A DNA stretch of 64,000 nucleotides, taken from an uncultured Pedobacter sp. (GTDB taxonomy: Bacteria; Bacteroidota; Bacteroidia; Sphingobacteriales; Sphingobacteriaceae). This document shows, piece after piece, positions 1-64,000 of the stretch (position 1 is the first letter of the stretch; each line of letters begins with the position of its first letter). A program made the translations under genes and the position numbers. The notes below the pieces were generated by a model. It did not search any database, was not told the DNA's origin, and saw nothing but the letters and a program-made list of their open reading frames with translations. The stretch spans positions 75,460 through 139,459 of the forward strand of contig CAZQFF010000002.1 in assembly GCA_964592575.1 (NCBI GenBank), in the 5' to 3' direction.

Positions 1-1
1 T

Positions 2-850
2 AAGTTAATTTATAAACTCATTCACAATCTTAAACTAGGTAAAGACCTAAAAGAAGCTTTGGGGGAATATGTGAGCTCAGACCCAATCAATGATGTTGAA
101 CAAGAGGTTAAAGAATGGGCTGGGGCCAAGAAAAAAGAAATTGAGTTGTTAAAAAAGCAAGAACAATTTAGACGAGAGTTCTTAAGCAACGTGTCTCATG
201 AATTTAAAACCCCTTTATTCGCCATTCAGGGCTATTTGGAAACCATTCAAGATTGTTTTGAAGATAATCCTGTACAAGCTCAAAAGTTTTTAGAAAAGGC
301 TAGTAAAAATGTAGATCGATTAAGTTATTTAATTCGTGATTTAGATTCCATTTCTAAATTAGAAACCGGTGAAATACCTATTCACTATGAAAAGTTTGAC
401 TTTGTCTTACTTGCCAAAGAGGTGATGGAGAACATGGAAGATAGCGCCGCACGTCGTAAAATTAACTTAACATTTAAGGAAAAATATACGGCGCCTACCA
501 TGGTTAATGCTGATCGAGAAAAGGTTAGACAAATATTGATCAATTTAATCCAGAACTCTTTAAAATATGGGAAAGAAAATGGAACTATAGCGATAAAGAT
601 TTTTGAATTGCACGATCAATTCTTGATAGAGGTTACGGACGACGGTATTGGTATTGAGGAAAAACACTTATCGCGCTTATTTGAACGTTTTTACAGAATC
701 GATTCACACCGCTCTAGAGAGGAAGGTGGCACAGGCTTAGGCTTAGCTATTGTTAAACATATTTTAGAAGCTCACCAACAAACTATTTCAGTGCGAAGCA
801 CCCCTTTTATTGGAACTACTTTTGCTTTTACCTTAGAAAAGGTAGATTAA
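2..850 (+). CDS. PhoR-like sensor histidine kinase, 5'-partial (frame open from position 2; ORF-track start 59 is internal)
   Basis: H-box FLSNVSHEFKTPL, N-box NLIQNSLKY, G1 DDGIGI, F LFERFYR, G2 GGTGLGL; upstream of DUF47 and PiT genes. Confidence 0.9.
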   Translation, partial: KLIYKLIHNLKLGKDLKEALGEYVSSDPINDVEQEVKEWAGAKKKEIELLKKQEQFRREFLSNVSHEFKTPLFAIQGYLETIQDCFEDNPVQAQKFLEKASKNVDRLSYLIRDLDSISKLETGEIPIHYEKFDFVLLAKEVMENMEDSAARRKINLTFKEKYTAPTMVNADREKVRQILINLIQNSLKYGKENGTIAIKIFELHDQFLIEVTDDGIGIEEKHLSRLFERFYRIDSHRSREEGGTGLGLAIVKHILEAHQQTISVRSTPFIGTTFAFTLEKVD

Positions 851-864
851 CAAAAACTGATATC

Positions 865-883
865 TTAACATTAAGTTAACATT
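865..883 (+). promoter_or_regulatory. Pho-box-like direct repeat TTAACATT-N3-TTAACATT (11-bp period)
   Basis: Exact 8-mer at 865 and 876, just upstream of -7 box TAGTTTTG (891-898) of the DUF47-PiT operon. Confidence 0.55.
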
Positions 884-890
884 GGCTTTG

Positions 891-898
891 TAGTTTTG
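891..898 (+). promoter_or_regulatory. Bacteroidota housekeeping -7 box (TAGTTTTG)
   Basis: Matches TAnnTTTG, 23 nt upstream of ATG 922. Confidence 0.55.
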
Positions 899-921
899 TC
901 AAAATTAATTGATTAGATATC

Positions 922-1563
922 ATGAATAGTATTTTCAGTTTCTTCACTCCGAAGGATAAAAAATTTCAACCCTTGTTTGAGCAAGCGGGCAGTAACGTGC
1001 TTAAAATTGCTGAAACTTTATTAGTTGTGTTAACCACTAAAGACGTAAACGTTAGAAAAGAAGCAATTAAAGAAGTAGAGCGTTTAGAGCATGTTGGAGA
1101 TGATATTACACATTCAATCTTTATTGAACTAAGCAAAAACTTCATTACACCTTTTGATCGTGAAGACATTCATTATTTAGCGAGTGCTATTGATGATATT
1201 GCTGATTATATCCATGCTTCTGCAAACCATATTGAACTATATCATGTGACTACTATCAGTGAGCCTATGATTAAATTAGCAGAACTATTAGTAGAAATGT
1301 GTACGGATTTAGAAAAGGCTATTAAAGAATTACGTAGCTTCAAAAATATTCGTGTTATTGCAGATGCTTGTGTTCGTATTAATAGTGCAGAAAATCAAGC
1401 TGATTATGTATGTAACGTAGCTATAGCTCGTTTATTTGAATTTGAAAGTAATGCGATAGAGTTAATTAAACAAAAAGAAATCTTACAAACATTAGAAATT
1501 GCTACCGACAAATGTGAGGATGCCGCTAATGTATTAGAGTCTGTTTTGGTTAAAAATGCTTAA
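922..1563 (+). CDS. DUF47 family phosphate transport regulator (PhoU-like)
   Basis: LEHVGDDITH, FITPFDREDIH, LASAIDDIADY, TDKCEDAANV motifs; directly upstream of PiT. Confidence 0.9.
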   Translation: MNSIFSFFTPKDKKFQPLFEQAGSNVLKIAETLLVVLTTKDVNVRKEAIKEVERLEHVGDDITHSIFIELSKNFITPFDREDIHYLASAIDDIADYIHASANHIELYHVTTISEPMIKLAELLVEMCTDLEKAIKELRSFKNIRVIADACVRINSAENQADYVCNVAIARLFEFESNAIELIKQKEILQTLEIATDKCEDAANVLESVLVKNA

Positions 1564-1572
1564 ACTTCTATT

Positions 1573-2874
1573 ATGTCATTTACATTACTCATTATAATTA
1601 TTGTTTTAGCCCTCATATTTGATTATATCAATGGATTCCATGATGCGGCTAACTCTATTGCTACTATCGTAGCTACTAAAGTACTTACTCCATTCCAAGC
1701 TGTAGTTTGGGCAGCATTCTTTAATTTTGTGGCCTATTGGGTTTTTGGATTTGGAGTAGCAGACACAGTTGCCAAAACAGCAAACACTATGGATATTAAC
1801 CTCATTGTGATTCTTGCGGGGGTTATTGCAGCTATTATATGGAACCTCTTAACTTGGTGGTTAGGAATTCCTTCAAGCTCTTCCCACACCTTAATTGGGG
1901 GATTTGCTGGAGCAGCTATTGCGCATGCGGGTTTAGGTGTGGTAAACTGGTATAAAGCAGGCGGAGAAGGTGAAATGCCTACTGGTGTTTTAGTTATCGC
2001 TGCATTTATTGTGTTCGCGCCATTTATTGGAGCTGTCGTTTCTTACGCTATTTCCGTTTGGCTTTTACATTCCGCTAAAAAAAGCATTTGGCCTAAATTG
2101 TTCACGCTAGCAGTCATGATTTCTACAGGACTTTTGATTTATTATCAAATGCACTCCTATGAAACGATTAAAAAGCCTCGTTTTGAATCTGAGCTCTTGA
2201 GTGTCATATTTGAATCCCACAATATTAAGTGGTTCTTGGTAGGTATAATTATTTGGATTATCTGTTTCTTTAACCTCATTTTTAGTAGTCTAAATCAAAC
2301 TCAGTCAACAGCTTGGTTGAAGAAAATGCAGTTAGTATCATCGGCTTCTTTTAGCTTAGGCCACGGAGGTAATGACTCTCAAAAAGTAATGGGTATTATT
2401 GCTGCTGCGGTAATTGTATATATCCATACGAGCGGTCACAATATGGAAACTCTTCCTGATTGGCTACAAGTAGTTCTACCCTATAAAGATGCTAATGGGC
2501 AAGAGTTCGAAGGTTCTATGCCTGGATGGATTCCTTTAGCTTGTTATAGCGCTATTGCCATTGGTACTTTAAGTGGGGGTTGGAAAATTGTTAAAACCAT
2601 GGGTTCAAAAATCACTAAAGTAACACCATTTGAAGGGGTAACTTCAGAAACTGCTGGTGCATTAACACTTTACTTTACTGAGCATTTAAGAATTCCTGTG
2701 AGTACAACGCATACCATTACAGGTGCTATTATAGGTTCGGGTTTAACTAAAAGCGTATCCGCTGTTAAATGGGGAGTAACGATTAAATTAATTTGGGCTT
2801 GGGTATTAACCATCCCGATCTCTGCGCTCTTAGCCGCAATCATTTATTATATTTTAAGTTATTTTATAGCTTAA
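1573..2874 (+). CDS. Inorganic phosphate transporter, PiT family
   Basis: Signatures NGFHDAANSIAT and GHGGNDSQKVMG; PSSSSH and PVSTTH motifs. Confidence 0.92.
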   Translation: MSFTLLIIIIVLALIFDYINGFHDAANSIATIVATKVLTPFQAVVWAAFFNFVAYWVFGFGVADTVAKTANTMDINLIVILAGVIAAIIWNLLTWWLGIPSSSSHTLIGGFAGAAIAHAGLGVVNWYKAGGEGEMPTGVLVIAAFIVFAPFIGAVVSYAISVWLLHSAKKSIWPKLFTLAVMISTGLLIYYQMHSYETIKKPRFESELLSVIFESHNIKWFLVGIIIWIICFFNLIFSSLNQTQSTAWLKKMQLVSSASFSLGHGGNDSQKVMGIIAAAVIVYIHTSGHNMETLPDWLQVVLPYKDANGQEFEGSMPGWIPLACYSAIAIGTLSGGWKIVKTMGSKITKVTPFEGVTSETAGALTLYFTEHLRIPVSTTHTITGAIIGSGLTKSVSAVKWGVTIKLIWAWVLTIPISALLAAIIYYILSYFIA

Positions 2875-2926
2875 AATAATACCTAAATAAATCAGAGAGG
2901 GCTAAATGGCAATTATTAAACACCAT

Positions 2927-3529
2927 TTAATCCTCTTTTTTTATAATAGGTTTCAACTGAAAAGTGTTGATGTTGGCATTAGTCTTTTCTACTTTAACGT
3001 CCAACTTATCATATCCCGGCGCACTAAATATAACTCTTAAAGGATATTTAAAGTCCTTTTCCATTTGAAGTTGAAATTTACCATTGCTCATAGTAAAAGT
3101 GCTAATTCTATAATTGGGTAATTCCACTTGAACATTTTCAATAGCTTGTTTCGTATTTAAATCTTGGACACTACCTTCAAAAACTAAAGCTGATTTAGCA
3201 TTATTGATCTTAAACCAAAATAACAAACTCACAATAATAAATAATACAGCAGCAGTAGAGGCAATGCTCAAACGTTGTGAGGTTATTTGCCATTTCTTCT
3301 TTTCAACAGATTTTTGAGCTACTTTTTGATGTAACTGCTTTTGTAATATAGATAAATTATACCTTAAGTGATGGCTATGTTTTAAGCCATCTAAAGCTTC
3401 AGCCACAAAGGGATCTTCCAGGCATAATTTCTCAACCTCATAGCTATCCTTTGCATTAAGTTGCCCAAGTAAGTAGGCCTCTAAAACTTCAATATCAGAG
3501 TAATCTTTAATTTTCACTGTTTTTTTCAA
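2927..3529 (-). CDS. Putative anti-sigma factor: N-terminal ASD, one TM helix, carboxypeptidase-regulatory-like Ig domain
   Basis: LEAYLLGQL..DPFVAEALDGL N-terminus; TM AAVLFIIVSLLFWF; GSVQD..AIENVQV..NGKFQL..FSAPGY; overlaps the ECF stop codon. Confidence 0.7.
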   Translation of the reverse strand: MKKTVKIKDYSDIEVLEAYLLGQLNAKDSYEVEKLCLEDPFVAEALDGLKHSHHLRYNLSILQKQLHQKVAQKSVEKKKWQITSQRLSIASTAAVLFIIVSLLFWFKINNAKSALVFEGSVQDLNTKQAIENVQVELPNYRISTFTMSNGKFQLQMEKDFKYPLRVIFSAPGYDKLDVKVEKTNANINTFQLKPIIKKED

Positions 3530-4085
3530 TACAATTTTTCAAATTTCGCTTGCCGTTTTGGATATAACTTTTCACTTGGTTTAAATCATAGTTTGTGATT
3601 TGAGCAATATCCTTATAACACATCTCCTTTAGGTAAAATAGTTCAATACAGATTTTTTGCTCTGGGGATAAAGTATTAATACAATTCTCCAAATCAGAAA
3701 GCTGCTTTTCTTTTACATCCTCTACATCAAGATGCACGAATCCTTCTAATTCCATAAGATGCTCATCAATATTATCCATGTTCATTTTAGAGGATTTTCT
3801 AATATCCATCAAGCAATGGTTTCTTGATAAAACATGTAACCAACTTTTAAAATTCTGAACCTGATGAATTTTTAACTTAGCTATCAACTCTTCAAAAATA
3901 GCCATAACGGCGTCCTTACTCTTTTCTTCATCTTTATAGCAATTCATACAAATACCATAGACTAGGTGCATATATCGCTCATAAAGTTGAGCGAGCACAC
4001 TAAGTTCTCCTGTGATTTGGTAACTCCTTAAAAGTTCATCATCACGGAGTTTGTCTTTGTCATATTTGTTCTGAATAAATTTCAA
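3507..4085 (-). CDS. ECF RNA polymerase sigma factor
   Basis: Region 2 (SKDAVMAIF..FKSWLHVLSRNHC) and region 4 (LSPEQKICIELFY..YKDIAQIT..VKSYIQNGKRNL); TTG start. Confidence 0.9.
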   Translation of the reverse strand: MKFIQNKYDKDKLRDDELLRSYQITGELSVLAQLYERYMHLVYGICMNCYKDEEKSKDAVMAIFEELIAKLKIHQVQNFKSWLHVLSRNHCLMDIRKSSKMNMDNIDEHLMELEGFVHLDVEDVKEKQLSDLENCINTLSPEQKICIELFYLKEMCYKDIAQITNYDLNQVKSYIQNGKRNLKNCIEKNSEN

Positions 4086-4182
4086 TAGCGACCTTTTTAT
4101 TTAATAGATGCAAAATAAACTTGATTTTCATAAATATAACTTTCTGTTTGATTATTTATAAAAGAAATTAATCTTAGAGCCG

Positions 4183-4190
4183 TATATTTG
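4183..4190 (+). promoter_or_regulatory. -7 box TATATTTG for DEAD-box helicase/rarA
   Basis: Matches TAnnTTTG. Confidence 0.55.
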
Positions 4191-4236
4191 TAACAAGCTA
4201 ATTAATAAGCTATTTTATCAAAAACAAGACAATAAT

Positions 4237-5451
4237 TTGGATTTTAAAGTATTTAATTTTTCACCAGAGCTTTTAGAAGGCTTAACGGCAATGGGTTTTA
4301 AAGAACCTAGTCCTATTCAAGAAAAAGCCATTCCATTAATTTTAGACCAAAAAGATTTAATTGCATGTGCACAAACAGGCACAGGTAAAACAGGGGCCTA
4401 TTTGTTACCCATAATCCAAAAACTATCCCAAATGTCTAAAACTCATAATGCTTGCTTGATTTTAGCTCCTACTAGGGAATTAGCGCAACAAATTGATGTG
4501 CAAGTTCAAGCTTTAGGCTACTTTACCAATATTTCATCCATTTCTATTTATGGAGGTGGGGACGGGCAAAGCTATGAAATTCAAAAAAGAGCCCTAAGAG
4601 ATGGCGTCGATATTATCATTGCTACCCCTGGTCGATTAATTGCTCATTTAAATTCTGGTTCAATTAATTTAAATCAACTTCAATTTCTTGTCTTAGATGA
4701 GGCAGATCGTATGTTAGATATGGGCTTTCATGATGACATCATGAAGATTGTGGGTTATCTACCAAAGAAAAGACAGAGTTTATTGTTTTCAGCAACAATG
4801 CCTCCCAAAATTAGGAATTTGGCCAATCGATTATTATTTCATCCGGTGCAAATAAATATTGCTATTTCAAAACCAGCGGAAGGTATTGATCAACAAGTTT
4901 ATTATTTGGATGAGAGTCAAAAAACACCATTATTGCTCCACATTTTAGAATCTCAATTATATCATAGAATTATTGTTTTTGCTGACCGTAAAGAAAAGGT
5001 GAAAGATTTAGGGAAATTATTAAGCAAGCGCAATTTGTCGGTGGCCAGTTTTCATAGTGACTTAGAGCAAAGAGACAGAGAACAGATCATCTTGGACTTC
5101 AAGAATTCAAAAATTGATGTGTTAATTGGAACAGATGTATTAAGTAGAGGGATTGATGTAGAAGGTATTGATTTAGTTATTAACTTTGATACTCCTGCCG
5201 ACCCTGAGGATTATATTCATAGGATTGGAAGAACAGCAAGAGCCTCACAAAAAGGCACGGCGATTACTTTTGTAACGCAACGCGACTATAGATATTTGCA
5301 GCATATTGAAAAATTAATTGAGCGCAAACTAGAGCCAAGTATTCTACCTGAACATTTAGGAGTATCTCCAGAATTAAAGGCCAAGTCATCTATAAAAAAA
5401 CGCCCTTTCAAAAGAAAAAATACGAGTACAAAAACTAAACCTATAGATTAA
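4237..5451 (+). CDS. DEAD-box RNA helicase (RhlE-like)
   Basis: AQTGTGKT, PTRELA, TPGRL, DEAD, SAT, RGID, HRIGRTARA. Confidence 0.95.
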   Translation: MDFKVFNFSPELLEGLTAMGFKEPSPIQEKAIPLILDQKDLIACAQTGTGKTGAYLLPIIQKLSQMSKTHNACLILAPTRELAQQIDVQVQALGYFTNISSISIYGGGDGQSYEIQKRALRDGVDIIIATPGRLIAHLNSGSINLNQLQFLVLDEADRMLDMGFHDDIMKIVGYLPKKRQSLLFSATMPPKIRNLANRLLFHPVQINIAISKPAEGIDQQVYYLDESQKTPLLLHILESQLYHRIIVFADRKEKVKDLGKLLSKRNLSVASFHSDLEQRDREQIILDFKNSKIDVLIGTDVLSRGIDVEGIDLVINFDTPADPEDYIHRIGRTARASQKGTAITFVTQRDYRYLQHIEKLIERKLEPSILPEHLGVSPELKAKSSIKKRPFKRKNTSTKTKPID

Positions 5452-5453
5452 TT

Positions 5454-6737
5454 ATGTCTTACCAATTACCTCCTTTAGCTGAAAGAATGCGTCCTACTCG
5501 TTTAGAGAACTATGTCGGACAAGCTCATTTAGTTGGAGAGGGCTCAGTATTGAGGAAAGCTATTGAAAACAAACAATTACCTTCTCTAATTTTATGGGGG
5601 CCTCCTGGTGTTGGAAAAACTACTTTAGCCAATATCATTGCCAAAAGTTTAGATCGCCCATTTTATAATTTAAGCGCTATTAATTCGGGTGTTAAAGAGG
5701 TTCGTGAAGTCATCGATAAAGCTATTTCATTAAGAGGAAGTTTTTTAGGTAAGCCTATTTTATTTATTGATGAAATACACCGTTTTAGCAAAAGTCAGCA
5801 AGATAGTCTTTTGGGCGCCGTTGAAAGTGGCTTAATAACCTTAATTGGCGCCACTACGGAGAATCCTTCTTTTGAAGTTATATCCGCTCTACTTTCAAGA
5901 TGTCAAGTTTATATTTTAGAGAACTTAACAGAAGCAGAATTAGTTTATCTTTTAAATCAAGCTATTGAAAAGGATGAAGTTTTAAAAAAACTACCGATTG
6001 AAATTCAAGAGCACGAAGCATTATTGCGTTTATCAGGAGGTGATGCCCGACGCTTATTAAATGTTTTTGAAATCACTATTAATGCATTAGGGGATGGCCC
6101 TTATATCATCAATAATGAAGTTGTATTAAAACATGTTCAACAAAACATGGCCCTTTATGATAAAGCAGGAGAACAGCATTATGATATTATATCGGCTTTC
6201 ATCAAATCTATTCGAGGATCCGATCCTAATGCAGCTGTATATTGGCTAGCCAGAATGATTGAGGGAGGTGAAGACCCTAAATTTATCGCTCGTCGTTTAT
6301 TAATTCTAGCCTCTGAAGATATAGGAAATGCTAATCCAAATGCCTTGCTATTAGCTAATAATTGTTTTCAAGCTGTGAATATCATTGGATTCCCGGAGTC
6401 CCGAATTATTTTGTCACAATGCGTTACTTATTTAGCCAGTTCGGCAAAAAGTAATGCCGCCTATCAAGCTATTAATCTTGCTCAGGATTTAGTCCGTAAA
6501 ACAGGCGACCTTTCTGTTCCTTTACATTTGCGCAACGCGCCTACTCGTTTGATGAAAGATCTGAATTATGGTACGGATTACCTTTATGCGCACGCCTACG
6601 AAAGTAACTTTGTAGAGCAAGAGTTTTTACCTAATGAAATATCGGGCACAAAATTATATGAGCCTGGTAATAATCCGGCAGAGAGTAAGCTTAAAGAACG
6701 TTTAAAATTTCTTTGGAAAGATAAATACAATTATTAA
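5454..6737 (+). CDS. rarA: Replication-associated recombination protein A (RarA/MgsA AAA+ ATPase)
   Basis: PLAERMRP, GPPGVGKTT, DEIHRF, GATTENP, SAFIKSIRGSDP, ASEDIGNA, VPLHLRNAPT. Confidence 0.95.
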   Translation: MSYQLPPLAERMRPTRLENYVGQAHLVGEGSVLRKAIENKQLPSLILWGPPGVGKTTLANIIAKSLDRPFYNLSAINSGVKEVREVIDKAISLRGSFLGKPILFIDEIHRFSKSQQDSLLGAVESGLITLIGATTENPSFEVISALLSRCQVYILENLTEAELVYLLNQAIEKDEVLKKLPIEIQEHEALLRLSGGDARRLLNVFEITINALGDGPYIINNEVVLKHVQQNMALYDKAGEQHYDIISAFIKSIRGSDPNAAVYWLARMIEGGEDPKFIARRLLILASEDIGNANPNALLLANNCFQAVNIIGFPESRIILSQCVTYLASSAKSNAAYQAINLAQDLVRKTGDLSVPLHLRNAPTRLMKDLNYGTDYLYAHAYESNFVEQEFLPNEISGTKLYEPGNNPAESKLKERLKFLWKDKYNY

Positions 6738-6751
6738 ACATTTTTTTAAGG

Positions 6752-6769
6752 TTTGGCACTGCCTTTGTA
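6752..6769 (+). promoter_or_regulatory. RpoN(-24/-12)-like motif TTTGGCAC-TGCC-TTTGTA
   Basis: TGGCAC-N5-TTG spacing; near-identical motif upstream of the second OmpA gene. Confidence 0.4.
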
Positions 6770-6800
6770 TATCATTTATAAATATTAAATCAAAAAACAA

Positions 6801-7481
6801 ATGAGTACTTCAAAAATTAAAATAGCTACTTATGCGATGGCTTTATCCATAGGAGCAATGACATTTCAAAGTTGTGATAGTTTAACGAATACACAAAAAG
6901 GAGCTGGAATTGGGGCTGCAGCAGGTGGGGTTATTGGTGGAATTATTGGCAAAAAAGCTGGCAATACTGCGGTTGGTGCAATCATTGGTGCTGCCGTTGG
7001 AGGAACAGCAGGTGGCTTTATTGGCAAAAGAATGGACAAACAAGCTGCCGAAATTCAAAAAGCTATTCCTAATGCTGAGGTTATTCGTGAAGGAGAAGGG
7101 ATTATCGTGAAGTTTGATAATGGTATATTATTTGATTTTGATAAATCAGAACTAAAAGATATCGCTAAACAAAATATTCAATCTTTAGCCAGCTCTCTTA
7201 ATCAATACCCAGGTACTGATATCCAAATTATTGGACATACAGATAACCGAGGAACAGAACAATATAATCAAGGTTTGTCGGAACGTAGAGCTGCTGCAGT
7301 GAAAGCATACGCGGTATCTCAGGGTGTTCCAAGCTCTAGATTAATTACAATTGGTAAAGGTTATTCTGAGCCCATAGCTGATAACAACACAGACGCAGGC
7401 AGAGCTGAAAATCGTCGTGTAGAAATTGTAATCGTAGCTAATGATCAGTTGAAAAAAGAAGCCGCTTCACAAGGTAAGTAA
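6801..7481 (+). CDS. OmpA-family lipoprotein with glycine zipper (YiaD-like)
   Basis: Lipobox FQSC; GAGIGAAAGGVIGG zipper; GHTD..NQGLSERRA..NRRVEI. Confidence 0.9.
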   Translation: MSTSKIKIATYAMALSIGAMTFQSCDSLTNTQKGAGIGAAAGGVIGGIIGKKAGNTAVGAIIGAAVGGTAGGFIGKRMDKQAAEIQKAIPNAEVIREGEGIIVKFDNGILFDFDKSELKDIAKQNIQSLASSLNQYPGTDIQIIGHTDNRGTEQYNQGLSERRAAAVKAYAVSQGVPSSRLITIGKGYSEPIADNNTDAGRAENRRVEIVIVANDQLKKEAASQGK

Positions 7482-7526
7482 GCCAATTTACGATACCTTA
7501 TACATCATAAACATTTACTTAAGAAC

Positions 7527-7560
7527 GCAAAAACCCCATGATTAATCGTGGGGTTTTTGC
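7527..7560. terminator. Bidirectional intrinsic terminator
   Basis: gcaaaaacccca(t)gatt/aatc(g)tggggtttttgc between convergent genes. Confidence 0.85.
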
Positions 7561-7561
7561 T

Positions 7562-7915
7562 TTAAAAGGTTTGGCCATAAATCTCTTCGAAATAAGCTAT
7601 TGCTAAGCCCTTTAAGAGCATTTCCTGCTCTAATGAACTATAGGCAGGTATAGCTTTAACTAATTTCCAATGTGGCCAACCATCTTGATCTAAGCCTTCC
7701 AATTCATAAAACCCCATTTCACTTAATAAGCGACAAGTGGCAATATGCATTAATTCTTCTTTTTGTCTTTTACTATATTTCTTTGGCCCTTTTCCTAATT
7801 CTTGTACTCCTATCAAAAATAAAATAACTTTAAGATCGGGAGATTCCGACTCAAAATCTTCTGCTAGTTTTAATTGTAAGGCCTTCCATTTATAATTTAT
7901 TTCTGATGCTTTCAT
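7562..7915 (-). CDS. Small hypothetical protein (start revised to MKASE)
   Basis: ILFLIGVQELG, KEELMHIATC, DGWPHW; -7 box TATATTTG at 7931-7938 lies inside the longer called ORF. Confidence 0.7.
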   Translation of the reverse strand: MKASEINYKWKALQLKLAEDFESESPDLKVILFLIGVQELGKGPKKYSKRQKEELMHIATCRLLSEMGFYELEGLDQDGWPHWKLVKAIPAYSSLEQEMLLKGLAIAYFEEIYGQTF

Positions 7916-7989
7916 TCCTAAGTTTATGCACAAATATACGATTATCATCTTTTAGGGGGAATGTTTAATCCTTACATAAGATTTTATGA

Positions 7990-7997
7990 TACATTTG
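7990..7997 (+). promoter_or_regulatory. -7 box TACATTTG 4 nt before ATG 8002; divergent -7 box at 7931-7938 (-)
   Basis: TAnnTTTG matches on both strands. Confidence 0.55.
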
Positions 7998-8001
7998 TGT
8001 T

Positions 8002-9039
8002 ATGAGTAAAAAAATAAATACAGCCATTTTAGCATTTGGGATGTCTGGAAAGGTATTTCATGCCCCATTTATTAATGCTAATGAGCATTTTAATTTCTAC
8101 GCTGGCCTTAAAAGACATCAATCAAGAATAGAGTCTTTATACCCAAATGTTAAATATTTTGAAGATTTTGATACGTTGCTAACAGATTCAGAAATTGAAT
8201 TGATTGTAATTAACACCCCAAATTTTACTCATTTTGAATTCGCTAAAAAAGCTTTACTAGCTGGAAAACATATTTTAATCGAGAAACCATTTACAACGAC
8301 TTTTTCTGAAGCAGATACTTTGTTTAATTTAGCAAAAGAGCAAAATAAATGGATTTTTGTTTATCAAAATAGACGCTTTGACAGCGGATTTAAAGCTTTT
8401 AAAGCGGTTGTTGACTCCAATTATCTTGGTAAATTAGTTGAAGTTCATTTCCGTTTTGATCGATATAGAAACCAAATAGGCCCAAAACTATTTAAAGAAG
8501 AAAAGATGCCGGGTTCTGGTCTTTTATATGATTTGGGTCCGCATTTAATTGATCAAGCGATTAGCCTTTTTGGCAAGCCTATTAAGTTTATAAAAACACT
8601 AAGTTATAACCGAGAAAAAACGCAAGTTGATGATTACTTTCAAATTCACTTAAGTTATCCAAACCAGCTTCAAGTGTTTTTAACGTCTAGCTTTTTAGTC
8701 GCCGATTCTAGAGAAGCATTTATAGCGCATAGTTCGAAAGGGTCCTTTTTAAAAATGCACGCTGATGTTCAAGAGAAACAACTCCTTAATGGTTTGAGCC
8801 CATTAGACCCTACTTATGGTTGGGAGAACCCTAACGATCATGGTCAACTTACTTACCTAAATGATGCTGGAGACTTTTCTAAAACAAAATGGCCTTCTGA
8901 GCAAGGCAACTATATGGAATTCTTTGATGCCGTTTATAAAAGTTTACGAAAAGGACAAGCTTTCCCTATCACTAAATTAGAAATTTTATGGCAGATTAAG
9001 ATCTTAGAAAGCCCAAATGAGGAAATTGTTTCGATATAA
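8002..9039 (+). CDS. Gfo/Idh/MocA-family oxidoreductase (YdgJ-like)
   Basis: AFGMSGKVFH, NTPNFTHF, IEKPF, YQNRRFD, GLLYDLGPHLID. Confidence 0.9.
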   Translation: MSKKINTAILAFGMSGKVFHAPFINANEHFNFYAGLKRHQSRIESLYPNVKYFEDFDTLLTDSEIELIVINTPNFTHFEFAKKALLAGKHILIEKPFTTTFSEADTLFNLAKEQNKWIFVYQNRRFDSGFKAFKAVVDSNYLGKLVEVHFRFDRYRNQIGPKLFKEEKMPGSGLLYDLGPHLIDQAISLFGKPIKFIKTLSYNREKTQVDDYFQIHLSYPNQLQVFLTSSFLVADSREAFIAHSSKGSFLKMHADVQEKQLLNGLSPLDPTYGWENPNDHGQLTYLNDAGDFSKTKWPSEQGNYMEFFDAVYKSLRKGQAFPITKLEILWQIKILESPNEEIVSI

Positions 9040-9068
9040 TTTATATTTTTGAGTTTTAATCCATTCAC

Positions 9069-10556
9069 ATGACCACTTTCGAAATAGGTTTTAAACCATT
9101 AAGTTTAGATCTCATCCAAAATATTATTGAATCAAATGCTAAATTGGCTTTATCGAATGAAGCTATTGAAAAAATAGAGTATTGCCGCGCTTATCTTAAT
9201 CAAAAAATGGCTAATTCAGATCAACCAATTTATGGGATCAATACAGGTTTTGGATTTCTGCAGCATGTTAAAGTGGAAAAAGAAAACTTAAGCCAGCTTC
9301 AACACAATCTTTTGCTGTCTCATGCTTGCGGCACTGGCGAGGAGGTACCTCAAGGCATTGTTAAATTGATGTTGCTTTTAAAGATTCAATCACTGAGTTA
9401 TGGCCATTCTGCCGTCGCTTTATCCACCGTTAATAGGTTGATCGACTTTTATAATCATGACATTCTACCCCTTATTTATACACAGGGTTCTTTAGGTGCA
9501 TCAGGTGATTTAGCTCCTCTAGCTCATTTAAGTATTCCATTAATTGGTGCTGGAGAAGTCTATTATAAAGGTGCCAAAATGTGCAGCCAAGATATGCTTA
9601 ATGAAATGGGCTGGGAAAAAATTCAATTACAAAGCAAGGAAGGTTTAGCGCTAATTAATGGCACACAGTTTATGAGTGCATATGGCATTCATTGTTTATT
9701 AAATGCCAAAAGATTATCCCACTGGGCTGATGCTATTGCTGCGGTTTCTGTTGATGCATTTGATTGTAGGATTGACCCATTTTTAGCTGTGAGTCATGAT
9801 ATTAGACCACATAAAGGCCAAAGGCAAACCGCCGCTAATTTATTGAATTGGCTAAAGGATAGCCCAATGATCAATAAAGTAGGCAAACAAACGCAAGATC
9901 CCTATTCATTTCGTTGCATACCCCAAGTTCATGGCGCAAGTAAAGATACGCTAGATTATGTCCTTTCTATTTTTGAAACGGAAATAAATTCGGTTACCGA
10001 TAATCCCAATGTATTTCCTACAGAAGACTTAATTATTTCTGCAGGTAATTTTCATGGCCAACCATTAGCATTGGGATTTGACTTTTTAAGTATTGCCTTA
10101 GCAGAATTAGGATCCATTTCTGAGCGTCGAAATTTTCAATTAATATCTGGGGCAAGAGGTCTAAGTCCGTTCTTAGTTAATGATCCAGGTTTAAATTCTG
10201 GCTTCATGATAACTCAATATACAGCGGCTTCTATTGCAAGTGAAAACAAACAATTATGCACGCCAGCATCTGTTGACAGCATAGTTAGCAGTAATGGACA
10301 AGAAGACCATGTTAGTATGGGTGCCAATGCGGCTACGAAATGTTATCGTGTAGTTTTAAATTTAGAGCGGATTTTAGCCATAGAACTTCTAACAGCAGCT
10401 CAAGCTTTAGACATGAGAAGGCCTGATAAATCATCAGCTTTCGTTGAAGGATTACTAACTGCTTATCGAGAAAAAGTAACTTTTAATACCGCTGACCGAT
10501 TATTGGCCAGCGATATAAAGTTTAGCATTGATTTTTTGAAAAATTATAAGTTTTAG
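9069..10556 (+). CDS. hutH: Histidine ammonia-lyase
   Basis: YGINTGFG, MIO-forming GASGDLAPLAH, QDPYSFRCIPQVHG, TDNP, QEDHVSMG. Confidence 0.95.
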   Translation: MTTFEIGFKPLSLDLIQNIIESNAKLALSNEAIEKIEYCRAYLNQKMANSDQPIYGINTGFGFLQHVKVEKENLSQLQHNLLLSHACGTGEEVPQGIVKLMLLLKIQSLSYGHSAVALSTVNRLIDFYNHDILPLIYTQGSLGASGDLAPLAHLSIPLIGAGEVYYKGAKMCSQDMLNEMGWEKIQLQSKEGLALINGTQFMSAYGIHCLLNAKRLSHWADAIAAVSVDAFDCRIDPFLAVSHDIRPHKGQRQTAANLLNWLKDSPMINKVGKQTQDPYSFRCIPQVHGASKDTLDYVLSIFETEINSVTDNPNVFPTEDLIISAGNFHGQPLALGFDFLSIALAELGSISERRNFQLISGARGLSPFLVNDPGLNSGFMITQYTAASIASENKQLCTPASVDSIVSSNGQEDHVSMGANAATKCYRVVLNLERILAIELLTAAQALDMRRPDKSSAFVEGLLTAYREKVTFNTADRLLASDIKFSIDFLKNYKF

Positions 10557-11428
10557 TGCTTATAAATTAAATTAATAATTCGAGCAGGAATAGAGAGCTG
10601 GGTTTGATCAGAAATTTCTCCATTAGCTTTTTCTACACTTGCTTTTGACATTTTTAAATTTACAGGACCGATAGTTTGTAAACTCAATTCTTGGATTTTA
10701 ATTTCCTTTTCAAAATCACTTTTACCCATAAATTCTACGTTCATATTTCCTTCAGCTTTTATTTGCAAATTACCAATAGTATTTTGCTGAAACCTGAAAT
10801 CTGAGGAGGAATCTTGGCCGGCTTTTGCATCAATAATTAAGCTTTTCCAATTGTTTTTTATCAAGTTTAATTCTTTCACCGCATTCGCATTTAAACGTAA
10901 ATTTTGAAGTTTATCATTTTCTGCAATGTTTACATACTGTGCATGACTAGCTACTAAATTTAAAGAGTCAGCATTATAAAACACCTGCAATTCTTTACTA
11001 TTATTTACCACTAAGCTTTTAATGTTCGGAGAATAGACCTCTAAATAAATATGTGCAGATTTCAAGTCATTAGGGTCTTTAATTTTTATAGAAAGATCTC
11101 CTGTACCATTATTTAGGATAGTTAAATGTCCTTCTAAATTTTCTTTAAACTTTATTCCGTAATCTGCGGATGGATAATAACTGATTGTGGCATCGATGCC
11201 TTTTATGCCATCAAAGTTTAGCACCTGAAAACTACCTTGTTTTTGAGTACGCATACCCTCTTCCTTAGACTGAAAAGTTTTAGATTCTTGCGGGATTACA
11301 TCTATTTTATTCATCATCCCTTTCTCAAAATATATTCGAGAAACAGCAAACATTCCAAATATTGGAACCAGGACTAATGCCATTCCTGTAATAAGTAATA
11401 TTTTATTACTTGATTTCATCTTTTTCAT
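10553..11428 (-). CDS. Membrane-anchored protein, possibly beta-solenoid (GIN/DUF2807-like); last gene of the YtrA-type operon
   Basis: N-terminal TM ILLITGMALVLVPIFGMF; alternating-hydrophobic beta-strand repeats. Confidence 0.5.
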   Translation of the reverse strand: MKKMKSSNKILLITGMALVLVPIFGMFAVSRIYFEKGMMNKIDVIPQESKTFQSKEEGMRTQKQGSFQVLNFDGIKGIDATISYYPSADYGIKFKENLEGHLTILNNGTGDLSIKIKDPNDLKSAHIYLEVYSPNIKSLVVNNSKELQVFYNADSLNLVASHAQYVNIAENDKLQNLRLNANAVKELNLIKNNWKSLIIDAKAGQDSSSDFRFQQNTIGNLQIKAEGNMNVEFMGKSDFEKEIKIQELSLQTIGPVNLKMSKASVEKANGEISDQTQLSIPARIINLIYKH

Positions 11429-11440
11429 CTCAAGTGTTTT

Positions 11441-11815
11441 TTATATTTTAAAATTTGATTTTACAAATGCTTGGTATCCTTTCTCTAATTCATCAAATCC
11501 TACCTGAAGTAGATACATGTTTCTAAAAACAGGTGGAAGATCTTCTTCCATAAAAACACCCTTTTTATACTCCTTCACATTCTCGATAGCAGCATCGGAC
11601 AAGAAAAATCCTACGCCTCTTTTATTTTGAATGATTTCCCTATTTTGTAGTAAATCGTAAGATCGCATCACTGTGTTTGGATTTACCTCCATAGCAACTG
11701 CTAATTCCCTAACCGATGGTATCTTTTCATTGAATGTCCATTCGCCTAATAGTATACGTTCACAGATATAATCTACTATTTGAAGGTAAATGGCCTTATT
11801 ATCTTTAAATTCCAT
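11441..11815 (-). CDS. GntR-family regulator, YtrA subfamily
   Basis: AIYLQIVD, KIPSVRELA..VNPNTVMRSY..RGVGFF; 124 aa with short C-terminus. Confidence 0.92.
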   Translation of the reverse strand: MEFKDNKAIYLQIVDYICERILLGEWTFNEKIPSVRELAVAMEVNPNTVMRSYDLLQNREIIQNKRGVGFFLSDAAIENVKEYKKGVFMEEDLPPVFRNMYLLQVGFDELEKGYQAFVKSNFKI

Positions 11816-11835
11816 AAAGCAGCTATTTAATTGTT

Positions 11836-12654
11836 TTAAACTTCTTTTTCTTTAAACTTCAAATAGCTCAGTGTAAACACATATATACTAATTATGAAGA
11901 TAATAACTGTAAATACTTGCATTGGATTTATATCCCAATTTATTTTAGGCTGATCCATTTCACTAGGAATACGGCCATTAAAAATCCATTGCCCCATTTT
12001 TATCCAAATTAGAGCTAACATACCTAAACTCAATATAGTACTCAATGTTATTTTGATGTATGTAAATCGAGTAAAGGCTAAGGACCCAAATTGGTAAATA
12101 GCAACAATCATTGTCCCTATGGCTAATAGGAAAGGAAATAGATCATCTAGAAATGTTTCCAGAATTAACGGAAACTTTTGTTCAGAGCTAGCCGAGCTAA
12201 TCATGCCGTCAATACTCAGCCCTTTAGCTTCATACCAGCTTCTTAATTTTAAAATAAAAGCCATATCTACTAAATAAAAAACGATTAATAAGGCTCCTAT
12301 TCCGCAAATTAATGTATAAAAAACAGAGGCTAAAAACTTTTCTATTCGACTTGCTGGCAACATAATATCTGTTATTACTCTACCCTTATGTCCAAAATGA
12401 GAAAAATAATGATTACCGATTAAGCTTAGAAAAATAATGCTTTGCACTATAAATAAAGGGTATCTAAATGTGGTAGAAAAAATTTGATTCTCAATATTAT
12501 ATTGATTGCTTATAATAGATAAATAGCCCATCACATAACAGAAAACTGTTATAGCTAATATGATAACAAAAGTAGATAGGTAAACTTTTCCTAAATCTAA
12601 CCATTGTCTTTTCAATAGCTTAAAAAAGCGTGATATATCAAATGTTTGTTTCAT
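11836..12654 (-). CDS. ABC transporter permease-like membrane protein
   Basis: About 6 hydrophobic segments; MLPASRIEKF motif; between ABC ATPase and GntR. Confidence 0.7.
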   Translation of the reverse strand: MKQTFDISRFFKLLKRQWLDLGKVYLSTFVIILAITVFCYVMGYLSIISNQYNIENQIFSTTFRYPLFIVQSIIFLSLIGNHYFSHFGHKGRVITDIMLPASRIEKFLASVFYTLICGIGALLIVFYLVDMAFILKLRSWYEAKGLSIDGMISSASSEQKFPLILETFLDDLFPFLLAIGTMIVAIYQFGSLAFTRFTYIKITLSTILSLGMLALIWIKMGQWIFNGRIPSEMDQPKINWDINPMQVFTVIIFIISIYVFTLSYLKFKEKEV

Positions 12655-12661
12655 GTCTGGC

Positions 12662-13489
12662 TTAATTAAATAATGTTCTAATTTTATTTCTTTCCGTTAA
12701 AACGGCGTTGAAAAGTAACTCCAGGTCTAGCTTTGTTTCTTCTTGATGAAAATTTGGTAATACAGCTAAATGCCCATGTAAACCACTTTCAGAATAAATA
12801 ACTGCGTCTTCTAATTTATTAAGCTTTTTAAAACACAATTTTTCTGTAATATATTCTACAGATGCATTCAAAGCAATTTGCTGGTTATCCAACATGATAA
12901 CAGTATCAATTAGATTATCTAAATCTCTAACTTGATGTGTAGAAATTATAATGCATGTATCATCAGTTAATGCAGTAGCCATAATTTTTCTAAACTCAGC
13001 CTTAGATGGGATATCTAATCCATTTGTCGGTTCGTCCATTATGATTAATCGAGCTCTTGTTGCAAGCCCAAAGGCTATAATGAATTTCTTCTTTTGCCCA
13101 TATGACATCTGATCTAACTTTTGATCACTTGGTATGCCTAACTCATGAAGGAGGTGTGAAAAATAAGCATGATCAAACTTTGGATAAAAGATTGCACTAC
13201 GGTTTACATAAGCGTCAATTTTTACAGATGGCAAATAGATTTCTTCGGGAATAAAACAAATATCTTGTAAAAGCTCGGCTGGGCGCTTAACGGGATTAAA
13301 ACCTAATACTTCTACTTTTCCTAAATCAGGAAAAACCAGTCCTGAAATACATTTTAATAGCGTAGATTTTCCAGCTCCATTTTTACCTAGGAGCCCGTAG
13401 ATGTGTCCTGCACTTAACTTAACATTTAAATTCTCGAATAGCCACTCCTTAGATCTATAAGAAAAGTGGAGATTTTGAATTGTTATCAT
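12662..13489 (-). CDS. ABC transporter ATP-binding protein (YtrB-like)
   Basis: GKNGAGKST, MSYGQ, DEPTNGLD, ISTH. Confidence 0.92.
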   Translation of the reverse strand: MITIQNLHFSYRSKEWLFENLNVKLSAGHIYGLLGKNGAGKSTLLKCISGLVFPDLGKVEVLGFNPVKRPAELLQDICFIPEEIYLPSVKIDAYVNRSAIFYPKFDHAYFSHLLHELGIPSDQKLDQMSYGQKKKFIIAFGLATRARLIIMDEPTNGLDIPSKAEFRKIMATALTDDTCIIISTHQVRDLDNLIDTVIMLDNQQIALNASVEYITEKLCFKKLNKLEDAVIYSESGLHGHLAVLPNFHQEETKLDLELLFNAVLTERNKIRTLFN

Positions 13490-13490
13490 A

Positions 13491-13518
13491 TTAGTGTATT
13501 AGTTAAATAATACACTAA
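13491..13518. promoter_or_regulatory. YtrA-type operator: inverted repeat TTAGTGTATTA-N6-TAATACACTAA
   Basis: Perfect 11-bp arms 1 nt upstream of the ABC ATPase ATG; AGTGTA..TACACT core. Confidence 0.75.
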
Positions 13519-13610
13519 GGTATAACTATATACTAATTACATCCAAATATTTTGAAAAAAATTTTAACAATAACACACAAAGCATTGATTTACAGATAAA
13601 TAAAATAAAC

Positions 13611-13644
13611 AAAAAAGCCTCCACCTAAACTATAGGGGAGGCTT
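13611..13644 (-). terminator. Intrinsic terminator of the TonB-dependent receptor gene
   Basis: aagcctcc(a)cct/aggggaggctt stem followed by U6 on the minus strand. Confidence 0.7.
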
Positions 13645-13662
13645 CTAACTAACCTAAAATTA

Positions 13663-16026
13663 CTATAATGGAATATTAATCCCCAAATTAAAATTACGAC
13701 CAGGATTATAAATACCAATCGGCTTAAAGCGACTTAAATGATTTATATATTTAACATTACCCAAGTTTTGAGCGCTTAACCAGATGTTAATTTTACCCTT
13801 TTTTGTAGGAATACCTGTACCTATAGCAACGTCTATTAAACCATATGATGGCGTTTTAGTTTCAAAATCGGTAAATCTATTTTGAGCAAAAACATGGTTA
13901 TAGCTTAACTTTATATAACTATTAACGACATGTTTAAAACTTGGTTCAAACACAATCTCATGCTGTGTACTAGCGGCAGGTATAAATGGGAGAGCCTTTT
14001 TATCTGATAAATTAGTTCCTTTGACGATTGAAAATGAATTTTCTAAATGAAGAGCCTCAATAATATGAAAATCCAAATTAGCCTCTCCTCCTATTAAATT
14101 AGCATTATTTTGGGTAAACCTGAATACCGGAAGACTATGATCATGATCTCCATGCTCGTCTTCAATAACTTCATTATTAGATCGAGCAGCATAGATATAA
14201 TTATAAATTCTATTATTAAATGCATTTAAGCCAATAGACAAAAATTCAGAATTATACTCCAGACCTAAATCAACCTGAAAACTAGTTTCTTGCTTTAAGT
14301 TAGCGTTTCCAATTTCATATCTAAATGTTCCGTGATGTGTTCCGTTAGAACCTAATTCAGCTATATTAGGCGCTCTAAAACCCGTTCCTGCATTAGCCCT
14401 AAAAACTATATTCGAACTCAGGTCATAAGCTAAACCTAGTGATCCCGAAAAATTAGAAAAATTATTATCAAAGGAGGCAAATCGCTGTTCGCTTCCCTCA
14501 GTCAAGGATTGAGCACTTAAATTTTTATAATCATATCTTAAACCTAAATTCCAAGCTCCTTTGTCAAAATTCTTCTTTAAATAAGCAAATAGACCAATAT
14601 TAAAACTCTGATAATTTGGAATTAAATATTCTTGCCCTTCATTAGCATTACTTTGATACATCCCTTGTAATCCAAAAGTTGGTTCCCAACCATTCAAATT
14701 ACCCAATGCGTATTTTATGTCGTATGTAAATGAATTTAAACCCATCTTGATCCCTACACCACCATCTTCTTCGTGTGCATGTTCATCTTCTGCATGAACA
14801 TCTCCTTCATGCGTTTCTCCATCAAGCCCATGCTCATCTTCATGAGCATGAAACTCAGTTCTCTTATTTCTTTGAAATCCAAAACTAGATTTAAGCTGCC
14901 CGCTACCAAGTAAGATATTACTATTCAAAGCCGTTCTAAAATGAGTAATATGTTGGTAAGGATTATTTAGCTTTCTAGATAATAAAGAATGATCGCCACT
15001 AAAATGGAAACTTCCATCATCTTCTGGACCTTCTTCAATTAATCCAATATTCGTATCAAATCTAGAAACTGTAAGGTGACTATAACCCCAACTTTTATTA
15101 ACACCTAGTAAAGCACTTAGATTATTCTCATTAAAACCAGAATTAGGCACATAAGCTCCAGGACTTCTAAAAGCATGAGCATTTTTATAAGAAGCTCGAG
15201 CTCTATACACAAAACCATTTTGATTCCCCTGATACATTAAAGAAGAAGCACTTAAGCCATTGTTACTGCTATAAGCCGTAGTGAAACTACCCTGTTGAGT
15301 ACCATGTGCTGGCACAAAATCATCGATTACATTGATTACACCCCCTAAAGCATCAGACCCATATAATAAACTAGCAGGGCCTTTTAAAATTTCAACTCTA
15401 GAAGCAGAAAACTGATCCAATTGAACACCATGTTCCTCACCCCATTGTTGAGATTCTTCACGAACCCCGTCAACTATAGTTAATACTCGATTAAAGCCTA
15501 ACCCCCTTATACTCGGTTTAGAGATAGCTGCACCTGTACTAACTTGTTCTATACCAGGCAATTTTGCTAAAGCCTCAATTAGATTATTTGCGCCAGATTG
15601 CGTTAACTTTTCTCGATTACTGGTAATAACAGCCAAACTACTATGTTTGGATTTGCCACTAAACGGCGTACCAGTAATAACTACCTCAGCGCTCTCAATA
15701 ACTGCAGTTTCCATTTCAAGTAAAATAGTATTTGGATACTGCATATCTACTAAAACTGAATTCGCTTTGTAGCCTAAATAACGAACCTCCAATAAAAATT
15801 TCCCCTTATTAGGTAAGTTTTTCAGCACAAATTCACCTTGGTAATTAGTTTGTGTGTTTATTTTCAAATCATTAATAAAAACAGTGGCTCCAGGTAATGG
15901 ATGTTTAGTTTCTTTATCAATTACTTTTCCGCTAATTTCTGCAAACGCAGTACCTTCAATAGCAAAAGAAGAGAAGTTAAATGCTAGTAAAAAAGCTAGC
16001 ACAGGCAATAATATCTTAAATTTCAT
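13663..16026 (-). CDS. TonB-dependent receptor with His/acid-rich loops (metal uptake, ZnuD-like)
   Basis: Signal peptide; CarboxypepD_reg-like N-domain; plug (PSIRG, VEILKGPASLLYGSDALGGVIN); PGRNF C-terminus; HAHEDEHG..HAEDEHAHEE and EDEHGDHDH loops. Confidence 0.9.
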   Translation of the reverse strand: MKFKILLPVLAFLLAFNFSSFAIEGTAFAEISGKVIDKETKHPLPGATVFINDLKINTQTNYQGEFVLKNLPNKGKFLLEVRYLGYKANSVLVDMQYPNTILLEMETAVIESAEVVITGTPFSGKSKHSSLAVITSNREKLTQSGANNLIEALAKLPGIEQVSTGAAISKPSIRGLGFNRVLTIVDGVREESQQWGEEHGVQLDQFSASRVEILKGPASLLYGSDALGGVINVIDDFVPAHGTQQGSFTTAYSSNNGLSASSLMYQGNQNGFVYRARASYKNAHAFRSPGAYVPNSGFNENNLSALLGVNKSWGYSHLTVSRFDTNIGLIEEGPEDDGSFHFSGDHSLLSRKLNNPYQHITHFRTALNSNILLGSGQLKSSFGFQRNKRTEFHAHEDEHGLDGETHEGDVHAEDEHAHEEDGGVGIKMGLNSFTYDIKYALGNLNGWEPTFGLQGMYQSNANEGQEYLIPNYQSFNIGLFAYLKKNFDKGAWNLGLRYDYKNLSAQSLTEGSEQRFASFDNNFSNFSGSLGLAYDLSSNIVFRANAGTGFRAPNIAELGSNGTHHGTFRYEIGNANLKQETSFQVDLGLEYNSEFLSIGLNAFNNRIYNYIYAARSNNEVIEDEHGDHDHSLPVFRFTQNNANLIGGEANLDFHIIEALHLENSFSIVKGTNLSDKKALPFIPAASTQHEIVFEPSFKHVVNSYIKLSYNHVFAQNRFTDFETKTPSYGLIDVAIGTGIPTKKGKINIWLSAQNLGNVKYINHLSRFKPIGIYNPGRNFNLGINIPL

Positions 16027-16125
16027 AAATGTGTTTTAAGGTTAGAAAAAAAATTCTAATAAATTGATGCATAGACATAGTATATGCCTATAATTGGCTA
16101 ATAAACAAGCCTAGTATAAAAGAAA

Positions 16126-16461
16126 TTAAGATAAGGAAGGGGGACCTCTTAGTTGAGCATGTGGAATCTCAGTATCCACATCTAGCTCTACAAGGTTAAT
16201 AAATTTGAAATCCTGATAAAGGTTTATAAGTGGCTCAACTTCATTTGACAATATAAATGCCTTTTCAAAATGAGCTTTACAAACTAGACAATTATCTTTT
16301 TGCGTAGTAACATGTATCTTATGCGTACAATGCTCCTCTGCAACCTGTACACTGCGACTTTCATGTTGGTGAAAAATAGAGAATGGGGTAATAGCAAAAA
16401 GAAACACGCCTAGTAATAGACGGGTAAACAGTTTTATCATATTTTCCCTTTTATTTTTCAT
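16126..16461 (-). CDS. His/Cys-rich small protein ending RGPP (DUF2946/CruR-like leader ORF); start revised to 16461 or 16440
   Basis: Hydrophobic N-segment, HQH, HCTHKIH, CLVCKAH, LRGPPSLS*; 99 nt upstream of the TBDT; -7 box TAATTTTG at 16473-16480. Confidence 0.7.
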   Translation of the reverse strand: MKNKRENMIKLFTRLLLGVFLFAITPFSIFHQHESRSVQVAEEHCTHKIHVTTQKDNCLVCKAHFEKAFILSNEVEPLINLYQDFKFINLVELDVDTEIPHAQLRGPPSLS

Positions 16462-16472
16462 ATTGCGGAAAA

Positions 16473-16507
16473 CAAAATTATTCATTTAATTAAAAATCCT
16501 AAATTTG
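16473..16507. promoter_or_regulatory. Back-to-back -7 boxes: TAATTTTG (-, 16473-16480) and TAAATTTG (+, 16500-16507)
   Basis: TAnnTTTG matches facing the leader/TBDT and hutU. Confidence 0.5.
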
Positions 16508-16528
16508 AATTTGTAACATTGCCTTGAT

Positions 16529-18196
16529 ATGACCACTAAAACTCTAGAAAACTTAAACTTATCTAAAAAAATGACTCCTCAAGGGAATCAATTAACTTGT
16601 AAAGGCTGGGTGCAAGAAGCCGCATTGCGAATGTTATTAAACAACCTTGACCCAGAAGTTGCCGAAAAACCGGAAGAATTAATTGTATATGGTGGTAGAG
16701 GAAAAGCGGCAAGAAATAAAGAAGCATTAGCCCTTATTATCAAAGCACTTCAAAATTTAGAAGAAGATGAAACGCTATTAATACAGTCAGGTAAACCAGT
16801 GGGGATTTTACCGACTCACAAGGATGCTCCCCGTGTGTTAATTTCAAACTCTCAGCTTGTCCCTAAATGGGCAACGCAAGCTCATTTTGATGAGTTAGAA
16901 GATAAAGGTCTAATGATGTATGGTCAAATGACAGCTGGTTCTTGGATATATATTGGTTCGCAAGGAATTGTTCAAGGAACTTATGAAACCTACGCAGCAT
17001 TAGCAAGAAAGCACTTTAATGGCGACCTCAGTGGAACCTTAAATGTTACAGCAGGATTAGGCGGGATGGGAGGTGCACAACCTCTGGCTATTACGATGAA
17101 TAAAGGTGTTTGCTTAGCGGCTGATGTAGAAGAGTGGAGAATTAAGAAAAGATTAGAAACTCGATATATTGACGAAATTGAATACAACATTGATATTGCT
17201 ATCGATAAAGCAATAGCTTATAAATCACAAAACAAAGCTATTTCAATAGGCGTCGTTTGTAACGCCGTTGAATTATTACAGGAATTAATCGATCGAAATA
17301 TAACCCCAGATACACTTACTGATCAGACATCAGCTCACGACCCACTAATTGGATATTTTCCAGTCAATTTGACTGTAGAAGAAGCCAATAAGCTTAGAGA
17401 GACTAATCCTGAAGAGTATATTAAAAGGTCATATGCCACTATGGCAAAACATGTAGAACTCATGCTTCAATTGCAAAAAAATGGGGCTATTACATTTGAT
17501 TATGGCAATAATCTAAGAGGTAGAGCTTTTGAAGTGGGTATAAAAAATGCCTTTGATTTTCCAGGTTTTGTTCCAGCCTATATTCGTCCATTATTTTGCG
17601 AAGGTAAAGGACCTTTTAGATGGGCAGCCTTAAGTGGGGATCCGCAAGACATCTATGAAACCGATAAGGTCATTTTGGAATTATTTCCAGAAAACGAAGC
17701 CTTAAAACGATGGATTCAAATGGCTCAAGAAAGAATCGCCTTTCAAGGTTTGCCTGCTAGAATTTGTTGGCTAGGTCAAGGAGAGCGTGAAAAAGCCGGT
17801 TTAGCGTTTAATAAACTAGTAGCTGAAGGTAAGGTAAAAGCACCAATTGTAATTGGCAGAGATCATTTAGATACGGGTTCCGTTGCCTCTCCTAACAGAG
17901 AGACAGAGGCAATGTTAGACGGCTCAGATGCCGTTGCCGATTGGCCCATTTTAAATGCCTTAATCAATACAGCAGGAGGTGCAAGTTGGGTTTCATTACA
18001 TCATGGAGGAGGGGTTGGTATAGGCTACTCCATTCACGCTGGAATGGTTGTAGTTGCCGATGGAACTGAAGATGCGGCAAGGCGGCTTAAAAGAGTATTG
18101 CACAATGACCCGGCAATGGGTGTAATTAGACATGCCGATGCAGGTTATGACATTGCATTAGATACTTTGCGTAAACACCGTTTAGGTTTAAAATAA
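16529..18196 (+). CDS. hutU: Urocanate hydratase
   Basis: [58 protein letters not shown]. Confidence 0.97.
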
Positions 18197-18199
18197 ATT

Positions 18200-18571
18200 A
18201 TGTTAAAATCCTTTATTTTAGTCGGAATCGGGGGTGCCGTTGGCAGCATGTTAAGGTATGGGACCTCATTATGGCTGAATCCAATTAAGCTAGGAAACTT
18301 TCCTTATGCCACACTTTTAGCCAACTTATTTGGCTGTTTCTTGATAGGTATATTCATGGGATTATGGGGTAAATCAATCCATTCAAACTTTTACCAATTA
18401 ACTGTTATTGGATTTTGCGGAGGCTATACAACATTTTCAACTTTTTCATATGAAAATTTAGCCATGTGGCAAAGCGGATCTTATATTAATCTTATCATTT
18501 ATATGTTGCTTAGTATAATCGGCGGACTTGCTTTAGTGAGCTTAGGCTATTTTTTATTAATTAGACTTTAA
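18200..18571 (+). CDS. crcB: Fluoride channel Fluc/CrcB
   Basis: GGAVGSMLRY, FPYATLLAN..GCF, GFCGGYTTFSTFSYE. Confidence 0.92.
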   Translation: MLKSFILVGIGGAVGSMLRYGTSLWLNPIKLGNFPYATLLANLFGCFLIGIFMGLWGKSIHSNFYQLTVIGFCGGYTTFSTFSYENLAMWQSGSYINLIIYMLLSIIGGLALVSLGYFLLIRL

Positions 18572-19170
18572 AGGATATCGGTATTTTTAATTGTCTTCTC
18601 AAAAGTTATAAAACTTGGATACTTCAAGTTTTCCGATCCAATTTTTATTATTGGTTTCACCTTAAATTGAAAGCTAATTTGAGTTTCAGGCCCACTTTTT
18701 ATCCCGATTAAAAAACGTTGTAATTGATTTAACATGCCATCTTGTTTTAAAAACTTATAGATCTCCGCACGGATTGGCACTTGAACACTTTGCGTATCAC
18801 CCGGAGATACTCGAATGGCTTGATTAAAATTACCCTGTGTAAATGGCTTTTGATCCACTAGAATTTCATATTCAAATTGATTTAAGGCCGCAACTTTTTG
18901 TCCCTCGTTTTTAATTTCAACAGTGAATAAGCCCTCTAAAGGGATATCTCTGGTTATAAGACCTAAGGCAACTCCAGATAACTGATTTAAATTAATTGGC
19001 TCACCTCTTAAAGCTGAGGTAATATCAGATCCAGCTATGACTAAGCTATCTAAAGTCACCAGTTTGAAATTACAATTTTCAAAAGCTTTTAGCTGTTTTG
19101 CTTGCTGTCCAACACCACAAGAAATTTGAAGGCCAACAATTAAAAAAAGGATTATAATATATTTTCTCAT
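18568..19170 (-). CDS. LEA type-2-like lipoprotein
   Basis: Lipobox LQISC; VEIKN..LNQFEYEILVD..IRVSPGDTQSVQVP; -7 box at 19179-19186. Confidence 0.65.
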   Translation of the reverse strand: MRKYIIILFLIVGLQISCGVGQQAKQLKAFENCNFKLVTLDSLVIAGSDITSALRGEPINLNQLSGVALGLITRDIPLEGLFTVEIKNEGQKVAALNQFEYEILVDQKPFTQGNFNQAIRVSPGDTQSVQVPIRAEIYKFLKQDGMLNQLQRFLIGIKSGPETQISFQFKVKPIIKIGSENLKYPSFITFEKTIKNTDIL

Positions 19171-19253
19171 ACGATTTACAAAGTTACAAAATCTATGTTT
19201 AATGATTTAATATTAGATTTTGGTTGTATGTTTGAATAACCAAAATTATTAAG

Positions 19254-20069
19254 ATGGAAAAACCTTCTATAGCTGTAATTGGTGCTGGGTGGTTAGGAAC
19301 AGCCTTAGCTATTCATTTAGAGCAAAATGGATTTGCTGTAAAGGCAAGTTCACGTAAGCAAGAAAAATTAGATGAATTACAAAGCAAAAACATATCTACT
19401 TTTTATTTCAATCTTGAAGACCCATCTACTTTCCGTTCAAAGCTCTTTGATGCCGATATCTATGTAATCTGTCTCTCACTATCTATACCAACAGATAAAC
19501 TAACTTATTGGGAGAATATAATCACAGAATTTCTAACTTATTTAAAATCAAAAAAACCTAAAAAGGTTCTTTTGATGAGCTCAATAGGCCTTATCTCAAA
19601 TTTAGGCAAGACCATAAACGAGCTGGATGCAGAACATTTAGCTTTAGAACCATCTTATAGTTTAATTGCCGAAAACAGTTTACAAAAATTACACCCTTGG
19701 CCTGGATTTATTTTTCGATTAGGCGGATTAATAGGCCCCGGTAGAGACCTCACCAAACATTTTTCTGGAAAATCTAATATTCCAAATGGATTAGCTCCCG
19801 TTAACTTGATTCATCTGAGGGATTTGGTCGACATTATTCACAAGGCTATAGAAGAAAACCTACCTAATAATGTATTACATATCATCCATAATCAGCATCC
19901 TAGTAGAATGGATTTTTACACCAATTTATGTCAAATCATGCAAAAACCTCTTCCAACTTTTAGTGCTGAACTAAAAGACTGGAAGATAATTGATTCTGCA
20001 TTTTTAAGCTCTTGGTATAATTTCAAGATCGATCTAATGGATTTAAGCCCATCTGATTTTAAGGCTTAA
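19254..20069 (+). CDS. NAD(P)-dependent epimerase/SDR-like protein (YeeZ-like)
   Basis: VIGAGWLG, RLGGLIGPGR, PVNLIH. Confidence 0.8.
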   Translation: MEKPSIAVIGAGWLGTALAIHLEQNGFAVKASSRKQEKLDELQSKNISTFYFNLEDPSTFRSKLFDADIYVICLSLSIPTDKLTYWENIITEFLTYLKSKKPKKVLLMSSIGLISNLGKTINELDAEHLALEPSYSLIAENSLQKLHPWPGFIFRLGGLIGPGRDLTKHFSGKSNIPNGLAPVNLIHLRDLVDIIHKAIEENLPNNVLHIIHNQHPSRMDFYTNLCQIMQKPLPTFSAELKDWKIIDSAFLSSWYNFKIDLMDLSPSDFKA

Positions 20070-21369
20070 GTTTAATCCAATTAGCTAAATCTAAAATTAA
20101 GGCTTCTGATACATTTGCCGGAACTTGATATTGGGCAGTCGTCCCTTTCTCTGTTTGCTCTGTTAATAAATGATTTAATGTTGGATAAAATTTAGTTGTA
20201 GCCAGTTTATTTGACTTTAAAGCATTTTCCCACAGATCAAAATCAGTTTTACTCACTTGAAAGTCATTTCCGCCTTGTAAAACATAAACTCGCTTATTCA
20301 GCTTTTGCGTAATACCGACCTGATCAATACTATTTAAACTTACCCAATAAGATGCTGGTAGATTTAAAATAACAGAATCGGGCTTCATTTCTCCTAAAAC
20401 ACTAATACGCGTAGTCTCAATTAACTTTATTGCATTAGCTAATTCAGCCTTAATATTTTCACTAGTATCATTTAATTTTTCAACAGCATATTTATTTTGC
20501 TCAATCATGATATCACTTAATTTGCGTGCTGGAGAAGCTGAAATAATTACACCTTTAACATCTGACCTATTTTGAGCAATTTGGGATACCAACATACCGC
20601 CCAAACTATGTCCCATAATATAGATTTGTTTTTTATCTACTTCCTTAATTTTTTTAGCGGCATCAATAGCAAAATTTACATCATTAATAACTTCTTCTTT
20701 TACTGTAAAAGCACCTTTAAAATCTCCAGGATATACTAAGGTTCTCTTAACATATCTTAAAGTAGCGATACCTTGAGCAGCCAAACCCGCGGCAATATCT
20801 TTAAATGGCTTATTCGCTCCAACCGTTAAATCCATATCTCCAGGTCCTGAGCCATGTACTAAAATAACCAATGGATAAGTTTTGGCATTTTTAGGAACGG
20901 TTATAATGCCTGCTAATTGCTTATTTCCTTCTGAAATATAAGTGGATATCTCGCTAAATTTTGTTGTATCACTATAGCTAGCTGGTTTATAACTTACTGG
21001 TTTAGGCGGATTAAATAATCCTACGATAAATTCTGCCTTGTTAAATACCACAATAAAATTTTGATTATCCCTCTCAAATACGCCTTCCATGGTTACAAAG
21101 AACAGCTCACCTTGAGCTCTACTCTGAATGGGTTGTAAACTCTTAATAGCCCCATTTTTAGACTTTGTATCTTCCCAAATTTGCTTCAAAATATCAGCCG
21201 AAATTTTAGGGCGCTCAGTTTCATTTATATATAAATGTGCGCTATCATATTTAGCGGATTCTAAATAATAAAAAAAGTTATTCGCTTTATTAAATAAATT
21301 GATAACGTTTTGAGATTTGACTGATAAACTCAGAGAAATAAAAGCCAAGAAAATAAGGGTTTTTTTCAT
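20059..21369 (-). CDS. Exported alpha/beta hydrolase with DUF3887-like N-domain
   Basis: Signal peptide; HGSGP, GHSLGG nucleophile, QGGNDFQV, LNH. Confidence 0.85.
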   Translation of the reverse strand: MKKTLIFLAFISLSLSVKSQNVINLFNKANNFFYYLESAKYDSAHLYINETERPKISADILKQIWEDTKSKNGAIKSLQPIQSRAQGELFFVTMEGVFERDNQNFIVVFNKAEFIVGLFNPPKPVSYKPASYSDTTKFSEISTYISEGNKQLAGIITVPKNAKTYPLVILVHGSGPGDMDLTVGANKPFKDIAAGLAAQGIATLRYVKRTLVYPGDFKGAFTVKEEVINDVNFAIDAAKKIKEVDKKQIYIMGHSLGGMLVSQIAQNRSDVKGVIISASPARKLSDIMIEQNKYAVEKLNDTSENIKAELANAIKLIETTRISVLGEMKPDSVILNLPASYWVSLNSIDQVGITQKLNKRVYVLQGGNDFQVSKTDFDLWENALKSNKLATTKFYPTLNHLLTEQTEKGTTAQYQVPANVSEALILDLANWIKLKP

Positions 21370-21402
21370 TTTGAAATGTAAAGTAATTTAGGCAAATGTA
21401 TT

Positions 21403-22791
21403 TTATTTTATAAAATCTAATAATTCTTGAGGCGAGAATACACGTTGTTCTCCGGTTTTCATATTTTTGAGAGCAACTTGATTTGAAGCTAACTCAGTCT
21501 CTCCAATTAAAACTACATAAGGAATATTCTTGGCATCCGCATAACTCAATTGCTTTTTCAACTTGGCATTACTTGGATATAACTCAATAGAAAGGCCCAT
21601 GTTCCTAACCTCTTTTAAAAGATTCAAACTATAAGACTCCGACTCCGCTCCAAAATTACAGATAAGAACTTTTGTGCCAATTGTAGCATCTTTAGGGAAT
21701 AAATTTAGTTCTTCTAAAACATCGTAAATTCTATCTGCTCCAAATGATATTCCAACTCCTGTTAAATTCTTTAAACCAAACATTCCTGTTAGATCATCAT
21801 AGCGACCTCCCCCTCCAATACTGCCCATCGCTACTTCATTTGTTTTAACCTCAAAAATACAGCCAGTATAGTAGTTTAAACCCCTAGCTAAAGTAATATC
21901 AATTTTTAAACTAGCAGGAGAATTGGCATCTTGTAAAACTTCAACATACTGCATAACTTGCTCAATTTCCTTAAGCCCAATTAAACCAATTTCAGAGCTT
22001 TTAAGAACATCCTTAAGCATAGTTATTTGTTCTGCATTAGTTCCACGCAAGTCAATTACTGGTTTTAAAATCTCAATATCTTGTGCGGTAAACCCTCTTT
22101 CTAGAAGTTCCTTTTCTACTCCTGAGAATCCAATTTTATCTAACTTATCAATGGCAATAGTCATGTCCATCATAAGCTCTGGCTTTCCTATTAACTCAGC
22201 AATTCCACTTAAAATTTTTCGATTATTAATTTTTATATCAAAATCCTTTAAGCCTAAATTCTTCAGCGCTTCGTCGTAGATCATTACAAACTCCGCTTCA
22301 TTTAACAACGAATCGGATCCTACTACGTCAGCATCGCATTGGTAAAATTCCCTATAACGTCCCTTTTGCGGCCTATCAGCTCTCCAAACTGGTTGCATTT
22401 GAAATCGCTTAAAAGGAAGAGAAATTTCATTTTGATGCATAACAACAAATCGTGCAAAGGGCACAGTTAAATCGTATCGCAATGCTTTTTCCGAAATAAG
22501 AGGCAAAACACTTTTTGAGTTCAAAACAAATGACGGAGTTTTCTCCATTTGTTCATTAACCTCTTTTTGAAAATCTCCTGAGTTTAAAATTTTAAAGATT
22601 AGTTTATCACCTTCATCCCCGTACTTTCCAGTCAAAGTACTTAAATTCTCCATACTAGGTGTCTGAATCTCAGCATAACCATATTTTTTAAATACAGTAC
22701 GTATGGTATCAAAAATATAATTTCTCTTCACCATTTCAATTGGTGAAAAATCACGAGTTCCCTTTGGTAAACTTGGTTTTGAATTTGACAT
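21403..22791 (-). CDS. hisS: Histidine--tRNA ligase (start revised to MSNSK)
   Basis: PKGTRDF, LRYDLTVPFAR, GRYREFYQCDAD, ARGLNYYTG, GGGRYDDL; -7 box at 22796-22803. Confidence 0.97.
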   Translation of the reverse strand: MSNSKPSLPKGTRDFSPIEMVKRNYIFDTIRTVFKKYGYAEIQTPSMENLSTLTGKYGDEGDKLIFKILNSGDFQKEVNEQMEKTPSFVLNSKSVLPLISEKALRYDLTVPFARFVVMHQNEISLPFKRFQMQPVWRADRPQKGRYREFYQCDADVVGSDSLLNEAEFVMIYDEALKNLGLKDFDIKINNRKILSGIAELIGKPELMMDMTIAIDKLDKIGFSGVEKELLERGFTAQDIEILKPVIDLRGTNAEQITMLKDVLKSSEIGLIGLKEIEQVMQYVEVLQDANSPASLKIDITLARGLNYYTGCIFEVKTNEVAMGSIGGGGRYDDLTGMFGLKNLTGVGISFGADRIYDVLEELNLFPKDATIGTKVLICNFGAESESYSLNLLKEVRNMGLSIELYPSNAKLKKQLSYADAKNIPYVVLIGETELASNQVALKNMKTGEQRVFSPQELLDFIK

Positions 22792-22946
22792 ACAACAAAA
22801 ATACAAAATCTATTGTGATTTAGCTGGCTAAAGGCCCGAAAAACGATAGTTTTAAGTATTTATTTTACCAATCCTTCATTTTTGGTTTTTTTTTACTATA
22901 ATTGTAAGACCATAATTATCATACGTTTAAAATCTAATTTATATAT

Positions 22947-23630
22947 ATGAAAAAACTTCTACTCGTTTTTTTTCTCTCTATCAGCTTAATCGCTTGTAAA
23001 AAATCAGACCCACCTGCAGAACCGCCAACTAAGGCTAGTTTAAGCTTACCGGCAAACAATGAAGTTTGTGCAAATGGAACTATAATTTCTCCAACTGTTA
23101 TGGGGATAACTTTTAGATGGGCCGCAGCTCAAAATGCTGATTCATATGAATTAACTATTACTAATCTAGAGTCGAAAGCCATTCAAACTCATAATACAAA
23201 TGGGCTTGAGGCAACTATTAATTTGCAGAGAAATGCTCCATATTCATGGACAGTAACGGCTAAATCTACCAAAACTAGTGTAACTAGTGTATCTGACGTT
23301 TGGAAGTTTTATAATCCAGGTGAGGCCACTAGCTCATATGCGCCATTCCCTGCAGAAATTTTAAGTCCTAAAATGGGTGCTAAAGTTAGCCCAACCAATG
23401 GTCGAATTACTTTAGATTGGAACGGAGATGATGTAGATAAAGATATCCTAAATTATGATATCTATTTAAGTACTACTAATAATCCAGCTTTACTAAAAGG
23501 AGCCCATACAGAAAGTATTCTTAATGATGTTGCTGTAAATTCAAATTCAACATATTATTGGAAAGTGATTACTAGAGATAGTAAAGGGAATACCTCAGAT
23601 TCTGGAATTTACTCTTTTATCACCAATTAA
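22947..23630 (+). CDS. Lipoprotein with two Fn3-like domains
   Basis: Lipobox LIAC-KKSD; FRWAAAQNADSYEL..YSWTV; LDWNGDD..YDIYL..YYWKVITRD. Confidence 0.7.
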   Translation: MKKLLLVFFLSISLIACKKSDPPAEPPTKASLSLPANNEVCANGTIISPTVMGITFRWAAAQNADSYELTITNLESKAIQTHNTNGLEATINLQRNAPYSWTVTAKSTKTSVTSVSDVWKFYNPGEATSSYAPFPAEILSPKMGAKVSPTNGRITLDWNGDDVDKDILNYDIYLSTTNNPALLKGAHTESILNDVAVNSNSTYYWKVITRDSKGNTSDSGIYSFITN

Positions 23631-23665
23631 TTTACCTCTTACCATTTTAATAAAATCTTGAACTG

Positions 23666-26600
23666 ATGTTTAAATTTACTATAAAGTCATTTTTACTAAT
23701 TGTTTGTGTGTTTATTATTGGAGCACTGCAATCCGTAAAAGCTCAAACTAAACAGAACCAGCATATTGTTGTTGCAGGGACCTTTCAAAAAATATATTAT
23801 TTTTCAAATTCTGAATTGGATTTAAGCAGTATTTTCTCTGCTTCTTCTGGATTACCAATTACTTTTACCTCTGATAACCCCAGTATTGCGACTATTGTCG
23901 ACGGAAAGATTAAACCGGTAAACATAGGGACATTCAATTTAACTATTTCTCAATCGGGTAATGGAACTTATTTTGCAGCCCCTGATTATATTACTCAAAT
24001 CACATTTATAAGAGGTTTTCAAAGCATCACCTTTAATGATATTCCAGCAAAGTCACTAAGCAGTCCAAATTTTGCTCCAGATGCTAGTGCTGATTCAGGC
24101 TTACCACTTACCTATGAAAGTAGCAATACCAATGTTGCTGTAGTTTTAGGAGGAACAACAATCCAAATAGTTGGCCAAGGTTCAACACAAATCACAGCTA
24201 AACAAGCTGGAAATGCAAACTATTTTGAGGCAACAAGCGTAACTAAAGTTTTAAATGTAAGCCCTAATACGCAAACTATTACTTTTAATCCGATTACCAA
24301 AGCATATTTAGATCCAAACTTTCAACTAAATGCAATTGCTAGCTCGGGCTTACCAATATCATACTATACGAGTAGCAACCCCGCTGTCGCCACTATTCTC
24401 TCCAATAATACCGTGAAAATAAATGGGGTGGGAACAACAACTTTAACCGCTTATCAAAATGGTAACTCAAGCTTCCAAGCCACAAGTAATACGGCGACTT
24501 TAACCGTAACCAAAGCTGATCAAAATATTTTAATGGCAACAAGTGCTAATTCAAAATATGGAGTAGAAGATTTTGCTATAGACGCTTTTGCCTCTTCTGG
24601 TTTAGCACCTACTTTTACAAGTAGCAATACTGCTGTTGCGACCATTGTAGCGGGCAAAATACACATTACAGGAGTTGGTCAAACAACAATTACTGCAAAC
24701 CAAGCTGGAGACGCTTTATATAATGCAGCTTCACCTGCAAATTTAATTTTAGTAGTATCTAAAGGCGATCAGACGATAACATTTCCACCACTATTGGCTA
24801 AAGCAGTAGGCACTCCTAACTTTGATCCAGGGGCAACTGCTAGCTCAGGATTAAGTGTAACTTACACTTCAAGTAATACCGCTGTTGTTGAAATTGATAA
24901 TAATCAAATTAAAGTGATTGGTGCTGGCACGGCCACTATCACAGCCAGTCAAGCTGGAAATCCGAACTATAATGCAGCTACTGATGTTAGTAGAGAAATT
25001 TCAATAGCAAACACCATTCAAACCATCCTATTTCCTGCAATTCCTGTAAAAACAGTAGGAGATCCAGATTTTGATCCAGGAGCAACTGCAAATACAGCAC
25101 TACCTATTACTTATACTAGCTCCAATAATAATGTAGCTACTATTTTAAATAATAGAGTTCATATTATAGCTGGTGGAACATCTACAATAACGGCAACACA
25201 AGCGGGTAATTCCAACTATGCTAGCGTAAGTGCAACCGCCATATTAACGGTTAACAAAAAAGATCAAACTATTGATTTTCCAGTTTTAAGTAATAAACTG
25301 AGAAGTGATGCAGATTTCTTTTTACAAGCATCGGCAAGTTCTAACTTAGATATTACTTACACATCGAGTGATCCAAGTATTGCACAAATTACGGGTAACT
25401 CCGTAAAACTTTTAAGAGCGGGCAGCGTTGATATTACAGCTCAACAAACTGGAAATGCAGCCTTTAATGCCGCCTTACCAGTTGTTAGAACACTTTTAAT
25501 ACAAAAAGGAAATCAAATTATAGACTTTCCTCCAATTTCAAATAAAACACTTTTAGATGTTGAATTCTATCCAGGTGCCTATAGTAATTCTGGTTTAGAC
25601 ATTGTATATACATCAAGTAATACTTCAGTTGCTACTATATCGGGACAAAAAGTAACATTAATAGCTCCAGGCACCACCACAATTACTGCGACACAATCTG
25701 GGGATTCAAATTGGAATTCAAGTGCTTTAACCCAAGTATTAAAAGTAGAATCAATTGTCAATAGAATTGATTTTCCAGAAGTATCCAATATTGGCTTAAA
25801 TGTAGCTGAATATGATTTGCAAATAACTAGTACATCAGGTTTACCTGTAACTATTGTGAGTAGTAATCCAAGTATAGCTTCTATTAATGCTGGAAAATTA
25901 ATTCCACATCAATTTGGAACAGTAATTGTAACAGCTAGTCAAGCTGGAAACACGACATATGAAGCAGCTCGCACAGTCAGTCGTACTATTAACATCACGA
26001 AGAGTCAGCAAACCATTACTTTCCCAGTTATTCCAAACAAGACAATTGGAGATGCGGACTTCACAACAGGAGCCACTGTTAACTCTGGTTTACCGATTAG
26101 CTATACCATATCAGATCCGAGTGTAATTTCTATTACAGGTGGAATGATTAAAATTCTTGGACCAGGCACAACTGTCATTACTGCGACTCAAGCTGGAGAT
26201 GTTAATTATTTACCTGCACTCTCAGTATCAAGAACCCTAACTGTAACAGGAAATGCTGCGCAAGCTATTACTTTCCCTACTTTAGTAGATGTACCATTTA
26301 GTACTTCAGATTATAATCCAGGAGCAATAAGCAACACAGGCTTGCCTATTACTTATACCACAAGTAATTCAAGTATTGCTGTACCTAATGGTAATTTAAT
26401 TCGTCTTGTTGGTGTTGGCACAGTAACCATTACTGCTAATCAAGTAGGTGACAACACATATGGCCCAGCAACGGCAACAGCCACCATTAATGTCATTAAA
26501 GGTAGTGCTCCAATTTCATTTAATCCTTTGGCAAATAGACCAATGCATGCCGTTGAGTTTGACGCCATTGCAACTAATCAAGTTGGACTACCTATTACTT

Positions 26601-29452
26601 TTACAAGTAGTAATGCAGGCGTAGCTACAGCTTCTCCTAATGGTAAAATTACTTTAAAAGGTGTAGGAACTACAAATATTACCGCTTCTCATGCAGGAAG
26701 CGCATTATACAACCCTAATTCTGTTGTACAGCCATTAACTATAACACAAGGCTTACAATATATTAATTTCCCGAATATCCCAAATAAAGCACCAGGATCT
26801 GCAGACTTTGATCCAGGAGCAACAACAACATCGGGATTACCTGTAATCTACAGCAGTAGCGATACGAGTGTAGCGACGGTTTCTAATAACCTAATTCATA
26901 TTGTAGGGATTGGCGTAACTCAAATTACAGCTTCTCAGCCTGGAAATGTTGACTACTCTGCTGCGACATCAGTAGTTAGAACCTTAATCGTTTCAAAAGG
27001 ATCACAAACCATTACCTTTCCTGAAATAAAAGCAAAACCATTTCCAACAGCTGCTTTTAATGCAGAAGCTATATCATCATCTGGATTACAAGTTACATTA
27101 ACTTCAAGCGATCCAAGTGTAGCTTCAGTAGCAGGAAATATCATAACTGTAAATGCAATAGGTACAACAACGATTACAGCTACTCAAATTGGAGATACTA
27201 ATTTTGATGCCGCAACACCTGTTTCAAGAGTGTTATATGTCAGCCCTAATATTCAAGTGTTATCAGCACCTACTGCAATTACTAAAGAATACGGAAGCGG
27301 AGATTTCAATTTAGATGTTACATCAAACGCAAATTTAAACATAACATTATCTTCTAGTAATCCAGCAGTTGCCGTAATATTTGAAGGAAAAATTAGACTT
27401 ACTGGTGTAGGCACAACCATAATCACATCATCACAGAATGGAAATAGCCAATATACCGGAGCTACTGCACTGACTACCTTAACGGTAACCAAGACTAATC
27501 AAACAATTACATTCCCTGCGATTTCTAATAAGAAAATGGGCGATCCAGATTTCGCTATTGGTGCAAGTGCTAGTTCAAATTTAACGGTATTTTATACTTC
27601 AAATAATACATTAGTAGCCAGAATCATTGGTAACAGAATACAGATTGTAGGTGTAGGAACAGCCAACATCATTGCAAGTCAACCTGGAGATAATAATTAT
27701 AATAGAGCGAATGACGTTACCCAGTCATTAACGGTTACAAAAGAAACTCAAACCATTAATTTCCCAGACTTCGCTTCCAAATCAATTACTGACACGGATT
27801 TTGATCATAACATAAGCGTTAATTCTGGCTTACCATTAACCATTACGAGTAGCAATACCAATGTAGCTACTATAGTTGGGGACAAAATTCATATCATAGG
27901 TATTGGCAATACGACCATTACCGCAACGCAAGCAGGAAATAATAATTTTGAACCTGCTACGCCAGTTTCTAAAGTACTGACCATTAAAGGTTATGCACAA
28001 ACTATAACGTTTAGTCCAATTGCAAATAAACAATTAGGCGACCCAGACTTTGATCCAGGAGCAACTGTTAGTACCGGATTACCTATTACTTATTCAAGTA
28101 GCAATACTGATGTTGCCACAATAGTAAATGGCAAAGTTAGAATCGTAGGCGGAGGTACAGCTACAATCACAGCTACTCAAGCTGGAGATGATACTTATGC
28201 TGCTGTAAGCGCTTCACAAACTTTTAGCGTAGCCTTTGAAGCACAAACAATCACTTTTCCTGAATTAGTTGCAAAAACAATTGGAAGCCCGGATTTTGAT
28301 CCAGGAGCAACTGCTAGCTCAGGTTTAGCTGTGGTTTATACATCAAGTGATGAAAGCGTTGCTAAAATTACTAATGGTAAAATCCAAATTATTGGAATTG
28401 GAACAACCACAATTACAGCTACTCAACCAGGAAACTTTAGGTTTGGCCCAGCTACACCAGTACAAAGAGTTTTAAATGTTTCCAATGCCACGCAAACGAT
28501 TACTTTCCCAGCTATTGGAACTAAGTTATATACAGACCCTGCTTTCCAATTACAAGCAACAGCAAGCTCAGGTTTACCTGTAACTTACACCAGTTCTAAC
28601 CTAAACGTAGCCGTTATCAATGGTAACATGGTTCAAATCGTTTCTCCAGGGACAACAGTTATCACAGCTAATCAAGCGGGCAACGGTAGCTTTGCCGCAG
28701 CTACACCAGTATCACAAACATTAGAGGTGTTATATACTATAGCAACTAATAACTTTAGCATCAAAACAACAGATGTTGCGTGTAAAGGAAGTACTAACGG
28801 TATAATTAGTATCACTGCAATTGAGAACTTAAACTATGTAGCCACAATAACTGGTAATGGCAAAAACATAAGTCAAAACTTTAATACTTCAACCAGCATT
28901 CCAAATCTTGGAGCTGGCAGCTATAAAGTGGTGATTACTGTTACAGGTATAAATAATTTCTCAAGAAGCTTTAATGTCGTAGTGAAGGAACCAAAAGATC
29001 TATCCGTGTACGCAAATGTTAAAGAAAGCACCAAAGAAGTAACTTTAAAATTAGATGGTGCATTAATGTATAACATTGACGTAAATGGTACTATTTACAC
29101 AACTTCAAGTCCTGAGATTACAGTTCCATTAAATAAAGGAAATAATATCGTAAAAATCTCTTCTGATAAAATTTGTCAAGGAGTAATCGAGAAGGCATTC
29201 CTGATTGATAATGTAATTTCAATTTATCCAAACCCTGTAGTAAACGAATTAAATATTAATACAGGCAGTTTAGATAATAAACCAGTTAAAGTAGATATCC
29301 ATGGAATGGACGGACGTTTGGTATTTAGCAGACAACTTACTCCAAGCTTTGGTCAAGTTAAAATAGACTTGAGTCAATTAAATAAAGGAGTTTATGTACT
29401 GAGCCTAACAGTAGGTAAAGACAAAACCATTCACAAAGTTGTTAAACAATAA
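23666..29452 (+). CDS. T9SS type-A cargo: 20 tandem Ig-like repeats, SprB-like repeat, Ig domain, CTD
   Basis: Signal peptide (..VKA-Q); repeat consensus QTITF..FD.GA..SSGL.ITY.SSN..VA.I..I.IVG.GT..ITA.Q.GN.NY; TDVACKGSTNG; CTD IYPNPV..GRLV..LNKGVYVL..KVVKQ. Confidence 0.88.
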   Translation: MFKFTIKSFLLIVCVFIIGALQSVKAQTKQNQHIVVAGTFQKIYYFSNSELDLSSIFSASSGLPITFTSDNPSIATIVDGKIKPVNIGTFNLTISQSGNGTYFAAPDYITQITFIRGFQSITFNDIPAKSLSSPNFAPDASADSGLPLTYESSNTNVAVVLGGTTIQIVGQGSTQITAKQAGNANYFEATSVTKVLNVSPNTQTITFNPITKAYLDPNFQLNAIASSGLPISYYTSSNPAVATILSNNTVKINGVGTTTLTAYQNGNSSFQATSNTATLTVTKADQNILMATSANSKYGVEDFAIDAFASSGLAPTFTSSNTAVATIVAGKIHITGVGQTTITANQAGDALYNAASPANLILVVSKGDQTITFPPLLAKAVGTPNFDPGATASSGLSVTYTSSNTAVVEIDNNQIKVIGAGTATITASQAGNPNYNAATDVSREISIANTIQTILFPAIPVKTVGDPDFDPGATANTALPITYTSSNNNVATILNNRVHIIAGGTSTITATQAGNSNYASVSATAILTVNKKDQTIDFPVLSNKLRSDADFFLQASASSNLDITYTSSDPSIAQITGNSVKLLRAGSVDITAQQTGNAAFNAALPVVRTLLIQKGNQIIDFPPISNKTLLDVEFYPGAYSNSGLDIVYTSSNTSVATISGQKVTLIAPGTTTITATQSGDSNWNSSALTQVLKVESIVNRIDFPEVSNIGLNVAEYDLQITSTSGLPVTIVSSNPSIASINAGKLIPHQFGTVIVTASQAGNTTYEAARTVSRTINITKSQQTITFPVIPNKTIGDADFTTGATVNSGLPISYTISDPSVISITGGMIKILGPGTTVITATQAGDVNYLPALSVSRTLTVTGNAAQAITFPTLVDVPFSTSDYNPGAISNTGLPITYTTSNSSIAVPNGNLIRLVGVGTVTITANQVGDNTYGPATATATINVIKGSAPISFNPLANRPMHAVEFDAIATNQVGLPITFTSSNAGVATASPNGKITLKGVGTTNITASHAGSALYNPNSVVQPLTITQGLQYINFPNIPNKAPGSADFDPGATTTSGLPVIYSSSDTSVATVSNNLIHIVGIGVTQITASQPGNVDYSAATSVVRTLIVSKGSQTITFPEIKAKPFPTAAFNAEAISSSGLQVTLTSSDPSVASVAGNIITVNAIGTTTITATQIGDTNFDAATPVSRVLYVSPNIQVLSAPTAITKEYGSGDFNLDVTSNANLNITLSSSNPAVAVIFEGKIRLTGVGTTIITSSQNGNSQYTGATALTTLTVTKTNQTITFPAISNKKMGDPDFAIGASASSNLTVFYTSNNTLVARIIGNRIQIVGVGTANIIASQPGDNNYNRANDVTQSLTVTKETQTINFPDFASKSITDTDFDHNISVNSGLPLTITSSNTNVATIVGDKIHIIGIGNTTITATQAGNNNFEPATPVSKVLTIKGYAQTITFSPIANKQLGDPDFDPGATVSTGLPITYSSSNTDVATIVNGKVRIVGGGTATITATQAGDDTYAAVSASQTFSVAFEAQTITFPELVAKTIGSPDFDPGATASSGLAVVYTSSDESVAKITNGKIQIIGIGTTTITATQPGNFRFGPATPVQRVLNVSNATQTITFPAIGTKLYTDPAFQLQATASSGLPVTYTSSNLNVAVINGNMVQIVSPGTTVITANQAGNGSFAAATPVSQTLEVLYTIATNNFSIKTTDVACKGSTNGIISITAIENLNYVATITGNGKNISQNFNTSTSIPNLGAGSYKVVITVTGINNFSRSFNVVVKEPKDLSVYANVKESTKEVTLKLDGALMYNIDVNGTIYTTSSPEITVPLNKGNNIVKISSDKICQGVIEKAFLIDNVISIYPNPVVNELNINTGSLDNKPVKVDIHGMDGRLVFSRQLTPSFGQVKIDLSQLNKGVYVLSLTVGKDKTIHKVVKQ
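23750..28730 (+). repeat. 20 degenerate ~249-bp (83-codon) intragenic repeats
   Basis: 20 SSGL..SSN motifs counted; TTTGATCCAGGRGCAAC at ~24821, 25070, 26807, 28049, 28295 (spacings close to multiples of 248). Confidence 0.85.
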
Positions 29453-29467
29453 AATAATCAAATAAGC

Positions 29468-29506
29468 AAAAAAGGCCTCATCATTAACATGATGAGGCCT
29501 TTTTTT
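29468..29506. terminator. Bidirectional intrinsic terminator
   Basis: aaaaaaggcctcatcat-taac-atgatgaggccttttttt. Confidence 0.9.
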
Positions 29507-29526
29507 ATGGCATTTAACCTAAAAAA

Positions 29527-31161
29527 TTATACCAATAATCTTACTGGCTCTTCTAACAAGGCTTTTAAGGTTTGTAAGAAAGCAGACCCAGTCGCTCCAT
29601 CAACAACTCGATGATCACAACTTAAAGTAACTTTCATAATGTTTCCAGGTACTATCTGGCCATTTTTAACAACAGGTACTTGAGAAATACCTCCAACAGC
29701 TAAGATACATGCGTCTGGCGGATTAATAATAGCTGTAAACTCATCTATACCAAACATACCTAAATTGGAAATGGTAAATGTAGAACCTTCCCAATCTGAT
29801 GGTTGAAGTTTTTTAGCTTTTGCTCTTTGTGCAAAATCCTTTACTTCTGCTGAAATATGTGATAAAGATTTACCATCTGCAAAACGTACTACTGGTACCA
29901 ATAAACCATCCTCAACAGCTACTGCAACACCAATATTTACATGTTCGTTATATCTAATCTTGTCGCCTAACCATGATGAATTAACATTAGGATGTTGTTT
30001 TAATGCAATAGCACAGGCTTTAACGACTAAATCATTAAATGAGATTTTGCTAGAAGCAAATTCATTAATTTTCTGACGTGCAGCAATTGCACCATCCATA
30101 TCAATAGACATGGTTAAATAAAAATGAGGAGCCGTAAATAAACTTTCCGATAAACGTTTAGCAATTACTTTACGCATTTGCGAAACAGGCTTCTCGGTAT
30201 ATTTTTCTTCTCCAATAAACGTAGGTATTTTAGGCGCATCATTTTGCGTAGACAATGGAGATTCCACAGGCTTATAGGCCTGAGTAGTAAAGTTTTCTAC
30301 GTCTTTTTTAATAATTCTACCACCCTCTGCACTACCCGCTACTTGACTTAAATCAATGCCCTTTTCTTGTGCAATTTTCTTAGCCAATGGAGAGGCTAAT
30401 ATTCTTCCTGTATTTGAATTTACTACAGGATTATGATTTACCGCTTCTACTTGAGGAGTGGAAGTAGCAACTTCAGCATTTTTTACTGGACTAGCTGATG
30501 AAGAAGTTTGGCTTAATATACTTTGTATATCTGTTCCTTCTGGCCCAACAATAGCTATAATTCCATTAACTTTAGCCGCTTCACCCTTTTGAGTACCAAT
30601 ATGTAATAAAGTACCCGAAGCATATCCCATAACTTCCATGGTAGCTTTATCGGTTTCAACATCAGCTAAAACATCATCATCCTTTACTTTGTCACCTACC
30701 TTTTTGTGCCATTCTGCAATAACACCTTCGGTCATGGTATCACTCAATAAAGGCATTCTAATCACTGTAATTCCTTTTTGACTGAGTTCCTCATCACTCA
30801 AACCAGAACCTGAATTCACGGTATCATTTGCAGCGACAGCCGAACTTTCTTTAACCGTTGAATCCGAACTTACAGCACTTACATGACTTGATTCTGCATC
30901 AAGCGCCGCTTTAAAATCTTCGCCTTCCTTTCCAACAACCGCAATAATTGCATCTACTGGTACTGCTTTCCCCTCATCTACCCCAATATATAATAAAGTA
31001 CCGTCCCAATAGGACTCTAGATCCATCGTTGCCTTATCCGTCTCAACTTCTGCTAAAACATCCCCACTTTTTATCTTATCGCCTACTTTTTTATGCCATT
31101 TCGCCATAACTCCTTCCGTCATGGTATCGCTCATTTTCGGCATTCTAATTATATCAGCCAT
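29527..31161 (-). CDS. pdhC: Pyruvate dehydrogenase E2 (two lipoyl domains)
   Basis: Two ETDKA lipoyl sites; ASPLAKKIA E3-binding domain; TFTISNLGMFG; SCDHRVVDG. Confidence 0.95.
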   Translation of the reverse strand: MADIIRMPKMSDTMTEGVMAKWHKKVGDKIKSGDVLAEVETDKATMDLESYWDGTLLYIGVDEGKAVPVDAIIAVVGKEGEDFKAALDAESSHVSAVSSDSTVKESSAVAANDTVNSGSGLSDEELSQKGITVIRMPLLSDTMTEGVIAEWHKKVGDKVKDDDVLADVETDKATMEVMGYASGTLLHIGTQKGEAAKVNGIIAIVGPEGTDIQSILSQTSSSASPVKNAEVATSTPQVEAVNHNPVVNSNTGRILASPLAKKIAQEKGIDLSQVAGSAEGGRIIKKDVENFTTQAYKPVESPLSTQNDAPKIPTFIGEEKYTEKPVSQMRKVIAKRLSESLFTAPHFYLTMSIDMDGAIAARQKINEFASSKISFNDLVVKACAIALKQHPNVNSSWLGDKIRYNEHVNIGVAVAVEDGLLVPVVRFADGKSLSHISAEVKDFAQRAKAKKLQPSDWEGSTFTISNLGMFGIDEFTAIINPPDACILAVGGISQVPVVKNGQIVPGNIMKVTLSCDHRVVDGATGSAFLQTLKALLEEPVRLLV

Positions 31162-31190
31162 CTCTATCTAAATTGAAATTTTAAGGTTAA

Positions 31191-32183
31191 TTATTGTTGA
31201 AATGCATAATCTTGTTCCATATAAACATCTTTATATAATTCAGATGGATCTGGCCACGGCGATTCCTCTGCAAATTTCACAGATTCATCTACTATACTTT
31301 TTACTTTATCCTCAATCGAGGTAATCCAAGCTTCATCTGCATACTTTTCTTGAAGAATTACTTCTCTGATACGTTCAATTGGATCTTTTGCTTTATAATC
31401 TTCTAATTCTTCTTTAGTTCTGTATTTAGCCGGATCTGACATCGAGTGACCACGATATCTATACGTTCTCATTTCTAAGAAAGTCGGGCCTTCACCTGCT
31501 CTAGCTCTTTGAATCGCCTCATCCATTGCATTATGAACAGCAATGGGATCCATCCCATCAACTGGCGCGCAAGGCATATCAAAGCCTAAACCAATTTTAT
31601 AAATATCAGTCATATTAGTGGTACGCTCAACCGAAGTCCCCATAGCGTAACCATTATTCTCGCAAACGAAAACTACAGGTAATTTCCATAGCATAGCCAT
31701 ATTGAATGCCTCGTTAAGTGCACCTTGACGAACAGCACCATCACCCATATAGCATATATTTACATTTTTTGTGCCTTTATATTTTTCTGCAAATGCAATA
31801 CCTGCACCTAAAGGAATTTGCCCGCCAACAATACCATGTCCACCATAAAAGTTATGCTCTTTACTGAATATGTGCATAGAGCCACCTTTACCTTTTGAGC
31901 ATCCAGTTGCTTTGCCATACATTTCAGCCATAATACTATTAGCACTTACACCTAATGCTAAGGCATGAGCATGATCACGATATGCGGTAATCATGGAATC
32001 ATTTGGTCCCATAGCTGAAATGGCGCCAGCAACAACTGCTTCCTGACCTATGTATAAATGACAAAAACCACGAATTTTTTGCTGACCATATAATTGACCC
32101 GTCTTCTCTTCGAATTTACGCATCAACAACATTGATTCGAACCACTTCAAATAGGTATCCTTATTTATTTCTACTGCACTCAT
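31191..32183 (-). CDS. pdhA: Pyruvate dehydrogenase E1 alpha
   Basis: GFCHLYIGQEA, GKGGSMH, GDGA..G, TYRYRGHSMSDP; -7 box at 32212-32219. Confidence 0.96.
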   Translation of the reverse strand: MSAVEINKDTYLKWFESMLLMRKFEEKTGQLYGQQKIRGFCHLYIGQEAVVAGAISAMGPNDSMITAYRDHAHALALGVSANSIMAEMYGKATGCSKGKGGSMHIFSKEHNFYGGHGIVGGQIPLGAGIAFAEKYKGTKNVNICYMGDGAVRQGALNEAFNMAMLWKLPVVFVCENNGYAMGTSVERTTNMTDIYKIGLGFDMPCAPVDGMDPIAVHNAMDEAIQRARAGEGPTFLEMRTYRYRGHSMSDPAKYRTKEELEDYKAKDPIERIREVILQEKYADEAWITSIEDKVKSIVDESVKFAEESPWPDPSELYKDVYMEQDYAFQQ

Positions 32184-32430
32184 TTTAGAAGTCTTATTTA
32201 ATATTAAAGAGCAAATCTACTTTTTTTTATTGTATTTTATGATACAAAAAATCTGAAAATACTGAATCCTTGATAATAAAATAATAGAGACAATCAAATA
32301 AGGAACTATATTTTGAGGCAAATTAGCCGAACCGAATAAAATTTTTCTTAAACTACTGAAATAGTTAATTTTAAAAGAAAAAAAAATGACTTAATTGATT
32401 TTATTTCTTGGATTAAACACTTATATAATA

Positions 32431-32438
32431 TACCTTTG
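32431..32438 (+). promoter_or_regulatory. -7 box TACCTTTG for the NlpC/P60 gene
   Basis: TAnnTTTG match 72 nt upstream of ATG. Confidence 0.55.
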
Positions 32439-32510
32439 CTATCCGAACAATAAGCCCTAGCGGTGTACGTTAATGTGTAAGTATAATAAACCCAAACTTA
32501 ACCGTATAAC

Positions 32511-33062
32511 ATGACTAAAAAGTTTTTGTTTACCATTCTATTAATAGGAAGCCTTAATACGGCTTTTGGACAAAGCAACAAACCAAAGGAAACGCAATTA
32601 GCTGACCCTGACAACTTAGCCTCTCAATACTTTTCTCAAGTGATGGGAGTTGCGGTAAACGCTACCTCAAACATCAAATTATATAAGTTTATTTACGAAT
32701 GGATTGGAACGCCATACATTTTTGGTGGAAATACCAAAAGAGGTATAGATTGCTCCGCTTTCGTTAAATCTATTTACGAAAAAGTATTTAACACCTCAAT
32801 CTTAAGAAATTCGAGAGATATCTTTAGTATGACTAATCCGCTTTCAAAAGATGAATTAAAAGAGGGAGACTTAGTTTTCTTTAAAATAAAAAGTAAAAGC
32901 ATTTCTCACGTAGGCGTTTATTTAGGAGATAGCCGATTTGCCCATGCTAGTAGTTCTGGTGGCGTTCGAATCAGTAACTTAAACGAACCTTATTATACTC
33001 GTTATTTTTATAAAGGCGGTCGTATTTTAGAGGCTTCTAAAGAAACATTCACAGAAGAATAA
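32511..33062 (+). CDS. NlpC/P60 (C40) peptidoglycan endopeptidase, MepS/Spr-like
   Basis: Signal peptide; WIGTPYIFGG, GIDCSAF (Cys), GDLVFF, SHVGVY (His), HAS. Confidence 0.92.
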   Translation: MTKKFLFTILLIGSLNTAFGQSNKPKETQLADPDNLASQYFSQVMGVAVNATSNIKLYKFIYEWIGTPYIFGGNTKRGIDCSAFVKSIYEKVFNTSILRNSRDIFSMTNPLSKDELKEGDLVFFKIKSKSISHVGVYLGDSRFAHASSSGGVRISNLNEPYYTRYFYKGGRILEASKETFTEE

Positions 33063-33085
33063 TCAACAGCTTTGCTGTAGATAAC

Positions 33086-33108
33086 AAAAAAGGGGCTTAC
33101 AGCCCCTT
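33086..33108 (-). terminator. Intrinsic terminator after prc
   Basis: aaggggct-tac-agcccctt with U tract on the minus strand. Confidence 0.75.
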
Positions 33109-33143
33109 ATAACTTTACACGAATATTTAAAGATTCTGCATAA

Positions 33144-35276
33144 CTATTTATACTTTAATAAGTCAGCCATTATCCTCAAGCTTTCTTCTTGTACAAAATC
33201 AATATCCTCCTTCTCTGCCGCTTTCTCACCTTTAGCTAGAGGTTTTAATCCTCGAGCAACTCTAACCTTATTTACATTTGCCAAAGCCATTTCCTCTGCT
33301 TTATCACGCTCCTTTTTCAATTTAGTTTCATTTATAGTCACCGAAATTTGAGCATCTCTACGCTTTCCTTCTTGAATATTCTCCAATAATACGGCATAGT
33401 CTACTGACTTTTTCATACGCTCTTGATGAAGTTTAAGTAAATCTTTACGCACTTGAGTCAAATCGCTTATAGGTGTGTAATTGGAAGCCTTCACCATATC
33501 AAAAGGTAAAGCTGAAGGTTGGGTATCCTCTCCAATTTTATCCATAGGATAAATCGATGGAAAATTAATATCAGGAATCACACCTTTATGCTGCGTACTA
33601 TTACCATTAATTCTATAGAACTTAGCCATCGTTAGATTAATAATACCAAACTGAACAATACCATCTCTATCCACCACCATTGTAGACTTTTCCTTCGCTT
33701 CTGGCTTAGGTCGAATAGCCGCTGATAACTTTTGTAGAAAATTTGGCTCAAATAATCTATTCATATCGATTGAAGATTGCACGGTACCTTTTCCATAAGT
33801 CTGCGTTCCCATAACTATTCCTCTACCATAATCTTGAATAGCACCCGCAAAAATCTCAGAAGCTGAAGCACTCAATCTATCTACCAATACGCCAAGCGGA
33901 CCAGTCCAAATTGCACCTGCATCTTTGTCCTCATTCACTTGAATCTCATTTCTACCATTCTTAACTTGTACTACTGGCCCTTGATCAATAAACAAACCTG
34001 TTAAATCAATAGCTTCAACTAAGGATCCACCACCATTTCCTCTTAAATCCATCACTATCGCGTCAACCTTATCTATATTTTTTAAGGTATCAATAATTAA
34101 CCTTACATCTCTAGTTGTACTCTTATAATTTTTATCTCCAGCACTCGCTGCTTTAAAATCAGCATAAAATGCCGGTAAACTGATTACGCCAACTTTCATA
34201 GCTTTGCCATCTGACATTACAGTTTTCAAGTGTTTCTTAGCCGATTGCTCTTCTAAAATAACCTTTTCTCTCACTAAAGAAATAACAATAGGCTTAGAGG
34301 TTAATTCTTGACCACTAGGAATAACTTTCAATCTAACTGTTGTTCCTTTTGGCCCTTTAATTTTAGAAACAGCATTATCAATTCTCCAACCAATAATATC
34401 CTCAAATTCGCCATTCTCCCCTTGAGCAACTGCAATAATTCTATCTCCAGCGTTAATCGCCTTGCTTTTGAATGCCGGACCACCAGGTACAATGGAAACA
34501 ATTTTAGTCACCTCATTTTCCAATTGCAAGGTTGCTCCAATTCCTTCTATAGATCTAGACATTTCTTGTGTAAAGACCTCTGCATTACGTGGATTAAAAT
34601 AGTTGGTATGCGGATCAATAGCTTCCGTAAAGGAATCCATTACAATTTGAAATACGTCTTGATTATTAAATTTAGAAGCTTGAGATCTTAAACTTTCATA
34701 TCTTTTCTTTAAAGTCTCTGTATTTTTTGCCATATCAGCATTTGCTAATTTTAAATTAACTAGCTCATATTTAATTCTACTTTTCCAAGCCTCATCTAAA
34801 GCCGATAAGCTATTTATCCAAGGCATACTCTCTCTATCATAGGTGTAGATTTCATCTTTAGTAAAATCAAAGTTCTGATTGATTTGAGATAAAGAATAGT
34901 TTATCCTTTCATTATAACGCTTTAAATAAACATTAAAAATATAAAATGGTCCACTTAAATCCCCTTGTCTAAAGGCATCATCTAATGTTGATCTATATTG
35001 TTCAAATTCCGCGATATCAGAGGCCAAAAAGTAAACCTTGGAAGGATCTAAAGACTTGATATAACTATCTAATATAATAGAAGAAATAGAGTCATTAATC
35101 TTAATTTTTTTATAATTAAAGTTCTCAATCAAACCTACAACCTCTTTAACCACCAAACTTTGTTGCTCGTCTGGCTTAATATTTTGAACACCTTCAACCA
35201 GCTTTTGTTCAACTGGTTTTGCACTGCAAGCGAATGCTGCCGCAATAAAGGTTATTAATAAAACTCTTCTTAACAT
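33144..35276 (-). CDS. prc: C-terminal processing protease Prc/Tsp (S41A), lipoprotein (start revised to MLRRV)
   Basis: Lipobox AFAC; DPHTNY; PDZ EGIGA; DLRGNGGGSL; SASASEIFAG (Ser); YGKG (Lys); QHKGVIPDI. Confidence 0.92.
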   Translation of the reverse strand: MLRRVLLITFIAAAFACSAKPVEQKLVEGVQNIKPDEQQSLVVKEVVGLIENFNYKKIKINDSISSIILDSYIKSLDPSKVYFLASDIAEFEQYRSTLDDAFRQGDLSGPFYIFNVYLKRYNERINYSLSQINQNFDFTKDEIYTYDRESMPWINSLSALDEAWKSRIKYELVNLKLANADMAKNTETLKKRYESLRSQASKFNNQDVFQIVMDSFTEAIDPHTNYFNPRNAEVFTQEMSRSIEGIGATLQLENEVTKIVSIVPGGPAFKSKAINAGDRIIAVAQGENGEFEDIIGWRIDNAVSKIKGPKGTTVRLKVIPSGQELTSKPIVISLVREKVILEEQSAKKHLKTVMSDGKAMKVGVISLPAFYADFKAASAGDKNYKSTTRDVRLIIDTLKNIDKVDAIVMDLRGNGGGSLVEAIDLTGLFIDQGPVVQVKNGRNEIQVNEDKDAGAIWTGPLGVLVDRLSASASEIFAGAIQDYGRGIVMGTQTYGKGTVQSSIDMNRLFEPNFLQKLSAAIRPKPEAKEKSTMVVDRDGIVQFGIINLTMAKFYRINGNSTQHKGVIPDINFPSIYPMDKIGEDTQPSALPFDMVKASNYTPISDLTQVRKDLLKLHQERMKKSVDYAVLLENIQEGKRRDAQISVTINETKLKKERDKAEEMALANVNKVRVARGLKPLAKGEKAAEKEDIDFVQEESLRIMADLLKYK

Positions 35277-35416
35277 TTCCTTGAATATTTTAAATTCCAT
35301 TTCCTAAAAAATCATACATCCAATATGGTACCAATTTTTTAAATAAACAAAAAAGATACACCATTTTACTCCTTTAAAACACAAATGTAAATTATTCTAG
35401 AAGATTACAAGCATAA

Positions 35417-36052
35417 CTAAATGAGTTTATGCTCATAAGCGTATTTCAATAAACCGACTATACTTTGCGTACCCGTTTTTCTGAAAATATTCTTGCGGTG
35501 GGTTTCCACCGTACGTTCACTTATAAATAAAGCAGCGGCTATTTGTTTGTTACTCATTTCCTGTTCAATCAATCGAATAATTTCAATTTCTCTATTGGTA
35601 AGATGACTTAAATCATCTTCGTTCTTAAACGAACGCACCAAAACCTTTGTTACATCATCACTATAAAAATTATAACCCTTTGATACTTTATCTAGGGCTT
35701 CGATCAACTCGCGCTTACCTGTATTTTTAAGAATATAACCACTAATCCCCGCATCAATCATCTCTTTGATAATATGTCGATCTCCAAACATAGATAAAGC
35801 TATTACCTTAATATCAGGATAACGGCTACTAAGCATTTTGGTGAGTTCCACGCCAGAAATGTCTGGCATATTGATGTCTGTAATTACAATATCCACATCT
35901 AAGGAAAATAATCTGTCTATCACATCAGTAGCCTTATGAGAAGAGCCCACAATATTATAGCCACTTTCATCTTGAAGTAAAGCGTGAATTCCATCAATAA
36001 CTAACTGATGATCATCTACAATAAATAAGTTTATAGGTTTATTCAGCTGCAT
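35417..36052 (-). CDS. NarL/LuxR-family response regulator (start revised to MQLNK)
   Basis: VDDH, TDINMP phospho-Asp, GYILK, LTNREIEI..SNKQIA..SERTVETHRKNIFRK. Confidence 0.93.
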   Translation of the reverse strand: MQLNKPINLFIVDDHQLVIDGIHALLQDESGYNIVGSSHKATDVIDRLFSLDVDIVITDINMPDISGVELTKMLSSRYPDIKVIALSMFGDRHIIKEMIDAGISGYILKNTGKRELIEALDKVSKGYNFYSDDVTKVLVRSFKNEDDLSHLTNREIEIIRLIEQEMSNKQIAAALFISERTVETHRKNIFRKTGTQSIVGLLKYAYEHKLI

Positions 36053-36056
36053 AAAA

Positions 36057-38000
36057 TTAAAGTGGTATATGAATTGCAATTAAAGTCCCAACATTTGGTT
36101 TTGAAGAAAAATCTAAAGTTCCTTTTAAATAAGCAACCCTGCTTTTCAAATTTTTCAAGCCTAAGCCTTCTAAAAAAGCCCCCTCGCTAAAATCAAAACC
36201 AACTCCATTATCTTCGATCATTAAATCCAAACTATCCTTCTCTTTGACAATTTGAATGTCTAGAGTATTCGCATTTGCATGCTTAATTACATTATTGATA
36301 GCTTCTTGAATAATTCTATATAATACAATCTCAATATTGGAATCTAATCGTTCTTCAAATCCTACAGACTCTAGGTTAATCCTTAACTTTCTAGAATCAA
36401 CCTTCTGAATAAACTCCTTCAAGGCATGGATTAATCCAAATTGGACTAAACTATTAGAAGACATTTGATGGGATAACGAGCGTAATTCTTGACAGCTTTC
36501 ATCCACTAAAGAAAGCGTCTTTTGGTAAGATTCTTTGTCATGGGCAGATTTAAATGACACCCCCTGCTCAATGGCCGACAAATTCATTTTAACGGCTGAA
36601 AACAATTGTCCAATGCCATCATGCAAATCTCTTGCAATACGCTTTCTTTCATTTTCTTCCGCCTTTAAAACACTAACTGTTGCTTGCTCCTGTTGTAAAA
36701 ACAGAGCCTCTTGAGATTTAGCTTCTTGCTTCAAGCGATAAGATTTGAACAATAAATAAGAAACCACCATAGCAACCAAAAAAAGTCCAGCAGCTACAAT
36801 GAGCAATATATTCCTATTTTGGACTTGCAACTTATGAATACTGTTCTCTTGATTTAATTGAACAATTTGTTGCGCCTTCTTTTCGGTTTGATAAGCAATT
36901 TCCAGCTCATTAATTTTAGCCCTAGCCTCTTTGCTATAAATACTATCCTTTAATTCATTACTAACTTTGTATAAATCCAAAGCCGTCTGATAATCCTTCT
37001 CCACCTCATTAACCTTAGCTAAAGTAAATAATGCTTCTCTCAAGTATTCCTTTGCCCCTTCTGTTCTAAAAATGGCAATACTCTTTTCTAAATAGAATCT
37101 GGCCTTAACATTGTCTTTTAACTCTAAATAGGTCTCCGCCATATTTTTATAACAGCTCCCAATGCCAATTTGGTCTTGCATTTCCAATCTGGTTTTCAGC
37201 GACTGATTATAATAATTCAAGGCCTTATCATAATCCTTCATAATATGAAAAACCCTGCCTAGATTATTATTGATAGAAGCTAACTCACTTTTTTGATTTA
37301 AAGCGGCTAAGTACTCTTGAGCTTTAAAAACATATTCCAAAGACCTTTTAAATTCACTTTTTCTAAAATAATAATTAAACATCCCAGAATAAGCTAAAGC
37401 CAAAACTTCTTTTTGATTTGACTTAGTGGCTATCCCAATCGCTTTCTCATAACTTTCCTTGGCCTCTTCATACTTTTGGTAGGCCATATAAACGTTTCCA
37501 ATGTTTGCTAAAACTATAGCTTGTTTATTTTCGTCTTTAGCATTCTCATAAATTTTAAGTGATTTATGCATATAAACAAGAGCATCCTTAAAATTGCCCA
37601 TTTGCTTATAAATAATGGAAATATTAGAAATTGAGCCAGCAGCTTGAGCTTTAAGCCCTAAACTCTCTCTTAAAGACAAGGCTCTCAAATGAAAGTCTAA
37701 AGCTTCTTTTAGATTATTAACTCTCAAATTGGCATTACCTAGATCGCTATACGCTAAAGCAATAGCGGAAGAATCTTTTAACTTTTCGGCCAGACTCAAT
37801 GCCAAGTTGCCATAATGGACAGCTTTATCATAATTTCGCGTACTAAATTGCCAACTTAAGTCCCCATAGATTTTGAGCTTTTGCTTTTCATCTTGGCTTT
37901 GCTCCGCAAGTAAAATTAAACTATCCGTTAACTTTGAAGATTGAGCAAAACTATTAAAAGCGCATATTAACAATAAGCAGCTAAGCCAAATAATTTTCAT
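36057..38000 (-). CDS. Sensor histidine kinase with extracytoplasmic TPR array and HisKA_3/HATPase
   Basis: Signal peptide; multiple TPRs; TM; ERKRIARDLHDGIGQ; IIQEAINNVIKHA; DNGVGF; GLGL. Confidence 0.92.
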   Translation of the reverse strand: MKIIWLSCLLLICAFNSFAQSSKLTDSLILLAEQSQDEKQKLKIYGDLSWQFSTRNYDKAVHYGNLALSLAEKLKDSSAIALAYSDLGNANLRVNNLKEALDFHLRALSLRESLGLKAQAAGSISNISIIYKQMGNFKDALVYMHKSLKIYENAKDENKQAIVLANIGNVYMAYQKYEEAKESYEKAIGIATKSNQKEVLALAYSGMFNYYFRKSEFKRSLEYVFKAQEYLAALNQKSELASINNNLGRVFHIMKDYDKALNYYNQSLKTRLEMQDQIGIGSCYKNMAETYLELKDNVKARFYLEKSIAIFRTEGAKEYLREALFTLAKVNEVEKDYQTALDLYKVSNELKDSIYSKEARAKINELEIAYQTEKKAQQIVQLNQENSIHKLQVQNRNILLIVAAGLFLVAMVVSYLLFKSYRLKQEAKSQEALFLQQEQATVSVLKAEENERKRIARDLHDGIGQLFSAVKMNLSAIEQGVSFKSAHDKESYQKTLSLVDESCQELRSLSHQMSSNSLVQFGLIHALKEFIQKVDSRKLRINLESVGFEERLDSNIEIVLYRIIQEAINNVIKHANANTLDIQIVKEKDSLDLMIEDNGVGFDFSEGAFLEGLGLKNLKSRVAYLKGTLDFSSKPNVGTLIAIHIPL

Positions 38001-38018
38001 TTAGTTTATGGTTTAGGT

Positions 38019-38026
38019 CAAAATTA
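38019..38026 (-). promoter_or_regulatory. -7 box TAATTTTG for the HK-RR operon
   Basis: TAnnTTTG match 18 nt upstream of ATG 38000. Confidence 0.55.
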
Positions 38027-38048
38027 CCGGTCTAAGGGTACATGCCTA

Positions 38049-38064
38049 TACCCACTTATGGGTA
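38049..38064. promoter_or_regulatory. NarL-like 7-2-7 inverted heptamer TACCCAC-TT-ATGGGTA
   Basis: Palindromic site about 22 nt upstream of the HK -7 box. Confidence 0.4.
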
Positions 38065-38088
38065 TTTTCTATAAACTAAAATAACAAA

Positions 38089-38778
38089 TTATTTAGAACT
38101 ATTTGCCTTAACGTTTTGCTTAGTAAGGATATAAGCCCTTTGTTGTTGAATTTGCTGATTGAATCGAGTATTCTTATAAGATGTTGCTAAAGTTTCGGCC
38201 CTTTTTAAATCCTTTAGTGCTAAACTATATTCTTTCTTTTTGATCTTTACCTGTGCGATACCTAAAATAGATTCTATTCTTGCGTTTTGATGTCTGAGTT
38301 GCTCCGCTAAAATACCCTGCTGCGTAAAAAACCACATCGCCTGTGTATACTTATTAGAAGCCGTATAAATTTTCCCAAGTTGACCATAGGACTGCATTTG
38401 CCCTACGCGATTACCTAGTTTAGAAAAGGTTTTTAAAGCTAAATTTAGCACCATTTTTTCTGCCTCAGCAAAATGATTTAGCTGATAATGAACATTACTT
38501 AAACGCAATAAGGAGTTAGCATATTTCACTCTCATTTTAGCACTATTGTACTCAAATGCTGCTTTCCCAAATAAAACCAAAGCTTCATTTAACTCTCCTC
38601 GCTTTTCATTTTTATCAGCATCGGCAAAGTAAAAATCCCCATCACTTAATTCGGCGTTCGGAAGATTGATATTAATTGCATGACCATAAGACTGCTCTCC
38701 AGTCCCTACATGAGGCGCTTGAGTAAAGCCATCCCAACTAAGAGAAAGAAAAAAACATAGGCAAATGAATCTATACAT
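38089..38778 (-). CDS. Exported TPR-repeat protein
   Basis: Signal peptide; YANSLLRLSNVHYQLNHFAEAEK and QSYGQLGKIYTASNKYTQAMWFF TPR-like helices; -7 box at 38783-38790. Confidence 0.75.
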   Translation of the reverse strand: MYRFICLCFFLSLSWDGFTQAPHVGTGEQSYGHAININLPNAELSDGDFYFADADKNEKRGELNEALVLFGKAAFEYNSAKMRVKYANSLLRLSNVHYQLNHFAEAEKMVLNLALKTFSKLGNRVGQMQSYGQLGKIYTASNKYTQAMWFFTQQGILAEQLRHQNARIESILGIAQVKIKKKEYSLALKDLKRAETLATSYKNTRFNQQIQQQRAYILTKQNVKANSSK

Positions 38779-38794
38779 AAATCAAATATACAAT

Positions 38795-38829
38795 AAAAAA
38801 GGCCTAAACTCCGGAGAAATTTAGACCTT
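38795..38829 (-). terminator. Probable intrinsic terminator after the DUF1543 gene
   Basis: aaggtctaaa..tttaggcctt stem plus U tract on the minus strand. Confidence 0.5.
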
Positions 38830-38865
38830 GAAATCTTCAAAAGGTTTAATTTAAAGCAATTATCA

Positions 38866-39435
38866 CTAAAGCTTGTCCAGTTTAAAGTAACCAATATGCA
38901 TTTCATCATTAGTATGAGCAGGATTATATTCCAGGAACAATTGATATTTTTCTAAAATCTGAGGAGAGAGCACATCTTCAATTTCAAACACATCATCTAC
39001 ATCAATTCCATATTTATCATCAATGTGAGAAACTGCTCCTTCAAAGCCCGTATGCTTATAAAATGCAGTTTCTTTAGCTTCTTTAATCGCTTCCGCTTTA
39101 GATTTAGCCACCATTAAACATTTATAATGATATTCTTCAAATTCACCTGGCTTATACCCCCCTAAATTGATAAAGAATAAGCGATAATCCGAAGTTAACT
39201 TTTCCGATCTTGGGAAAACTCTTACGCTATAATTTCCAACTTGATTAACTTCTCGATAAGCATCTAAATGTAACTTACCCACAGCCTCAGGCCAAAACTC
39301 TTCCATTTCTGGAATTAAATCTTTTATATTACCCGCTACTCCAAAGAAAACATCATGTTGTTCAATACGCCTTCCTTTAGGAAGAGCACCCAACAAAACA
39401 AAAAATAGCTTTAAAGATTCCAATGGATTAGCCAT
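38866..39435 (-). CDS. DUF1543 domain protein
   Basis: LFFVLLG..IEQHDVFF..HLDAY; second LFFINLGGY..EYHY..HIDD half. Confidence 0.75.
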   Translation of the reverse strand: MANPLESLKLFFVLLGALPKGRRIEQHDVFFGVAGNIKDLIPEMEEFWPEAVGKLHLDAYREVNQVGNYSVRVFPRSEKLTSDYRLFFINLGGYKPGEFEEYHYKCLMVAKSKAEAIKEAKETAFYKHTGFEGAVSHIDDKYGIDVDDVFEIEDVLSPQILEKYQLFLEYNPAHTNDEMHIGYFKLDKL

Positions 39436-39445
39436 TTTTCAAATA

Positions 39446-40240
39446 CTATTTAAACGTGTCATTTAGCACTTTTGCCAAACGCACACCACCTTTTAATAAT
39501 TGCTCATTCAAAGTAGAAACCCAATCAAAATTATATCTAAAAGACAATCTTTCATCAGGCTTCACCCCGATATAAATTTTATTTACGATTTCATAGGAGT
39601 CAAATACCATATCCTCAATCGAAGCATTTTGCCAATTAACAAATTGTTGTACAGTGGGAAAATTAATCGCTTTAGTATACTCCGTATAACTTAACTGCTG
39701 AAACTCGATCAAGTGTTCATCCCACACACGGTGTAGATTAGTTTTTTCGCCAAACCAGAATAAATTTACACGATTGCCCCCTAAATCTTCTTTTCTAGCT
39801 GTATGCATAGGTTGATGCAAATCACCCAATAAATGAATTAACATTCTTAAGGCCAGTTTACGCTTCTCCAAGTCCACTTTTTCCGTCTTCAAGAAAACAA
39901 TCATTTCTTGAATTTTATTATAGATATTATCTCCCTTTTCATGACTTAAGAAATTATTTAAATCAGTTCGAGTTAAATTTTCTGGTAAATTCACATAGTG
40001 CCAAGGGCTCAAATAATCATAATTTTTGTCTGACTTAATAAAATCAGCCCAATTTGAACTCATCGCCACAGTTTCATTTCCTAATATCTCTTGAATAGCT
40101 TTACGCGCTTTTTTACTCAAATATTGGTCTGCGATTTCTCCGGTAATTCGATGTCCTAACATACCCCAAGAAAAGGCATTAAAAGGTAAATAACTGAAAG
40201 CAAGGAGTAAGACTAAAACTTTTAATTTCTTAATTTCCAT
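39446..40240 (-). CDS. S1/P1 nuclease (start revised to MEIKK)
   Basis: Signal peptide, mature N-terminus WGMLGH; WADFIKS; WHYVN; HLLGDLHQPMH; NLHRVWD. Confidence 0.92.
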   Translation of the reverse strand: MEIKKLKVLVLLLAFSYLPFNAFSWGMLGHRITGEIADQYLSKKARKAIQEILGNETVAMSSNWADFIKSDKNYDYLSPWHYVNLPENLTRTDLNNFLSHEKGDNIYNKIQEMIVFLKTEKVDLEKRKLALRMLIHLLGDLHQPMHTARKEDLGGNRVNLFWFGEKTNLHRVWDEHLIEFQQLSYTEYTKAINFPTVQQFVNWQNASIEDMVFDSYEIVNKIYIGVKPDERLSFRYNFDWVSTLNEQLLKGGVRLAKVLNDTFK

Positions 40241-40242
40241 AT

Positions 40243-40749
40243 TTACAAAGGTTGAGGAACACAATCTATATGATCCTTTTTATTAATAACAAATTGTGAC
40301 TTTTCTTGAATTCCATTAAATGCTAAAGTAGAATCACTTTTTTTCTGCACTAAGAATTGATGAAAATAACGACCATTACGATAACAGCCAGATATTTTTT
40401 GTTTGAAATTAGCTTTAGTAAACACACCCGATAAGCTTAACGTGTCACCACTAAACTTGTAGGTTCCTTTTGCGTACTCTTTCCAAACACCATTATTAAA
40501 GCAAACCTCCTCATAATAATTCACCTTAGAATAAGTGACTAAGCTCAAATAAAAAGAATCACAAGTAAATTTAATTTGGTGACTAGTATAACTAAGTCGA
40601 CCCGAAGTGTCTGCAGATAAATCCTGCACCCATACACCTTGAAAAAGAGGATCCCCTTCATCTTGTACATTGGGTAAACGACTACAGCCCCACAGAATAG
40701 ACAATACAGCTAAAAGGGCCACCAAATTAAATAATTTTTTGTGCTTCAT
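40243..40749 (-). CDS. Hypothetical lipoprotein (start revised to MKHKK, 2 nt after fumC stop)
   Basis: Lipobox LWGC; four further Cys residues. Confidence 0.7.
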   Translation of the reverse strand: MKHKKLFNLVALLAVLSILWGCSRLPNVQDEGDPLFQGVWVQDLSADTSGRLSYTSHQIKFTCDSFYLSLVTYSKVNYYEEVCFNNGVWKEYAKGTYKFSGDTLSLSGVFTKANFKQKISGCYRNGRYFHQFLVQKKSDSTLAFNGIQEKSQFVINKKDHIDCVPQPL

Positions 40750-40751
40750 TG

Positions 40752-42149
40752 CTATTTTAATGACCCTACCATATCTTCTGGTTTTACCCATTGGTCAAAT
40801 TGCTCACTGGTCAATAAGCCCAATTCTATGGCTGCCTCTTTTAAAGTTTTATTTTCTTTATGAGCTTTTTTAGCAATTTTAGCTGCATTTTCATAACCTA
40901 CATGCGGATTCAAAGCCGTAACCAACATTAAAGAGTTTTGTAAATGTTTCTTAATCTCTGGCTCATTCGCCTCAATACCTACAGCACATTTATCATTGAA
41001 GGACACGCAAGCATCTCCAATTAAACGAGCCGATTGTAAAACATTATAAGCTATTACAGGTTTAAATACATTTAATTCAAAATGACCTGTAGCCCCTCCA
41101 ATAGAAACCGCCACATCATTTCCCATCACTTGAGCACAAACCATAGTCAACGCTTCAGGTTGTGTTGGATTAACCTTTCCAGGCATAATTGAAGAACCAG
41201 GCTCATTATCTGGGATGATAATTTCACCTATTCCACAACGAGGACCTGAACTCAACATTCTAATATCGTTCGCCACTTTCATCAAAGCCACAGCCGCACG
41301 TTTTAAAGCGCCTGAAAGCTCCACCATTGCATCGTGAGCAGCTAATGCTTCAAATTTATTAGGAGCAGTAACAAAAGGTAAACCAGTAAGTTCTGCAATT
41401 TTTTTAGCCACTAAAACATCATAACCCTTAGGGGTGTTTAAACCCGTTCCTACAGCTGTTCCTCCTAAAGCAAGTTCAGCTACCATCACTAAAGCATTTT
41501 TAATCGCTCTGATGCTATTATCTATTTGTTGAACATAACCTGAAAATTCCTGACCTAAGGTCAAAGGAGTAGCATCCATAAAGTGAGTTCTTCCAGTTTT
41601 AGTGATATTGGAGAATTCCTTCACCTTTTGCGCTAAGGTATTTCTCAACTTCTCTAAACCTGGAATCGTATTTTCTATGGTCAATTTATAAGCAGCAATA
41701 TGCATCGCTGTTGGAAAAGTATCGTTGGAAGATTGTGACTTGTTTACGTCATCATTAGGATGTAAAACCTTTTTATCATCATTTAATGAACCTCCCTGCA
41801 TTACATGAGCGCGATTGGCAATCACCTCATTACTATTCATATTGCTTTGTGTACCCGAACCCGTTTGCCAAATAACCAAAGGGAACTGATCATCTAATTT
41901 ACCCGCAATAATTTCATCGCAGGCAGCAGCAATTAAATTTGCTTTATCCAACGATAACACCCCTAACTCCTGATTGGTTAAAGCAGCTGCTTTTTTCAAA
42001 TAACCAAAAGCATGAATTATCTCCTTAGGCATAGATCCTTCAGGACCAATTTTAAAATTATTTCTTGAACGCTCGGTTTGTGCGCCCCAATATTTATCAG
42101 CAGGTACTTGTACCTCGCCCATAGTATCGTGCTCTATTCTAAAACTCAT
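40752..42149 (-). CDS. fumC: Fumarate hydratase class II
   Basis: [34 protein letters not shown]; -7 box at 42172-42179. Confidence 0.97.
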
Positions 42150-42295
42150 GTTGCTAAATTTAATTTTTCTTCAAATTTAACCATTTTAGTCCGAAACTCC
42201 ACTTCCAAACATGAACTTTAAAATGTTTAAAACTCTTTTTACCATAAAATAATTAGTATGCTTATTTTGCGCGTTTTACCAAGAAATGCAAGCTC

Positions 42296-43528
42296 ATGAC
42301 TAGAATTATCTTCACCTGCTTTTTAATTTTACTTTCCATCCAATTAATTTCTTGTTCTTCTGCGGAAGAAAAAGCTAAAAAAATGGAGGCTAATAAAAAG
42401 ATTAGGGTCCCAGAAGATGATCAAGCCGACTCGCTTATGCTAAGATATGACCCTAAGAAGGCGGATCCATGGATAGCTAATTTCATGCAAAATCTACATA
42501 AAAAGAAGGGCTTTAATGGAAATGTATTAATCGCAAAAAAAGGCAAAATCATTTATCAGAACACCTTAGGCTGGGCCGACTACTTACACCGTGATAGTTT
42601 AAAAGTAAATTCAAAGTTTGAATTAGCTTCGATAACCAAAACTTTCACGGGAGTAGCCATCATGCAATTGGTAGAAGAGGGAAAAATAAAACTTAGCGAT
42701 AGTGTTCAAAAATTCTATCCTAAATTTCCATATCCAGGCATCAGCATTGAATTACTGTTAACACATCGAAGCGGTTTAATGAATTATGTTTATTTCATTG
42801 ACGATATATGGCGTAAAGAAAAGCGAGATATGAAAAAGGGAGTGAGCAACCAAGAAGTGATGCAAATCCTCACCGAACTCAAGCCCAATCGATACATGAA
42901 ACCAGACAAACAATTCCATTATAACAATTCAAATTACATGGTATTGGGTGCCATTATTGAAAAAGTAAGTGGCATGAGTTATGCCAACTACATGAAAGAG
43001 AAGATATTCAAACCAGCCGGCATGAAAAATACGCATGTATATTCTACTGTAGAATATCCTAGAATACCAGTAGATGTCGTTGGGCACGACCGCACTTGGC
43101 GTTATTCCGTTGTACAAAACTTTCTAGATGGCCCTGTAGGAGATAAGGGTATATATAGCACCATGCACGATCTTTTGCTATATGACAAGTATTTAAAAAA
43201 TGGCCGTTTACTCAGCCAAAAAAGCCTAGATTCCGCATTTGTTGGCCGAAACAAACCTGTAAAAGGACATTTCAATTATGGTTATGGATGGAGAATATTT
43301 GAAGGAGAAAAAGTAGATAAAGTGGTTTATCATACCGGATGGTGGCATGGATTTAGACACATCTACATAAGAAATCTCGACAAGGATATTGTATTAATAT
43401 TTCTCGGCAATCTTACTAATGGCAGTTTGATGCAATTAGACGAGCTCTATAAATATTTAAAAATGCCTATTATTAGAAAAGGAGCTTACTCAGGAGCAGG
43501 ATCTATTCCTGGAAGTGATGAAGATTAG
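42296..43528 (+). CDS. Serine hydrolase, beta-lactamase/class C-like lipoprotein
   Basis: Lipobox LISC; SxxK FELASITK; LLTHRSG; YNNSNY; HTGWWHG. Confidence 0.85.
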   Translation: MTRIIFTCFLILLSIQLISCSSAEEKAKKMEANKKIRVPEDDQADSLMLRYDPKKADPWIANFMQNLHKKKGFNGNVLIAKKGKIIYQNTLGWADYLHRDSLKVNSKFELASITKTFTGVAIMQLVEEGKIKLSDSVQKFYPKFPYPGISIELLLTHRSGLMNYVYFIDDIWRKEKRDMKKGVSNQEVMQILTELKPNRYMKPDKQFHYNNSNYMVLGAIIEKVSGMSYANYMKEKIFKPAGMKNTHVYSTVEYPRIPVDVVGHDRTWRYSVVQNFLDGPVGDKGIYSTMHDLLLYDKYLKNGRLLSQKSLDSAFVGRNKPVKGHFNYGYGWRIFEGEKVDKVVYHTGWWHGFRHIYIRNLDKDIVLIFLGNLTNGSLMQLDELYKYLKMPIIRKGAYSGAGSIPGSDED

Positions 43529-43531
43529 TCC

Positions 43532-45637
43532 TTAAGAAATTTTATCATAAGCAATTATGCGGGCTTTTTTATTTAAGTAATATTTAAGCTTAGCATTTTC
43601 TGGATTTACTAAATCAGGGTCTTTTTCGAACAACTCAATTACTGTTTTTCGAGCTTCTTGAAGGATAGTTTGATCTGTCGCTAAATTAGCCATTTTTAAC
43701 TCCATAACACCACTTTGCTGCGTTCCGCTGATATCTCCTGGCCCTCGTAATTGCAAATCAATTTCAGCGATCTCAAATCCATTATTAGAATTTACCATCG
43801 TGTTTAACCTTTGCTTAGATACAGGATTCAATTTCTCTTTTGACATTAATAGGCAATAGGACTGCTCAGCACCTCGACCAACTCTGCCTCTTAATTGATG
43901 CAGTTGAGATAAACCGAATCTCTCTGCATTTTCAATAACCATCACCGAAGCATTAGGCACATTTACGCCTACTTCAATAACTGTAGTAGCCACCATAATT
44001 TGAGTTTTACCTTTTATAAAAAGATCCATCTCAAAATTCTTATCCTGATTCTTCATCTTCCCATGCACAATACTAATTTGATAATCAGGCAATGGAAAAT
44101 GATAGCGCAACTGTTCAATACCAGCCTCCAAATTCAAAAGATCCAGCTTCTCACTTTCAGAAATTAAAGGATAAACGACATAAACCTGTCGCCCCTTAGC
44201 TATCTCTTGTCGCATAAAACCAAACAATCTCAAACGCTGTCCCTCTAATAAATGCTTAGTTTCAATTGGCTTTCTACCAGCTGGCAATTCATCAATAACA
44301 GAAACATCTAAATCCCCATATAAAGTCATGGCCAATGTCCTTGGAATAGGTGTAGCTGTCATCACTAAAACATGCGGGGGAATCGTATTTTTTTGCCATA
44401 GCTTTGCTCTTTGCTCCACTCCAAAACGATGTTGCTCATCAATAACAACTAATCCTAATTGAGCAAATTTAACCCGATCTTCAATCAAAGCATGCGTTCC
44501 AATTAAAATGTTAATTGAACCTTCCTCCAATTCCCTCAAAATTCTTTCTCTATCTTTTTTCTTCGTATTCCCTGTTAATATCTCAACCTTAACTAAATCA
44601 TCCTTAATCAAACTCACGATGGATTGATAATGTTGTTGCGCTAGAATTTCCGTAGGCGCCATCATACAGGCTTGACAATTATTATCGACAGCCAAAAGCA
44701 TACTCATTAAAGCTACTATTGTTTTTCCAGAGCCTACATCCCCTTGCACCAAACGATTCATCTGAACGCCTCTTTGGGTGTCGATTCTAATCTCCTTAAT
44801 AACTCTTTTTTGAGCTTCAGTTAAAGCAAATGGCAACATCTCTCCATAAAACCTATGCAGAACAGAACCAACCTTATCAAAAATTAAACCTTTATACTTC
44901 TTTTCCCTAGTCAACTTTTGATGCCACATCTCCAGCTGAATAAAAAAAAGCTCTTCAAACTTTAATCGTCTTTGAGCCTGCTGCAAAGCCTCCAAAGTTT
45001 TAGGGAAATGTATAGCTTTTAGAGCTTCCTTACGGTTACAAAGTTTATACTTATCTAGTATCGACCCCGGTAAAGTTTCCAAAATTTCATGCGCATGTAG
45101 CTCCAGCACACTTTGAATGAGCTTAAGCAAACCCTTACTGTCTAAAAATGCTTTTTTAAGCTTCTCTGTTGAAGAATAAACTGGTTGCAAACTGGCATTT
45201 CCAACTAATCCTCCTACACGGGGATAATTCTCCATATCAGGGTGAGAAATAGAATAACTATGTTGGAACAAATTTGGTTTACCAAAAGCGATATAAACCT
45301 TGCCCACCTGAACATGATCAGAAACCCATTGTATTGCTTGAAACCAAATGAGTTCCATCACCCCTGTATCATCCCCAAATTTAATGACTAATCGCTTTTT
45401 CTGTTTCTCGCCAATAAGCTCTTTAGATAAAACTCGACCAATAACTTGAACTAAAGCGACGTCTTCTTTTAATTCCGCAATCTTATAAAATCTAGTTCTA
45501 TCAATATAACGAAAAGGGAAATGCGTTAATAATTGCCCATAAGTCTCTAAACCAAGCTCCTTCTTCAAAAGCTCAGCCCGCTTAGGTCCAACACCTTTTA
45601 AATAAACCAGAGACTGTTCAAGATTATTCGTTAGCAA
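43532..45637 (-). CDS. recG: ATP-dependent DNA helicase RecG
   Basis: LKGVGPKRA, QGDVGSGKT, DEQHRFG, MTATPIPRT, QLHQLRGRVGRG, DLQLRGPG. Confidence 0.97.
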   Translation of the reverse strand: MLTNNLEQSLVYLKGVGPKRAELLKKELGLETYGQLLTHFPFRYIDRTRFYKIAELKEDVALVQVIGRVLSKELIGEKQKKRLVIKFGDDTGVMELIWFQAIQWVSDHVQVGKVYIAFGKPNLFQHSYSISHPDMENYPRVGGLVGNASLQPVYSSTEKLKKAFLDSKGLLKLIQSVLELHAHEILETLPGSILDKYKLCNRKEALKAIHFPKTLEALQQAQRRLKFEELFFIQLEMWHQKLTREKKYKGLIFDKVGSVLHRFYGEMLPFALTEAQKRVIKEIRIDTQRGVQMNRLVQGDVGSGKTIVALMSMLLAVDNNCQACMMAPTEILAQQHYQSIVSLIKDDLVKVEILTGNTKKKDRERILRELEEGSINILIGTHALIEDRVKFAQLGLVVIDEQHRFGVEQRAKLWQKNTIPPHVLVMTATPIPRTLAMTLYGDLDVSVIDELPAGRKPIETKHLLEGQRLRLFGFMRQEIAKGRQVYVVYPLISESEKLDLLNLEAGIEQLRYHFPLPDYQISIVHGKMKNQDKNFEMDLFIKGKTQIMVATTVIEVGVNVPNASVMVIENAERFGLSQLHQLRGRVGRGAEQSYCLLMSKEKLNPVSKQRLNTMVNSNNGFEIAEIDLQLRGPGDISGTQQSGVMELKMANLATDQTILQEARKTVIELFEKDPDLVNPENAKLKYYLNKKARIIAYDKIS

Positions 45638-46547
45638 TTGATTTCTTATTAATATTTAGATTCAGGTTCTCCTTAATTAAATTCCAGTTAAACAATATAA
45701 CGGCAAAAAGTAAAAAGGAATAAGCGATTAACTGAAATATATTAATCTCTTCCCCAAAATAAAAAATTGCAACGGTAAACGCAATAATTGGATTGAGATA
45801 GATAATAATACCCAAGGTTGAAGAGGGTATGCCCACCAAGGCGTATAAACTCAAAAATAAAGGAACAATTGTAAAGACAACAGCTATTAATATAATGCTC
45901 GACCAAAAATCAAGCGTTTGTGGCAAAGGCCCATGTGCATGGAGATAAAATGGAAGCATTAAAAAAACAGCAATAGAAATTTGAAAAGCCAACACATTAA
46001 ACTTGTCCAAGCCTTCAATTTTCTTCTGTAAAATTAAATAGAAGGCATACAACGTAGCTATAATAATCGACCACATTACATCAATCAATGAGCCAGTTCC
46101 CAACCAAATAATACTTAAAAATGCTAAGCCAAGTGCAACCAATTGCAACCTTGCCAAATGTTCCTTTAGAATTATATAACCCCCAAAAGCCGTTATCAAA
46201 GGGCAAACCATATAAGCAAAAGCCGCTGATTTCAAACTCACATGATTAACCGCAAAAATAAAGGTATACCAGTTTAGGGTTAACAAAACAGAGGCTAGAA
46301 TCAATTTAAAAAACAAGGAACGCCTATGAAGCTTAGACAAGCTCTTTAAATGACTTAGATCTGCTAAAAAAGCCTTTCTCCTAAAAATTAGAATACTTAA
46401 CCAAATTAAACCTAGCGAAACAAATATTCTATAATAAAGTATCTCCTCAGAAGGATAGGCATTTAAATGCCTTAATGGAATGGAAAAAAAACCCCAAATA
46501 GCGACCGATAAAAAGGCGGCTAAAAGGTACTTTACTTGATTTTTCAA
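45624..46547 (-). CDS. EamA/RarD-family permease
   Basis: About 10 TM segments; NWYTFIFAVN; YMVCPL; IYLNP. Confidence 0.8.
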   Translation of the reverse strand: MKNQVKYLLAAFLSVAIWGFFSIPLRHLNAYPSEEILYYRIFVSLGLIWLSILIFRRKAFLADLSHLKSLSKLHRRSLFFKLILASVLLTLNWYTFIFAVNHVSLKSAAFAYMVCPLITAFGGYIILKEHLARLQLVALGLAFLSIIWLGTGSLIDVMWSIIIATLYAFYLILQKKIEGLDKFNVLAFQISIAVFLMLPFYLHAHGPLPQTLDFWSSIILIAVVFTIVPLFLSLYALVGIPSSTLGIIIYLNPIIAFTVAIFYFGEEINIFQLIAYSFLLFAVILFNWNLIKENLNLNINKKSIANE

Positions 46548-46550
46548 AAA

Positions 46551-46934
46551 CTAATCCTCTTTATAAGCAACCACAGAAATCTCCACATTCACTCCTTTAG
46601 GTAAGCCTTTAACGGCAACTGTTTCACGAGCTGGAAAATTATCTAAAAAATAACTGCCATAAATCTCATTAACCTCAGCAAACAAAGCCATGTCCGTTAA
46701 AAATATAGTCGTTTTAAGCACATGTTCAAATTGATAATCTGCTTCGTGTAAAATCGCCCTTAGATTTCTCAACACTTGATGAGTTTCATCAGCAATAGAA
46801 GCCATATTCAATTCATTGCTCTCTGGAATAATCGCTATTTGTCCTGAAACATATAAAAAACCATTTACTTCAACCGCCTGTGAATAAGGACCAATTGGAG
46901 CAGGTGCTGCACTTGTTTGAATAATATTTTTCAT
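46551..46934 (-). CDS. RidA-family enamine/imine deaminase (start revised to MKNIIQ)
   Basis: APAPIGPYSQAV, YVSGQI, KTTIFL, PARETVAV..LPKGVNVEI. Confidence 0.92.
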   Translation of the reverse strand: MKNIIQTSAAPAPIGPYSQAVEVNGFLYVSGQIAIIPESNELNMASIADETHQVLRNLRAILHEADYQFEHVLKTTIFLTDMALFAEVNEIYGSYFLDNFPARETVAVKGLPKGVNVEISVVAYKED

Positions 46935-46964
46935 GGGAATCATTATAATTGTTGGAGTAAAATT

Positions 46965-46999
46965 AAAAAAAAATCCCGACAAGCTATGCCGGGATTTTT
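46965..46999 (-). terminator. Intrinsic terminator of the large OmpA gene
   Basis: aaaaatcccg..cgggattttt with U9 tract on the minus strand. Confidence 0.8.
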
Positions 47000-47018
47000 C
47001 CTATTTTAAATTAAAATA

Positions 47019-48353
47019 TTAGTTTCTAGTTGCCTCAACACGACGATTTTTAATACGTCCTTCTTCAGTATCATTAGAAGCAATTGGTTGAGTTTCTCCG
47101 TGACCTTTAACAGCAACTTGAGAACTGCTTACACCAGAGTTTACTAAGTAAGTTTTTACTGAGTTTGCTCTATCTTTAGATAGTTTCATGTTGTAAGCTG
47201 CAGTACCTTCACTTGAAGCGTGACCATTAGCAGTAACTTTACCTCCGTTTTCACGTAAGTTAGCTGATAATTTATCTAAGATTGGATAAGCTTCAGTTTT
47301 TAACACAGAGCTATTGAATTCAAATTGAATTGGCTCCCATCCAGTTACAGCTGGTGCTTCAGCAACTACTGGAGCAGGAACTGGAAGTGGACAACCTGAA
47401 CCATCAACTTTAGTACCAGCTGGAGTGCCAGGGCATTTGTCAAATTGATCAGCAACACCGTCACCATCAGAATCTTTTTTCAAATCTTCGATTGATTTCT
47501 CAACGTTAGCTACACGATTTTTTAAAGCCTCTAATTCTTGACGTAATGAAGCATCTTTTAACTCATCATACATTAATGCTAATGGGTTAACCCAGTCTAA
47601 ATTAGGTTTTGCTTTATTTCCTAAAGAGAACTCTAAACCAGCTGATAAATAAGAGTATTTATCAAAGTTAGGATTAGCTAAAGTGTTAACTACACCATTT
47701 ACGTTAACATCGTCAACAAAATTCATGGTATAATTTAAGTTGAATGACACATTGTCAGACACTTTAAATTTAACACCAGCACCTACAGGAATATAAGCAC
47801 CTTTATAATATTTATCTCCGTTTAATGGTTTTTGCTCATTAACTGTTCCAGTAGCTGTAACTGTAGTTGGTTGGTAAGCTAATAAACCGTAACCAGCATG
47901 TAAAACGAAGTTAACTGCATTCTCACGACGTAAAAAGTCAACTGTAGCTACGTTAATAACACCACGGATGTCAGCTGCATAACCGAAGTCTGTTTCGAAA
48001 CTTCTTACACCATATTGAGCACCACCAGTTACATCATCATTATTACCAGAAATTTTACCACGCATTAAATTAGCTTCTAAACCAAAAGCGTGACCTAATT
48101 GCTTACGTAAAGATAAGCCATAACCTAAATTTACATCCCAATTAGAAAAATCATTCCTTCCACCTAATAATACGATAGGAGAAGTAATACCTGCATGAAC
48201 ACCTAAGTTCCAAGTTCTGTATTGAGCTCTTCCACCAAAAACTTTAGCTGAAGAAGATGGAGTTGGAGTCTCCTGTGCACTTACAAGAGATGTCGCTCCC
48301 ATTAATGCTACTAAAGAGGCTACAACACCTTTTTTTAAAGTAGAATAATTCAT
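47019..48353 (-). CDS. OmpA-family outer-membrane protein: beta-barrel, coiled coil, TSP3-like repeat, OmpA-C
   Basis: Signal peptide; aromatic beta strands; LRQELEALKNRVANVEKSIEDLKK; DSDGDGVADQFDKCP; GHAS..LSKDRA..NRRVE. Confidence 0.9.
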   Translation of the reverse strand: MNYSTLKKGVVASLVALMGATSLVSAQETPTPSSSAKVFGGRAQYRTWNLGVHAGITSPIVLLGGRNDFSNWDVNLGYGLSLRKQLGHAFGLEANLMRGKISGNNDDVTGGAQYGVRSFETDFGYAADIRGVINVATVDFLRRENAVNFVLHAGYGLLAYQPTTVTATGTVNEQKPLNGDKYYKGAYIPVGAGVKFKVSDNVSFNLNYTMNFVDDVNVNGVVNTLANPNFDKYSYLSAGLEFSLGNKAKPNLDWVNPLALMYDELKDASLRQELEALKNRVANVEKSIEDLKKDSDGDGVADQFDKCPGTPAGTKVDGSGCPLPVPAPVVAEAPAVTGWEPIQFEFNSSVLKTEAYPILDKLSANLRENGGKVTANGHASSEGTAAYNMKLSKDRANSVKTYLVNSGVSSSQVAVKGHGETQPIASNDTEEGRIKNRRVEATRN

Positions 48354-48442
48354 AATTTTCTTTTTAAAGGTTAAACAAACAATAATTGTAAATTTTTTTG
48401 TTGAACAAAACTAAACAATATTTTTAAAATCCCAAAATACAG

Positions 48443-48460
48443 TACAAACTCTGTTCCAAA
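48443..48460 (-). promoter_or_regulatory. RpoN-like motif TTTGGAAC-AGAG-TTTGTA
   Basis: 13 of 18 nt identical to the motif at 6752-6769; a -7 box TAGTTTTG also lies at 48406-48413. Confidence 0.35.
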
Positions 48461-48520
48461 GATAAAGTTAACTAATAAAAATTGATTAAAGGAGAATTAG
48501 CGTACAGAAAAACAGACAAA

Positions 48521-49423
48521 CTAGACAGTATATTTATCAATAAAGCTATACATATTAAAATCAGGATACTGTAAAGCTTGTTCAATTTCCTGGCTTAATC
48601 GCTTTCTATCCACATTTTGCATACGCTTATGCTGAATTAAACGATAAGCTTTTTCACTCAACAAAAAGCGCTTTCTCCAATTCTCTATTTCATCCTCTGA
48701 TAAAATCCAGTCCAATACGGTTTGTAGGCCCTTAGATTTAGAAGCAACCGTTTTAAAAATGGGGATATTTTGACCCATCTGATGGAGCCATTTATACAAG
48801 CCATTGGCAAATGTTTCTGCTCCTTCACGATCGGCTTTATTGACAATAAAAGCCTGTGCAATCTCCATTAAACCCGATTTGATATTTTGTATTTCATCTC
48901 CTGCCTCAGGAACTAAAACCACGATAGTTTTATCTGCCAATCCAGCTATTTCAACTTCCGACTGTCCAACGCCCACCGTCTCCACTATAATCAAATCAAA
49001 AGGTGCGGCTCGCAACACATCAATCATTTCTAAGGTCTTTCCAGACACCCCGCCAAGCGCCCCTCTTGTTGCAATAGAACGAATAAACACATTTGGCAAG
49101 GTAAAAAGCTCTGCCATTCGAATACGATCGCCCAACAAAGAACCAAAATTAAAAGGTGAAGTTGGGTCCACTGCCAAAACGGCCACTCGCCTGCCTTGTG
49201 TGGCTAGTTGCTGTACCAAAGCACTAACTAAAGTACTTTTTCCTGCCCCAGGAGGGCCAGTAATACCGATTACAGGAACTTTACGATTCCAATGTAAAGA
49301 TCGCAATAGGATATTCCCTTGTGGCAATCCATTTTCAACTAAAGTTAAAGCACGAGCAATGGATTTAAAATCCCCAGAAACTAGTCCTTCAATCAAAGAC
49401 GCCGAAATAGAATGACTTTGCAT
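48521..49423 (-). CDS. meaB: MeaB/ArgK GTPase (methylmalonyl-CoA mutase chaperone)
   Basis: GITGPPGAGKST, VDPTSPF..GDRIRM, ETVGVGQSE, NKAD. Confidence 0.9.
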   Translation of the reverse strand: MQSHSISASLIEGLVSGDFKSIARALTLVENGLPQGNILLRSLHWNRKVPVIGITGPPGAGKSTLVSALVQQLATQGRRVAVLAVDPTSPFNFGSLLGDRIRMAELFTLPNVFIRSIATRGALGGVSGKTLEMIDVLRAAPFDLIIVETVGVGQSEVEIAGLADKTIVVLVPEAGDEIQNIKSGLMEIAQAFIVNKADREGAETFANGLYKWLHQMGQNIPIFKTVASKSKGLQTVLDWILSEDEIENWRKRFLLSEKAYRLIQHKRMQNVDRKRLSQEIEQALQYPDFNMYSFIDKYTV

Positions 49424-49505
49424 AAGCTACAAAATAAGCCATTTTTTTAACAAGAAAGAAACCTAATAAAAAACAGTAACTTTGACACATTAAAAAGCTA
49501 TATAA

Positions 49506-51335
49506 ATGAAAACTTATTTGCGCTTATTAGGCTTCGCAAAACCCATTGAAAAATTTGCTATTCCCTATGTAATTGTCACTATACTTGCCGTATTCTTTGG
49601 CACCTTAAACCTTACTTTATTAATGCCCTTATTTGATACTTTGCTGCCACAAGATGTGAATCAGCAAAAAATCATCAGCGATAAGGCTATCTCTACTTTT
49701 AATTTGGTAGGACAAATGAAAAACTTTGTGGTTTATTCCAAAGCAAACTATGGTGCCCAAAAAACATTAACCTACGTTTGTTTAATTATCGTAGGCTCTG
49801 TGTTTCTAGCCAATTTATTTCGCTATCTATCTCAAAGAATCATGGAAGATTTGCGCGTACATACCTTATTAAATATGCGTAAAAAAGTGTTTAATAATGT
49901 CATGGATCTTCATTTAGGCTTTTTCAATAATGAAAGAAAAGGAGATATCATGTCTAAAATATCTTCCGATGTACAAGTCGTTCAGTTTACCGTAACCAAT
50001 ACCCTTCAAGTGGTCTTCAAAGAGCCACTAACCCTAATTTTTTATATCATTATACTATTGATGATCTCGGTTAAATTAACTTTGTTCTCCTTATTGGTAA
50101 TTCCTGTATCTGGTTTTTTTATAGCTAGAATTGTCAAAAATTTAAAAAGACAAGCCACAGCCACACATGAATCATTTGCCAAAATGATCAGCTTTTTGGA
50201 TGAATCCCTTGGCGGAATAAAAATTATAAAAGCCTTTAATCATAGCGAAATCACTAAAGAAAAATTTAATACGGAGAATACCTTTTATTCAAATATGAAT
50301 AGAAAAATGGTTCGCAGACAACAACTAGGCTCGCCTGTTTCCGAATTTTTAGGTGTTACCATGGTGGCTATCATTGTATGGTACGGTGGTAATCTAATTC
50401 TAAGTAATGAACCAGGTGCCCTAACGACTAGTCAATTCATAGCTTACATTGCTATTTTCTCGCAAATTATGCGTCCAGCTAAGGCCTTAACAGACTCTTT
50501 TAGCGCTATACACACTGGTATAGCCGCAGGAGAACGTGTATTAGATTTAATCGATACAAATCCTGCTATTGTTAATGCTCCTCAAGCTAAAAAAGTGAGT
50601 GATTTTAAAGATCAAATCGAATTCAAAAATGTAAGTTTTAGATATGGCGATCAAAGTATCCTAAAACACTTAAACTTTAGCATCAAAAAAGGTCAAACCT
50701 TAGCTTTAGTTGGTCCTTCTGGCGGAGGAAAAAGCACAATAATGGATTTAATCCCTAGGTTTCATGATCCAATGGAAGGAGAAATTACTTTCGACAATAT
50801 CGCCTATAAAGATATTGAAATGGAAAGTCTAAGAAACCAAATGGGCATAGTTAATCAAGAAAGCATTTTATTTAACGATACTATTTTCAATAATATAGCC
50901 TTTGGAAAACCTGAAGCTAGCTTAGAGGAAGTTCAAAATGCAGCCAAAATAGCCAACGCTCATGAATTTATATTAGAAACAGAGCATGGTTATCAAACCA
51001 ATGTAGGAGATCGAGGTAATAAACTTTCCGGCGGTCAAAAGCAAAGAATCTGTATTGCCAGAGCTGTATTACACAATCCATCTATTATGCTCTTAGATGA
51101 AGCTACATCTGCCTTAGACACCAGTTCAGAAAAGATAGTTCAAGAAGCATTAAACAATTTAATGCAAAATAGAACATCGATTATCATCGCACACCGATTA
51201 AGTACCATTCAACATGCCGATATGATCTTAGTTCTAGAAAAAGGAGAAATTGTAGAACAAGGCAATCATCAAGATTTGATGCGTAAAAATGGCTTATACA
51301 AAAAGCTAATCGATTTACAGCAATTCAGCGATTAA
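49506..51335 (+). CDS. Type IV ABC exporter (MsbA-like)
   Basis: TM domain fused to NBD: GPSGGGKST, LSGGQ, DEATSALD, AHRLST; -7 box at 49477-49484. Confidence 0.9.
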   Translation: MKTYLRLLGFAKPIEKFAIPYVIVTILAVFFGTLNLTLLMPLFDTLLPQDVNQQKIISDKAISTFNLVGQMKNFVVYSKANYGAQKTLTYVCLIIVGSVFLANLFRYLSQRIMEDLRVHTLLNMRKKVFNNVMDLHLGFFNNERKGDIMSKISSDVQVVQFTVTNTLQVVFKEPLTLIFYIIILLMISVKLTLFSLLVIPVSGFFIARIVKNLKRQATATHESFAKMISFLDESLGGIKIIKAFNHSEITKEKFNTENTFYSNMNRKMVRRQQLGSPVSEFLGVTMVAIIVWYGGNLILSNEPGALTTSQFIAYIAIFSQIMRPAKALTDSFSAIHTGIAAGERVLDLIDTNPAIVNAPQAKKVSDFKDQIEFKNVSFRYGDQSILKHLNFSIKKGQTLALVGPSGGGKSTIMDLIPRFHDPMEGEITFDNIAYKDIEMESLRNQMGIVNQESILFNDTIFNNIAFGKPEASLEEVQNAAKIANAHEFILETEHGYQTNVGDRGNKLSGGQKQRICIARAVLHNPSIMLLDEATSALDTSSEKIVQEALNNLMQNRTSIIIAHRLSTIQHADMILVLEKGEIVEQGNHQDLMRKNGLYKKLIDLQQFSD

Positions 51336-51352
51336 CATAAAATTTTGAACAT

Positions 51353-51381
51353 AAAAAATGCGACCCTTGAGTCGCATTTTT
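51353..51381. terminator. Bidirectional intrinsic terminator
   Basis: aaaaaatgcgac-ccttga-gtcgcattttt. Confidence 0.85.
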
Positions 51382-51409
51382 AATTTATATTCTAAGACTG
51401 ATTACAATT

Positions 51410-54370
51410 TTACAGCTTACGTTTAACTTCTACTTGTTCGTAAGCTTCAACGATATCCCCAACTTCAATGTTGTTAAAGTTTTGAATATTTAAACCACAC
51501 TCGTATCCTTTAGAAACTTCTTTTACATCGTCTTTATAACGTTTTAAAGAAGCTAATTCACCAGTATAGATAACAACACCATCTCTTACTAAACGGACTT
51601 TAGAATTTCTAGATATTTTACCATCTAGTACCATACACCCTGCAATCGTTCCAATTTTAGTAATTTTGAAGGTTTCTCGGATTTCTACGTTAGCTACAAT
51701 TTTCTCTTCGAATTCAGGTGCCAACATACCTTCCATAGCGGCCTTAATTTCATTGATCGCATCGTAAATAATAGAATATAAACGAATATCAATTTGCTCT
51801 TGCTCTGCTAATTTACGCGCGCCAGATGAAGGTCTAACTTGGAAACCAATGATAATCGCATCAGAAGCAGAGGCTAATAAAACATCTGACTCAGAAATTT
51901 GACCAACGGCCTTGCTAATTACATTAACTTGGATCTCTTCTGTTGATAGTTTTAATAAAGAGTCAGATAATGCCTCAATAGAACCATCCACGTCGCCTTT
52001 TACAATAAGGTTTAACTCTTTAAAGTTACCTATAGCCAAACGACGTCCAATTTCATCAAGCGTGATGTGTTTTTGCGTTCTCAAACCTTGTTCACGCATT
52101 AACTGTAAACGTTTGTTTGCAATCTCTCTCGCTTCAACCTCAGATTCCATCGCATTGAAACGATCTCCAGCGGTAGGCGCACCTTGCATACCTAATACCT
52201 GAACAGGAACCGATGGTCCAGCTTCAGAAACTTTCACTCCACGCTCATTAGTTAAGGCTTTCACTTTACCACTATAAGATCCCGCTAAAATTGGGTCTCC
52301 TACACGTAAAGTTCCCGCTTGAACTAATACCGTAGTCACAATACCACGACCTTTATCTAAAGTAGCCTCAATAACAGTACCTACAGCACGTTTATTTGGA
52401 TTAGCTTTTAACTCTAATAATTCCGCTTCTAATAAAACTTTATCTAAAAGTAAATCTACATTTAAGCCTGACTTACTTGAAATTTCTTGTGATTGATATT
52501 TACCACCCCAATCCTCTACTAAAATATTCATCGTAGATAATTGCTCTCTAATACGATCAGAGTTTGCGCCTGGTTTATCAATTTTAGTAAATGCAAAAAC
52601 CAAAGGAACTCCAGCAGCTTGTGCGTGGTTAATCGCTTCTTTAGTTTGAGGCATCACCGCATCATCCGCAGCAATTACGATAATAGCAATATCAGCAACT
52701 TTAGCACCACGAGCACGCATAGCCGTAAAGGCTTCGTGACCAGGTGTATCTAAAAATGTAATTTGCTTACCCTGTGCCGTCGTTACTTTATAAGCACCAA
52801 TGTGCTGCGTAATACCTCCAGCCTCACCAGCTACTACATTTGCTTTACGAATATAATCTAGTAAAGAGGTTTTACCATGATCCACGTGACCCATAATAGT
52901 TACTACAGGTACTCTAGGCTCTAAGCTTTCCGGATCATCCTCTTCCTCAAATAAGGTTTCTGCTTCTTCGTCCGCCTTAATAAACTGAACTTCGTAACCA
53001 AATTCATCAGCCACAATAGTTAAGGTCTCTGCATCCAAACGTTGATTGATAGAAACGAAGATACCTAAGCTCATACATGTTCCAATAATTTTCGTTACTG
53101 GAACATCCATCATATTAGCTAATTCATTAGCCGTTACAAACTCGGTTACTTTTAAAACCTTAGATTGTAATTGCTCTTCTAATGCCAATTCTTCTGCTGT
53201 ACTTGCAATATCATCTCTTTTTTGACGACGCAATTTAGCACGTTGAGCAAATTTACCCGACTTACCTGCTCCACTTAAACGAGCAAGTGTCGCTTTAATT
53301 TGATCTTGGATTTCCTTTTCAGTTGGTTCCTCTTTAGGAGTAGTTGGCTGTCCAGGACGATTATTTCTATGATTACCACGATTTGGCCCAGCATTTGGAC
53401 CACCTCTAAAGTCATTTCTAGCACCTGGCGTTCTTGGCGCTTGATTACCCGCAGGATTATTTGCACCGCCCGCCTGAGCATTTGGAGCACCACCTGGCGC
53501 ACCAGAAGTCTTTTTACGCTTACGCTTACGCTTTGCGTCATTATCACCAGTAGATGAAGCCACAGGTTGATTTCTACGATCCGGCGTAGTCGGCAAAGTA
53601 ATCTTGCCAACAATGTTTGGACCTGATAATCTCGCTGAACGACCCTTAATTACTTCAGAATCTGGAGCAGGAGCCGGAGTTTCCTCCTTCTTCACTGCCG
53701 CTGGATTAACTGGTGTCTCCACTGGTTTAACCGCTTCAACTGGCTTTTTAACTTCCTCTGCTTTTACCACAGGTTTTTCTTCCAAAACCGGTTTCTCCAC
53801 CACTTTTTCAACGGGCTTCTCAACAGGCTCTGGTGTTTCTACCGGGCTAGCCGCAACAGGCTCTACTTTTTCTTCTTTCTCTTCCTTCTTAACCGATTTT
53901 CCTTTTCCTGATAAATCATTTAAATTGATTTTTCCAACCACTTTAACTCCAGGTAAGGCAGGCTCTTCAGGCTTCTCCTGAGCAGCAGGAGTTTCTTTCT
54001 TCACTTCAGGAGCAGGCGCAGCCTCTTCCTTAGCTTTTTCAACAGGAGCTGTAAATTGATTTAAGTTCTTAATCAGAACTCCTTCATTCTCAAAATCCTG
54101 TTTTTTCTTTGGTTCCTCAGGGGCCTTCTCAGGAGCCTCAGGTTCATCACGACGAATCTTACCGATTACAATTTGGTTAGCTTCTTCTTTTACAATTTTA
54201 TCACCTTGAAACTCTTTTAGTAATGTATCGTACATTTCTTTAGAGAGTTTCGTAGTGGGTTTATTTTCCACAGCAAAGCCCTTCTTAGAGAGAAATTCTA
54301 CCGCAGTAGCAATTCCTACATTAAGCTCTTTAGCTGCTTTAAATAAAATTATCATTTTGTCGTCTGACAT
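51410..54370 (-). CDS. infB: Translation initiation factor IF-2
   Basis: [37 protein letters not shown]; long Pro/Glu/Lys-rich N-terminal region. Confidence 0.98.
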
Positions 54371-54399
54371 TTAATATCCTCTTATTTTCTAATTATTTA

Positions 54400-54407
54400 C
54401 AAAAGTA
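54400..54407 (-). promoter_or_regulatory. Internal -7 box TACTTTTG upstream of infB
   Basis: TAnnTTTG match in the nusA-infB spacer. Confidence 0.5.
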
Positions 54408-54439
54408 ACGTTTATTCTTATTAATTCAAGAATTTAAGT

Positions 54440-55675
54440 TTATTCGAACTCAGATTGTAAAATACTAACCACCTCTTTGATGGTCTCTTCTTCTAAGTCC
54501 GTACGTTTCACCAATTCATCAATTGTAAGAGCTAAAACGCTTTTTGCTGTATCTAAACCAATAGCTTTAAGCTCATCGATAATCCAGCTATCAATTTCAT
54601 CTGAGAATTCTTCTAAATCCACATCTTCATCTTCCTCACCAGCCTCACGATAAACATCTATTTCATATCCGGTTAATTTACCAGCCAATTTAATATTATG
54701 GCCGCCTCTACCAATAGCTAAAGAAACTTGATCAGGTTTTAAATAAACCGAAGCATGCTTCTTCTCATCATCCAATTTAATAGAAGTAATTTTAGCCGGA
54801 CTTAAAGCTCTTTGAATGTAAAGTGAAATATTAGTTGTGAAATTGATCACATCAATATTCTCATTTTTCAATTCTCTTACGATACCATGAATACGAGACC
54901 CTTTCATACCCACACAAGCACCTACTGGATCGATTCTATCATCATAGGACTCAACCGCCACTTTAGCACGCTCTCCTGGCTCTCTAACAATTTTCTTAAT
55001 CGTAATTAAGCCGTCAAAAATCTCTGGTACTTCAATTTCAAATAGGCGTTGTAAAAACTCTGGTGCAACTCTTGAAATAATAATTTTAGGCGTCGCATTA
55101 ACCATATCCACCTTAGAAATAACCGCTCTAACGGCATCTCCTTTTTTGAAATAATCAGCAGGGATTTGTTCCGTTTTAGGCATGATTAACTCATTACCCT
55201 CATCATCCAACACTAAGGTTTCTTTTTTCCATACTTGGTAAACCTCACCAGTTACGATTTCTCCAACTCTATCTTTATATTTTTTGAAGATTTCATCTTT
55301 CTCCAGCTCTAATACTTTTGAAACTAAGGTTTGACGAGCGGCTAAAATCGCTCTTCTACCAAAGCTCTCTAAAGTAATTTGCTCGATATAATCATCCCCA
55401 ACTTCTAAATCTGGGTCAAGGGTTTTAGCCTCTGCTAATTCTATTTCTAAATCGTCATCTTCAGAAAAACCATCCTCCATAACCTTACGGGTACGCCAGA
55501 TTTCCAAATCCCCATTATCGGGGTTAACAATAACATCACAGTTTTCGTCCGTTCCGTATTTCTTACGCAACATACTTCTGAACACCTCCTCTAACACACT
55601 GATTACTGTAGGGCGGTCAATATTCTTGAATTCTTTAAATTCCTGAAATGAATCAATTAAATTAATATTGCTCAT
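54440..55675 (-). CDS. nusA: Transcription termination/antitermination factor NusA
   Basis: FGRRAILAARQ, S1 domain, REPGERAKVAV, IDPVGACVG, SLAIGRGGHN. Confidence 0.97.
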   Translation of the reverse strand: MSNINLIDSFQEFKEFKNIDRPTVISVLEEVFRSMLRKKYGTDENCDVIVNPDNGDLEIWRTRKVMEDGFSEDDDLEIELAEAKTLDPDLEVGDDYIEQITLESFGRRAILAARQTLVSKVLELEKDEIFKKYKDRVGEIVTGEVYQVWKKETLVLDDEGNELIMPKTEQIPADYFKKGDAVRAVISKVDMVNATPKIIISRVAPEFLQRLFEIEVPEIFDGLITIKKIVREPGERAKVAVESYDDRIDPVGACVGMKGSRIHGIVRELKNENIDVINFTTNISLYIQRALSPAKITSIKLDDEKKHASVYLKPDQVSLAIGRGGHNIKLAGKLTGYEIDVYREAGEEDEDVDLEEFSDEIDSWIIDELKAIGLDTAKSVLALTIDELVKRTDLEEETIKEVVSILQSEFE

Positions 55676-55677
55676 CT

Positions 55678-56142
55678 TTATTTAAATGAAATTAACACTC
55701 TAGTTTCTAATATTTGATCCAGCTCAAAGGTGTTTTCTACCAATTGAACCTTTTTTCCTTTTTCTTTTACTTTTTCTTCCAACTGAATACTAGTCTCTCC
55801 TACACTCAACAATTTCCCTTCATGTAAGGAGCCATCTTTCAGCTTGACACTTAAATCTCTACCAATGTTTTTTAAGTACTGTCTGTTTAAAACCAAAGGC
55901 TCTCCAACACCTGGCGAAGTAACCTCTAAGTGATAAGCACTATCAATCACATTTTCTTCCTCTAAATGAAAGCCCACATGACGACTAATAGCCACACAAT
56001 CTTGGATACTTATACCCTGATCGCCATCCACTTGCACTATTAAACGTTTATTAGGTAAAAATTTAACATCCACTAAATATAACTCTGGACGATCTGCAAT
56101 TTTCTCATGGACTAATTCTGTCACTCTTTTTTCAACCTGCAT
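55678..56142 (-). CDS. rimP: Ribosome maturation factor RimP
   Basis: VDGDQGISIQDC..SR; YHLEVTSPG..PL; first gene of rimP-nusA-infB. Confidence 0.92.
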   Translation of the reverse strand: MQVEKRVTELVHEKIADRPELYLVDVKFLPNKRLIVQVDGDQGISIQDCVAISRHVGFHLEEENVIDSAYHLEVTSPGVGEPLVLNRQYLKNIGRDLSVKLKDGSLHEGKLLSVGETSIQLEEKVKEKGKKVQLVENTFELDQILETRVLISFK

Positions 56143-56157
56143 AGCCTAAAATTTTGG

Positions 56158-56184
56158 AAAAAAAAGAGGGGACACTGTCCCCTC
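56158..56184 (-). terminator. rimP leader attenuator (terminator hairpin in the 5' UTR)
   Basis: GAGGGGAC-AGT-GTCCCCTC plus U8, between -7 box TACCTTTG (56203-56210) and ATG 56142. Confidence 0.8.
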
Positions 56185-56266
56185 AATAATTCTATTACGC
56201 CCCAAAGGTAAGAAATTAAAATGAAAATTAAAATTTATCTCAAAATCTAATTGATATTCAAACAGT

Positions 56267-56701
56267 TTAACGAATTATACTAAAGGTTTTCACCTGAGGC
56301 TTATGCCCCAAATTAGCCGAAGCAATCGATTTAAAATCGCCAAATGTACTTTCTATATAAGTTTCAACCAGATATTCCTTTCCTTTAACAAAAGGCTGAT
56401 CTGGAATGAAGGTCAAGACGTTTTCAACTATAGCTATTTTACCCGGAAAAACCTCTTCAGCCAAAGCCTCACTGGGCGCTGAATTGAGCTGCAAAACCGA
56501 TACTAAATTCATTTGTTCAGCCTCATTTTTCCCAGAATCCAACAAGGTCTTTATCATTTTTAAACTGGATTTTTGTATATTTAAAAAAACTATGGCAGAG
56601 GAATCTGCATTAAAGTCTATTTGAATGGAAATCGGCTGCTCTTGATTTTGACAAGCTAAGCTTAAGCAGATAGCCCATACGAATAAGAATTTTTTAAACA
56701 T
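56267..56701 (-). CDS. Hypothetical lipoprotein, possible Ig-like fold
   Basis: Lipobox SLAC; GKIAIVENVLTFIPDQPF..GKEYLV. Confidence 0.6.
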   Translation of the reverse strand: MFKKFLFVWAICLSLACQNQEQPISIQIDFNADSSAIVFLNIQKSSLKMIKTLLDSGKNEAEQMNLVSVLQLNSAPSEALAEEVFPGKIAIVENVLTFIPDQPFVKGKEYLVETYIESTFGDFKSIASANLGHKPQVKTFSIIR

Positions 56702-56717
56702 GCACTAAATTAAAAAA

Positions 56718-57065
56718 ATGAAAGTAATTGCAGAAATTTTATTAATGGGACTAGCCATGCTGATTGGTTGCTATGTAAGCCCAGGAGTAAGTGTGGATGG
56801 ATATGGCTCAGCCTTAATCGCCGCTATTCTAATTGCCATCGTGAATGCAACATTAGGCACTATCCTAAGACTATTCACCTTCCCTTTAAACTTCCTAACC
56901 CTAGGCCTGATGTCATTTATCATTAGTGTATTAATGATTTTATTAGTAGACAATATGATGGAGGGCTTTCATACCTCAGGCTTTATTTCGGCTGCCATTT
57001 TAGCCATTGTTTTAACCATAGTTAAAATCATCTTAAATGCACTTTTTGGCCCAAGTAAACATTAA
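56718..57065 (+). CDS. 4-TM 'phage holin family' (YvlD-like) membrane protein
   Basis: PGVSVDGYGSALIAA..VNA..ILRLFTFPLNFLTLGL. Confidence 0.8.
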   Translation: MKVIAEILLMGLAMLIGCYVSPGVSVDGYGSALIAAILIAIVNATLGTILRLFTFPLNFLTLGLMSFIISVLMILLVDNMMEGFHTSGFISAAILAIVLTIVKIILNALFGPSKH

Positions 57066-57093
57066 CATAGTATTTATGTAAAGCATATTATTT

Positions 57094-57126
57094 AAAAGCA
57101 GGCAAAATAAATGCCTGCTTTTTTTT
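57094..57126 (+). terminator. Intrinsic terminator
   Basis: aaaagcaggca-aaataaa-tgcctgc plus U tract. Confidence 0.85.
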
Positions 57127-57184
57127 GTTTTTATCGCTTTAATTCATTATACTTTAGGAATTTACACTAACCAAACCTTAACGT

Positions 57185-57545
57185 CTGAAACTAAAAACCT
57201 TCCTTTTAACATGCACCTGCCTCTGTCTATTTCTAACCTTCCAACTAAAGCTTTTCAAGAAGCAGAACCTATCATTAAAGCCGGTACCGTAAAATTTCAT
57301 GGTCAAATCAAATCGCCCCGAGACTTTGCAAAAGATAGTATTCATATCATAGTGACTGTGCCCCTCCCAATAACGGGTACAGAAAAAGTATATAAAACTT
57401 TAACCCAACCAGACGGTAAATTTTCATTGGATATCGCCGTAGAACTCCTTACAACCTCCACAACTATTGTTATAGAAACTGATCAAGTTCAATATCTCTA
57501 TTTCAAGCTCACTTCTGGTATGCCTAATGAATTCAATTTAACACA
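57185..57545 (+). pseudogene. Frameshifted, 3'-truncated remnant of an exported-protein gene
   Basis: Signal-peptide-like (CTG)KLKTFLLTCTCLCLFLTFQ from 57185 joins the 57211 frame by a -1 shift at ~57244; the frame then runs into another gene's terminator. Confidence 0.55.
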
Positions 57546-57583
57546 AAAAAAGGCGGGGGCTTCTTTTCAGAAGCCCCCGCCTT
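57545..57583 (-). terminator. Intrinsic terminator of the acyl-CoA dehydrogenase gene
   Basis: 15-bp stem aaggcgggggcttct/agaagcccccgcctt, U tract on the minus strand. Confidence 0.9.
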
Positions 57584-57608
57584 CATATATTGAAAAACTC
57601 TAATTCAA

Positions 57609-58754
57609 TTAAGATCCCGCTAAAATAGAACGGCTAATTACCATTTTCTGAATCTCTGAAGTACCCTCATAAATCTGAGTAATCTTAGCATCACGCATTA
57701 AACGCTCTACATGATATTCCTTCACAAAGCCATAACCACCATGGATTTGAACCGCCTCAATGGTTACATCCATCGCTGTTTTAGAAGCGAATAATTTAGC
57801 CATAGCTGCCGCCTCTGTATAAGATTTACCTTGATCTTTTAACCAAGCCGCTTTATAAACTAACATACGAGCCGCTTCAATTTGCGTAGCCATATCCGCT
57901 AATTTAAAAGCAATAGCTTGATGCTCAGAAATTGGTTTTCCAAACGACTTTCTTTCTTTTGAATAAGCTAAGGCTAATTCATATGCTCCAGCGGCAATAC
58001 CTAAAGCCTGAGCAGCAATTCCGATACGACCACCTTCTAAGGTTTTCATGGCAAATTTGAACCCAAAACCTTCTTCTCCTATTCTATTTTCTTTAGGAAC
58101 CTTCACATCGTTAAACATCAAACTATGTGTGTCAGAACCTCTAATACCTAATTTATTTTCTTTTGGTCCAATCGTAAAACCTTCCATACCCTTTTCTACG
58201 ATAAAGGCATTGATTCCACGATGTCTTAATGACTTATCTGTTTGAGCAATCACTAAATAGGTACTTGCCGAGCTACCATTGGTAATCCAGTTTTTAGTTC
58301 CATTTAACAAATAATAGTCGCCTTTATCTTCAGCCGTAGTTTGCTGAAATGTAGCGTCTGATCCAGCTTCTGGTTCAGATAAACAAAAGGCCCCAATTTT
58401 CTCCCCGCTAGCCAAAGGCTTTAAATATTTTTCTTTTTGAGCCTCTGTACCATAAGCCTCTAAACCATAACATACTAATGAGTTATTCACTGAAACGACC
58501 ACAGAAGCCGAAGCATCTACTTTGGATAACTCTTCCATCACAAGCGCATAAGAAACTGAATCTAAACCACTTCCATTATAAGCAGGATCCACCATCATTC
58601 CTAAAAATCCAAGCTCCCCAAGTTTTTTAATTTGTTCTGCAGGAAACTTTTGGTGCTCATCTCTTTCTATAACACCCGGTTTTAATTCATTTTGCGCAAA
58701 ATCTCTTGCTGCTTGTTGAATCATTAACTGTTCTTCAGTAAGCTCAAATACCAT
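57609..58754 (-). CDS. Acyl-CoA dehydrogenase (short/branched-chain type)
   Basis: FCLSEPEAGSDA, LNGTKNWITNG, KLGIRGS, GRIGIAAQALG, IYEGTSEIQ; -7 box at 58779-58786. Confidence 0.93.
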   Translation of the reverse strand: MVFELTEEQLMIQQAARDFAQNELKPGVIERDEHQKFPAEQIKKLGELGFLGMMVDPAYNGSGLDSVSYALVMEELSKVDASASVVVSVNNSLVCYGLEAYGTEAQKEKYLKPLASGEKIGAFCLSEPEAGSDATFQQTTAEDKGDYYLLNGTKNWITNGSSASTYLVIAQTDKSLRHRGINAFIVEKGMEGFTIGPKENKLGIRGSDTHSLMFNDVKVPKENRIGEEGFGFKFAMKTLEGGRIGIAAQALGIAAGAYELALAYSKERKSFGKPISEHQAIAFKLADMATQIEAARMLVYKAAWLKDQGKSYTEAAAMAKLFASKTAMDVTIEAVQIHGGYGFVKEYHVERLMRDAKITQIYEGTSEIQKMVISRSILAGS

Positions 58755-58871
58755 ATTTATATTTTATTAAAGGTTAGACAAAGTTAAATAAAATTGAAAT
58801 TATTATGGCTGCATAGTAATTTACATCAAAAATATGACATAAAACAAAAGCAAACATTATATAAACTCTAA

Positions 58872-59219
58872 TTATAATAGCTTATTGTTATCGTCAGGAA
58901 AAACCAAAATAGGCTTATACAGTTTGGCTTGCTCGATAGGCAAGGAGCCATAAGACATGATGATTAGAATATCACCCACTTGAACCTTTCTTGCTGTAGC
59001 CCCATTTAAACAAACTATACCTGTTCCTCTTTCTCCCTTAATCACATAAGTTTCAAAACGTTCCCCATTATTGTTATTCACAATTTGAACTTTTTCGTTT
59101 GGAATAATTTGAGCGGCATCCATTAAATCTTCATCAATCGTGATGCTACCCACATAATTTAATTCCGCTTGGGTTACTTTTACCCTATGTATTTTAGACT
59201 TTAAAATCTCAATGATCAT
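58872..59219 (-). CDS. panD: Aspartate 1-decarboxylase
   Basis: [14 protein letters not shown] (G-S self-cleavage), RFETY, NGATAR. Confidence 0.96.
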
Positions 59220-59242
59220 GGCACAAAGTTAAGAAAAAGTAT

Positions 59243-60091
59243 TTAGCCGATTAGCATATTGTCAATCAATCGTGTAGAACCCACTTTTGCCGCCACTAAA
59301 GCGATAGCTTGTGCTGGTGATTTTTGCTCCAATTTCAATAAACTATTTGGATCAGCGATCACAAAATAATCCAATTCAACGCCTGGTGTATTTTTAATCA
59401 TGGCTATCGCTTGGGCTTCTAGTTCATCTAAAGAGAGGGTTCTGTAATTAAGCGCAACAAAATTTAGCGCTTCATGTAAAACTAAAGCATGTACTCTATC
59501 TAAATCAGACAAGTGAATATTTCTAGAGCTCATAGCTAAGCCGTCTTGTTCCCGAATAATAGGACACATCACAATTTTCACGCTTAGATTCAAAGCAGAA
59601 ACCATATTGCGAATCATCATTACTTGCTGAAAATCCTTTTGGCCAAAATAGGCATAATCAGGCTTAACAGCATCAAATAGTTTCTTAACGATTTGCGTTA
59701 CACCTTGATAATGTCCCCTTCTAAACTCGCCTTCCAATAAAAACTCCGCAGGGCCCAAATCAATCGCCCAATTTTCACTCTTTGGAAAATATGGATACAT
59801 CTCATTAACCGATGGCATAAAAACCACATCACAGCCCACCTCTTTCAGCATCTGAATATCATGCTCCAAGGGCCTTGGATACTTCTCTAAATCCTTGGGG
59901 TCCGTAAACTGCGTTGGATTAACAAAAATACTGCAAACAACGATATCCGCTTCTTTTTGAGCTATTTGAATTAAAGAGATATGCCCTTTATGTAATGCGC
60001 CCATGGTTGGCACTAAAGCAAGTTTAGCATCCCGCTGGCTTGATTGATTTAAGACTTCTTGAAGAGCCTTTTGTGTATGTATGATTTCCAA
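59243..60091 (-). CDS. panC: Pantoate--beta-alanine ligase
   Basis: PTMGALHKGH, SIFVNPTQF, FGQKDFQQ, LAMSSRN, RLIDN. Confidence 0.96.
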   Translation of the reverse strand: MEIIHTQKALQEVLNQSSQRDAKLALVPTMGALHKGHISLIQIAQKEADIVVCSIFVNPTQFTDPKDLEKYPRPLEHDIQMLKEVGCDVVFMPSVNEMYPYFPKSENWAIDLGPAEFLLEGEFRRGHYQGVTQIVKKLFDAVKPDYAYFGQKDFQQVMMIRNMVSALNLSVKIVMCPIIREQDGLAMSSRNIHLSDLDRVHALVLHEALNFVALNYRTLSLDELEAQAIAMIKNTPGVELDYFVIADPNSLLKLEQKSPAQAIALVAAKVGSTRLIDNMLIG

Positions 60092-60186
60092 AATAGGGTT
60101 ACACTAATTTTCGCACCAAAGTTGGGGATTTCTACCTAAAGCACCAAGCCTCAACGACAATAATTGATAATTATTAATATTATTCG

Positions 60187-60194
60187 TACCTTTG
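60187..60194 (+). promoter_or_regulatory. -7 box TACCTTTG for the GT5-like/DUF4270/glmS operon
   Basis: TAnnTTTG match. Confidence 0.55.
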
Positions 60195-60232
60195 CGCCTT
60201 GGAAATCTTTAAATTAACATAATTTAATCAAT

Positions 60233-61063
60233 ATGGAGATGGCAAAAACGAAGCTATTGATTGTTACACACGAGATGTCGCCTTTCCTCGAATTAACAAA
60301 CATAGCAGAAATAACACGTAACCTTCCTCAAGCAATGCAAGACAAAGGATTTGAGATCCGAATCTTGATGCCTAGATTTGGCAATATAAACGAGAGAAGA
60401 AATCGTTTACATGAGGTTATTCGTTTATCAGGTATGAATATTATCATTGATGAGAACGACAACCCGCTTATTATCAAGGTTGCTTCCATCCCTTCTGCTC
60501 GTATGCAAGTTTATTTCTTAGATAATGAAGATTATTTTCAACGTAAATCTGCATTTAGAGACAAGGAAAATAAATTTTTTGCAGACAATGATGAAAGAAG
60601 CATTTTCTTTTGCAAAGGCGCGCTTGAAACCGTTAAAAAATTAGGATGGGCACCAGATGTGGTACATTGCCATGGCTGGATGACTGCTTTAGTCCCAACA
60701 TATATCAAAACTTCTTACAAAAACGATCCTACATTTAAAAATTCAAAAGTGGTTTACTCTATTTACGAAAACTGCTTTAGTGAGAAATTAAATGAGAAAA
60801 TCGCACAAAAAGCTATCATGCAAGGGATGAGCGAAGAAGATACGGCTTTGTTTAAAAATGCCGACTGCAATAGCATGCACATCGGTGCCGTTCAATATGC
60901 TGATGCTGTCGTAATTGGATCAGAAAATGTAAATGAAGATGTGTTAAAATTTGTTAAAGATTCGAATAAACCAACTTTAGCATTTAATTTAACCGAAGAT
61001 TTCGAGAATTACTTCAGTTTTTATGAAGAAATTCAGAAAGAAGAATTGATATCAGTTGCCTAG
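60233..61063 (+). CDS. Glycogen/starch synthase N-terminal (GT5) domain-only protein
   Basis: VTHEMSP, IRILMPRF, VYFLDNEDYF, PDVVHCHGW; no KTGGL, no C-terminal GT-B domain. Confidence 0.8.
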   Translation: MEMAKTKLLIVTHEMSPFLELTNIAEITRNLPQAMQDKGFEIRILMPRFGNINERRNRLHEVIRLSGMNIIIDENDNPLIIKVASIPSARMQVYFLDNEDYFQRKSAFRDKENKFFADNDERSIFFCKGALETVKKLGWAPDVVHCHGWMTALVPTYIKTSYKNDPTFKNSKVVYSIYENCFSEKLNEKIAQKAIMQGMSEEDTALFKNADCNSMHIGAVQYADAVVIGSENVNEDVLKFVKDSNKPTLAFNLTEDFENYFSFYEEIQKEELISVA

Positions 61064-61082
61064 ATTAGTTTATTAACACTAT

Positions 61083-62495
61083 ATGAAATTTAACAAAATA
61101 GACTTATTAACCTTGTTGATAAGTCTTTTTATTTTAACAGGTTGTGAAAAATCCTTAACCTTAGGATTAGAGATAGATCCAGAAAGTGCGATTGAAGGCA
61201 CCTTTGTGGATACCATTACGATTCAATCTCGTACCATACTTGAAGAAACAAGTTCTACCAACGGTATTAACAGACATCCCCTTGGATATATGCAAGATCC
61301 TATCTTCGGGACAACTGAATCCAATATTGCCGTTGCCTTGGGCTTACCAGGCAATCCATTTAGTTTTGGAACAGAGCCCGTAGTCGATTCAGCCGTTTTG
61401 ATTCTACCTTACAGCTCAGAATTTTATGGTGACTCTACCTTAACCTACAGTTTTGATGTACATCAGCTAAAAGAAAACATCGCCTTGGGTGAAAAGTTCC
61501 CAGCGAATGCGAACTATGCACACGAAACTACTGTTATTGGATCTAAAACGGGTCGTGTTTATCCAAACAGTAGAGTATTCATTACGCAACCTATTAATTC
61601 TGCACCCGATACCATAGCCAATTTAGTCCCACAAATGCGTATTCGTTTAGACAATAACTTTGTATCGACCAAAATCGTTAATGCAGGAGCAGAGGTATTG
61701 AAAAACGATTTTAACTTTAGTGAGGCCTTCAAAGGTTTATATATTAAAGTTAACAAAGCTAAAACAAGCGGTCAAGGTGGAATTACCTATTTAAATCTAA
61801 GTGAAGCTGGAGCTTATTTAACGGTTTACTATAAAACAAAAAACCCAAACAATACGCCTGTTTCTATTGATACACTTCAAGCCCTATTCCCAGTTGGAAC
61901 AACTTCGAGAGTAGCGGTAGCTAGTATCAAACACGATTATTCAGGTACAGTTATTGAAGAGCAATTAAACAAACCAAACCAACAATTTGAAAAAACATAT
62001 ATTCAAGGAACTGGGGGTTTAAGAAATAAGATATCCTTCCCTTATTTAAATAAGTTTAAACAAGAGGCCGGTAAAATTGTCGTAAATAAAGCTGAACTTG
62101 TCATTGACCTTGAACCAGGCACTAATTTAATGCCTTTTGAAGCGGCTCAACGTTTATCTTTATATCGTTATGATATTGCCAATCAAAGAAAAAATGTACC
62201 AGATAACGATCCTTATGGAGACGGAAGAGGTTCTACCGACCCTCAAGTATTTGGTGGCTATTTCAATGCAGTAAAAAACCAATATGTATTTGTAATTACC
62301 AATTACATTCAAGATTTAATCAGTGGCACCAAAGAAGATTATGGAACCTTCATTGGCCCAAGTCCATTGAATCAATTCATGCTAAATCCAGCCTACAATA
62401 CCGCTGCGCGCTCTATTCTAAGAGCTCAAAACAAAACTACTGGAAATCAAACCGGTACAATCAAATTAAATTTATACTACACGAAGATAGATTAG
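61083..62495 (+). CDS. DUF4270-like lipoprotein
   Basis: Lipobox LTGC; LGYMQDPIFGTT, VDSAVLILPY, FKGLYIK; located between the GT5-like gene and glmS. Confidence 0.7.
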   Translation: MKFNKIDLLTLLISLFILTGCEKSLTLGLEIDPESAIEGTFVDTITIQSRTILEETSSTNGINRHPLGYMQDPIFGTTESNIAVALGLPGNPFSFGTEPVVDSAVLILPYSSEFYGDSTLTYSFDVHQLKENIALGEKFPANANYAHETTVIGSKTGRVYPNSRVFITQPINSAPDTIANLVPQMRIRLDNNFVSTKIVNAGAEVLKNDFNFSEAFKGLYIKVNKAKTSGQGGITYLNLSEAGAYLTVYYKTKNPNNTPVSIDTLQALFPVGTTSRVAVASIKHDYSGTVIEEQLNKPNQQFEKTYIQGTGGLRNKISFPYLNKFKQEAGKIVVNKAELVIDLEPGTNLMPFEAAQRLSLYRYDIANQRKNVPDNDPYGDGRGSTDPQVFGGYFNAVKNQYVFVITNYIQDLISGTKEDYGTFIGPSPLNQFMLNPAYNTAARSILRAQNKTTGNQTGTIKLNLYYTKID

Positions 62496-62505
62496 TAGAA
62501 TATTC

Positions 62506-62529
62506 TCCCGAAAATAATTATTTTCGGGA
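62506..62529. repeat. Perfect 24-bp palindrome TCCCGAAAATAATTATTTTCGGGA
   Basis: Read directly; in the 55-nt spacer before glmS. Confidence 0.85.
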
Positions 62530-62550
62530 AAATTAAATATATATCTAACT

Positions 62551-64000
62551 ATGTGTGGAATTGTAGGTTACATTGGATTTCGAGAGGCTTGGCCAATCGT
62601 TATTAAAGGGTTAAAACGTCTCGAATATCGAGGTTATGATAGTGCTGGAGTGGCACTACTCGATCATGGAGAACTTAACATTTATAAAAAAGCAGGCAAA
62701 GTAGCAGACCTAGAAGAGTCTGTGAAAGGCAAAAATCTAGCAGGGACAATCGGAATGGGACATACCCGTTGGGCCACCCATGGTCCACCATCCGACAAAA
62801 ACTCTCACCCTCATACTTCTCATTTAGGCAAACTAGCCATCATACACAATGGGATTATAGAAAATTACGCAACACTTAAAGAAGAATTAAGCAGTCGCGG
62901 CCATGAATTTAAAAGTGATACCGATACAGAAGTTTTAATTCATCTAATCGAAGATGTTTACAAAAACGAAGGCATTGATTTACTGGAGGCCGTACGCTTA
63001 GCTTTACATAAAGTAAATGGCGCTTATGCTATTGTGGTTATGAACGAGGATCACCCGGATCAACTCATCGCAGCCAGAAAGGGTAGCCCTATGGTAATTG
63101 GTGTTGGAAAAGGCGAGTATTTTATCGCTTCTGATGCTACGCCAATCATTGAGTACACCAAAAACGTAATTTATCTAAACGATAATGAAATTGCTTTCCT
63201 AAAAAGAGATGAGTTATTGGTTAAGCGATTGGACAATATTGTTCAAACCCCTTACATCCAAGAGCTTGAACTCAAATTAGAAATGCTAGAAAAAGGTGGT
63301 TATGACCACTTTATGCTCAAAGAAATCAATGAGCAACCTCGCTCTATCAGAGATTGTATGCGGGGACGTATTTATCCTGAACAAGGCTTAGTACAATTAG
63401 GCGGCATAAAAGAATATGCGGATAAGTTGAAAAACATAGATCGCATAATCATTGTGGCATGCGGCACCTCTTGGCATGCTGGCTTAGTAGGAGAATATCT
63501 GATTGAAGAATTTGCACGTATACCAGTAGAAGTAGAGTATGCTTCAGAATTCCGTTACAGAAACCCAATCATCAGTGAAAAGGATGTGGTTATTGCCATC
63601 TCACAATCGGGAGAAACTGCCGACACTATGGCCGCTATTGAAATGGCGAAAGAAAAGGGAGCCACCATTTTTGGGGTATGTAATGTCGTAGGGGCATCTA
63701 TCCCCAGAATTACGCATGCAGGTGTTTATACACATGCTGGACCAGAAATTGGGGTAGCCTCTACCAAAGCCTTCACCGCTCAGGTAACCGTATTAACTTT
63801 AATGGCCTTTTATATGGCTCAACAAAAAGGCACCTTAAGCAATTCTAAACTGATTGAATTATTAACGGAATTAGATTGCATTCCTGATAAAATTCAAAAG
63901 GCCTTGGCCTCCAATGATTATATCAAAGAAATTTCAGAAAAGTTTAAAGATGCCCGTAATGCCATATTCTTAGGCAGAGGAAGTGGTTTCCCCGTGGCTT
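62551..64000 (+). CDS. glmS: Glutamine--fructose-6-phosphate transaminase, 3'-partial (absent from ORF track)
   Basis: MCGIVGYIG, LEYRGYDSAG, GHTRWATHG, HNGIIEN, SDTDTEV, ACGTSWHAG, SQSGETADT. Confidence 0.97.
   Translation, partial: MCGIVGYIGFREAWPIVIKGLKRLEYRGYDSAGVALLDHGELNIYKKAGKVADLEESVKGKNLAGTIGMGHTRWATHGPPSDKNSHPHTSHLGKLAIIHNGIIENYATLKEELSSRGHEFKSDTDTEVLIHLIEDVYKNEGIDLLEAVRLALHKVNGAYAIVVMNEDHPDQLIAARKGSPMVIGVGKGEYFIASDATPIIEYTKNVIYLNDNEIAFLKRDELLVKRLDNIVQTPYIQELELKLEMLEKGGYDHFMLKEINEQPRSIRDCMRGRIYPEQGLVQLGGIKEYADKLKNIDRIIIVACGTSWHAGLVGEYLIEEFARIPVEVEYASEFRYRNPIISEKDVVIAISQSGETADTMAAIEMAKEKGATIFGVCNVVGASIPRITHAGVYTHAGPEIGVASTKAFTAQVTVLTLMAFYMAQQKGTLSNSKLIELLTELDCIPDKIQKALASNDYIKEISEKFKDARNAIFLGRGSGFPVA

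Follow-up and report, generated by a model that had tools for sequence, protein, structure and literature searches.

A candidate metal-sensing ribosome-arrest leader family upstream of TonB-dependent transporters in Pedobacter and other Bacteroidota

A small open reading frame upstream of a TonB-dependent transporter (TBDT) in an uncultured Pedobacter sp. is likely a CruR/CutF-like metal-sensing arrest leader, with zinc as the metal probably sensed. The locus lies within a 64,000-nucleotide stretch of contig CAZQFF010000002.1 (hereafter, the window), where the leader ORF occupies positions 16126..16461 of the minus strand, begins with the ATG at 16461, comprises 111 codons plus TAA, and has homologues in other genomes. 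The initial annotation had described an ORF of about 111 aa with a hydrophobic N-terminal segment, three His/Cys clusters, and Arg-Gly-Pro-Pro (RGPP) at 16149-16138, located 99 nt upstream of a co-oriented TBDT with His-rich loops. We confirmed the ORF and all of these features at their coordinates, with the spacer at 16125-16027 and the TBDT gene at 13663-16026.

The leader is arranged as an anchor, a ligand cluster, a linker, and a terminal motif. Following a Lys/Arg-rich start, residues 11-30 form a 20-residue hydrophobic segment, LFTRLLLGVFLFAITPFSIF (16372..16431, minus strand), which is probably an uncleaved signal anchor with its N-terminus inside, a topology and lack of cleavage that we infer. 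The His/Cys cluster (residues 31-64; 16270..16371, minus strand) provides eight conserved potential metal ligands in the patterns HxH, CxHKxH, and CxxCxxH; the leader contains 7 His and 3 Cys, with HQH at residues 31-33, HCTHKIH at 44-50, and CLVCKAH at 58-64, and the weak Pfam matches of this cluster are to zinc-ribbon and zinc-finger models only. An FEK sequence and linker (residues 65-104; 16150..16269, minus strand) of fixed length and variable sequence lead to the predicted arrest site RGPP (16138..16149, minus strand; AGA GGT CCC CCT), three codons ahead of the stop, and a C-terminal tail of S-L-S and TAA (16126..16137, minus strand). AlphaFold2, run on a shallow alignment of 14 sequences, restricts confident helix to residues 2-24 and models residues 30-111 at pLDDT below 50.

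Homologues of the leader are present in all 36 Pedobacter genomes and in 24 of the 401 genomes searched across the Bacteroidota phylum, representing 16 genera. The initial annotation had suggested a search for small R[AG]PP-ended ORFs upstream of TBDTs in Bacteroidota; the homologues form a family of this kind, in which a hydrophobic anchor at the N-terminus precedes HxH and then the CxHKxH and CxxCxxHFEK clusters. After clustering at 50% identity, 41 representatives remained; in their alignment every residue of RGPP is conserved at 90% or more, relative to a mean column identity of 24%. Among 42 diverse members, H31 and C58 are invariant and H33, C45, H47, H50, C61, and H64 are each at least 90% conserved, and the residues conserved within the LFTRLLLGVFLFAITPFSIF segment are L, F, A, I, T, and P. 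Conservation of these motifs across the family places the features of the leader beyond chance expectation. The distance from CxxC to the motif is 42-46 aa in every one of the 42 members with CxxC (43 in 29 of them, including the Pedobacter leader), and the intervening linker is without sequence conservation across the family. In 49 of 50 family members, 2-5 residues separate R[AG]PP from the C-terminus. A homologous TBDT is encoded directly downstream in 41 of 51 family-profile matches; in six non-TBDT loci, the next gene encodes a small lipoprotein that contains HDHDH and HGDHxD.

The terminal motif itself reads RGPP in 42 of 50 family ORFs, RAPP in five, and KGPP in three. RGPP and RAPP are strongly avoided proteome-wide, and RGPP produced the most robust arrest in reporter assays and is EF-P-resistant (Fujiwara et al. 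2025, EMBO J, PMC12992588). In agreement with this avoidance, among the 2,089 ORFs of 90 aa or more in the whole 2.2-Mb Pedobacter genome, RGPP occurs a single time, namely in the leader ORF, and RAPP and KGPP are absent. By analogy, a ribosome at RGPP is predicted to carry peptidyl-tRNA ending in Arg-Gly-Pro in its P site, with Pro-tRNA occupying the A site. The ABC ATPase of the KGPP paralogues was also considered as a link to the neighbouring ABC operon of the window and was rejected, as an identity of about 31% is generic.

The leader appears to be transcribed from its own promoter. TAnnTTTG is the established consensus of Bacteroidota promoters, and a -7 box of this type, TAATTTTG, is located at 16473..16480 on the minus strand, 11 nt upstream of the ATG at 16461. 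Its position implies a very short 5' leader, with a transcription start predicted at about 16466-16468, and leaves the ATG at 16485 outside the predicted transcript; for this reason the longest reading of the frame in the ORF listing (16126..16485, minus strand; 119 aa) was dropped. Across the family, a TAnnTTTG box is found 0-25 nt (most commonly 5 nt) ahead of the first in-frame start in 36 of 48 loci. Many orthologues feature a TTG or GTG start right after the promoter; such starts would be inefficient on leaderless mRNA in E. coli, and the start-site assignment for the family is therefore provisional. None of the 41 leader-TBDT spacers contains a TAnnTTTG box, and a separate promoter for the TBDT was set aside on this basis, a sigma-70 scan being uninformative for Bacteroidota. 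With a -7 box ahead of the leader and none in the spacers, the TBDT is probably co-transcribed with the leader as a two-gene operon, which is closed by an intrinsic terminator after the TBDT (13607..13646, minus strand), a GC-rich hairpin followed by UUUUUU (-21.1 kcal/mol, z -4.0). Overall, motif position, CxxC-to-motif spacing, the downstream TBDT, and a promoter before the leader agree with what a CruR-like arrest leader predicts of the sequence.

Further upstream, a conserved CAATGTTAC box (16513..16521, minus strand) lies about 32 nt from the -7 box and is also in the 5' leader of the divergent hutU. It occupies the same position in all Pedobacter loci, even those without hutU in the 1.5-kb flank, and it could be a regulator site; its sequence resembles a Zur half-site. 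As no other promoter of the genome has such a box, its use as a regulon marker was abandoned.

The architecture of the leader corresponds to that of CruR (Bp2923; Pfam DUF2946/PF11162), which precedes the TBDT BfrG in Bordetella pertussis; there, expression of the TBDT depends on RAPP arrest, the response to copper depends on CxxC, and alteration of the 45-aa spacing between CxxC and motif impaired regulation (Roy et al. 2022, PMC9426467). Both are small leader ORFs that head a TBDT operon, with export probable for the Pedobacter leader and a putative metal importer as the regulated gene in Pedobacter, and both feature CxxC, a length-conserved spacer (45 aa in CruR; 43 aa here), and R-[AG]-P-P three residues before the stop. 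Relative to CruR, the ligands here are His-rich (HxH, CxHKxH, CxxCxxH), the motif is RGPP rather than RAPP, the metal is probably zinc rather than copper, and the transcript is near-leaderless. CruR senses independently of its own signal peptide, and its intergenic spacer of 162 nt is subject to Rho-dependent termination, whereas the Pedobacter spacer is 99 nt in an AT-rich genome and features no C-rich rut-like region.

This correspondence does not extend to homology. The DUF2946 HMM search suggested by the initial annotation was negative, with no match at E up to 1 for the leader or any of the 42 family members; likewise, a six-frame search of the genome found no DUF2946 match at E up to 10, and hhalign of the family alignment against 12 DUF2946 proteins (Fujiwara supplement) returned a probability of 0.8%, with 15 columns aligned around CxxC. 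Membership was ruled out on these three results. As judged by sequence comparison, the leader is an analogue or a very remote relative of DUF2946 and not a member, and its family is a separate one that belongs to Bacteroidota. In the absence of detectable homology, the CruR mechanism is carried over by analogy, and the match in CxxC-to-motif spacing indicates shared architecture. The nearest Pfam relative of the leader family is DUF6769 (PF20558), a Bacteroidota DUF. Members above its cut-off (L052-L054) begin with a hydrophobic stretch, carry PHHHH and a central region rich in Cys and His, and finish with GLRAPP followed by 2-4 residues, but they are longer than the Pedobacter leader and differ in their RAPP and Cys pattern. 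Weak DUF6769 matches were obtained for nine of 42 leader-family members (best E 0.0016), the leader and its Pedobacter relatives fall below the threshold, and the leader's own genome has no match at E up to 10.

Other arrest leaders share parts of the design. CutF, the leader of cutFOG in Rhodobacter capsulatus, stalls to unfold a stem-loop over the ribosome-binding site of the next gene and is degraded once exported (Ozturk et al. 2023, PMC9973294). Similar to what we propose for Pedobacter, CutF is exported co-translationally, has a Cys motif, and carries a Pro-rich stall-like motif at its C-terminus, and the paused ribosome opens RNA structure masking the initiation region of the next gene. 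Unlike the Pedobacter leader, CutF belongs to DUF2946 and features CxxxC together with a cleavable Sec signal peptide; the CutF stem-loop masks a Shine-Dalgarno sequence, whereas in Pedobacter a helix arm would cover the start codon itself; and copper prolongs its stall to switch on a detoxifying oxidase, a logic opposite to the need of an importer. SecM-secA, ApdA, and ApdP also pair a C-terminal R-A/G-P-P type arrest motif, relieved by pulling force, with downstream mRNA structure that the stalled ribosome remodels. These leaders monitor protein export and regulate secretion factors, while the ligands and partner gene in Pedobacter point to a metal signal.

The initial annotation had treated the arrangement as new, but leaders with RGPP or RAPP upstream of TonB-dependent receptors have already been catalogued, and the RGPP list holds a direct member of the present family, WP_132536099.1 (...FAIALTPWSVLHHH...CLICNASFEK...LRGPPLA), before a TonB-dependent receptor (Fujiwara et al. 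2025, PMC12992588). The Pedobacter leader fits that class in having fewer than 300 aa (111), RGPP near the C-terminus, and a TBDT downstream; the class also calls for a localisation signal, for which the 20-residue hydrophobic segment, with helix predicted at residues 2-24, is a candidate. The catalogue is a motif-based census that tested Streptomyces examples and CruR only; it does not define the present family in Bacteroidota and describes neither the His/Cys pattern and 43-aa ruler of this family nor its promoter and RNA features.

The identity of the metal is approached through the partner gene. In the TBDT (13663..16026, minus strand; 787 aa), Pfam recognises CarboxypepD_reg, Plug, and barrel domains, and two of its loops are rich in His, Asp, and Glu, one spanning residues 395-424 (14755-14844) and the other residues 622-633 (14128-14163). 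Its best solved relative is ZnuD (4rdr, E 5e-25). It matches NCBIfam ZnuD and TonB-hemin models at 155-170 bits, below their cut-offs; for ZnuD (NF038289), the score is 155 bits relative to a curated cut-off of 950 bits, and by sequence the TBDT is ZnuD-like and not a ZnuD equivalog. The initial annotation favored Zn, Ni, or Co over Cu, and the relationship to ZnuD fits Zn while falling short of proof; the metal sensed by the leader is probably zinc, an assignment derived solely from the partner gene sequence.

A copper sensor of the same arrest-leader design, with a TBDT that imports copper or a copper complex, is an unlikely reading but one with some grounds. CruR senses copper through its CxxC, and Cu(I) is a known ligand of His/Cys sites; the CxxC and His residues of the leader would bind copper too, and the experimentally studied members of the class are all copper sensors. 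The TBDT also matches the NCBIfam TonB-copper model, although at 65 bits the match is weak and lies far below the scores against the ZnuD and heme-type models, and ZnuD is the best solved relative. The loops of the transporter are rich in His, Asp, and Glu, and it lacks the Met-rich sites that we take to be typical of copper receptors. Likewise, the leader presents its eight His/Cys ligands in a zinc-knuckle-like pattern with no Met clusters, and leaders before copper-related genes are reported to be lacking in Bacteroidota (Fujiwara et al., PMC12992588).

Two further readings dispense with either arrest or metal. The leader may be an accessory of the transporter that persists as a stable protein in the periplasm, anchored to the membrane and binding metal, for example as a metallochaperone or a partner of the receptor; RGPP would then have a structural or interaction role. 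The cluster of His and Cys and the anchor are conserved in the manner of a functional protein, and the gene has its own promoter and tight linkage to the TBDT; we nevertheless consider this reading quite improbable, given that RGPP/RAPP is avoided in proteomes and RGPP is confined to the leader in this genome, that the motif lies 2-5 residues from the end beyond a linker conserved in length alone, which suggests a ribosome ruler rather than a fold, that residues 30-111 have no confident predicted structure, and that the comparable protein CutF is degraded once exported (PMC9973294). Alternatively, an arrest leader could monitor a non-metal signal, either insertion into the membrane or the activity of Sec/YidC, the kind of signal followed by SecM and MifM, or periplasmic thiol-redox state through a CxxC disulfide. 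An N-terminal anchor with a C-terminal arrest motif is indeed the layout of a secretion monitor, and RGPP/RAPP leaders are known ahead of DsbA and thioredoxin genes (PMC12992588). Yet the gene downstream encodes a metal-type TBDT and not a secretion or redox factor, six conserved His residues would be left unexplained, and in six of the loci where the partner gene differs, it encodes a His-rich lipoprotein; there is only a very slight chance that this reading is correct.

We therefore return to the metal-sensing arrest leader, for which we propose the following sequence of events. The N-terminal hydrophobic segment would bring the nascent leader to the membrane, and peptide-bond formation would stall at Arg-Gly-Pro-Pro, with three codons left to the stop, as expected from the known behavior of RGPP. 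About 43 residues would then separate CxxCxxH from the stall site, a distance that, given the usual length of the exit tunnel, suggests that the eight-ligand cluster has just emerged. Without metal, the stall would hold and the receptor gene would be expressed. When metal, most likely zinc, binds, the cluster would fold and pull on the chain to release the stall, by analogy with CruR and with force release by zinc fingers; the ribosome would terminate and receptor expression would drop. The folding of a zinc finger inside the exit tunnel in response to Zn has been measured with an arrest-peptide force assay (PMC4571824). Folding of this kind reportedly releases the stall. For the output, the stall may open a helix between the leader stop and the receptor start, as in SecM and CutF, or it may block premature transcription termination, as in CruR. 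The complete version of this model, a mechanical zinc sensor in which a nascent zinc knuckle pulls across a 43-residue ruler and the stalled ribosome uncovers the start codon of the importer, is offered tentatively and is less probable than the general assignment as an arrest leader.

To our knowledge, experiments have demonstrated nascent-peptide metal control for copper alone, in the Proteobacteria (CruR and CutF). If the complete zinc-sensor model is true, the leader would be the first nascent-peptide switch to respond to zinc, and Bacteroidota would gain their first characterised arrest-peptide regulator. The family would carry nascent-peptide metal control into this phylum, probably for zinc uptake. 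A ligand set unrelated to DUF2946 on the same 43-45-residue ruler suggests either convergence or very deep ancestry of a mechanical constraint. Bacteroidota are largely without Shine-Dalgarno pairing, and a compact two-gene system in every Pedobacter genome searched could provide a model for stalled-ribosome control under these conditions. For annotation, "hypothetical proteins" upstream of TBDTs, and likewise Pfam DUF6769, would be regulatory leaders to recognise.

RNA features of the spacer offer candidates for the output step, and an Rfam search of the spacer gave no match at E up to 1. A possible long-range helix in the minimum-free-energy fold pairs a 5' arm, UAUCUUAAUUUC (16122..16133, minus strand), which runs from the final codons of the leader to 4 nt past its stop, with a 3' arm, GAAAUUUAAGAUA (16012..16024, minus strand), which takes in the G of the start codon and codons 2-5 of the TBDT. 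In this window the duplex reaches -8.9 kcal/mol relative to -4.0 for shuffles (z -3.4), but in a genome-wide control it ranks 66th of 414 co-directional gene pairs and was downgraded as evidence accordingly. A helix between stop and start regions has z < -1.64 in 22 of 41 loci; many relatives have a stronger version of it, and for one Pedobacter subgroup it is also predicted by RNAalifold, with one compensatory change, in which the stop TAA to TGA is paired with UUA to UCA. It is absent from the closest relative (L002/L058), and because its register varies by subgroup, homology of the helix cannot be demonstrated.

Finally, the spacer contains two hairpins (16070..16111, minus strand), a weak one at 16096-16111 (GGCU/AGCC) that begins 14 nt past the stop and another of 10 bp at 16070-16092; in this window, no U-run follows either of them. 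In relatives, a hairpin begins 12-14 nt past the leader stop with compensatory changes in its stem, and this post-stop hairpin, although weak here, is strong among them. A role as an intrinsic terminator is unlikely as a rule, since most such hairpins lack a U-run, but the post-leader hairpins of a few relatives (L025, L020, L016, and L032) are terminator-like.

The leader (16126-16461, -) comprises 111 codons when read from ATG 16461 and encodes MKNKRENMIKLFTRLLLGVFLFAITPFSIFHQHESRSVQVAEEHCTHKIHVTTQKDNCLVCKAHFEKAFILSNEVEPLINLYQDFKFINLVELDVDTEIPHAQLRGPPSLS, a peptide with seven His and three Cys. Its RGPP codons (16149-16138, -) are followed by three codons and TAA, and a TonB-dependent transporter (TBDT) gene begins after a gap of 99 nt in the same orientation. 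All of these details of the initial annotation are reproduced here, and its interpretation of the ORF as a metal-sensing arrest leader is supported overall by our tests on the window and its relatives. An ORF listing gives 16126..16485 (-), or 119 aa, by counting from the upstream ATG 16485. TAnnTTTG is the Bacteroidota -7 promoter consensus, and such a box (TAATTTTG; 16480-16473, -) lies 11 nt before ATG 16461; this position supports the 111-aa ORF, excludes ATG 16485, which would lie upstream of the transcribed region, and implies that the mRNA is nearly leaderless. A TAnnTTTG box precedes the first in-frame start at 36 of 48 loci, by 0-25 nt and mostly by exactly 5 nt. Many orthologues (L005-L029) apparently use a TTG or GTG start codon just 5 nt past the box; their mRNAs would then be leaderless or nearly so and be translated from a non-AUG codon, an unusual arrangement.

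Scanning 1.84 billion representatives in full with HMMER returned 41 relatives of the leader. The family is present in 36 of 36 Pedobacter genomes searched and, by profile search, in 24 of 401 genomes of the phylum (16 genera, several classes). Mean column identity across a 42-sequence alignment is 24%; invariant or at least 90% conserved are the F and P of the hydrophobic segment, the HxH right after it, CxHxxH, CxxCxxH..K, and R-G-P-P. Judged by this alignment, the leader belongs to a conserved family and is no chance ORF. The window's own genome measures 2.2 Mb and is 100% complete by marker genes, against mostly 3.6-6.9 Mb for the searched genomes of its genus; it thus represents a strongly reduced Pedobacter lineage that has nonetheless retained the leader-TBDT pair.

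The 50 distinct family ORFs from genome loci carry RGPP (42), RAPP (five) or KGPP (three) as their terminal motif, with Leu directly preceding it in 40 and a tail of two to five residues following it in 49. All 42 CxxC-bearing ORFs place the motif 42-46 residues after CxxC, 29 of them at exactly 43; the sequence of this linker is not conserved. A linker of fixed length and free sequence, leading to a motif a few codons before the stop, would look like a ruler to the ribosome, unlike a folded domain. AlphaFold2 models a confident helix at residues 2-24 and gives pLDDT <50 for residues 30-111, which agrees with the ruler reading as far as a shallow alignment of 14 sequences allows. The motif itself is rare: a count over the 2,089 ORFs of 90 aa or longer in the 2.2-Mb genome finds RGPP once, in the leader, and neither RAPP nor KGPP. 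This single occurrence matches the findings of Fujiwara et al. 2025 (PMC12992588): RAPP and RGPP are strongly excluded from proteomes, and those that persist are concentrated close to the C-terminal ends of small proteins that are secreted or sit in membranes. Arrest at RGPP, which withstands EF-P, was the most robust across several peptide contexts.

The initial annotation had likened the ORF to CruR, the DUF2946 copper-sensing leader of the TBDT BfrG in Bordetella pertussis. The DUF2946 HMM matched neither the leader, nor 42 relatives, nor the six-frame genome, and hhalign against 12 annotated DUF2946 proteins, drawn from the Fujiwara supplement, returned a probability of 0.8%. Membership in DUF2946 is rejected, and the likeness to CruR is architectural, with a spacing of 45 residues in CruR versus 43 in the window leader. 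Relative to CruR, CutF (the DUF2946 leader of cutFOG in Rhodobacter capsulatus) and RAPP leaders, the leader belongs to another sequence family, has a different ligand set and transcript layout, and probably senses a different metal. The nearest Pfam family is DUF6769 (function unknown), which nine of 42 leader-family members match weakly. Its genuine members (L052-L054) share with the leader a hydrophobic N-terminus, a Cys/His-rich middle and an R[AG]PP end, and carry PHHHH and then GLRAPP plus two to four residues. DUF6769 is likely to be a sister family of this kind and, given this shared layout, probably another family of arrest-type leaders.

The RAPP/RGPP leader class in general has been described before: the Fujiwara catalogue holds 4,450 RGPP leader ORFs that precede genes carrying the annotation "TonB-dependent receptor," and WP_132536099.1 in its RGPP list is an unmistakable member of the leader family (PMC12992588). 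A full-text literature search found no paper characterising the Bacteroidota family. Overall, the leader is most likely a well-conserved Bacteroidota variant of the known CruR/CutF/RAPP-leader kind. After Fujiwara 2025 it would not surprise a specialist; the family nevertheless offers a clean, testable entry to zinc-responsive nascent-chain sensing and to control by arrest in a phylum where Shine-Dalgarno pairing does not lead initiation.

In CruR, BfrG expression requires arrest at RAPP, which lies three residues ahead of the stop, and the copper response requires CxxC; copper relieves arrest, whereupon Rho ends transcription upstream of the TBDT, and the 45-residue CxxC-RAPP spacing, conserved in >2,000 proteins, matters for regulation (PMC9426467). 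In CutF, the paused ribosome unfolds a stem-loop masking the ribosome-binding site of the next gene (PMC9973294). The leader's anatomy matches both, and we infer every step of its mechanism by this analogy. When metal is absent, the ribosome would remain arrested on RGPP and the importer would be made. At arrest, the His/Cys cluster would have just cleared the exit tunnel, because 43 residues lie between H64 and the P-site Pro107. When metal is present, the cluster would bind it and fold, the pulling force would release the arrest, and importer expression would drop. Such force-dependent release has reportedly been demonstrated, with SecM as the force sensor, for a small zinc finger that zinc drives to fold close to the exit of the tunnel.

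How arrest would reach the TBDT is a matter of competing models. The minimum-free-energy fold of the leader 3' end and spacer closes with a 12-bp helix between UAUCUUAAUUUC (16133-16122, -; last two leader codons, stop and 4 nt) and GAAAUUUAAGAUA (16024-16012, -; the G of the TBDT start codon to codon 5), and a ribosome arrested at P-site Pro107 would occupy about half of the 5' arm, on its 5' side. The duplex scores -8.9 kcal/mol versus -4.0 for shuffles (z -3.4), and z is below -1.64 in 22 of 41 loci. For a subgroup of 12 Pedobacter sequences, RNAalifold also predicts this helix, with one compensatory change (stop TAA->TGA paired with UUA->UCA), and stop-start pairing exists in three different sequence versions within the genus. 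That an arrested ribosome unmasks the TBDT start is a credible model to which we give somewhat less than even odds, because the window helix ranks only 66th against 414 other co-directional gene pairs of the genome, is missing in the closest relative (L002/L058), and differs in register among subgroups. The alternatives are CruR-like transcription termination or some other output. Most relatives carry a hairpin starting 12-14 nt past the leader stop with compensatory stem changes, and most loci have no U-run; this hairpin, weak in the window (16111-16096, -) and followed there by a stronger 10-bp hairpin (16092-16070, -), could serve to pause the polymerase or to affect RNA stability. The leader-TBDT spacer region has no match in Rfam.

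The TBDT (13663-16026, -; 787 aa) has CarboxypepD_reg, Plug and barrel domains and two His/Asp/Glu-rich loops. Its best solved relative is ZnuD (4rdr, E 5e-25), and its NCBIfam scores are 170 bits for TonB-hemin and 155 for ZnuD, both far below cut-offs, and 65 for TonB-copper. The leader pattern C-x-H-x2-H-x7-C-x2-C-x2-H draws weak Pfam matches, all to zinc-ribbon or zinc-finger models. Taken with the ZnuD likeness, the NCBIfam ranking and the loops, these matches make zinc our best guess for the metal, at slightly better than even odds if the leader senses metal at all. Copper is a serious alternative, since all characterised systems of the arrest-leader class sense it.

No TAnnTTTG box occurs in any of 41 leader-TBDT spacers, so read-through from the leader promoter is most probably the sole source of TBDT expression; a canonical terminator (13646-13607, -; -21 kcal/mol hairpin and U-run) follows the TBDT. 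A CAATGTTAC box (16513-16521, -) lies ~32 nt upstream of the leader -7 box and resembles a half-site of Zur-type operators (AATGTTAT). It is absent from every other promoter of this genome and kept in all Pedobacter loci (same position in L001-L029), also where the divergent neighbour is not hutU. In the window that neighbour is hutU (urocanase; 16529-18196, +), whose -7 box TAAATTTG (~16497-16504) stands back to back with the leader promoter, and urocanase holds this place in ~20 Pedobacter loci. Histidine ammonia-lyase (hutH) directly follows the TBDT in L001 and L003 (8775-10269, -); in L002 (11892-12315, -) four genes intervene. It is conceivable that histidine catabolism is functionally tied to the import of a His-chelated metal.

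Of 51 family-profile matches, 41 are followed directly by a homologous TBDT; among the other ten, the next gene encodes an ABC ATPase in three (KGPP paralogues) and a small lipoprotein with HDHDH and HGDHxD in six. The paralogues (L049, L050, L051) are second leader copies in three Pedobacter genomes, with HHH after the anchor, CxxC, a CxxC-motif spacing of 46 and an N-K-G-P-P end plus four residues, and sit 49-88 nt upstream of the ABC-transporter ATPase, not a TBDT. In more distant Bacteroidota (L030, L037, L039, L041, L044, L046), a lipoprotein of 150-290 aa with an N-terminal HDHDH-type run and the conserved HGDHxD motif follows an RGPP/RAPP leader. A Pfam scan of three of them (L030, L039, L041) returned no family, and these lipoproteins may constitute an uncharacterised family of surface metal-binding proteins.

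Follow-up and report, generated by a model that had tools for sequence, protein, structure and literature searches.

What does half of a glycogen synthase do at the head of a gene cluster that encodes a surface lipoprotein and GlmS? This question is raised by positions 60,233 to 64,000 of the window, the 64,000-nt stretch of DNA from an uncultured Pedobacter sp. analysed here. The original prediction described a 276-aa N-terminal domain of a GT5 glycosyltransferase (hereafter half-GT), followed 19 nt later by a lipoprotein gene and then glmS, all read from a single visible promoter at 60187. The open reading frames were found exactly so (Table 1), with the half-GT stop codon at 61061–61063 and the ATG of the lipoprotein gene 19 nt beyond it.

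Table 1. Features of the half-GT locus, in window coordinates
Feature	Position	Strand	Description
panD	58872-59219	-	divergent from half-GT gene; Pfam PF02261, 8.1e-51
panC	59243-60091	-	divergent from half-GT gene; Pfam PF02569, 2.3e-97
Candidate Bacteroidota-type promoter	60164..60194	+	pattern scan, consensus match only
half-GT gene	60233..61063	+	276 aa; GT5 N-terminal Rossmann domain and terminal crossover helix
bamH	61083..62495	+	DUF4270 surface lipoprotein, 470 aa; PF14092, 1.1e-55
Hairpin, possible attenuator	61100..61136	+	12-bp hairpin (61100-61126), then U-rich run; inside bamH codons 6-18
Hairpin	62506..62529	+	10 bp, in the 55-nt bamH-glmS spacer; dG -12.8 kcal/mol, without U-run
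glmS	62551..>64000	+	glutamine--fructose-6-phosphate transaminase; TIGR01135; 483 of ~612 aa, runs off window

The half-GT matched only one Pfam family, PF08323, the GT5 N-domain (2.7e-56, residues 7–239), and fell far short of all NCBIfam GlgA cut-offs, with 192.8 bits against NF010698 (PRK14098-type subfamily; cut-off 754) and 127.1 bits against TIGR02095 (cut-off 328). Alignment with full-length relatives revealed that the C-terminal Rossmann domain has lost about 200 aa and that the last ~22 aa of the half-GT align with the extreme C terminus of the full-length forms. Judged by this alignment, the protein is an internal excision that kept the terminal helix, not a plain truncation. Residues E20-L21-T22-N23-I24 align with the K-T-G-G-L of the full-length relatives, HC(N/H)DW has become HCHGW and the (T/V)-H-N motif reads SIYEN. 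Among short forms, the loop at the KTGGL position varies by family (ELTNI, VISEA, AENEV, ARMTY and others); the full-length GT5 neighbours of bamH retain KTGGL. An AF2 model of the half-GT (pLDDT 93.7, pTM 0.92) consisted of one compact domain plus a helix at 258–273. The best Foldseek matches of this model were GT5 starch and glycogen synthases (TMq ~0.7), namely AtSS4 and the P. abyssi, A. tumefaciens and E. coli enzymes, with E values of 1e-13 to 1e-15 for 6gne, 3fro and 1rzu. The fold matches also included 6ldq, an engineered construct of the N-domain and terminal helix, and the ESM Atlas returned only the half-GT's own 'starch synthase' clusters. No signal peptide was found in the half-GT, which indicates a cytoplasmic protein. 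The ELTNI loop and the missing second Rossmann domain, both noticed beforehand, were confirmed by alignment and Pfam. With that domain missing, KTGGL and HDW lost and no C-half found in the genome (see below), the half-GT is probably a catalytically dead pseudo-enzyme, as had been proposed.

The second gene is bamH, which encodes the subunit that forms the extracellular canopy of the BAM complex in Bacteroidota (PMC12611786, PMC12578637). Residues 40–468 of the protein cover positions 14–432 of the 432-position profile PF14092 (DUF4270), and this is the sole PF14092 match in the genome. It has an LTGC lipobox, in which Cys21 is invariant in a 52-sequence alignment, and a single acidic residue within six residues of the lipid-bearing Cys. 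PDB entry 9n2d_C, 'Bam H', was matched by sequence (E 1e-17). The model of the protein aligned with FjBamH, BtBamH and PgBamH at TMq 0.70, 0.65 and 0.62, the next match reaching 0.18; its structural match to 9n2d_C had an E value of 2.6e-27, and the others were 9his_G (0.65) and 9hjm_G (0.62). Its position after the half-GT gene corresponds to that of BT4306 beside BT_4307 and of Fjoh_0823 beside fjoh_0824. The protein fell below the NCBIfam cut-offs for BamH_fj (117.5 versus 420) and BamH_bt (23.6 versus 670), models that are tuned to other orders. A BamG homologue is encoded on contig C6 of the same genome. The third protein, with class-II amidotransferase and SIS domains, is GlmS; it scored 635.5 bits against TIGR01135 (cut-off 418) and 649.5 bits against NF001484, both from a partial protein, as the window ends ~130 aa short of its C terminus. 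Taken together, we hold the identities of the half-GT, BamH and GlmS with good, if not full, confidence.

We found one match to the Bacteroidota pattern TAnnTTTG in the 141-nt panC/half-GT intergenic region, at the place predicted beforehand. This candidate −7 box, TACCTTTG, lies at 60187–60194, 38 nt before the half-GT ATG, and a TTG (−33) is located at 60164–60166, 19 nt upstream of the box. TAnnTTTG occurs 43 times on the plus strand of the window, so a chance match in the intergenic region would be expected about 1 time in 10. A scan of 61700–62550 found no box from which glmS might be separately transcribed. On the strength of the pattern, the half-GT gene, bamH and glmS probably share the one promoter predicted at 60164–60194.

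Searching 59800–64000 with Rfam models, including the glmS ribozyme, gave no match at E <= 1, which argues against known RNA control of glmS. Conservation of the hairpin in the bamH–glmS spacer did not extend to the nearest other genus. The hairpin inside bamH was kept in 11 genomes, which represent three genera of the family; 132/132 cells were paired, the stem changed only between A-U and G-U, and the loop and flanks varied. A covariation test in these 11 genomes found no double compensatory change, and the encoded amino acids are conserved too, so conservation of this hairpin is suggestive only; with its U-run, it is a possible attenuator.

We surveyed the neighbourhood in 69 loci, comprising 37 from the same class (Bacteroidia), 20 short forms from other classes and 12 full-length forms. 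In 65 of the 69, spread over several classes, bamH was immediately preceded by a GT5-derived gene (36/37 same-class loci, 19/20 other-class short loci and 10/12 full-length loci). In the other classes, bamG follows (19/20 short and 7/12 full-length loci), in the orders GT5(full)-gmhB-like-bamH-bamG-TPR or half-GT-bamH-bamG-TPR; the GmhB-like phosphatase between the GT5 gene and bamH in full-length loci belongs to a heptose/LPS-type family. Some other-class loci have a glycogen phosphorylase or GH31 glucosidase gene just upstream. Neighbours restricted to class Bacteroidia are glmS after bamH (26/37 loci) and, upstream, divergent panC and panD (panC in 34/37 loci and no other-class locus). The GT5–bamH linkage spans the phylum and predates the domain loss. 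The original prediction described a widespread, Bacteroidota-type gene order, and this is confirmed: the half-GT and bamH adjoin in 36/37 same-class loci and phylum-wide, with glmS in third place within class Bacteroidia alone.

The short forms are a single clade with a single origin: all 60 fell on one branch of the tree (SH-aLRT 99), distant from the canonical GlgA of the same genus (branch 2.1). Genomes of this genus hold both a 471–480-aa GlgA and the 277-aa half. A homologue was present in 151/151 sampled genomes of the phylum and in 394/401 genomes of class Bacteroidia (362/363 of the high-quality ones). Close free-living pairs had a half-GT dN/dS of 0.03–0.04, and 18 residues are invariant across 58 sequences from several classes. 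Invariant aromatics are Y94, F95, F102 and W139. Residues 50–105 contain a set specific to the clade (R55, H60, R64, L65, K82, Q92, Y94, F95, N98, F102 and R104), common to the half-GT and the full-length bamH-linked forms and not found in canonical GlgA. Some of these residues may belong to the core rather than to a surface patch.

The half-GT also persists without its neighbours' pathways. The genome of the window (2.2 Mb, 100% complete by markers) yielded no GT3 synthase, full GT5 synthase, phosphorylase, branching enzyme or GlgC, the glycogen genes that were searched for. Its half-GT is nevertheless 80% identical to that of its genus. In two ~0.5-Mb genomes, the half-GT is intact and under purifying selection (dN/dS 0.29 between the two), away from any bamH. 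Both are metagenome-assembled, at 22% GC, and belong to one family that comprises just these two genomes in the collection. No DUF4270 protein (BamH), BamG, GlmS or LpxC was found in either, although divergent BamH or BamG could escape detection at 22% GC; MurG and a BamA-like gene were found. Retention without a glycogen pathway, or without detectable BamH, BamG, GlmS or lipid A synthesis, argues that the role of the half-GT is its own and not that of its neighbours, and against a device for glycogen or for gating GlmS.

The linkage to bamH and bamG invites a different reading, that the half-GT is a cytoplasmic partner of outer-membrane biogenesis and acts on how BamH/BamG or their clients are made, targeted or supplied. 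This would explain why the linkage is phylum-wide and older than the domain loss, and is in keeping with the GmhB-like phosphatase of the full-length loci and with detection of BT_4307 in the Bacteroides thetaiotaomicron membrane proteome. However, BamH is extracellular and the half-GT lacks a signal peptide, deletion of bamH brought no significant change in BT_4307 (PMC12578637 supplement) and the two reduced genomes keep the half-GT with no BamH, BamG or LpxC found. We consider such a partnership unlikely; even so, two reduced genomes may not suffice against so long a synteny, which could reflect a real functional tie. Less likely again is a non-catalytic α-glucan binder, in which the acceptor or surface site of the ancestor would organise or sense glycogen made by GT3 or canonical GT5. 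GT5 ancestry, the four invariant aromatics, the phosphorylase or GH31 genes upstream of some other-class loci and a review in which Bacteroidetes gained GT3 and kept a GT5 'fragment' (PMC11046441) all fit a glucan binder, but the acceptor motifs (HDW and HN) are replaced and the half-GT is well conserved in a genome devoid of the glycogen genes searched for.

The circuit originally envisaged now appears very improbable. In it, the half-GT would sense a glucan or sugar nucleotide and, together with the lipoprotein, tie GlmS and amino-sugar flux to the state of the envelope or of carbon stores. The idea draws on the 26 same-class loci with glmS after bamH, on the lack of a promoter box of its own for glmS and on the absence of a glmS ribozyme, which means that some other control must exist. 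Against it, the lipoprotein is an extracellular BAM subunit and so cannot directly partner a cytoplasmic sensor; glmS is unlinked outside class Bacteroidia; the half-GT persists where no GlmS was found; the putative ligand loops, for sugar nucleotide or glucan, differ between short forms; and this genome lacks glycogen synthase, phosphorylase, branching enzyme and GlgC. A slimmer chance still falls to a split glycosyltransferase with a separately encoded C-half. Split GT-B enzymes exist, as Alg13/Alg14 and bacterial EpsE/F-type pairs, and the modelled half-GT fold is intact. However, a tblastn search of the whole genome with the C-halves of eight full-length relatives gave one weak match (E 4e-4), inside a full-length GT, and all 12 PF00534 matches were in frames of 377–457 aa, none of them stand-alone, so that no separate C-half was found; the donor-diphosphate loop, moreover, differs from family to family. 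Least probable is a relic that merely carries the promoter and leader of essential bamH. In most loci, bamH starts 0–30 nt past the half-GT stop, and it has no visible promoter box of its own. In F. johnsoniae, the 100 bp upstream of fjoh_0824 formed the base of the inducible promoter for Bam-subunit depletion constructs, this region being one of two native promoters behind them (PMC12611786). But a relic without protein function would not be expected to show a dN/dS of 0.03 or 18 invariant residues, nor to be retained away from any bamH in two reduced genomes.

The reading that we favour, with a probability of roughly 0.6, is that an ancient bamH-linked GT5 clade gave rise to an excised, non-catalytic half-GT, of which this locus is the Sphingobacteriaceae form within an ancient Bacteroidota gene cluster. 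The ancestor would have belonged to a clade of full-length GT5 glycogen-synthase-like enzymes that adjoin bamH in other classes. One old event would have cut ~200 aa of the nucleotide-sugar-binding C-domain but spared the N-terminal Rossmann domain together with the terminal helix packed against it; KTGGL, the diphosphate loop, and HDW, the acceptor motif, would have drifted afterwards. The product would be a soluble, cytoplasmic, non-catalytic protein that strong purifying selection keeps in essentially all Bacteroidia. Its gene most likely stays next to bamH because bamH relies on the half-GT gene's promoter, and shared transcription is in line with the use of the region upstream of fjoh_0824 in the F. 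johnsoniae depletion constructs. How it works is a tentative guess from conservation: the half-GT may be a binding scaffold whose conserved hairpin surface (residues 50–105) engages a ligand or another protein, a role that the ancestor would have had beside catalysis and that outlasted it. Somewhat more doubtful is the broader proposal that it is a Bacteroidota-wide, near-essential cytoplasmic factor, kept even in 0.5-Mb genomes, whose new non-glycosyltransferase function arose from a moonlighting surface of the bamH-linked GT5 clade, for example in coupling cytoplasmic metabolism or precursor supply to envelope assembly. Text searches of the literature returned no essentiality data for BT_4307 or fjoh_0824.

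These results bear on annotation as well as on BAM biology. Nearly every Bacteroidia genome labels this gene 'glycogen/starch synthase', a label that is wrong for the 270-aa form, and BT_4307 has been cited as evidence for glycogen storage (PMC10797578). Few proteins conserved throughout the Bacteroidia still lack an assigned function; the half-GT is one of them, and it survives in 0.5-Mb genomes. Its gene comes first in the operon of an essential BAM subunit that entered the literature only in 2025, and experiments that delete or deplete bamH, or that borrow the fjoh_0824 promoter, act on this operon. The half-GT is, moreover, a clean example from nature of a GT-B enzyme cut down to the N-domain and terminal helix and kept for another purpose. 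Knowing which partner or ligand it has could bring to light a step in Bacteroidota cell biology that has gone unrecognised.

Compared with known systems, the half-GT shares the N-terminal Rossmann domain and terminal crossover helix of GlgA and starch synthase (GT5) but not the C-terminal Rossmann domain, which binds ADP-glucose and carries the catalytic Arg, Lys and Glu; GlgA's KTGGL and HDW read ELTNI and HGW. With the full-length bamH-linked GT5 enzymes it has the motifs RLH.V.RL, KV and Q.YF in common. Alg14, the N-terminal half of a split GT-B enzyme, recruits catalytic Alg13 and, like the half-GT, is a stand-alone N-terminal GT-B Rossmann domain that would be non-catalytic alone; Alg14 belongs to family GT1, whereas the half-GT is of GT5, without a membrane anchor and with cleft loops that are not conserved. 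The second protein shares DUF4270, the lipoprotein character and the full-length fold with the solved BamH proteins (Fjoh_0823 and BT4306; 9n2d_C, 9his_G and 9hjm_G); its association with BamA and BamG is a prediction. The only mention of the half-GT family that we found in the literature is the review noted above, where the same gene family is a GT5 'fragment' left over when GT3 replaced GT5 in Bacteroidetes (PMC11046441). What is a leftover there appears here as a precise domain excision of single origin, under strong purifying selection, tied to bamH and bamG and independent of glycogen genes.

The half-GT, a 276-residue protein corresponding to the N-terminal domain of GT5 enzymes, is encoded 19 nt upstream of a lipoprotein gene that is followed by glmS. 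ORF calls and domain searches in the window placed panC and panD divergently upstream. The coordinates of the three ORFs match the original prediction exactly, and the sequence also contains the 19-nt gap, the ELTNI at the KTGGL position and the candidate promoter box at 60187 that it described.

Features of the half-GT, bamH and glmS region of the window
Feature	Position	Strand	Description
half-GT	60233-61063	+	ORF, 276 aa; match to PF08323 only, 2.7e-56
bamH	61083-62495	+	ORF, 470 aa; DUF4270 with lipobox
Hairpin with U-run	61100-61136	+	12 bp, loop of 3, terminator-like; bamH codons 6-18, within signal-peptide codons
Hairpin	62506-62529	+	bamH-glmS spacer; perfect 10 bp, TCCCGAAAAT / ATTTTCGGGA, loop AATT
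glmS	62551 to window end	+	ORF

We found that the lipoprotein is BamH, which is the NCBIfam name for the DUF4270 family. BamH (Fjoh_0823 in F. johnsoniae and BT4306 in B. thetaiotaomicron) makes up the canopy on the extracellular side of the Bacteroidota BAM complex and is essential in F. johnsoniae, as reported in 2025 (PMC12611786, PMC12578637). The product encoded in the window is the only PF14092 match in its genome, and a sequence search pairs it with chain 9n2d_C, 'Bam H' (1e-17). Its AlphaFold model (pLDDT 84.5) matched three solved BamH chains over the full length (TMq 0.70, 0.65 and 0.62), and the fourth structural match fell to 0.18. Its scores do not reach the NCBIfam equivalog cut-offs, whose models are tuned to other orders. 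The position of the gene is also orthologous, because half-GT counterparts adjoin bamH in both reference species: BT_4307, annotated as a 'putative glycogen synthase', in B. thetaiotaomicron, and fjoh_0824 in F. johnsoniae, where the 100 bp upstream of fjoh_0824 served as one of two native promoters for inducible depletion of essential Bam subunits (PMC12611786).

The original prediction considered the half-GT a probable pseudo-enzyme, and our results agree: its C-domain is absent, KTGGL and HDW are lost, and no C-half was found. In alignments with full-length relatives, residues 1-238 form the N-domain, ELTNI occupies the KTGGL position, and HCHGW replaces HC(N/H)DW. The protein scores far below every curated GlgA cut-off. 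Its C-terminal ~22 residues match the very end of relatives of 490-520 aa, with ~200 residues missing in between, and its AlphaFold model (pLDDT 93.7, pTM 0.92) consists of a single Rossmann domain and a final helix (258-273). The retention of the C-terminal end and helix alongside the N-domain, with the intervening ~200 residues absent, indicates that the short form arose by excision of the C-domain and not by a premature stop. Foldseek searches with this model ranked GT5 starch/glycogen synthases first, and also returned 6ldq, an engineered construct of sucrose-phosphate synthase consisting of an N-domain and a terminal helix. A separately encoded C-half would argue against a pseudo-enzyme, but a tblastn search of the window's genome with eight C-halves yielded one weak match only. 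No stand-alone PF00534 domain was found in this genome, as all 12 of its PF00534 domains lie in frames of 377-457 aa.

Judged by its pattern of sequence conservation, the half-GT is not a decaying gene. Same-genus homologues are ~80% identical and 274-276 aa long, dN/dS between close pairs is 0.03-0.04, and 18 residues are invariant among 58 sequences from several classes. We detected a homologue in all 151 sampled genomes of the phylum and in 394 of 401 genomes of the class (362 of the 363 that are at least 90% complete), a class tally that takes in two unpublished genomes, G233 and G310, on which no other claim rests. The sole complete genome without a match carries a fragment where a contig ends. 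In a tree of N-domains, all 60 short forms fell on one branch (SH-aLRT 99) whose sisters are the full-length bamH-linked forms, consistent with a single origin followed by vertical descent. This tree places the same genus's canonical GlgA far from the half-GT (branch length 2.1).

To establish the gene order, we surveyed ±7 kb around 69 homologues, using an iterated DUF4270 profile and the proteins of the window to annotate neighbours; bamG was recognized by NF053685 (213-267 bits, cut-off 250) and PDB 9n2d_B.

Neighbours of the GT5-derived gene at the surveyed loci
Arrangement	Same class (Bacteroidia), 37 loci	Other-class short forms, 20 loci	Full-length forms, 12 loci
bamH downstream, same strand	36/37	19/20	10/12
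glmS after bamH	26/37	0/20	0/12
panC divergent upstream	34/37	0/20	0/12
bamG after bamH	0/37	19/20	7/12
GmhB-like HAD-IIIA phosphatase after GT5	0/37	0/20	11/12

The tight, old linkage of the half-GT is to bamH and not to glmS. The gene order that the original prediction described as widespread is indeed so, and the window's locus is an ordinary member of it. A TPR protein is usually encoded next after bamG. In all ten full-length loci that carry bamH, GT5 and bamH are separated by the GmhB-like gene (among L090-L100, for example L092:8476-9084 and L100:8485-9054), whose product matches the heptose 1,7-bisphosphate phosphatase model NF006506 (1e-36 to 1e-51) without reaching the cut-off. The order in the ancestor was probably GT5, gmhB-like, bamH, bamG and TPR. 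The arrangement in the window is derived: its GT5 gene has been shortened, bamG has been relocated and glmS has joined the cluster. The window is C2:75460-139459, whereas the bamG homologue of its genome is on another contig, C6.

Several loci showed further variation. Outside Bacteroidia (L070-L088, for example L075:7820-11747 and L085:7882-11706), the order is half-GT, bamH, bamG and a TPR protein of ~450 aa with weak LapB/PrsT-like matches. This TPR protein may be an additional component associated with BAM. A gene at L075:3506-5962 and L082:4142-6691, just upstream of the half-GT, encodes a glycogen phosphorylase (PF00343) or a GH31 alpha-glucosidase, which places the half-GT of some other-class loci at a junction of alpha-glucan and BAM genes. 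Two Chlorobi-sized genomes (loci L094 and L097) have a GT5 with a degenerate KTGGL (RISAL) and the GmhB-like phosphatase, with no bamH.

The original prediction proposed that the half-GT, with the lipoprotein, links carbon storage or envelope state to GlmS, and genomes in which these partners were not found do not support such a circuit. The window's genome (2.2 Mb, 100% complete by markers) is less than half the size of four sampled same-genus genomes (4.5-6.0 Mb). Those genomes carry both a canonical GlgA of 471-480 aa and a 277-aa half-GT; the window's genome has lost the canonical GlgA and keeps the half-GT only. We found no GT3 synthase, phosphorylase, branching enzyme or GlgC in it, so the half-GT does not need the glycogen pathway. 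Two Bacteroidia genomes of one family, G163 and G206 (~0.49 Mb, 22% GC), encode an intact half-GT (34-36% identical; L108:4926-5804 and L109:4971-5825) between eno and gyrB, with a dN/dS between the two of 0.29. Searches of both genomes found MurG and a BamA-like gene, and did not find GlmS, PanC, PanD, BamG, LpxC or, with Pfam at E <= 1, DUF4270. A 65-sequence DUF4270 profile run with filters off against every open frame of one of them also found none (best E 0.58). This indicates that the role of the half-GT requires neither BamH, BamG, GlmS nor lipid A, an argument that rests on two related metagenome-assembled genomes, whose base composition of 22% GC can hide very divergent proteins.

At 60187, TACCTTTG fits the Bacteroidota -7 box, with TTG 19 nt upstream; in a sigma-70 scan, promoter-like sites were no more numerous than in shuffled sequence. 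A gap of 19 nt is too short to hold a promoter, so bamH is predicted to be co-transcribed with the half-GT. The hairpin within bamH is conserved across 11 genomes from three genera. All positions of the stem pair, stem changes are A-U to G-U only, and the loop and flanks vary. This hairpin may attenuate transcription into bamH and glmS, a reading we treat only as a lead because the encoded peptide is likewise conserved and the stem shows no double compensatory change. Some other families, but not all, have similar hairpins with T-runs near the start of bamH (loci L040, L045, L047, L055 and L070). The spacer hairpin lacks a following U-run, and the nearest other genus does not conserve it. An Rfam search across 59800-64000 matched no family.

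Twelve residues (R55, H60, R64, L65, K82, Q92, Y94, F95, N98, F102, R104 and W139) are common to the short forms and the full-length bamH-linked clade and differ in canonical GlgA. They make up most of the residues invariant in short forms and cluster in the hairpin region 50-105. From these residues we infer that the bamH-linked GT5 clade had a second property besides catalysis, and that loss of the C-domain left only this property; glycogen synthesis could then have passed to a true GlgA or a GT3 enzyme where needed. The most economical reading is that the half-GT may bind a partner protein or ligand. A B12 photo-affinity probe significantly enriched 16 proteins in both replicates, BT_4307 among them; abundant background proteins are on the list as well (PMC8941943, Table 1). 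A membrane-fraction proteome likewise contained BT_4307, whose level did not change significantly in a bamH deletion strain (PMC12578637 supplement). Both observations are weak functional leads.

The half-GT is not discussed in the BAM papers (PMC12611786, PMC12578637), and BT_4307, which is without the catalytic half, has been cited as evidence for glycogen storage (PMC10797578). Our results indicate that the half-GT is a genuine, conserved protein misnamed in databases. What is new here is its excision architecture, its single origin and the strength of selection on it, together with a phylum-wide bamH/bamG cluster older than the domain loss and the independence of the half-GT from glycogen genes, BamH and GlmS. 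The full-length GT5 relatives that adjoin bamH retain KTGGL, HCNDW and VHN, whereas the equivalent of the KTGGL loop in the short forms varies from family to family.
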